Assembly (NCBI GenBank): GCA_005222975.1 | Contig: NJBI01000060.1 | Span: 1 to 18,776 of the forward strand | Source of the DNA: Promethearchaeota archaeon Loki_b31 | GTDB taxonomy: Archaea; Asgardarchaeota; Lokiarchaeia; Sigyniarchaeales; SOKP01 | Direction of reading: 5' to 3' | DNA length: 18,776 bases | In this document: in pieces, positions 1 to 18,776 of the stretch | Layout of the letters: each line of letters begins with the position of its first letter | Numbering within the stretch: the stretch's first letter is position 1 | The notes under the pieces: model-generated | The model's input: the letters and a program-made list of their open reading frames with translations, nothing else | The model's database searches: none | What the model was told of the DNA's origin: nothing | Made by a program: the position numbers and the translations under genes

Positions 1-201
1 AGGCGTCTACTGCCAAATTAAGAATCCATCCCCCCCTACTTTTTTCTTCAAAGTCTTTAAATTCATTAATGTCGTTAGTTATATTAAGAAAAACTTTTTT
101 TTTGATACTTAACTTGTAAACTTAAGAATTGAAATTAATTTTTTAATGAATATAACGAATTAATGAATAGTCTAATTTGAAGACTAAAATTGATATTGAA
201 T

Positions 202-903
202 ATGACCAAAAATGATACTGATCCTACCTGTCATAAATGCACATCAATAAATTATTGTGCAGTTGGAAGGGCTAGCAAGATTTTAGAAAATTGTCCCATG
301 AAAGTGCATCCCGATATTGAGAAAACAGCTAAAGAACTTTATAAGAAGGATGAGTTTGTTAAAAGATCAACGGGAGTTGCGTCTATTGTTGAAGCAAAAG
401 GGTACATTCACTGGCCTTGCTTAAAGGATACCATAGAATATGCGAAAGGAATGGGATATACAAAATTAGGTTTAGCTTTCTGTTTAGGAATGATTGAAGA
501 AACAAAAAGAATTGCAGAAATATTGGAAAAATATGGATTTGAAGTTGTATCTTTTTGTTGTAAAACTGGAGCCGTAAAAAAGGTAGATGTAGGCGTACCT
601 GAAGAATATACCATGTTTTCCAAAACGGGTTACACGATCGGGTGGATCACTTGTAATCCCGTAGCTCAAGCACTTCTATTAAATAATTCTTCCACCGAAA
701 TGAACATTCTCGTAGGGCTATGTGTCGGACACGATATAACCTTTACGCGACTCTCGGAAGCGCCGGTAACGACTTTAATCGCAAAGGATAGATCTTCCCC
801 GCATAATCCAGCAGCAGTTCTGTTTTCCCACTATGGAAAAGAGTTCTTTGCTTCTGAGCTTAAAAATATAAGACGCTTAGAAATGAAAAAAAAGAAAGAA
901 TAA
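202..903 (+). CDS. DUF1847-family Cys-rich putative metal-binding protein
   Basis: N-terminal CxxC-x4-C...CP, then 'KLGLAFCLG', 'SFCCKTG', 'CNPVAQALLLN', 'GLCVGHD' and 'PVTTLIAKDR...HNPAA', the motif series typical of DUF1847. The ORF track starts at TTG 190; ATG 202 (MTKND) is the more likely start. Confidence 0.85.
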   Translation: MTKNDTDPTCHKCTSINYCAVGRASKILENCPMKVHPDIEKTAKELYKKDEFVKRSTGVASIVEAKGYIHWPCLKDTIEYAKGMGYTKLGLAFCLGMIEETKRIAEILEKYGFEVVSFCCKTGAVKKVDVGVPEEYTMFSKTGYTIGWITCNPVAQALLLNNSSTEMNILVGLCVGHDITFTRLSEAPVTTLIAKDRSSPHNPAAVLFSHYGKEFFASELKNIRRLEMKKKKE

Positions 904-941
904 TGAATAATAACAATTTTTTATTTTTTAACGAAATTTTA

Positions 942-1472
942 TTAAAACCAATCTATAAATTCGTCTATCGCTCTTCTTTCCCTTCCGTCTTTGCTTTTTT
1001 CTAAAGCGTCGTCAATTAGTCCCGCAGTAATTACACCCATTAATTCGTATTTCTCAGTCGATAGTTTGAAAATTTCATTAATTTTTTCCTTATTTTTTAA
1101 GATTTCGCCGATCCAAACCGCTCCTAATCCCTTAGCGTGGACACATAAAAGCATATTTTGAATAAAAGCTCCCATCGCTAAAACATCCTTTACTCGATCG
1201 TAACCTCTTTCTATATCTAAGAAGACAACGAAATTAAGATAAGCACTTTCAATAATTCCCCCGTACTTCGATTGTTCTGCAATCATACGCTTAACAGTGG
1301 GATGTGAGACAATACAAACCTTCCAAGGCTGGCTATTTTGACCAGAAGGCGCCCATCGACCGCAGTCTAATATCTCTCTTATCGTGTCGTTATCAATTTT
1401 CTTATAAATAAAATTTCTGACGGATTTTCGCGACTTAATCAGATCCAACAAATTGTTTGTTTTTGATTCCAT
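942..1472 (-). CDS. Nitroreductase family (FMN-dependent) oxidoreductase
   Basis: 'IKSRKSVRNF', 'GRWAPSGQNSQPW' and 'IQNMLLCVHAKGLGAVWIG' are nitroreductase signature motifs. Confidence 0.92.
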   Translation of the reverse strand: MESKTNNLLDLIKSRKSVRNFIYKKIDNDTIREILDCGRWAPSGQNSQPWKVCIVSHPTVKRMIAEQSKYGGIIESAYLNFVVFLDIERGYDRVKDVLAMGAFIQNMLLCVHAKGLGAVWIGEILKNKEKINEIFKLSTEKYELMGVITAGLIDDALEKSKDGRERRAIDEFIDWF

Positions 1473-1495
1473 ATTTTAAGAATTTGTTATAAAGA

Positions 1496-1510
1496 AATTT
1501 ATACTTTTGC
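1496..1510 (-). promoter_or_regulatory. Candidate BRE-TATA promoter for the nitroreductase (probably a leaderless transcript)
   Basis: The minus strand reads GCAAAAG-TATAAATT, ending about 25 nt upstream of ATG 1472, the spacing expected for an archaeal leaderless mRNA. The AT-rich background weakens the call. Confidence 0.4.
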
Positions 1511-1627
1511 TTAAATGTTGTGTGGAACAACCAAATTAAAAAAGGAACTTATGTTTTTAAAAATTGATTTTGCTACGTAAATTCAAATAATAAGAAAATA
1601 AAAAATAAAATTGAGTAAGAATTAAAA

Positions 1628-2158
1628 TTATTCTTTTTTTATTTCAATATCCTTGGCATCGTCTTCTAAAACATCGTAATATTCAATGTCCATTAAACCA
1701 CCAGTAGGGTTTTCAATCCAATGAACCTTAACTGGCATTCCAACATAAGCATCTTTAAAATCAACTTCAGGATTTAATTGACCTATAATTGCTGTATCTG
1801 CCCCATCTTGATGGACTAGAACCGTCGGTTTTTCTTGAACTTCTCCTGTTTCTGGGTCTTTAAGATAGACTATAGCAAAAGTAGCAACTCTACCAGTTTC
1901 CCGTAAATCAGTCCATCCATCAGGTTTAACAAAACATTTACCACATACTAGTCTAGGAGGAAAAAAGACCCTATTACATCCCGAACATTCATTTCCTATT
2001 AATTTTTTCTCTTTTAATTTGTTTAAAAAAGGTTTCGTATGAGAAATATTATATTTATACTTATAACTAGCTAAATACCAATTAGCTGGCATTGTTCGTG
2101 TTCTCACATAATCCTTTTTAACATAATCCAGAGATTTTCTTTGTGTTAATTTTGACAT
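1628..2158 (-). CDS. DUF35 Zn-ribbon/OB-fold acyl-CoA-binding protein (thiolase/aldolase partner)
   Basis: 'GNECSGCNRVFFPPRLVCGKC' Zn ribbon followed by an OB-fold ending 'VGMPVKVHW'. SD-like GGAGGTGA lies just upstream. Last gene of the thiolase-like operon. Confidence 0.92.
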   Translation of the reverse strand: MSKLTQRKSLDYVKKDYVRTRTMPANWYLASYKYKYNISHTKPFLNKLKEKKLIGNECSGCNRVFFPPRLVCGKCFVKPDGWTDLRETGRVATFAIVYLKDPETGEVQEKPTVLVHQDGADTAIIGQLNPEVDFKDAYVGMPVKVHWIENPTGGLMDIEYYDVLEDDAKDIEIKKE

Positions 2159-2163
2159 TTAAT

Positions 2164-3411
2164 TCACCTCCATTTTCTTTGTGGTTCGTCTGACATTACC
2201 ATCATTGTACATAAATTAAGTGAACCACCCCAACCATGTCCTATAGAAGTATGTACCGTTTTTGGAACTTGATTACTCGCTTTTCCCATAATCTGGAGAG
2301 CTGCTTCAGCTGGTCTTTCCATAGCAGAAGCTCCAATGGCATTTGTAGCATTGACACCACCAGAACAGTTAATTGGTAACTCACCATTTAGAGCAGTTAT
2401 TCCACTTTCATACATTCTAGGTGCAGTTGTTTCTTCAAATAAACCTAACTTTTCAACCCACATAAGTTCTTGATTTGGAAAAGGAGAATAAACTTCGGCG
2501 TAATCTATTTCTTTTCTTGGAAATGAAATTCCTGCTTGACTATAAGCTAAATCAGAAGATTTCATAGCACCTAATTGATCTGAGGGATCTATCTGCCCCG
2601 TACCACTTCCATCATAGCCAAGAACAGCAGTTTCATTAGCCACACTAGCAACACCATTAACATAAACAGGAATGTCGCACATATCTTTAGCTTTTTCTTC
2701 AGTCGTAAAAAGCATGGCACAGGCTCCATCCGAAGCAGGGCAAACCATACCATATCTTAATGGGAAAGAGATATAAGGAGTATCTATTACTTCTTCAATT
2801 GTCAAATTTGGCATCTTTAAATGAGTCCACCAAGTTTTTGCGGCATTACGTCTATTTTGTACGACAACCCTTGCTAAATCTTCTTCTGTAATATGAGTTT
2901 TACGCATATAATTAGTAGCTTGATACGCGGCTACACCAATAGCAGCTCCTGCGGATAAGAGACGCGATAATTGGTCATAAGGTATACCCATTGTATTTAA
3001 AATAGAGATTTCGCCATAAGCTACACTGGCAAGACCAACACTCGTATCACCTATAGATTGATGTTCAAATGCCACTGCTAAAACAGTATCAACATTAGGT
3101 ACCCCTGCTGTAACAGTGTAATAACCCGCAATTGCTACAGTTCCTCCCGTTGTACCACCAGTAGTTACTCTCAGTAAAGGTTTATTCCTCGCACCCATCC
3201 AATCCGTCATCCACAATTCAGGTATATTTGCCCCTTCAAAGGCAGGCATATTACCATTTACAAATGCATCAATATCTTCAATCCCAATACTAGGTGCATT
3301 CTTTAGGCAATCTTCAACTGCTTCACTTACCAATTCAGCCATGCTTACATCAGAACGTTTGGAAGCATGTTCACTAAACCCTGCTGATGCAATTGCAACT
3401 TGTCTTCCCAT
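2164..3411 (-). CDS. SCP-x-type thiolase-superfamily protein lacking the nucleophilic Cys, Ltp3-like (probable aldolase subunit)
   Basis: Thiolase-like motifs 'CPASDGACA', 'AEVYSPF' and 'PINCSGG...NAIGASA'. The usual CxSG position reads 'RVTTGGTTGG' (no Cys), and the C-terminal H-P-x-G reads 'NAIG'. SD-like GGAGGT lies upstream. Confidence 0.85.
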   Translation of the reverse strand: MGRQVAIASAGFSEHASKRSDVSMAELVSEAVEDCLKNAPSIGIEDIDAFVNGNMPAFEGANIPELWMTDWMGARNKPLLRVTTGGTTGGTVAIAGYYTVTAGVPNVDTVLAVAFEHQSIGDTSVGLASVAYGEISILNTMGIPYDQLSRLLSAGAAIGVAAYQATNYMRKTHITEEDLARVVVQNRRNAAKTWWTHLKMPNLTIEEVIDTPYISFPLRYGMVCPASDGACAMLFTTEEKAKDMCDIPVYVNGVASVANETAVLGYDGSGTGQIDPSDQLGAMKSSDLAYSQAGISFPRKEIDYAEVYSPFPNQELMWVEKLGLFEETTAPRMYESGITALNGELPINCSGGVNATNAIGASAMERPAEAALQIMGKASNQVPKTVHTSIGHGWGGSLNLCTMMVMSDEPQRKWR

Positions 3412-3413
3412 TT

Positions 3414-4556
3414 TTAATTACCTCCCTCCAATACAAATAAAATATTATTTTGGGCGCACATACCAATTTGCCCTGAAGCAATTGCTTTTTTAGCGTTTTT
3501 AACTTGATATCCATTTGCTTCTCCTCTCAACTGTTTAGCAGCTTCAATTATGCGTATTAAACCTGTTGCGCAAGGCGGATTACCACCAATAGCACCACCA
3601 GAAGGATTAATTGAAATTTCTCCATTAATCTCAGAATTAACACTTGCACCCTCGCCTTTCTTAGCTAACCCTAAAGCTTCGGTAAATATTAATTCCTCAT
3701 GAGCATAGGCTTCAAATAATTCTGCTACATCAATTTCGCTTCTTGGATCCTTAATACCAGCGCTCTCAAATGCCGTCTTACCAGCCAATTCCATTGAATT
3801 ACATTCAAATAAATTACGGTCTCCAAGATAATATGGTTCTTGAGAATATCCCACACCAGTAATCCAAACTGGATTATCAGTAATTTTTAAAGCTTGTTTT
3901 TCAGGTGCTAATAACAATGCAGCTACACCATCGCACGGTTGAGCCACCATTAATTCGGTAACAGGATCTGCATAAATATCTGATTCTAAAACATCTTTAA
4001 CAGTTATGTTCGTATTTTGAGCTTCTGCTAATGCTAAGGGGTTTTTTGCAGCATTCTTTCTATTTTTTACAGCAACTTTAGCAATATCCTCAGCACTGAC
4101 CCCAAATTTTTCCATATATGCTCTCATCTGAAAACCAGCTGAAGTTATATCATTTACATAAGCAAGTGGTCTTTCCCATGTTGGATCAGTTTCAAATAAC
4201 CGAGCTGAATGATATGGAAAGCAAGAAGCCATACTTCCTCCCCACACCACAGCTAATTTATGATTACCTGATAATATTCGCATTAAACCATATAAAACAC
4301 CATGGGCTCCATCCATCTCCACTTTACTCTCATCCGCCATATAACCACCACCAACTTCAACAGTAAAGCAATTTGAAATAGTACGACCATCGTAATAGTC
4401 ATTTGTGCATGATATAACGGTAGAAATATCTTTTTTTTTCAAACCTGCCATATCGATTGCACCTCTTACTGCTTCAAAAATCATCTCATAACGTCCATAA
4501 TTCGCATCTGAATATAATTTTACTTGGTTATAACCAACAATTCCTACTTTTTCCAC
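3414..4556 (-). CDS. SCP-x-type thiolase-superfamily protein, Ltp4-like subunit
   Basis: 'ESKVEMDGAHG' (Ltp4-type VEMDGA in place of the catalytic Cys loop), 'PCDGVAA', 'DVAELFE' and 'INPSGGAIGGNP..ATGLIRI'. GTG start preceded by AGGTGA. Confidence 0.85.
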   Translation of the reverse strand: MEKVGIVGYNQVKLYSDANYGRYEMIFEAVRGAIDMAGLKKKDISTVISCTNDYYDGRTISNCFTVEVGGGYMADESKVEMDGAHGVLYGLMRILSGNHKLAVVWGGSMASCFPYHSARLFETDPTWERPLAYVNDITSAGFQMRAYMEKFGVSAEDIAKVAVKNRKNAAKNPLALAEAQNTNITVKDVLESDIYADPVTELMVAQPCDGVAALLLAPEKQALKITDNPVWITGVGYSQEPYYLGDRNLFECNSMELAGKTAFESAGIKDPRSEIDVAELFEAYAHEELIFTEALGLAKKGEGASVNSEINGEISINPSGGAIGGNPPCATGLIRIIEAAKQLRGEANGYQVKNAKKAIASGQIGMCAQNNILFVLEGGN

Positions 4557-4571
4557 TTATCATCTCACCTT

Positions 4572-5033
4572 TCAAATTTTAACAAAACCCTTAATATCTG
4601 AAGGGTCTCCTTTCGGTTTTTCGCTCCATTCTATTTTAACCTTCATTCCTGTTTTAACTTCCTCTGGTTTTATATTTAACAATCGATAAATTATAGCTGT
4701 ATTGCTCCCATCAATTTGTACCATGCCAAGAACTTGAGGTTTAGCCTTTCTTGAACTTCTATCATTAACTCTATATGGCGTGATGGTATAATTCTTTAAG
4801 ATACCCGTATCAGGCAAATCAACCCAATTCTCTTCTAGTGGAATTACTATATTACATTTTCCACATATCTTTCTGGGAGGAACAAAAACATCACTGCATT
4901 TTTGGCATTTATTGCCAACTATTTTCTTTTTTTCAAAATTATCGTAAAATTTATCCATGTATCGACCGACCCAGAAGTCAAAATCTGCCCGAACCATACC
5001 CTTATTTGCAACAATTACTTTATTTTCACTCAT
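4572..5033 (-). CDS. DUF35 Zn-ribbon/OB-fold protein
   Basis: 'GNKCQKCSDVFVPPRKICGKC' plus OB-fold 'VKTGMKVKIEW'. First gene of the four-gene operon. Confidence 0.92.
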   Translation of the reverse strand: MSENKVIVANKGMVRADFDFWVGRYMDKFYDNFEKKKIVGNKCQKCSDVFVPPRKICGKCNIVIPLEENWVDLPDTGILKNYTITPYRVNDRSSRKAKPQVLGMVQIDGSNTAIIYRLLNIKPEEVKTGMKVKIEWSEKPKGDPSDIKGFVKI

Positions 5034-5230
5034 TTTGATTTTGATTTTTTTTTTAATTATTATAACGAATAATATGATGAAATGTATTAAAAACTTTTAT
5101 TACTACTAGACAAAAAAATCTGAATTTTTAAAAAAATAATGATCCAAATAATGTAATATCCAAATATCATAATGTTTAAAGTGAGCTTATTCATATTTTA
5201 CTTCCAGCATAAAAAAGATTTAAAAAAAAA

Positions 5231-5590
5231 TTGGTCGTGGTTAAAAAATTGGGTAGATCATGGAAAAGATTAGAAAATGAACTTTTAGGTTCCCCAGAAG
5301 AAACCATGGGGTTTTCCCGAGAATTCTCTTCGTTTAAACAAAGCTTTATCATTAAAAAGTACGATTTCTCTTCTCTTGAGCAAGTCGAAGAAATTAAAAA
5401 GGAACTTCTCGGCAAAAGAATTCTAATATTAAATGCAAAAGATATTCTTCAAAATATTGACGTCACTCAACTAAAAAGAGGGATTGAAGATTTAAAATCG
5501 TTTTTAAGGGAAAATGGTGGCTCTATGGCCCGTCTTGGAGACCAATACTTGATCCTGACTCCGAACTCTTATGTAAAAATTTCTAATTAA
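5231..5590 (+). CDS. sepF: Archaeal-type SepF (DUF552) cell-division protein
   Basis: The C-terminal core 'SLEQVEEIKKELLGKRILILN...LKRGIEDLKSFLRENGGSMARLGDQYLILTP' matches the SepF pattern (GG-x-x-A-R-h-G-x-x-Y-h-h-h-T-P). The N-terminus is basic and amphipathic ('KKLGRSWKRLENELLG'). The start (TTG 5231 or GTG 5237) is uncertain. Confidence 0.8.
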   Translation: MVVVKKLGRSWKRLENELLGSPEETMGFSREFSSFKQSFIIKKYDFSSLEQVEEIKKELLGKRILILNAKDILQNIDVTQLKRGIEDLKSFLRENGGSMARLGDQYLILTPNSYVKISN

Positions 5591-5606
5591 TTTAGGAACC
5601 TTATTT

Positions 5607-6647
5607 TTAAAAATTAAGGTTAGTATTGATTAGACGGACGACTATATCTTTTAAAATAGGTGTGAGATCATTTTTCAAAGCTAGTCCATCTAATTTTAAA
5701 TCGTAATTTATTTTATTAAATTCCATTAAAGCGTTAGAAATTGCTGATTCTATATGATCTTTTTGTATCTGGTTTTTTTTATTATCAGTTAGTCCACAAA
5801 TTATATCTTCTGCAAAACATTTAGTCATATTATCTTTAAATTCTGCGAATTTATAAAATGAGCCGAATCGAAGATAAGATGATAAGAACTGACTAACTGC
5901 TTTTTCAATTTCACTAGGGACAATCTGTTTGTTACTAATACAATAAGTTTTTATCATTCTTTCTAAAAGAGAGCCGTTAAATTCGTAAATTATTTCTTTT
6001 TTAGATTTAACATTTTCATTTAATTGCTTATTTTTCATTGCATCTTCTTCTTTTCTTGAAAATAAGACATCCTCATAATCTTTTACAATTAGATTTGATA
6101 GAGCAGAACGTAGTATTATAATATTTACATTAATTTTATTACTTCCTTGGAAGTGTGTAGGAACATTATGCATGTGTCTAAGTAAAATATCTTCTATATT
6201 TAGGTTTTTAGTATCATAAGGACTAAAAAATATTTCATATAATGCGCTAAAGTTATATTCTTGAATATTTTTTTTCATTAATGTTCTCAAATATTTATTA
6301 ATATCGAGGAAAAATCGAAAAATGCAATCGTCAATAGCAAGCGCTAAGTTGTTTTGTGGATATTGCGCTCTGATAAGATATTTCTTGTATTCTAATCGGA
6401 TTTTTTGAGCCCTTATCCATTCTATAGCGAAATCTAACAAACTTTTCCCGATTATAATTTTATCTTTAAAATACAAAAGAATACCATAAAGTTCTTCATA
6501 AGAAGACCCAATAGATTGATTGAAAAGAAATTTTGCTATCATGCTTAATTGGTCTTGATCTTTAAACTGTCTATTAATCCTGTTGTAATAAGAAATCAGT
6601 CTTTCTTTGTCAATTTTATATTTATTTTCAAACTCTATACACTCCAT
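5607..6647 (-). CDS. Hypothetical protein, mostly helical (346 aa)
   Basis: Long ORF with ATG start, tightly spaced with its neighbours; no recognisable motif. Confidence 0.75.
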   Translation of the reverse strand: MECIEFENKYKIDKERLISYYNRINRQFKDQDQLSMIAKFLFNQSIGSSYEELYGILLYFKDKIIIGKSLLDFAIEWIRAQKIRLEYKKYLIRAQYPQNNLALAIDDCIFRFFLDINKYLRTLMKKNIQEYNFSALYEIFFSPYDTKNLNIEDILLRHMHNVPTHFQGSNKINVNIIILRSALSNLIVKDYEDVLFSRKEEDAMKNKQLNENVKSKKEIIYEFNGSLLERMIKTYCISNKQIVPSEIEKAVSQFLSSYLRFGSFYKFAEFKDNMTKCFAEDIICGLTDNKKNQIQKDHIESAISNALMEFNKINYDLKLDGLALKNDLTPILKDIVVRLINTNLNF

Positions 6648-6679
6648 TTTTTTATTCTTCTCATTATTCCATGATTAAT

Positions 6680-7051
6680 TTAATTATCAAGGTTTGCTTC
6701 CAAATCGTTGAGACTCTCATTAGAAAGAGTATCCCATTTTTTAAACCCAAAATTAGGGTTTATTTTAAACATAATATCAGAAACATCTTTATTTCCATCC
6801 ACCATTAATCGTAAATTTTTTTTATAGAAAGATATTTTATTCAAATCGTTAAATCCTTCAGTATCTTCAATCAAAATAACGCCATAGCTCTTTTTTATAT
6901 CTTTGTCAACAACATATTCTTCTAAATAAATCACTTTTTTCTCATGAGAATGTAATTTAATTAATCTAATATTTGGATATATGGTGGTGACATTGAATAA
7001 CTTTAAAGTCTCATCTATTAACTTTTCATAGTAGTCAGGTAAAATCGCCAT
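6680..7051 (-). CDS. Hypothetical protein (123 aa)
   Basis: ATG-started ORF, 23 nt and 32 nt from its co-oriented neighbours; no confident family. Confidence 0.7.
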   Translation of the reverse strand: MAILPDYYEKLIDETLKLFNVTTIYPNIRLIKLHSHEKKVIYLEEYVVDKDIKKSYGVILIEDTEGFNDLNKISFYKKNLRLMVDGNKDVSDIMFKINPNFGFKKWDTLSNESLNDLEANLDN

Positions 7052-7074
7052 AACATAATAAGAAGGGATAAATT

Positions 7075-7712
7075 CTAAACATTTTTTCTTAACAAGTTAT
7101 CCTTATCAAAAGTAAACAAATTTGATGCTTTATAGTATTTAGATACTATCCTTTCAATTAATCCCACACAATAATAATTATGTTGTTCTTCCCAATGCAC
7201 TTTTCTTGATGATCCAAGAGAATATGCGATTAAATTTAAACCTCGGGTTAATTCTTTCTGTATAAATTTAGAATACTTAAATTTGCTTCCTAAAAAATTC
7301 TCCTCTACAATCGTCCCCTGAATTATATCAGGGAGGATATATTCACATAATTCGTCATCAATCTCTTTAATATCTTCTGTATAAGGAGATGCTATTAACG
7401 CTGAGAGATTGGCTATCCCGTCTTCACTCTCATTCGATGCATTTATATTAAAAAAGGATTGAAACCTTTTCTCGTTATATGAGCCTTGATTCTGTAAAAT
7501 TAAAGCCGATTCAATAAAATCAATATTCCAAGGATTTCCTTTATTACACATTTCAGTTAAAAATACAGGACTGGACCTAAATATTTAAAAGAGAGCATTT
7601 TCAAATTATTCTCTCTTTCTTCAGTTAGATCCTCAGAAATTTTGATTTTATCATAAACCATTTCATCTTCATTTGCGAAAAACAATCCTAAAATTGCATT
7701 AATATTATTCAT
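7075..7712 (-). pseudogene. Hypothetical protein, probably one ~212-aa gene split by a 1-nt frameshift (7557-7712 plus 7075-7551)
   Basis: ATG 7712 opens a 51-aa ORF (MNNINAILGLFF...KYLGPVLYF, stop at 7557-7559). The frame of the 158-aa ORF is open upstream of its ATG as 'IFRSSPVFLTE-MCNK', overlapping that tail. The span is 638 nt, one short of 639. Confidence 0.55.
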
Positions 7713-7888
7713 TTATAAGAGATAAATAGATCTTGGTTAATTTTTATTCAAATATTAATTACTAATTCATCACTTTATATCTTGATTTTAAATAACTTGA
7801 TTGTACTATAATCAGTAACAAATAATATTTGATAATGGCTTATTATAGAATCTAAAGTAGAAATAAAAATTCTTTCTTGGAATCCATT

Positions 7889-8701
7889 TCACTCAAAAAT
7901 CTTTATTTTCTTTTTTGAACGAGGAGGAACGCGATAATACTTGTTATCTGCATATCCAATTATAAATGCAGTTACCAGACTACCTCGTATCTTGGCCAAT
8001 TTTTTTAGCGCAGGATTCTTGTGAAATGCTAAGTGGGTCCAGCCATTCCAACAAGTACCTAATCCGAGCGATTGAGCAGCTAACCTCCCGTAGGTGATAA
8101 TATTTCCAATATTAAACCCTCCCATCATCAAGTTGAATGGTGAGGACACGATTATCACATGAGGGGCGTCAAAATAAACAGGACTATGCATCTCTTTTGA
8201 GAGGATTTCTAGTTGCTTGCTGAATTGCTCCTTTAACGAGGGATCCTTGCTAAACTCTTCTACAATCGCATCAGACATCTTTTTAATCAATTCTGAATCG
8301 GATATTATAACGAAGTTTTCAGGTCTCATGTTAGCTCCTGTGGGAGCGTATTCCATCGCCTTAATAACTTTATTCAAAATTTCTATAGGAACCTTATTTT
8401 TCTTATATCTACGAATTGAACGATTTCCTGCGAGAAACTTGAACATGTTTTCATAAGGTACAAGGGAAGAAAGCTCGCCAATTTCGCCGAAAGTGAAACT
8501 TTCTCCCATGTTTTCGTAAATTATAGCATCTTCAGGGCATTGTGCAATGCATTGCCCACATAATATGCATTTTTTCTCGGGATCAAATATGACCTTATTA
8601 TCTGCTTTATTGCTTTTGGAATATACTTCTAAGGATGGACAAGCACTTATACAAATCTCACAACTAATACATTTCTCGTAATCAATCCCAATTATTGGCA
8701 T
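7889..8701 (-). CDS. Nitroreductase with N-terminal 2x[4Fe-4S] ferredoxin domain
   Basis: 'CISCEICISACP' and 'CILCGQCIAQCP' motifs, then 'RSIRRY', 'APTGANMRP' and 'AAQSLGLGTCWNG'. Confidence 0.93.
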   Translation of the reverse strand: MPIIGIDYEKCISCEICISACPSLEVYSKSNKADNKVIFDPEKKCILCGQCIAQCPEDAIIYENMGESFTFGEIGELSSLVPYENMFKFLAGNRSIRRYKKNKVPIEILNKVIKAMEYAPTGANMRPENFVIISDSELIKKMSDAIVEEFSKDPSLKEQFSKQLEILSKEMHSPVYFDAPHVIIVSSPFNLMMGGFNIGNIITYGRLAAQSLGLGTCWNGWTHLAFHKNPALKKLAKIRGSLVTAFIIGYADNKYYRVPPRSKKKIKIFE

Positions 8702-8736
8702 TTCAACACACTCGAAATTTTATTAACTATTTTAAA

Positions 8737-8759
8737 GATTAATTCTAAATGAATTAATC
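8737..8759. promoter_or_regulatory. Perfect inverted repeat GATTAATTC-N5-GAATTAATC in a divergent promoter region
   Basis: The 9-bp arms are exact reverse complements, and outer TTTAAAG (8731-8737) / CTTTAAA (8763-8769) also pair. It lies between the divergent starts at 8701 and 8818. The repeat is directly visible; its function is inferred. Confidence 0.4.
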
Positions 8760-8817
8760 AACCTTTAAATTTTATTGTATAATATTTTATATCAATTAGA
8801 TGTTTTAGAGTGATTAA

Positions 8818-9678
8818 ATGGAAACTCGCGTTTTTGGTAAAACCAAAGCTAAAATTACAATAATAGCGATGGGAGGATGCGGGCTCGGATATGTCGATCA
8901 AATTGAAGCCGACAAGGCCGTAAAGCTCGCAATGGATCATGGAATTAACATGATAGATGTCGCTCCAACCTATGGTAAGGCAGAAGTACGACTTAACCCT
9001 TGGATACGAAAATATAGGGACAAGTTTTTTCTAGCGGAAAAAACGTTGAAAAGAACAAAGAAGGGGGCTTGGAGACAGCTTAACCGATCGTTAGAACGTC
9101 TTAATACGACACACTTTGATTTGTACCAGTTTCACGCGGTCTCATCAATGGAGGACTTACATCAAATCCTTGGAAAAGATGGGGCCATGGAAGCCTTCAA
9201 AGAGGCTAAGGAAACAGGTTTAATAAAGCATATTGGTATTACAGCGCACGATGATGTAAGAATACTGCAGAAAGCACTTAAGTTATCCGATGATTTTGAC
9301 ACTGTTCTTCTACCCGTTTATGTTGCCTCGCTTGTAAATCCTAATCCCGTCAACGATTTTAAAAGGATTCTTCAAATTACTCGAGATAAAAACATTGGAG
9401 TTACAGCTATTAAAGCCATTTCTAAAAACAGATGGAAGGGTGATCCTACATATAAAACGTGGTACGAACCTCTTGATAAACAAGAATTGGTTAACCAAGC
9501 CGTGTGGTTTACATTGTCACAAGATGGAGTTACAACTTATTCCTTGCCCTGTGATGTGAAGCTATGGCCATTAGTGTTGAATGCCGTTAAGCGATATAAG
9601 AAACTTGATTCTGAAGAACTAGAAAAGATCCTTAATATGGCAAGAGAAAATGAGTTTCAACCGCTATTTCCAGAGTAA
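8818..9678 (+). CDS. Aldo/keto reductase family oxidoreductase
   Basis: 'GINMIDVAPTYGKAE' (catalytic D and Y), 'LAEKT' (K), 'SLERLNTTHFDLYQFH' (H) and 'GLIKHIGITAH'. Confidence 0.93.
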   Translation: METRVFGKTKAKITIIAMGGCGLGYVDQIEADKAVKLAMDHGINMIDVAPTYGKAEVRLNPWIRKYRDKFFLAEKTLKRTKKGAWRQLNRSLERLNTTHFDLYQFHAVSSMEDLHQILGKDGAMEAFKEAKETGLIKHIGITAHDDVRILQKALKLSDDFDTVLLPVYVASLVNPNPVNDFKRILQITRDKNIGVTAIKAISKNRWKGDPTYKTWYEPLDKQELVNQAVWFTLSQDGVTTYSLPCDVKLWPLVLNAVKRYKKLDSEELEKILNMARENEFQPLFPE

Positions 9679-9718
9679 TTAATTTGTTAAATAAAAATCA
9701 AAAAAATTGGGAAAAAAA

Positions 9719-10978
9719 TCATTTCTTCTTTCTTTGACGTAGAATTTCGATAAAACTCTCGATTTGATTAATCACTTGAGTCTCATTTAGCTTTCTTGGG
9801 TCGTTCATGTCGCTGGTTATTATTAAACTAGGGATATCTAATTCTTCCATTAAGCTACGCTTCAAATCGTATTGTCCACACGAATTTGGTCTACAAGACA
9901 TGTTATTATGTAAAAGAACGCCATCAATTTTCCATTCTTTTATTGTTTCTTTGAATTTTTTAACCCGAGTCTCGAGATCGTATATATACCAAAAACTTAA
10001 AACTAATTCAGCCATTGATTCTACTGGATGATTTAACACATCGTCTTTTGTAATATTTGGATTTGTATATTTACTAAATGCGTAAACGTAAGGTTCGTAA
10101 ACTATCATAGCGTTCCAGCGCTCCAGATTTGAAAAGAATTTTAGATTGTACCAAAAAGGGATACCCTCCCACATGAGTCTAAATTCTTCGTTTTCAAGCG
10201 CGCCTACACCTGCATCTACCCTTGCTTTTGCTTCTTTGTACATTCTCTTGTATAACTTAATCGGAGATTTAAGTCCAGGCATTGTGAATAATGGAAAAAG
10301 CCCACCAAAAGTATCTCTCGTTGATATTGGACTGGGAACATTTTTTCTTAGCTCAAACACATCTTGCCATATTTTTCCTAATTCATAGGAATTTGAGGCT
10401 ACCTCTCTCGCTTTTTCTTCGTTGTATTCGTGACCTGTTACTTCCGTAATAAAATCTAATAGCTCCCAAAGCTGTTCTTTGATATATTTTTTAAAATACT
10501 CGCGTTGGCGATTGCTCGTGTTGCTCACTACATGAGGTATATCTAGCGTGAAGTGAGGTACATTTAGTCTTTCTGCTTGTATTTGAAACCATCTAACGTG
10601 AGTATCACATATTACATCGCTTGACATCATAAAAGCTGGTTTTCTAGTTCCACCAACACTCATTTCAGCCTTGCTTGACACGGCACCAATGCTCGTTTTG
10701 AAATAAGAGCATAAGTCGTAGGAATATCCTTGATCTTCTGCGATTTCAATAAAATTTTTCGATTGTTTAAGGGCTGCCGATATTGTTGCTGAATTTTCAG
10801 GCATCATTGCCTGAACATCCATAGCGTATAAAAGTTCAACAGGAGTTCCTGCAGTTGCCCAAGCAGTTGGTTTTCCATCTCTATACGCTTGTTCAATTGC
10901 TAGAAAATGCCTTCCCATTTCATTTTTTAGCTTGTTGGTTGCGTTTAACATTATTCCGCTTTTCTTTTCTTTTGACAT
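9719..10978 (-). CDS. 2-hydroxyacyl-CoA dehydratase / benzoyl-CoA reductase family subunit (HgdA/HadB/BcrB-like)
   Basis: 'PEN', 'DLCSY', 'ICDTHVRWF' and 'SCRP...GQ' carry three Cys Fe-S ligands; 'D..DPR...Q...IESFIE' C-terminus. ATG 10978 follows GGAGG, so it is preferred to the track start at 11011. Confidence 0.88.
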   Translation of the reverse strand: MSKEKKSGIMLNATNKLKNEMGRHFLAIEQAYRDGKPTAWATAGTPVELLYAMDVQAMMPENSATISAALKQSKNFIEIAEDQGYSYDLCSYFKTSIGAVSSKAEMSVGGTRKPAFMMSSDVICDTHVRWFQIQAERLNVPHFTLDIPHVVSNTSNRQREYFKKYIKEQLWELLDFITEVTGHEYNEEKAREVASNSYELGKIWQDVFELRKNVPSPISTRDTFGGLFPLFTMPGLKSPIKLYKRMYKEAKARVDAGVGALENEEFRLMWEGIPFWYNLKFFSNLERWNAMIVYEPYVYAFSKYTNPNITKDDVLNHPVESMAELVLSFWYIYDLETRVKKFKETIKEWKIDGVLLHNNMSCRPNSCGQYDLKRSLMEELDIPSLIITSDMNDPRKLNETQVINQIESFIEILRQRKKK

Positions 10979-10994
10979 TTTTTCAATCCCTCCT

Positions 10995-12032
10995 TTAAAT
11001 AATCTCTCCAAACGCTTCGAATCTTGTTGCTAACTGCTTATAAGACTCTCTATTATATTCTGTTTCAATAAAAAGATACGGTATAGCTAATTCTTTAAAT
11101 TTTTTGCTTAAATAAGGATGGTCGTATAAAACTGGTTCGCAAAACTTATGAGCAATGTTTATAATTCCATCCACCTTATAGTTTTCTGCCAATCTTTTAA
11201 TGACATCAAATCTCTCGTAAGATGGAAACTTAGTCGAATGAATCGGTTTGTTTAAATGATATTCGGCTAAGGCTTCGATGGGCTCCTTATTTTCGTCAAC
11301 TTTATTCCAAAAATATTTTGTACCTATACCTAAATCGTCGATAACTATTTGAAAGCCAAGAGTTTCGATATACTCAATGAATTCCGTATCGTCTAAATCT
11401 GAACCTGTTAACAGAATTTTTTTATATGCTTTATCTATTGTGGGTTTTTTGGTTTTTAGTTCTTCCAATTTAGCTTCAAGTAGTTTTACTGCCTCGTTCT
11501 TATCTGTTTGTTGGACTTCTTTGACGAGTGCGTGAAATTCTGATCCTTTCAATACCATTTTACTTCGAAATTCGGAAATCTCCATTAACAAGGATCTAAT
11601 TTTATTCATCAATTTAATTGCTTCTTTGATTTTCTCAGAAGGCACTTTAACGCTAAAACTATCTTCTAATTGAGCTATTAATTCTTTCATATCGTCTATA
11701 AAAAATTTTAAAGCTAGTTTGTTGCGTTTGAAGGGAGAATTCAAAAAAAACATGAAATCAAGGTTAATACACTTTAACCAAATATCAAATTCCCGATTGG
11801 TTCGATCGCAACCATGAGTTGCAATTATCCCTACAATGTCTTTATCAAGGCCTTTTATTGCTTGTTCTAGGAGGTTTCGAGTCCAAACGCAATGAGTTGG
11901 AGGGATATGCTCGTTGGCTTTATCTGGTTCGATAGTTGGATCGCCAAAAAGCCTATGAGAGACAAATCCAGCGGCAAGAATTATTTCTTCTGGGGTTTCA
12001 ACACCACTATCAAAAATCCCAATTTTTTTCAT
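10995..12032 (-). CDS. 2-hydroxyacyl-CoA dehydratase / benzoyl-CoA reductase family subunit (HgdB/HadC/BcrC-like)
   Basis: 'PEEIILAAG', 'HCVWTR', 'GCD', 'KFCEP' and 'TRFEAFGE'. The start is either ATG 12032 (MKKIG) or ATG 12047. Confidence 0.88.
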   Translation of the reverse strand: MKKIGIFDSGVETPEEIILAAGFVSHRLFGDPTIEPDKANEHIPPTHCVWTRNLLEQAIKGLDKDIVGIIATHGCDRTNREFDIWLKCINLDFMFFLNSPFKRNKLALKFFIDDMKELIAQLEDSFSVKVPSEKIKEAIKLMNKIRSLLMEISEFRSKMVLKGSEFHALVKEVQQTDKNEAVKLLEAKLEELKTKKPTIDKAYKKILLTGSDLDDTEFIEYIETLGFQIVIDDLGIGTKYFWNKVDENKEPIEALAEYHLNKPIHSTKFPSYERFDVIKRLAENYKVDGIINIAHKFCEPVLYDHPYLSKKFKELAIPYLFIETEYNRESYKQLATRFEAFGEII

Positions 12033-12125
12033 AGTTTGCTTCCACATGAAATTGATTACAGATCAAAATAGTATTGCGAAATTAAATCTTTTAGAATAAA
12101 AAAATATTTATATTTTAACTACATT

Positions 12126-12143
12126 TTATAGAATATTCTATAA
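12126..12143. promoter_or_regulatory. Perfect 18-bp palindrome TTATAGAATATTCTATAA just downstream of a TATA-like box upstream of lsm
   Basis: The sequence is exactly self-complementary. TTTATA at 12107-12112 would place the lsm transcription start within the palindrome. The region is also divergent to the dehydratase operon. Confidence 0.45.
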
Positions 12144-12163
12144 GCAATTACAGAGTTTTTCAA

Positions 12164-12505
12164 ATGTCGCAACAAACAATCTCAAGAACTTTAAGTAAAG
12201 CAATTTTAAAGCCAAAAGTTAGAATCAAATTAAAGATTTGGAACACTTACTTGACCGGAAAGCTCGTAAAGTTCGACAATTACATGAATTTGATCGTAGA
12301 GGACGCCAAAGAAATATATTTTGGCAGGGGTGGAAAAAGAAGCAAGAGTCTTGGGACCGTTATGATTAGAGGGGCTTCTATCATTTTCATTGGGCAGGAT
12401 AGAAAGAAATTGATTTTTTCTGATAATGATACTGAATCTAAGGATGCGGTTGAGGAAGATTTACACGATAAATTGATGCATAGAAAGGAAGCAGAAGATA
12501 GCTAA
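12164..12505 (+). CDS. Sm/Lsm-family RNA-binding protein (SmAP1-like) with charged C-terminal extension
   Basis: Sm1 'GKLVKFDNYMNLIVEDAKE' and Sm2 'LGTVMIRGASIIFI'. Lies directly upstream of rpl37e, the conserved archaeal arrangement. Confidence 0.92.
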   Translation: MSQQTISRTLSKAILKPKVRIKLKIWNTYLTGKLVKFDNYMNLIVEDAKEIYFGRGGKRSKSLGTVMIRGASIIFIGQDRKKLIFSDNDTESKDAVEEDLHDKLMHRKEAEDS

Positions 12506-12525
12506 AAAGAGAAGAGGTTGAAATA

Positions 12526-12726
12526 ATGGGTAAAGGAACTCCGAGTAAGGGTAAAAAAAATAAAGCAGCAAGTCATAAAACGTGTAGAAGATGCGGAAAA
12601 CATAGTTACCACAGAAGAAAAAGGTTTTGTGCTTCTTGCGGATTTGGAAGAACAGCTAAGTTGAGACAACCAGCCTGGAGAAACAGACATAAAGCTTTTA
12701 ACAAAAATAAAGGCTTCTACGCTTAA
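12526..12726 (+). CDS. rpl37e: 50S ribosomal protein L37e (eL37)
   Basis: 'MGKGTPS.GK', Zn finger 'CRRCG...YH...CASCGFG' and SD-like GAGGT upstream. Confidence 0.97.
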   Translation: MGKGTPSKGKKNKAASHKTCRRCGKHSYHRRKRFCASCGFGRTAKLRQPAWRNRHKAFNKNKGFYA

Positions 12727-12790
12727 ATTACCTTTTAGTTTTGTGCGTTAATCTCCTTTTTTTAAGAACTTGTAGTTAGTTTTTAAAATT

Positions 12791-14262
12791 TTATTTTGTT
12801 ATAAAGAATTCTTGGATTAAGCTACCGTTATCTCTTATTGCCTTAATGTGTAAATTATTTCCGTTTAATTCAAAATGCATAAAATGATGAGTTAATTCTC
12901 CATAAATCTGATAATTGCGAGTAATATAATCGTTTTGATAAGCTTCAATGGACGCATTATGCCACATGTTTTTCCAGGGATCTCGATCTCGATACATAAT
13001 AAATTCGTCGAGGTCTCCTCCACCGCCACCAGTTACAAAAAAGTATGTGCCTCCCCAGCTTTCAGTGCGATTAGTCCAAAAAGCTTCGTAATATGGTCGT
13101 GCCCCGATAATACTACATCTACTTGATTTTCGTAAAAAATTGGGGCTAATTGGGAAGCTAACTTTTGATGCATGTTAAAATCCCCAGTACTATAAGGTGG
13201 TGCGTGAAGAACAACAAAAAGCCATTTGTCTTTATTTAGCGCTAAATCTTGCCTGAGCCACGCTTCTTGAGCTTCTAATAGAAAACCACCCCAATCTAGT
13301 TGATTTTGAAAAACATCAATCATGACAAAATGAGCGTTCGAATAGTCAAAACTGTAGTAATGACCCCAATCCTCAACATAGTTATATGGAAAAAAATATT
13401 TGAAATTCCGAGCAAATATATCAACACCGTATTCATGGTTTCCAATAGCAACCATATATGGGCTAGTGGAAGCGTGTCTTTCCATGTGATTAAAGAATAT
13501 GTGCCATCCGTCTAATTCTTCCCCCACGAAAGGACCAAGATCCCCAGCATGTATAATAAAATCGTATTGATACGGCGTCATTGCATCGATAACAGCCCCG
13601 TATTCGCTTGGGTCTAGACCCGCATGCGTGTCGCTTATTGCAGTAAAATTAAAAGGAGTGCTAGCCGAAGGAGCGGTGGTAAAATTGTAAATAATTGTTG
13701 AAAAATCGGGTATTTTATAATGGTATAATGTTCCAGCTTTTAAATTCCTAAGTTTTACTATATGTCTTTTTTCTAAGGCGGATATTCGAAATCTTTCCAT
13801 ATCTCCAATAGATTCGCCAAAATCTAATACTGATTCGGTAGGATTTTTTGTATGCCAGATAATTGTCATCGTTGTTTTTGGATCGTCGTTCCACAACAAG
13901 TAAGGTCCATCGTTATAATTGTAAAATTGTGCATTTGGAAATAAGTACAAAACGAATGCTAATATAGAAAGAGACCAAACGATGAATGCTATAAAGAAAG
14001 AAGCTATAAGATATTTCTTCGAAATTGTAAGCCTCTCTTGTATTTTAAAATTCCTTGCTAATTTAACGGTAGATTTAATAAAGAAATATAGCGGAATTAT
14101 TATTAGAAAAAGAATTGGTATAAAAGTTAATAAAAACATTAAGGGATCCCATATGATGTGGCTTTTTATCAACCAGAAGATTAATGTCCCCCAAATTATC
14201 AATAAAATGGAATTTAGTAGATAAAATACAAACCAAATTACATTTTTTTTCTTTAAATCCAC
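12791..14262 (-). pseudogene. Membrane-anchored purple-acid-phosphatase-like metallophosphoesterase, interrupted by a 1-nt frameshift near 13092
   Basis: Three N-terminal hydrophobic helices and an FN3-like PAP N-domain ('TMTIIWHT...HIVKLRNLKAGTLYHY'), then the calcineurin-like motifs DTH, GD, GNHE, H and GHDH. After GHDH the homologous-looking sequence continues in another frame as 'YEAFWTNRTESWGGTYFFVTGGGGG...MYRDRDPW', which is the frame of the 12791-12997 ORF. The span is 1472 nt, one short of a 490-aa gene. Confidence 0.85.
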
Positions 14263-14428
14263 GTTTAAAATTACATCTAGGTTATGATTTTTATTAACTT
14301 GAATATATATTCAGTCTTTTAGTTATTAATAGTTATCATTTAAAATAAAGAGAGTGCGTAAATTAATAAATTTAAAAAGAATAATTAAAAATAAAGAGAA
14401 TTAAAAAATAAACAATCTCAATAAAAAG

Positions 14429-14800
14429 ATGGAATCGTTAAAAACTGAAAACATCAATAAGGAACTGGATAAATTGAAATTAGTAAATGGAATAATCGGT
14501 ACTGCTATAGTAAATAGAAACGGTTTAACAATTATCTCCAGGTTGCCTAGATATGTTGAAGAGCGTAAATTTGGTGCGATGGCCGCAACCATGTTTGGAG
14601 CCATGGAAACAGCGATAACTACGCTACAAGATAAAGTCGTTAATTTGACGGTAGAATTTAACGATTATCAATTAATTGTTTTTATAATTAGCACTGAAAT
14701 AATTTTTGCAGCAGTGCTTGAACTTGACATTGACTTAGGATTACTACTTATTGAAGTTGAGGAATGTGTCAAAATTGTTAAAAATATATTAGAGGTGTGA
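14429..14800 (+). CDS. Roadblock/LC7 (MglB-like) domain protein
   Basis: 'LKLVNGIIGTAIVNRNGLTIISRLP...FGAMAATMFGAMET...LTVEF...DLGLL' fits the roadblock alpha-beta-beta-alpha-beta-beta-beta-alpha pattern. Confidence 0.9.
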   Translation: MESLKTENINKELDKLKLVNGIIGTAIVNRNGLTIISRLPRYVEERKFGAMAATMFGAMETAITTLQDKVVNLTVEFNDYQLIVFIISTEIIFAAVLELDIDLGLLLIEVEECVKIVKNILEV

Positions 14801-15540
14801 AAAAAATCCTTACTGAAAGTCAAAAAAAGAGATATTCAAGGCAGATATTATCCCCTTCTATTGGAGAAGTTGGACAAGAAAAATTGTCGAAAGTTAGAGT
14901 ATTACAAATTGGTGCGGGAGGTTTAGGTTCTCCTTTTGCTCTTTATATTGTTGCTGCTGGAATAAAAGAATTGACTATCATTGACAACGACACTTTATCA
15001 ATTTCCAATCTTCAACGACAAATACTTTACAACGAAGCTCAAGTTGGAAAGGGGAAAGCGCATGCTGCAAAAGAGAGGTTATCTAATCTTAATTCTGAAG
15101 TAGAAATAAAAGTATTTAAAGATTATTTAGATGAAAATTCTATTAAAAAGTATGTTAAAGACAAAGATTTTATCGTTGATTGTAGCGATAATTTTAAAAC
15201 TAAATTTTTGGTCAACAAAGTTGCAATAGAATATAATATTAAAGCCATAATTGCCGGAATTAAAGATTTTTTCGGGCAAATAATTACAATAGACCCTAAA
15301 AAAACTGCTTGTTATGAATGCGTTTTCAATCAACCGGATACTCTTGATTCTTCAGAAGGTCCTTTACCAGTAATTGGCGTTACTCCAGGCATTCTAGGCA
15401 CTTTAGAGGCTTTGGAGGTAATTAAAACTACTTTAGGGCTACCTAATTTAGAAAATAAGCTTCTTATAGTTAATCTTTTAGATTTAATGTTTAATACAAT
15501 AGATATCGTCAAAAGCGAAAATTGCATGTGCTCAAAATAG
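14797..15540 (+). CDS. ThiF/MoeB/HesA family adenylyltransferase (E1-like ubiquitin-like-protein activating enzyme)
   Basis: 'RYSRQI', 'GAGGLGS', 'SNLQRQILY', 'GKGKA', 'DCSDN', 'CYEC' and terminal 'CMC'. The GTG start overlaps the roadblock TGA (GTGA). Confidence 0.93.
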   Translation: MKKILTESQKKRYSRQILSPSIGEVGQEKLSKVRVLQIGAGGLGSPFALYIVAAGIKELTIIDNDTLSISNLQRQILYNEAQVGKGKAHAAKERLSNLNSEVEIKVFKDYLDENSIKKYVKDKDFIVDCSDNFKTKFLVNKVAIEYNIKAIIAGIKDFFGQIITIDPKKTACYECVFNQPDTLDSSEGPLPVIGVTPGILGTLEALEVIKTTLGLPNLENKLLIVNLLDLMFNTIDIVKSENCMCSK

Positions 15541-15592
15541 GTTAAAAAAAAGAAAAAGAGAAAAAAAATAAATTTTAAATTTTAATACGGGT

Positions 15593-16114
15593 CTAAAGAC
15601 CTTCTTTAGTGATTATGTAGGCTACACAACCATAGAACAAACTATTAGCAATTCCGGCTATAAAAACAACCAAAATCGTACCTAATTCGCCGTAAGACGC
15701 TACTTTATCAAACCAATCAAGCGATAAAACGGTAGAGACCGATTGACCTATTCCTAAAAGTAAAGCATATACTACACAAGTTATTAAGGCAGTTAAGAGC
15801 CAGGCTCCAAAAACGGTTTTGTTTGTATCTCCTAAGAATGAAGCGACGATTACTGTAACTAATGGAGGGACTATTAAACCTAAAAATAGCATAAAATCAG
15901 TGAAAAAGTCAGTAGAAGTTAATAATGGTACGATCCCTTCGGTGGACCAGGCAGCTCCGGGGAAGGTAAAAATTGGCGCGAAAATCATTGTTATAATTAG
16001 CATAGTGTCAGTTGTAGGGAAATTCTCGACTGTAAACACCGCAATTAGCGTAAAGACTGTATTCAATCCAAAATATATTACTAGAGAAATTATAAAAGTT
16101 TTTATAAAATTCAT
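15593..16114 (-). CDS. Hypothetical integral membrane protein (about 4-5 TM segments)
   Basis: 173 aa dominated by hydrophobic stretches separated by short polar loops; no family recognised. Confidence 0.8.
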   Translation of the reverse strand: MNFIKTFIISLVIYFGLNTVFTLIAVFTVENFPTTDTMLIITMIFAPIFTFPGAAWSTEGIVPLLTSTDFFTDFMLFLGLIVPPLVTVIVASFLGDTNKTVFGAWLLTALITCVVYALLLGIGQSVSTVLSLDWFDKVASYGELGTILVVFIAGIANSLFYGCVAYIITKEGL

Positions 16115-16318
16115 TTAAATCAAGCTCATTTTTTTTTTTAAGATTAAAGATTCCTATATTAAATCTTAGTTCTTTTAAGTATATAAATATTTTAGAGCTA
16201 GTCTATTTTTAATTAGAAAAAATATTAAAATAATGTAATATCAAGGTAGGACTAGACACCAAAAGAAATATGATTTAAAGGAATTAAGTAAAAAGAAAAA
16301 GTTTTAGAGTTTAAATTG

Positions 16319-16852
16319 TTAAGAATTCTTTTTAAAAAATTCTTTAAACAATTTACCATTGTCGGCATAGATGCCAGCAGTTTTTACCCCTTCCATTTTA
16401 CCAGTTTGGGGTAGCTGTTTCTTAATTTTGGCGGGAACTCCAACGGCTAAAGTTCTCTGGGGAATTTCCTTTCCAACTAAAACAGCTCCCGCGCCTACGA
16501 TCGAGCCGTCCCCCATTTTAGATCGATGTAATACATTAGCGCCTATTCCAACCAAACAACCGTTCCCAATTGTGCAAGGTCCATGCACCATAGCGTGATG
16601 ACCAACTATACAATTATCGCCGATTTCTACAGTGGATCCTACTTCGTTGTGAATAGTAACATTTTCTTGAATACTTGTATTTTTTCCAATGATAATTGTA
16701 CCCCAATCTCCGCGGAGGACTGCTCCAAACCAGATGTTACTCCCTTCACCAATCGTAACATTCCCAATAATGACTGCAGTTGGTGCTATGAATACTGATT
16801 CGTGAATTTGGGGTACTTTTCCCGTTCTAGGGCTTGGTATAATTAATGGCAT
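16319..16852 (-). CDS. Gamma-class carbonic anhydrase-like protein (YrdA/PaaY/CaiE family, left-handed beta-helix)
   Basis: 'FIAPTAVIIGNVTIG', 'IWFGAVLRGD', 'IQENVTIH' and 'VGHHAMVHG' supply three His metal ligands within hexapeptide repeats. Confidence 0.93.
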   Translation of the reverse strand: MPLIIPSPRTGKVPQIHESVFIAPTAVIIGNVTIGEGSNIWFGAVLRGDWGTIIIGKNTSIQENVTIHNEVGSTVEIGDNCIVGHHAMVHGPCTIGNGCLVGIGANVLHRSKMGDGSIVGAGAVLVGKEIPQRTLAVGVPAKIKKQLPQTGKMEGVKTAGIYADNGKLFKEFFKKNS

Positions 16853-16945
16853 TATCTCTTCACAATTATATTGCTTTTTGAAAATGTAGAATTAAAGCAA
16901 TAATAATAAGCTTATTGTAATTAAAAATAAATAGATAAAAAAAGA

Positions 16946-18637
16946 TTATTTGAAGAGCTTCGCGTCTTCAAGAATTTTTTTATGATCGAAAGCTAAATCA
17001 ATATCTTTCAATTTTTCTTTGGGTATTATCTCTACTTTTTTAGAGTCGTCTCCGCTTCTCAATTCGGAGATATCTCCAATAATAGTACATTTGAAAGCTA
17101 TTGAATGAATGTTCCCTCTTGGGTCCCTTCCTTTTTCAGTATAAATACCAATTTTAGATTTAATTTTTACTTTTAGATTAGTTTCTTCCTTAACTTCCCT
17201 TACCAAGGCGTCGATTGGTTTTTCTCCTTTTTCGATAAATCCACCAGGGAGCGCATAAAAATTCTTGAATGGTGGATATTTTCTCTTAATTAAGATAACA
17301 TTTCCTTCTCGATCTTCGATTACGGCGTCAACAGTTTTCCCAACTTCTGATTTTTCTGTTTGTAATCTTATATACAAATAATAGCCAATTGTAGTAATTA
17401 GTATCCCCATTATAATCGCAGCGATGGCACCATTTAACACGGAAGTAATAAAAATTCCTTCTTGTAGATTTAACCATATCATTACAACTCCAGCTAGGTC
17501 AGCCAAAATTCCCGCCCCAAAAAGTAGTTTTAATAGATTAAGGCCTCTCTCAGTTCTTTCTTGATTTTCTTCGCTTTTTTTACGATGTAAATCTTTCATT
17601 ACATCGTATATTGAATTAAATTTTACATTTATGCGATTAACAATATTAGTTACTTCGAATTCATTTAGCAGATGTTTTAACACGCTGGTATAGTGTTGTC
17701 TTCTATTATAATCTAATTCGTTATATATTGCGCTTAGAGTTGTTTGAATCATACCCCTCAATAATCTTAAATTTCTAATTTTTTTCTCTATTGTGTTTAA
17801 ATCTTGAAACGCTTGCGTTTGCGTTTTCAAAAACAATAAATCTAGCGATTCATTTATCGAGCGCAGCGAAAATAATACTGCTCTCATTTTTTGAGTAGGA
17901 TCAATTACAAATTGTTTCATATAGGATTTAAAGAATTTTTCGTAATTTTCTTCAGCCATATAAACAAATCCAGAGTTCCTTCGTATAAAATGTAGTTCTG
18001 AGAGCCTGTTAGATAAATTATTTTGGATTCGTTTGTCAAATAAAGTATCCGAATAATCATCCCACTGCCCCGAATATATTTCTGTCCAATACCCTATTAC
18101 CTTCTTATATTTTTCAATATTTTCTGGATTCCAAATTATATCTCTGGGTTTGATTTTATTGGAAGTAACAAAGATATAAATAGGGCTTTCTGTATCAAAA
18201 TGAAGTCCCGTGTTCTCAGCTTTATTGTTAAATTCTTTTAAGATTTTTAAAAGAATAAGGGGTACTTGCTGAATTAGCATTGGCCTTAGAGATTCTTTTT
18301 TAGAAGGATTATCTTTATAATATTCTACTTCAAATTGAAAATATCCTAATGTATTATAGTCTCTTTCGGAATTTTCGTCCTTAAAGGGAAAATTAGATAA
18401 GCAGGTGACCCAACTACATTTAATAGAAATATTCCTAATTAATTCAAATAAATCTTCCTTAAGTTCTTTTTTGTATACATCCTCGTCCTTTAAGTTTTGG
18501 AATTTAGTTTTAATGAGATTCTCGATTTCTTTACTTTTTAATTCAACATTAATTTTAGAAGTATTTATGAACGCACTAATGAACCAAAACTCTTCTTTAT
18601 AGATAAATTGTAGAATTTCACTCATAATATCCAACAT
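16946..18637 (-). CDS. Membrane protein: large N-terminal soluble/coiled region, 2 TM helices, C-terminal Nudix hydrolase (ADP-ribose pyrophosphatase-like)
   Basis: Nudix box 'GFIEKGEKPIDALVREVKEETNL' (17242-17174) with 'TVDAVI', 'LIKRKYPPFK..ALPGG', 'RDPRG', 'SGDD' and 'LAFDH'. Two hydrophobic segments lie at about 17543-17370. The start is ATG 18637 or 18625. Confidence 0.88.
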   Translation of the reverse strand: MLDIMSEILQFIYKEEFWFISAFINTSKINVELKSKEIENLIKTKFQNLKDEDVYKKELKEDLFELIRNISIKCSWVTCLSNFPFKDENSERDYNTLGYFQFEVEYYKDNPSKKESLRPMLIQQVPLILLKILKEFNNKAENTGLHFDTESPIYIFVTSNKIKPRDIIWNPENIEKYKKVIGYWTEIYSGQWDDYSDTLFDKRIQNNLSNRLSELHFIRRNSGFVYMAEENYEKFFKSYMKQFVIDPTQKMRAVLFSLRSINESLDLLFLKTQTQAFQDLNTIEKKIRNLRLLRGMIQTTLSAIYNELDYNRRQHYTSVLKHLLNEFEVTNIVNRINVKFNSIYDVMKDLHRKKSEENQERTERGLNLLKLLFGAGILADLAGVVMIWLNLQEGIFITSVLNGAIAAIIMGILITTIGYYLYIRLQTEKSEVGKTVDAVIEDREGNVILIKRKYPPFKNFYALPGGFIEKGEKPIDALVREVKEETNLKVKIKSKIGIYTEKGRDPRGNIHSIAFKCTIIGDISELRSGDDSKKVEIIPKEKLKDIDLAFDHKKILEDAKLFK

Positions 18638-18776
18638 TAAAAATATTATTAGAGATTTTTCGTGTCAAAAATATTTAAAACTTTTTAAATCTTGAAATCG
18701 CTTCTTCGTTAACAAGAAATGTTGGAGGGAAGGGTATCTTCACCGAGGAAATTAATCAATATCATGAAAAAGAAAA

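Follow-up and report, generated by a model that had tools for sequence, protein, structure and literature searches.

The CorA protein associated with CRISPR binds SAM-AMP, requires its transmembrane (TM) domain, and has as its obligate companion an enzyme that degrades the signal, either separate or fused to it (PMC10600005). In invertebrate TRPM2, the Nudix domain (NUDT9-H) is active and gating takes place at a separate N-terminal site; the Nudix domain therefore degrades the agonist (PMC8145809). Thoeris systems possess diverse enzymatic and TM effectors (bioRxiv 10.64898/2025.12.03.692087). The Nudix domains of NrtR and NadM bind or hydrolyze ADP-ribose (ADPR), within the NrtR/NadM-Nudix group ADPRase activity goes along with an intact Nudix signature, and domains of this type are typically domain-swapped dimers (PMC2330246). 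Here we describe a fusion protein of Promethearchaeota archaeon Loki_b31 in which a soluble cytoplasmic part of ~365 aa is followed by two TM helices and then by a Nudix domain. It is encoded in an 18,776-nt stretch of contig NJBI01000060.1 (assembly GCA_005222975.1), the whole of which is hereafter called the window.

The gene occupies positions 16946 to 18637 of the window on the minus strand (as do all features given below), which is the only strand open over this interval. Translation confirmed the single uninterrupted 563-aa reading frame (P0001) put forward in the original prediction, which had not given the strand, and hundreds of colinear homologues support the gene as a whole. Because orthologues are mostly 556 to 559 aa long and their alignment to the fusion protein begins at M5, the true start is probably this alternative ATG (18623 to 18625), yielding a 559-aa product. 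Only 139 bp of the contig precede the gene. Signals read from the sequence include a TATA-like box (TTTTAAATAT, 18671 to 18680) that lies ~39 nt 5′ of the first ATG, is preceded by an A-rich, BRE-like stretch, and is a candidate for the gene’s own promoter. Directly after the stop codon lies a T-rich tract (16923 to 16945), a candidate archaeal terminator, and the gene is therefore probably monocistronic.

Homologues of the N-terminal part number 488 to 508 at 90% clustering (91 representatives at 50%), and nearly all of the top-listed ones carry the Nudix domain. Carriers of the fusion belong to Loki-, Hel-, Hermod-, Thor-, and Hodarchaeota and make up 41 of the 201 Asgard genomes and 15 of the 16 genomes of the genus to which the window copy belongs; a single eukaryote-like MMETSP transcript shows the complete architecture as well. 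The fusion is not confined to this assembly but extends over ~500 sequence clusters across the Asgard archaea; it is genuine and conserved far beyond chance. The same colinear architecture recurs in hundreds of independent NCBI, JGI, ENA, and Logan assemblies, which leaves practically no room for an assembly or gene-calling artifact. Canonical CorA and the fusion family coexist in four genomes (G007, G010, G011, and G012), by which an anticorrelation between the two is ruled out. Heimdall-group forms consist of the N-domain and the TM region without Nudix; in several short forms of this group, the “TM1” segment is amphipathic and charged, and one TM helix is predicted. Since these Nudix-less forms exist, the functional core is the N-domain plus the two TM helices, to which the enzyme would be an accessory. 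Literature searches found no description of a CorA-like/Nudix fusion, in line with the initial statement that no characterized protein shares this architecture.

In the C-terminal domain, Pfam NUDIX (PF00293) matches residues 434 to 558 (16964 to 17338) with an E value of 3.6e-18 (66.3 bits; cut-off, 21.1), beginning ~10 residues past TM2. The Nudix box (GFIEKGEKPIDALVREVKEETNL, aa 466 to 488, 17174 to 17242) reads G466-x5-E472-x7-R480-E481-x2-E484-E485-x-N487; measured against GX5EX7REUXEEXGU, its catalytic residues are complete, and only the last G is replaced by N, exactly as predicted. This N is the norm of the family (168 of 185 sequences), and E472, R480, E481, E484, and E485 are each retained in 179 to 184 of the 185 fused homologues. 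Both predicted motifs, RDPRG (504 to 508) and LAFDH (548 to 552), occur in the protein, with a conservation of at least 97% in the family, and C517 is invariant. The best NCBIfam matches are to NadM-Nudix models and NtrR (E values of 5e-15 to 5e-10, domain-only and under the full-length cut-offs). Among PDB entries, the matches are 2yyh (the best), 2fml (NrtR EF2700), 2qjo and 2qjt (NadM-Nudix), and 3gz5 (NrtR), where 2yyh is a structural-genomics entry without an established substrate and the sequence gives no substrate specificity. The PADLOC candidate PDC-S07 also matches the domain (E value of 2e-15), a generic Nudix similarity. The assignment to the ADPR type made in the original prediction therefore stands in the form of a domain nearest to NadM-Nudix/NrtR with its catalytic residues retained, and we predict it to be a catalytically competent ADPR-type pyrophosphatase. 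NadM-Nudix, NrtR, and NuhA proteins (2qjo, 2fml, 3gz5; PMC2330246) provide the best sequence matches to the domain, and the RDPRG and (L/V)(A/F)FDH motifs are common to the fusion protein, 2yyh, and 2fml; the known proteins, however, are soluble and joined to NMN adenylyltransferase or a wHTH domain, and none is membrane embedded or linked to a CorA-like module. The dimeric habit of NrtR/NadM-type Nudix domains (PMC2330246) is awkward to combine with a CorA-like pentamer.

In profile searches (Pfam, NCBIfam, PADLOC, and PDB), only the Nudix domain was matched and the N-terminal part was not. An AF2 model of aa 1 to 430 (pLDDT 89.4, pTM 0.80) places helices at residues 229 to 273, 280 to 310, 314 to 326, 329 to 391, and 396 to 429; a single-sequence AlphaFold prediction of the full protein had a pLDDT of 36. 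The model and the conserved residues delimit a cytoplasmic alpha/beta domain (aa 10 to 227, 17957 to 18610), to which no Pfam family corresponds. W169 and E214 of this domain are invariant across the family, D148, Y188, S189, G190, D194, N207, R211, H216, and S222 are nearly so, and it contains the strongest conserved motif of the family, W184-x3-YSGQW-x-DYS ... NLSNRLSELHFIRRNSGF (aa 184 to 224), a candidate ligand pocket. The helical region that follows (aa 229 to 365, 17543 to 17953), delimited from the AF2 helices, VIA-align to CorA/MRS2 chains, and hhalign, comprises three long helices and the cytoplasmic part of the stalk and holds a conserved ELDYNRRQHY motif. In the model, the stalk helix extends unbroken over 63 residues (329 to 391) into TM1. 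Residues 258 to 389 align to a second Asgard family with an hhalign probability of 94%.

Hydropathy, the AF2 model, and conservation agree on TM1 (aa 366 to 391, 17465 to 17542, continuous with the stalk helix) and TM2 (aa 396 to 423, 17369 to 17452); hydropathy gives ~371 to 389 and 395 to 425, and the AF2 helices are 329 to 391 and 396 to 429, so that both helices lie where they had been proposed. TM1 (LLFGAGILADLAGVVMIWLNLQEG) carries the family motif LN-LLFGAG-ILAD, with conserved positions N370 (K in the window protein), G374, G376, and D380; in TM2, N402, G411, and T416 are conserved. These conserved polar residues argue against a plain anchor. Lysine and arginine residues flank the cytoplasmic ends of both TM helices and are absent from the outer loop, NLQEG (aa 390 to 394), from which an N-in/C-in topology is predicted, with both soluble parts on the cytoplasmic side as first suggested. 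The end of TM1 reads VVMIWLNLQEG, and the family consensus at the position of CorA’s GMN is N/S-L-Q-E-G; the absence of the GMN filter noted at the outset thus holds after TM1 both in the fusion protein and in the family consensus. A four-copy complex prediction of aa 232 to 430 scored 0.16 against a mark of 0.42, which speaks neither for nor against an oligomer.

The original prediction had also assigned the protein a CorA layout, which structure comparison bears out and sequence comparison does not. When the top 1000 Foldseek chains were realigned, the best 16 entries were all CorA/MRS2 (Z of 7.4 to 8.4, 227 to 249 residues aligned, model residues 13 to 426, rmsd of ~7 to 8.6 Å). A Foldseek-independent search of 48,161 chains gave Thermotoga maritima CorA (5jrw_A) as the sole whole-length match (Z of 8.2, 237 residues), although a Z of ~8 with an rmsd of ~7 Å is in the range where a common helical arrangement alone may score. 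In the ESM Atlas, where both sides of the comparison are predicted structures, a CorA-like cluster was matched over 323 residues (TM scores of 0.63/0.69, rmsd of 4.0); PF01544 is found on 60% of the members of this cluster. The Atlas also names the Pfam 38 families MJ0711_N and MJ1566_N, of which no mention was found in the literature. Among the language-model neighbors of the fusion protein is a cluster named “CorA-like protein” (0.92). Foldseek of the N-terminal model against the PDB gave nothing at an E value of ≤0.001 (best, 8.6e-3; best CorA row, 1.4e-2), and PF01544 does not match the fusion protein even at an E value of ≤1. Nor does PF01544 have any match in the whole window genome (G000, 92% completeness), the fusion gene included; the same search detects CorA in 14 of 21 relatives and in 13 of 14 control genomes. 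With hhalign, the family profile and 14 Asgard CorA sequences were aligned at 8% probability over aa 328 to 392 and CorA 261 to 322, segments that are topologically equivalent (stalk/TM1 only), and the related second Asgard family reached 17.8% against CorA.

The AF2 model thus contains the elements of the CorA fold (alpha/beta domain, helical bundle, stalk continuous with TM1, and TM2) at moderate scores, and on this model the protein is predicted to have a CorA fold or architecture, yet it is not demonstrably a member of the CorA family. Like CorA, MRS2, and ZntB (the MIT superfamily, PF01544), it combines a cytoplasmic alpha/beta domain and helical bundle with a very long stalk that runs into TM1, from which a short outer loop leads to TM2, with both termini predicted inside. 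It differs from them in lacking GMN and any Pfam match or detectable profile-profile homology, in having ~80 additional residues, and in what follows TM2, where CorA stops within a few basic residues and the fusion protein adds an enzyme domain.

With the type III CRISPR CorA proteins that are accompanied by NrN/DEDD or a SAM-AMP lyase (Bacteroides fragilis Cmr; PMC10600005), the fusion protein shares a putative N-terminal cytoplasmic ligand-binding domain, a CorA-like TM module C-terminal of it, and divergence from the Mg2+ transporters. Each is paired with an enzyme that degrades the nucleotide signal or, here, is proposed to do so, and in Aliarcobacter effector and enzyme form one polypeptide (PMC10600005). 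Here, in contrast, the enzyme is a Nudix domain located after TM2 rather than a DHH/DEDD protein or lyase, the likely ligand class is NAD/ADPR derived rather than SAM-AMP, and the host is an Asgard archaeon, with the window clade in a housekeeping context. There are no cas genes in the window or in 22 related loci, and neither PADLOC nor NCBIfam has a CRISPR-CorA match for the fusion protein. The analogy to TRPM2 drawn in the original prediction fits invertebrate TRPM2 better, with its active Nudix domain and separate N-terminal gating site, and the CRISPR CorA-NrN fusion is the closer parallel. The invertebrate channels (nvTRPM2 and srTRPM2; PMC8145809) resemble the fusion protein in being cation-channel-like and in ending with an ADPR-type Nudix domain whose catalytic residues are intact. 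The resemblance is one of analogy only: TRPM2 is a 6-TM tetrameric TRP channel with a NUDT9-like Nudix domain, whereas the protein described here is a 2-TM, CorA-like protein with a NadM/NrtR-like one, and the membrane folds are unrelated. No TRP or MHR Pfam domain was matched in the fusion protein, which has two TM helices only.

The neighbors of the window copy (hexapeptide transferase, ThiF, Roadblock, LSM, HGD-D, and similar genes) are of the housekeeping kind. No TIR gene is present in the 16.9 kb downstream, the TIR matches of the window genome being confined to contigs C65, C46, and C35, and none was found among nine loci of the window copy’s own clade (clade A). TIR_2 genes above the Pfam cut-off do lie within ~2 kb of family members at four loci (G012:C25, G085:C4, G018:C17, and G097:C49), that is, at 4 of ~13 loci outside clade A; there are three such genes at G085:C4 and one on each side at G018:C17. 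The genomes concerned carry just 3 to 14 TIR matches each, and the four loci represent two clades that bracket the clade of the window copy. In all six TIR proteins from G012, G085, and G018, the glutamate of S-x-x-[CV]-x-x-E-[WL] is retained. Membrane or ion-channel effectors are known from Thoeris types II, V, VII, and X, where, as in the sister clades, the neighbor of a TIR gene is a TM effector that is assumed to react to an ADPR derivative made by TIR (bioRxiv 10.64898/2025.12.03.692087). The window copy differs in having no adjacent TIR gene and the effector in having its own hydrolase; the Thoeris survey (bioRxiv 10.64898/2025.12.03.692087) makes no mention of a CorA-like or Nudix-bearing effector. 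At eight clade A orthologue loci, nadA is found divergently upstream; it was not found in the window assembly. The link to nadA is weak, because it is confined to close relatives with wider shared synteny. All-against-all clustering of the neighbors at 22 loci revealed no conserved operon partner outside the clade A synteny block, and an HMM search detected no hidden paralogues among the neighboring reading frames. Because its housekeeping neighborhood is stable, the window copy may act in NAD/ADPR-linked physiology and not as a dedicated antiviral defense.

Since sister copies adjoin TIR genes of the NAD-cleaving type, the protein is probably an undescribed NAD/ADPR-linked membrane effector. 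The reading that we prefer tentatively, and credit with slightly less than an even chance, is that a ligand controls this membrane effector or channel and that the enzyme fused to it degrades the signal. The N-terminal pocket-like motif would sense a small NAD-derived nucleotide, either ADPR or a derivative made by TIR; the TM pair, lined by polar residues and probably oligomeric, would alter membrane permeability, and the fused Nudix domain would hydrolyze the ligand and so reset or limit the response. Precedents for such a reset are the NrN phosphodiesterase for CRISPR CorA, which is sometimes fused, and NUDT9-H in invertebrate TRPM2. We infer oligomerization, pore formation, the identity of ligand and substrate, the coupling of the domains, and gating by ADPR. 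A more far-reaching version, possible but in our judgment rather doubtful, is that the family consists of undescribed archaeal and, rarely, eukaryotic CorA-fold channel-enzymes that are opened by ADPR or a TIR product and closed by Nudix, an Asgard counterpart to the logic of Thoeris and TRPM2, and that the window clade was domesticated from TIR-linked defense into a nadA-adjacent NAD/ADPR sensor.

The same observations could be accounted for by a poreless protein, a membrane-tethered housekeeping pyrophosphatase of ADPR or NDP-X whose TM hairpin would localize the enzyme and whose N-domain would regulate or scaffold it. We consider this unlikely, even if strong purifying selection on the Nudix active site, nadA beside the orthologues, undetectable CorA sequence homology, and a stable housekeeping synteny with near-universal presence in the genus, unlike that of patchy defense genes, all speak for it. 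A tether has no need of conserved polar TM residues or of a CorA-like stalk running into TM1, the conservation of the N-domain exceeds what a scaffold requires, and the Nudix-less N-domain/TM forms make the enzyme an accessory. Much less probable is a very divergent CorA/MIT transporter of divalent cations (Mg2+/Co2+/Zn2+) to which a Mg2+-dependent Nudix domain was added for metabolic purposes. GMN, the defining selectivity motif, is missing and PF01544 is unmatched, and the TIR neighbors of the sister clades suggest signaling over ion nutrition. The whole-length structural matches, which are to CorA/MRS2 only, would fit such a transporter, as would the acidic, polar outer loop N-L-Q-E-G at the GMN site; the lack of a canonical CorA in the nearly complete window genome points the same way, but the four genomes that hold both proteins argue against a simple replacement.

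The TIR genes adjoining the sister clades could also indicate an abortive-infection effector resembling those of Thoeris, with the N-domain and TM region as the sensor and the Nudix domain itself as the toxic output, destroying NAD(H), ADPR-containing cofactors, or nucleotides. The diversity of Thoeris effectors, both enzymatic and TM (bioRxiv 10.64898/2025.12.03.692087), and the PDC-S07 match to the Nudix domain would be in keeping with this. Effectors without Nudix exist, however, and toxicity would then be independent of it; a NadM/NrtR-type Nudix domain is of the housekeeping kind that acts at the level of ADPR, the similarity to PDC-S07 is generic, and no TIR partner lies close to the window copy. 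We therefore give a toxic Nudix domain as small a probability as the divergent transporter.

Some 500 database entries labeled just “NUDIX hydrolase” or “8-oxo-dGTP diphosphatase” hide a membrane module of 430 residues, unannotated and highly conserved, that merits a family of its own. If a ligand does control the effector and the fused enzyme does degrade the signal, the protein would be the first “chanzyme” with two TM helices and a CorA fold and a new type of effector for TIR/NAD-derived signaling, in the archaeal lineage nearest to eukaryotes. It would join three fields that are now separate, namely CRISPR-associated CorA effectors, Thoeris-type TIR signaling, and ADPR-gated TRPM2 channels. 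The window copy would then offer a testable case of a defense-type effector that became fixed at a housekeeping locus.

On the minus strand, positions 16946 to 18637 of the window form a single open reading frame of 563 codons, encoding the protein P0001, and the plus strand is closed there. Its translation contains the amphipathic helices with which the soluble part had been predicted to end, the predicted pair of transmembrane (TM) helices (TM1, LLFGAGILADLAGVVMIWLNLQEG, followed by a second hydrophobic helix), and every motif cited for the Nudix domain: a Nudix box with its catalytic Glu and Arg residues (G466-x5-E472-x7-R480-E481-x2-E484-E485-x-N487), RDPRG (residues 504 to 508), and LAFDH (548 to 552). 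By Kyte-Doolittle hydropathy, the TM segments span residues ~371 to 389 and 395 to 425. No signal peptide was found in P0001. Since Lys or Arg residues stand at both inner TM ends and are missing from the NLQEG loop, both the N-terminal and the Nudix domains should be cytoplasmic, in agreement with their predicted location on the same side of the membrane. Two in-frame ATGs lie at 18625 to 18637 (M1 and M5); because most orthologues are 556 to 559 amino acids long and align from M5, the true start may be the ATG at 18625. The gene is probably transcribed alone, since a TATA-like box (18671 to 18680, minus strand) precedes the first ATG by ~39 nt and the stop codon is directly followed by a T-rich tract (16923 to 16945, minus strand).

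An AlphaFold model of residues 1 to 430, built with a 46-homologue alignment (pLDDT 89.4, pTM 0.80), comprises an alpha/beta domain (residues 10 to 227), helices at 229 to 273, 280 to 310, and 314 to 326, a single 63-residue helix running from the cytoplasm through TM1 (329 to 391), and TM2 (396 to 429). Foldseek returned no PDB match at E ≤ 1e-3, with CorA chains recurrent among the weak rows. When its top 1,000 chains were re-aligned to the model with VIA-align, the first 16 entries were all CorA or MRS2, including those of T. maritima and M. jannaschii and human MRS2 (Z 7.4 to 8.4, 227 to 249 residues over model positions 13 to 426, rmsd ~7 to 8.6 Å), and a search of 48,161 chains run independently of Foldseek gave a single match over the whole model, to T. 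maritima CorA (5jrw_A, Z 8.2), the other top rows being helical hairpins over residues 352 to 430. ESM Atlas matches of the model were to its own cluster (TM 0.86), a “CorA-like Mg2+ transporter” cluster with PF01544 in 60% of its members (TM 0.63/0.69, 323 residues), an MJ0711_N cluster (0.62/0.72), and a number of bacterial clusters without annotation, including one with a GGACT fusion; a “CorA-like protein” cluster was also among the language-model neighbors (0.92). The structural scores are moderate, and the aligner warns that a Z near 8 can come from common helical arrangements.

PF01544 does not match P0001, and scanning all six frames of the genome with this profile found no CorA, while the same scan detects CorA in 14 of 21 relatives. 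Aligned by hhalign with 14 Asgard CorA proteins, the profile of the family (the Asgard homologues of the P0001 N-terminal region, with or without Nudix) reached a probability of 8% and covered only the stalk and TM1 (328 to 392 with 261 to 322), the family N-L-Q standing at the G-M-N position of CorA. Sequence criteria therefore do not place P0001 in the CorA family, and the resemblance lies at the level of the fold. The predicted CorA/ZntB layout stands as an architecture, and the N-terminal region probably adopts a CorA fold, while sequence homology is not demonstrable. The stalk and TM module is common to a second, unannotated Asgard family (~432 to 464 amino acids; P0001-family HMM, E 4e-7 to 2e-11; hhalign 94%, E 1.3e-7), which falls short of CorA too (hhalign 17.8%). 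Its members in other Asgard genomes (L056:1615-3003, L058:588-1982, L060:1456-2754) have a different N-domain, with the motifs PWTHRIYHI and YFGWGHSI, and match no Pfam family.

The most conserved stretch of P0001 lies in the alpha/beta domain (W184-x3-YSGQW-x-DYS ... NLSNRLSELHFIRRNSGF), where W169 and E214 are invariant and D148, Y188, S189, G190, D194, N207, R211, H216, and S222 nearly so. This aromatic and charged cluster is a candidate ligand pocket or catalytic site. Conservation extends to TM1 (N370, G374, G376, D380) and TM2 (N402, G411, T416), residues that a passive anchor would not need; P0001 itself has Lys at 370, the TM1 Asn being conserved in 181 of 185 relatives.

The Nudix domain (Pfam NUDIX, 66 bits) is closest, among NCBIfam models, to those for the Nudix portion of NadM-Nudix bifunctional enzymes and for an ADP-ribose (ADPR)-responsive repressor listed as NtrR. 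The best PDB matches are 2yyh (E 2e-21), 2fml (E. faecalis NrtR EF2700), 3i9x, the NadM-Nudix structures 2qjo and 2qjt, and 3gz5, an NrtR. According to Rodionov et al. (PMC2330246), the nearest relatives of NrtR Nudix domains are ADPR pyrophosphatases, the NadM residues contacting ADPR are kept in EF2700, and ADPRase activity accompanies an intact Nudix signature. E472, R480, E481, E484, and E485 are each retained in 179 to 184 of 185 fused members, which argues that the domain is selected as an enzyme and not merely for binding. ADPR or a close derivative is most likely its substrate, and the predicted ADPR-type assignment is upheld at the sequence level.

The fusion itself is real: homologue searches recovered a whole family of fused members across Asgard lineages. 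In a word-indexed search, 488 clusters match residues 1 to 430 at E ≤ 1e-3; the best 120 are nearly all 556 to 568 amino acids long with PF00293 and carry Loki-, Promethe-, and Hermodarchaeota source names, and a profile search added members from Hel-, Hod-, and Thorarchaeota. The family is nonetheless narrow in sequence space, since an exhaustive phmmer search of 1.84 billion representatives yielded only 91 relatives. Source annotations read only “NUDIX hydrolase” or “8-oxo-dGTP diphosphatase.” The Nudix domain is present in 21 of 46 diverse members; the others, from Heimdall-group archaea (Heimdallarchaeota, Kariarchaeaceae, Hodarchaeales), are ~380 to 445 amino acids long and end just past the TM region. 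The existence of these forms identifies the N-domain and TM module as the core of the family and the Nudix domain as an addition. At the genome level, 41 of 201 members of the phylum carry the module, as do 25 of 40 from the family to which the window belongs and 15 of 16 from the genus; some genomes have two copies.

The architecture also appears in a eukaryote-like transcript from MMETSP-derived data (L037:175-3045, encoding the 956-amino acid P0212, and P0136, 849 amino acids). Its product is 34% identical to P0001 over 608 amino acids, with a degenerate Nudix box (RE to RS, EE to ED) and a long disordered S/G/P-rich tail; the transcript is 49% GC and shares its contig with a Pho88 gene. 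Its nesting among Nudix-fused Asgard forms in the tree suggests contamination or acquisition by a protist, not vertical descent.

In the window, the P0001 gene, whose start codon lies 139 bp downstream of the contig end, is followed by genes for a hexapeptide-repeat protein and then ThiF, Roadblock, LSM, and HGD-D proteins. All-against-all clustering of the neighbors of 22 loci defined a synteny block of nine loci including that of the window (clade A), with the hexapeptide gene downstream and a divergent nadA upstream in 8 of the 8 loci that extend that far (one intervening gene in two); the neighbors in other clades are unrelated. The nadA link is weak evidence, because this block occurs only within a single archaeal family. 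In the Loki_b31 assembly (92% complete, 99 contigs), neither canonical CorA (PF01544) nor NadA (PF02445) was detected, both being present in close relatives. Elsewhere in the window, positions 5000 to 8000 have a GC content of 0.26 to 0.28 versus 0.33 to 0.39 on the flanks, span three minus-strand ORFs at 5607 to 6647 (346 amino acids), 6680 to 7051 (123), and 7075 to 7551 (158), and may represent an island or DNA of foreign origin. In other genomes, two tandem paralogues without a Pfam match (425 and 428 amino acids; G152:C56, L047:10376-13032) lie directly upstream of a family member, and unannotated genes for 418 to 436 amino acids flank members at L033 and L051; the P0001-family HMM matches none of these genes.

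Whole-genome TIR_2 (PF13676) searches of 15 genomes (0 to 16 TIR matches each) revealed TIR genes above the curated cutoff adjoining family members at four loci; by chance, a TIR gene would be expected within 2 kb with a probability on the order of 1% for each locus. At G012:C25, a WD40-TIR protein lies upstream, its TIR match ending ~180 bp from the family member; at G085:C4, three TIR genes lie within 8 kb and one of them is adjacent; at G018:C17, one TIR gene flanks the family member on each side; and at G097:C49, one lies ~700 bp downstream. In six TIR domains from the first three of these genomes, the S-x-x-[CV]-x-x-E-[WL] motif retains its glutamate. These loci represent at least two independent associations, not four, because genus-level loci may have common ancestry. 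Neither the window contig nor the vicinity of any clade A copy has a TIR gene. In a FastTree phylogeny, the TIR-linked loci form two clades that bracket clade A, which suggests an old association with TIR genes and a later settling of clade A in a stable locus. The WD40-repeat proteins with a C-terminal TIR (1,071 to 1,193 amino acids; L042:5225-8806 at G012:C25, L040:5380-8595 at G085:C4) directly adjoin the sister paralogue of the P0001 gene; their layout, with 19 WD40 stretches (Pfam) in the 1,193-amino acid protein, is similar to that of STAND or NLR-type sensor-TIR proteins.

In the most likely scheme, a CorA-like stalk and TM module bearing a sensor domain that faces the cytoplasm would form the core, and the Nudix domain would sit at the membrane surface, ~10 residues after TM2. 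An NAD-derived nucleotide, made by TIR proteins in the TIR-linked clades, would activate the membrane module via the N-terminal domain and then be removed by the Nudix domain, a reading to which we give slightly less than an even chance. The proposal is made by analogy with two well-studied systems of the same logic: CRISPR-associated CorA, whose soluble domain binds SAM-AMP, whose TM domain is required, and whose obligate partner is a signal-destroying enzyme, fused to it in Aliarcobacter (PMC10600005), and invertebrate TRPM2, where an N-terminal ADPR site gates and the C-terminal Nudix domain hydrolyzes ADPR (PMC8145809). The main rival, a membrane-tethered housekeeping ADPR pyrophosphatase without a pore, would fit the stable housekeeping locus and the near-universal occurrence in the genus, and we consider it rather unlikely, at about one chance in four. 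A true divalent-cation transporter is improbable, and an effector whose Nudix domain is itself the toxic output is equally so.

We found no published description of a CorA-like/Nudix fusion, as the original prediction had supposed in knowing of no characterized protein of this architecture, and neither CorA nor Nudix appears among the 29 effector types of a recent systematic survey of TIR systems (bioRxiv 10.64898/2025.12.03.692087). CorA-type effectors gated by a ligand and coupled to an enzyme that degrades the signal are already known, as are TIR systems with a membrane effector. What is new in the P0001 family is a different enzyme, probable ligand class, and domain order, an Asgard host, and one clade that lies outside any defense context.
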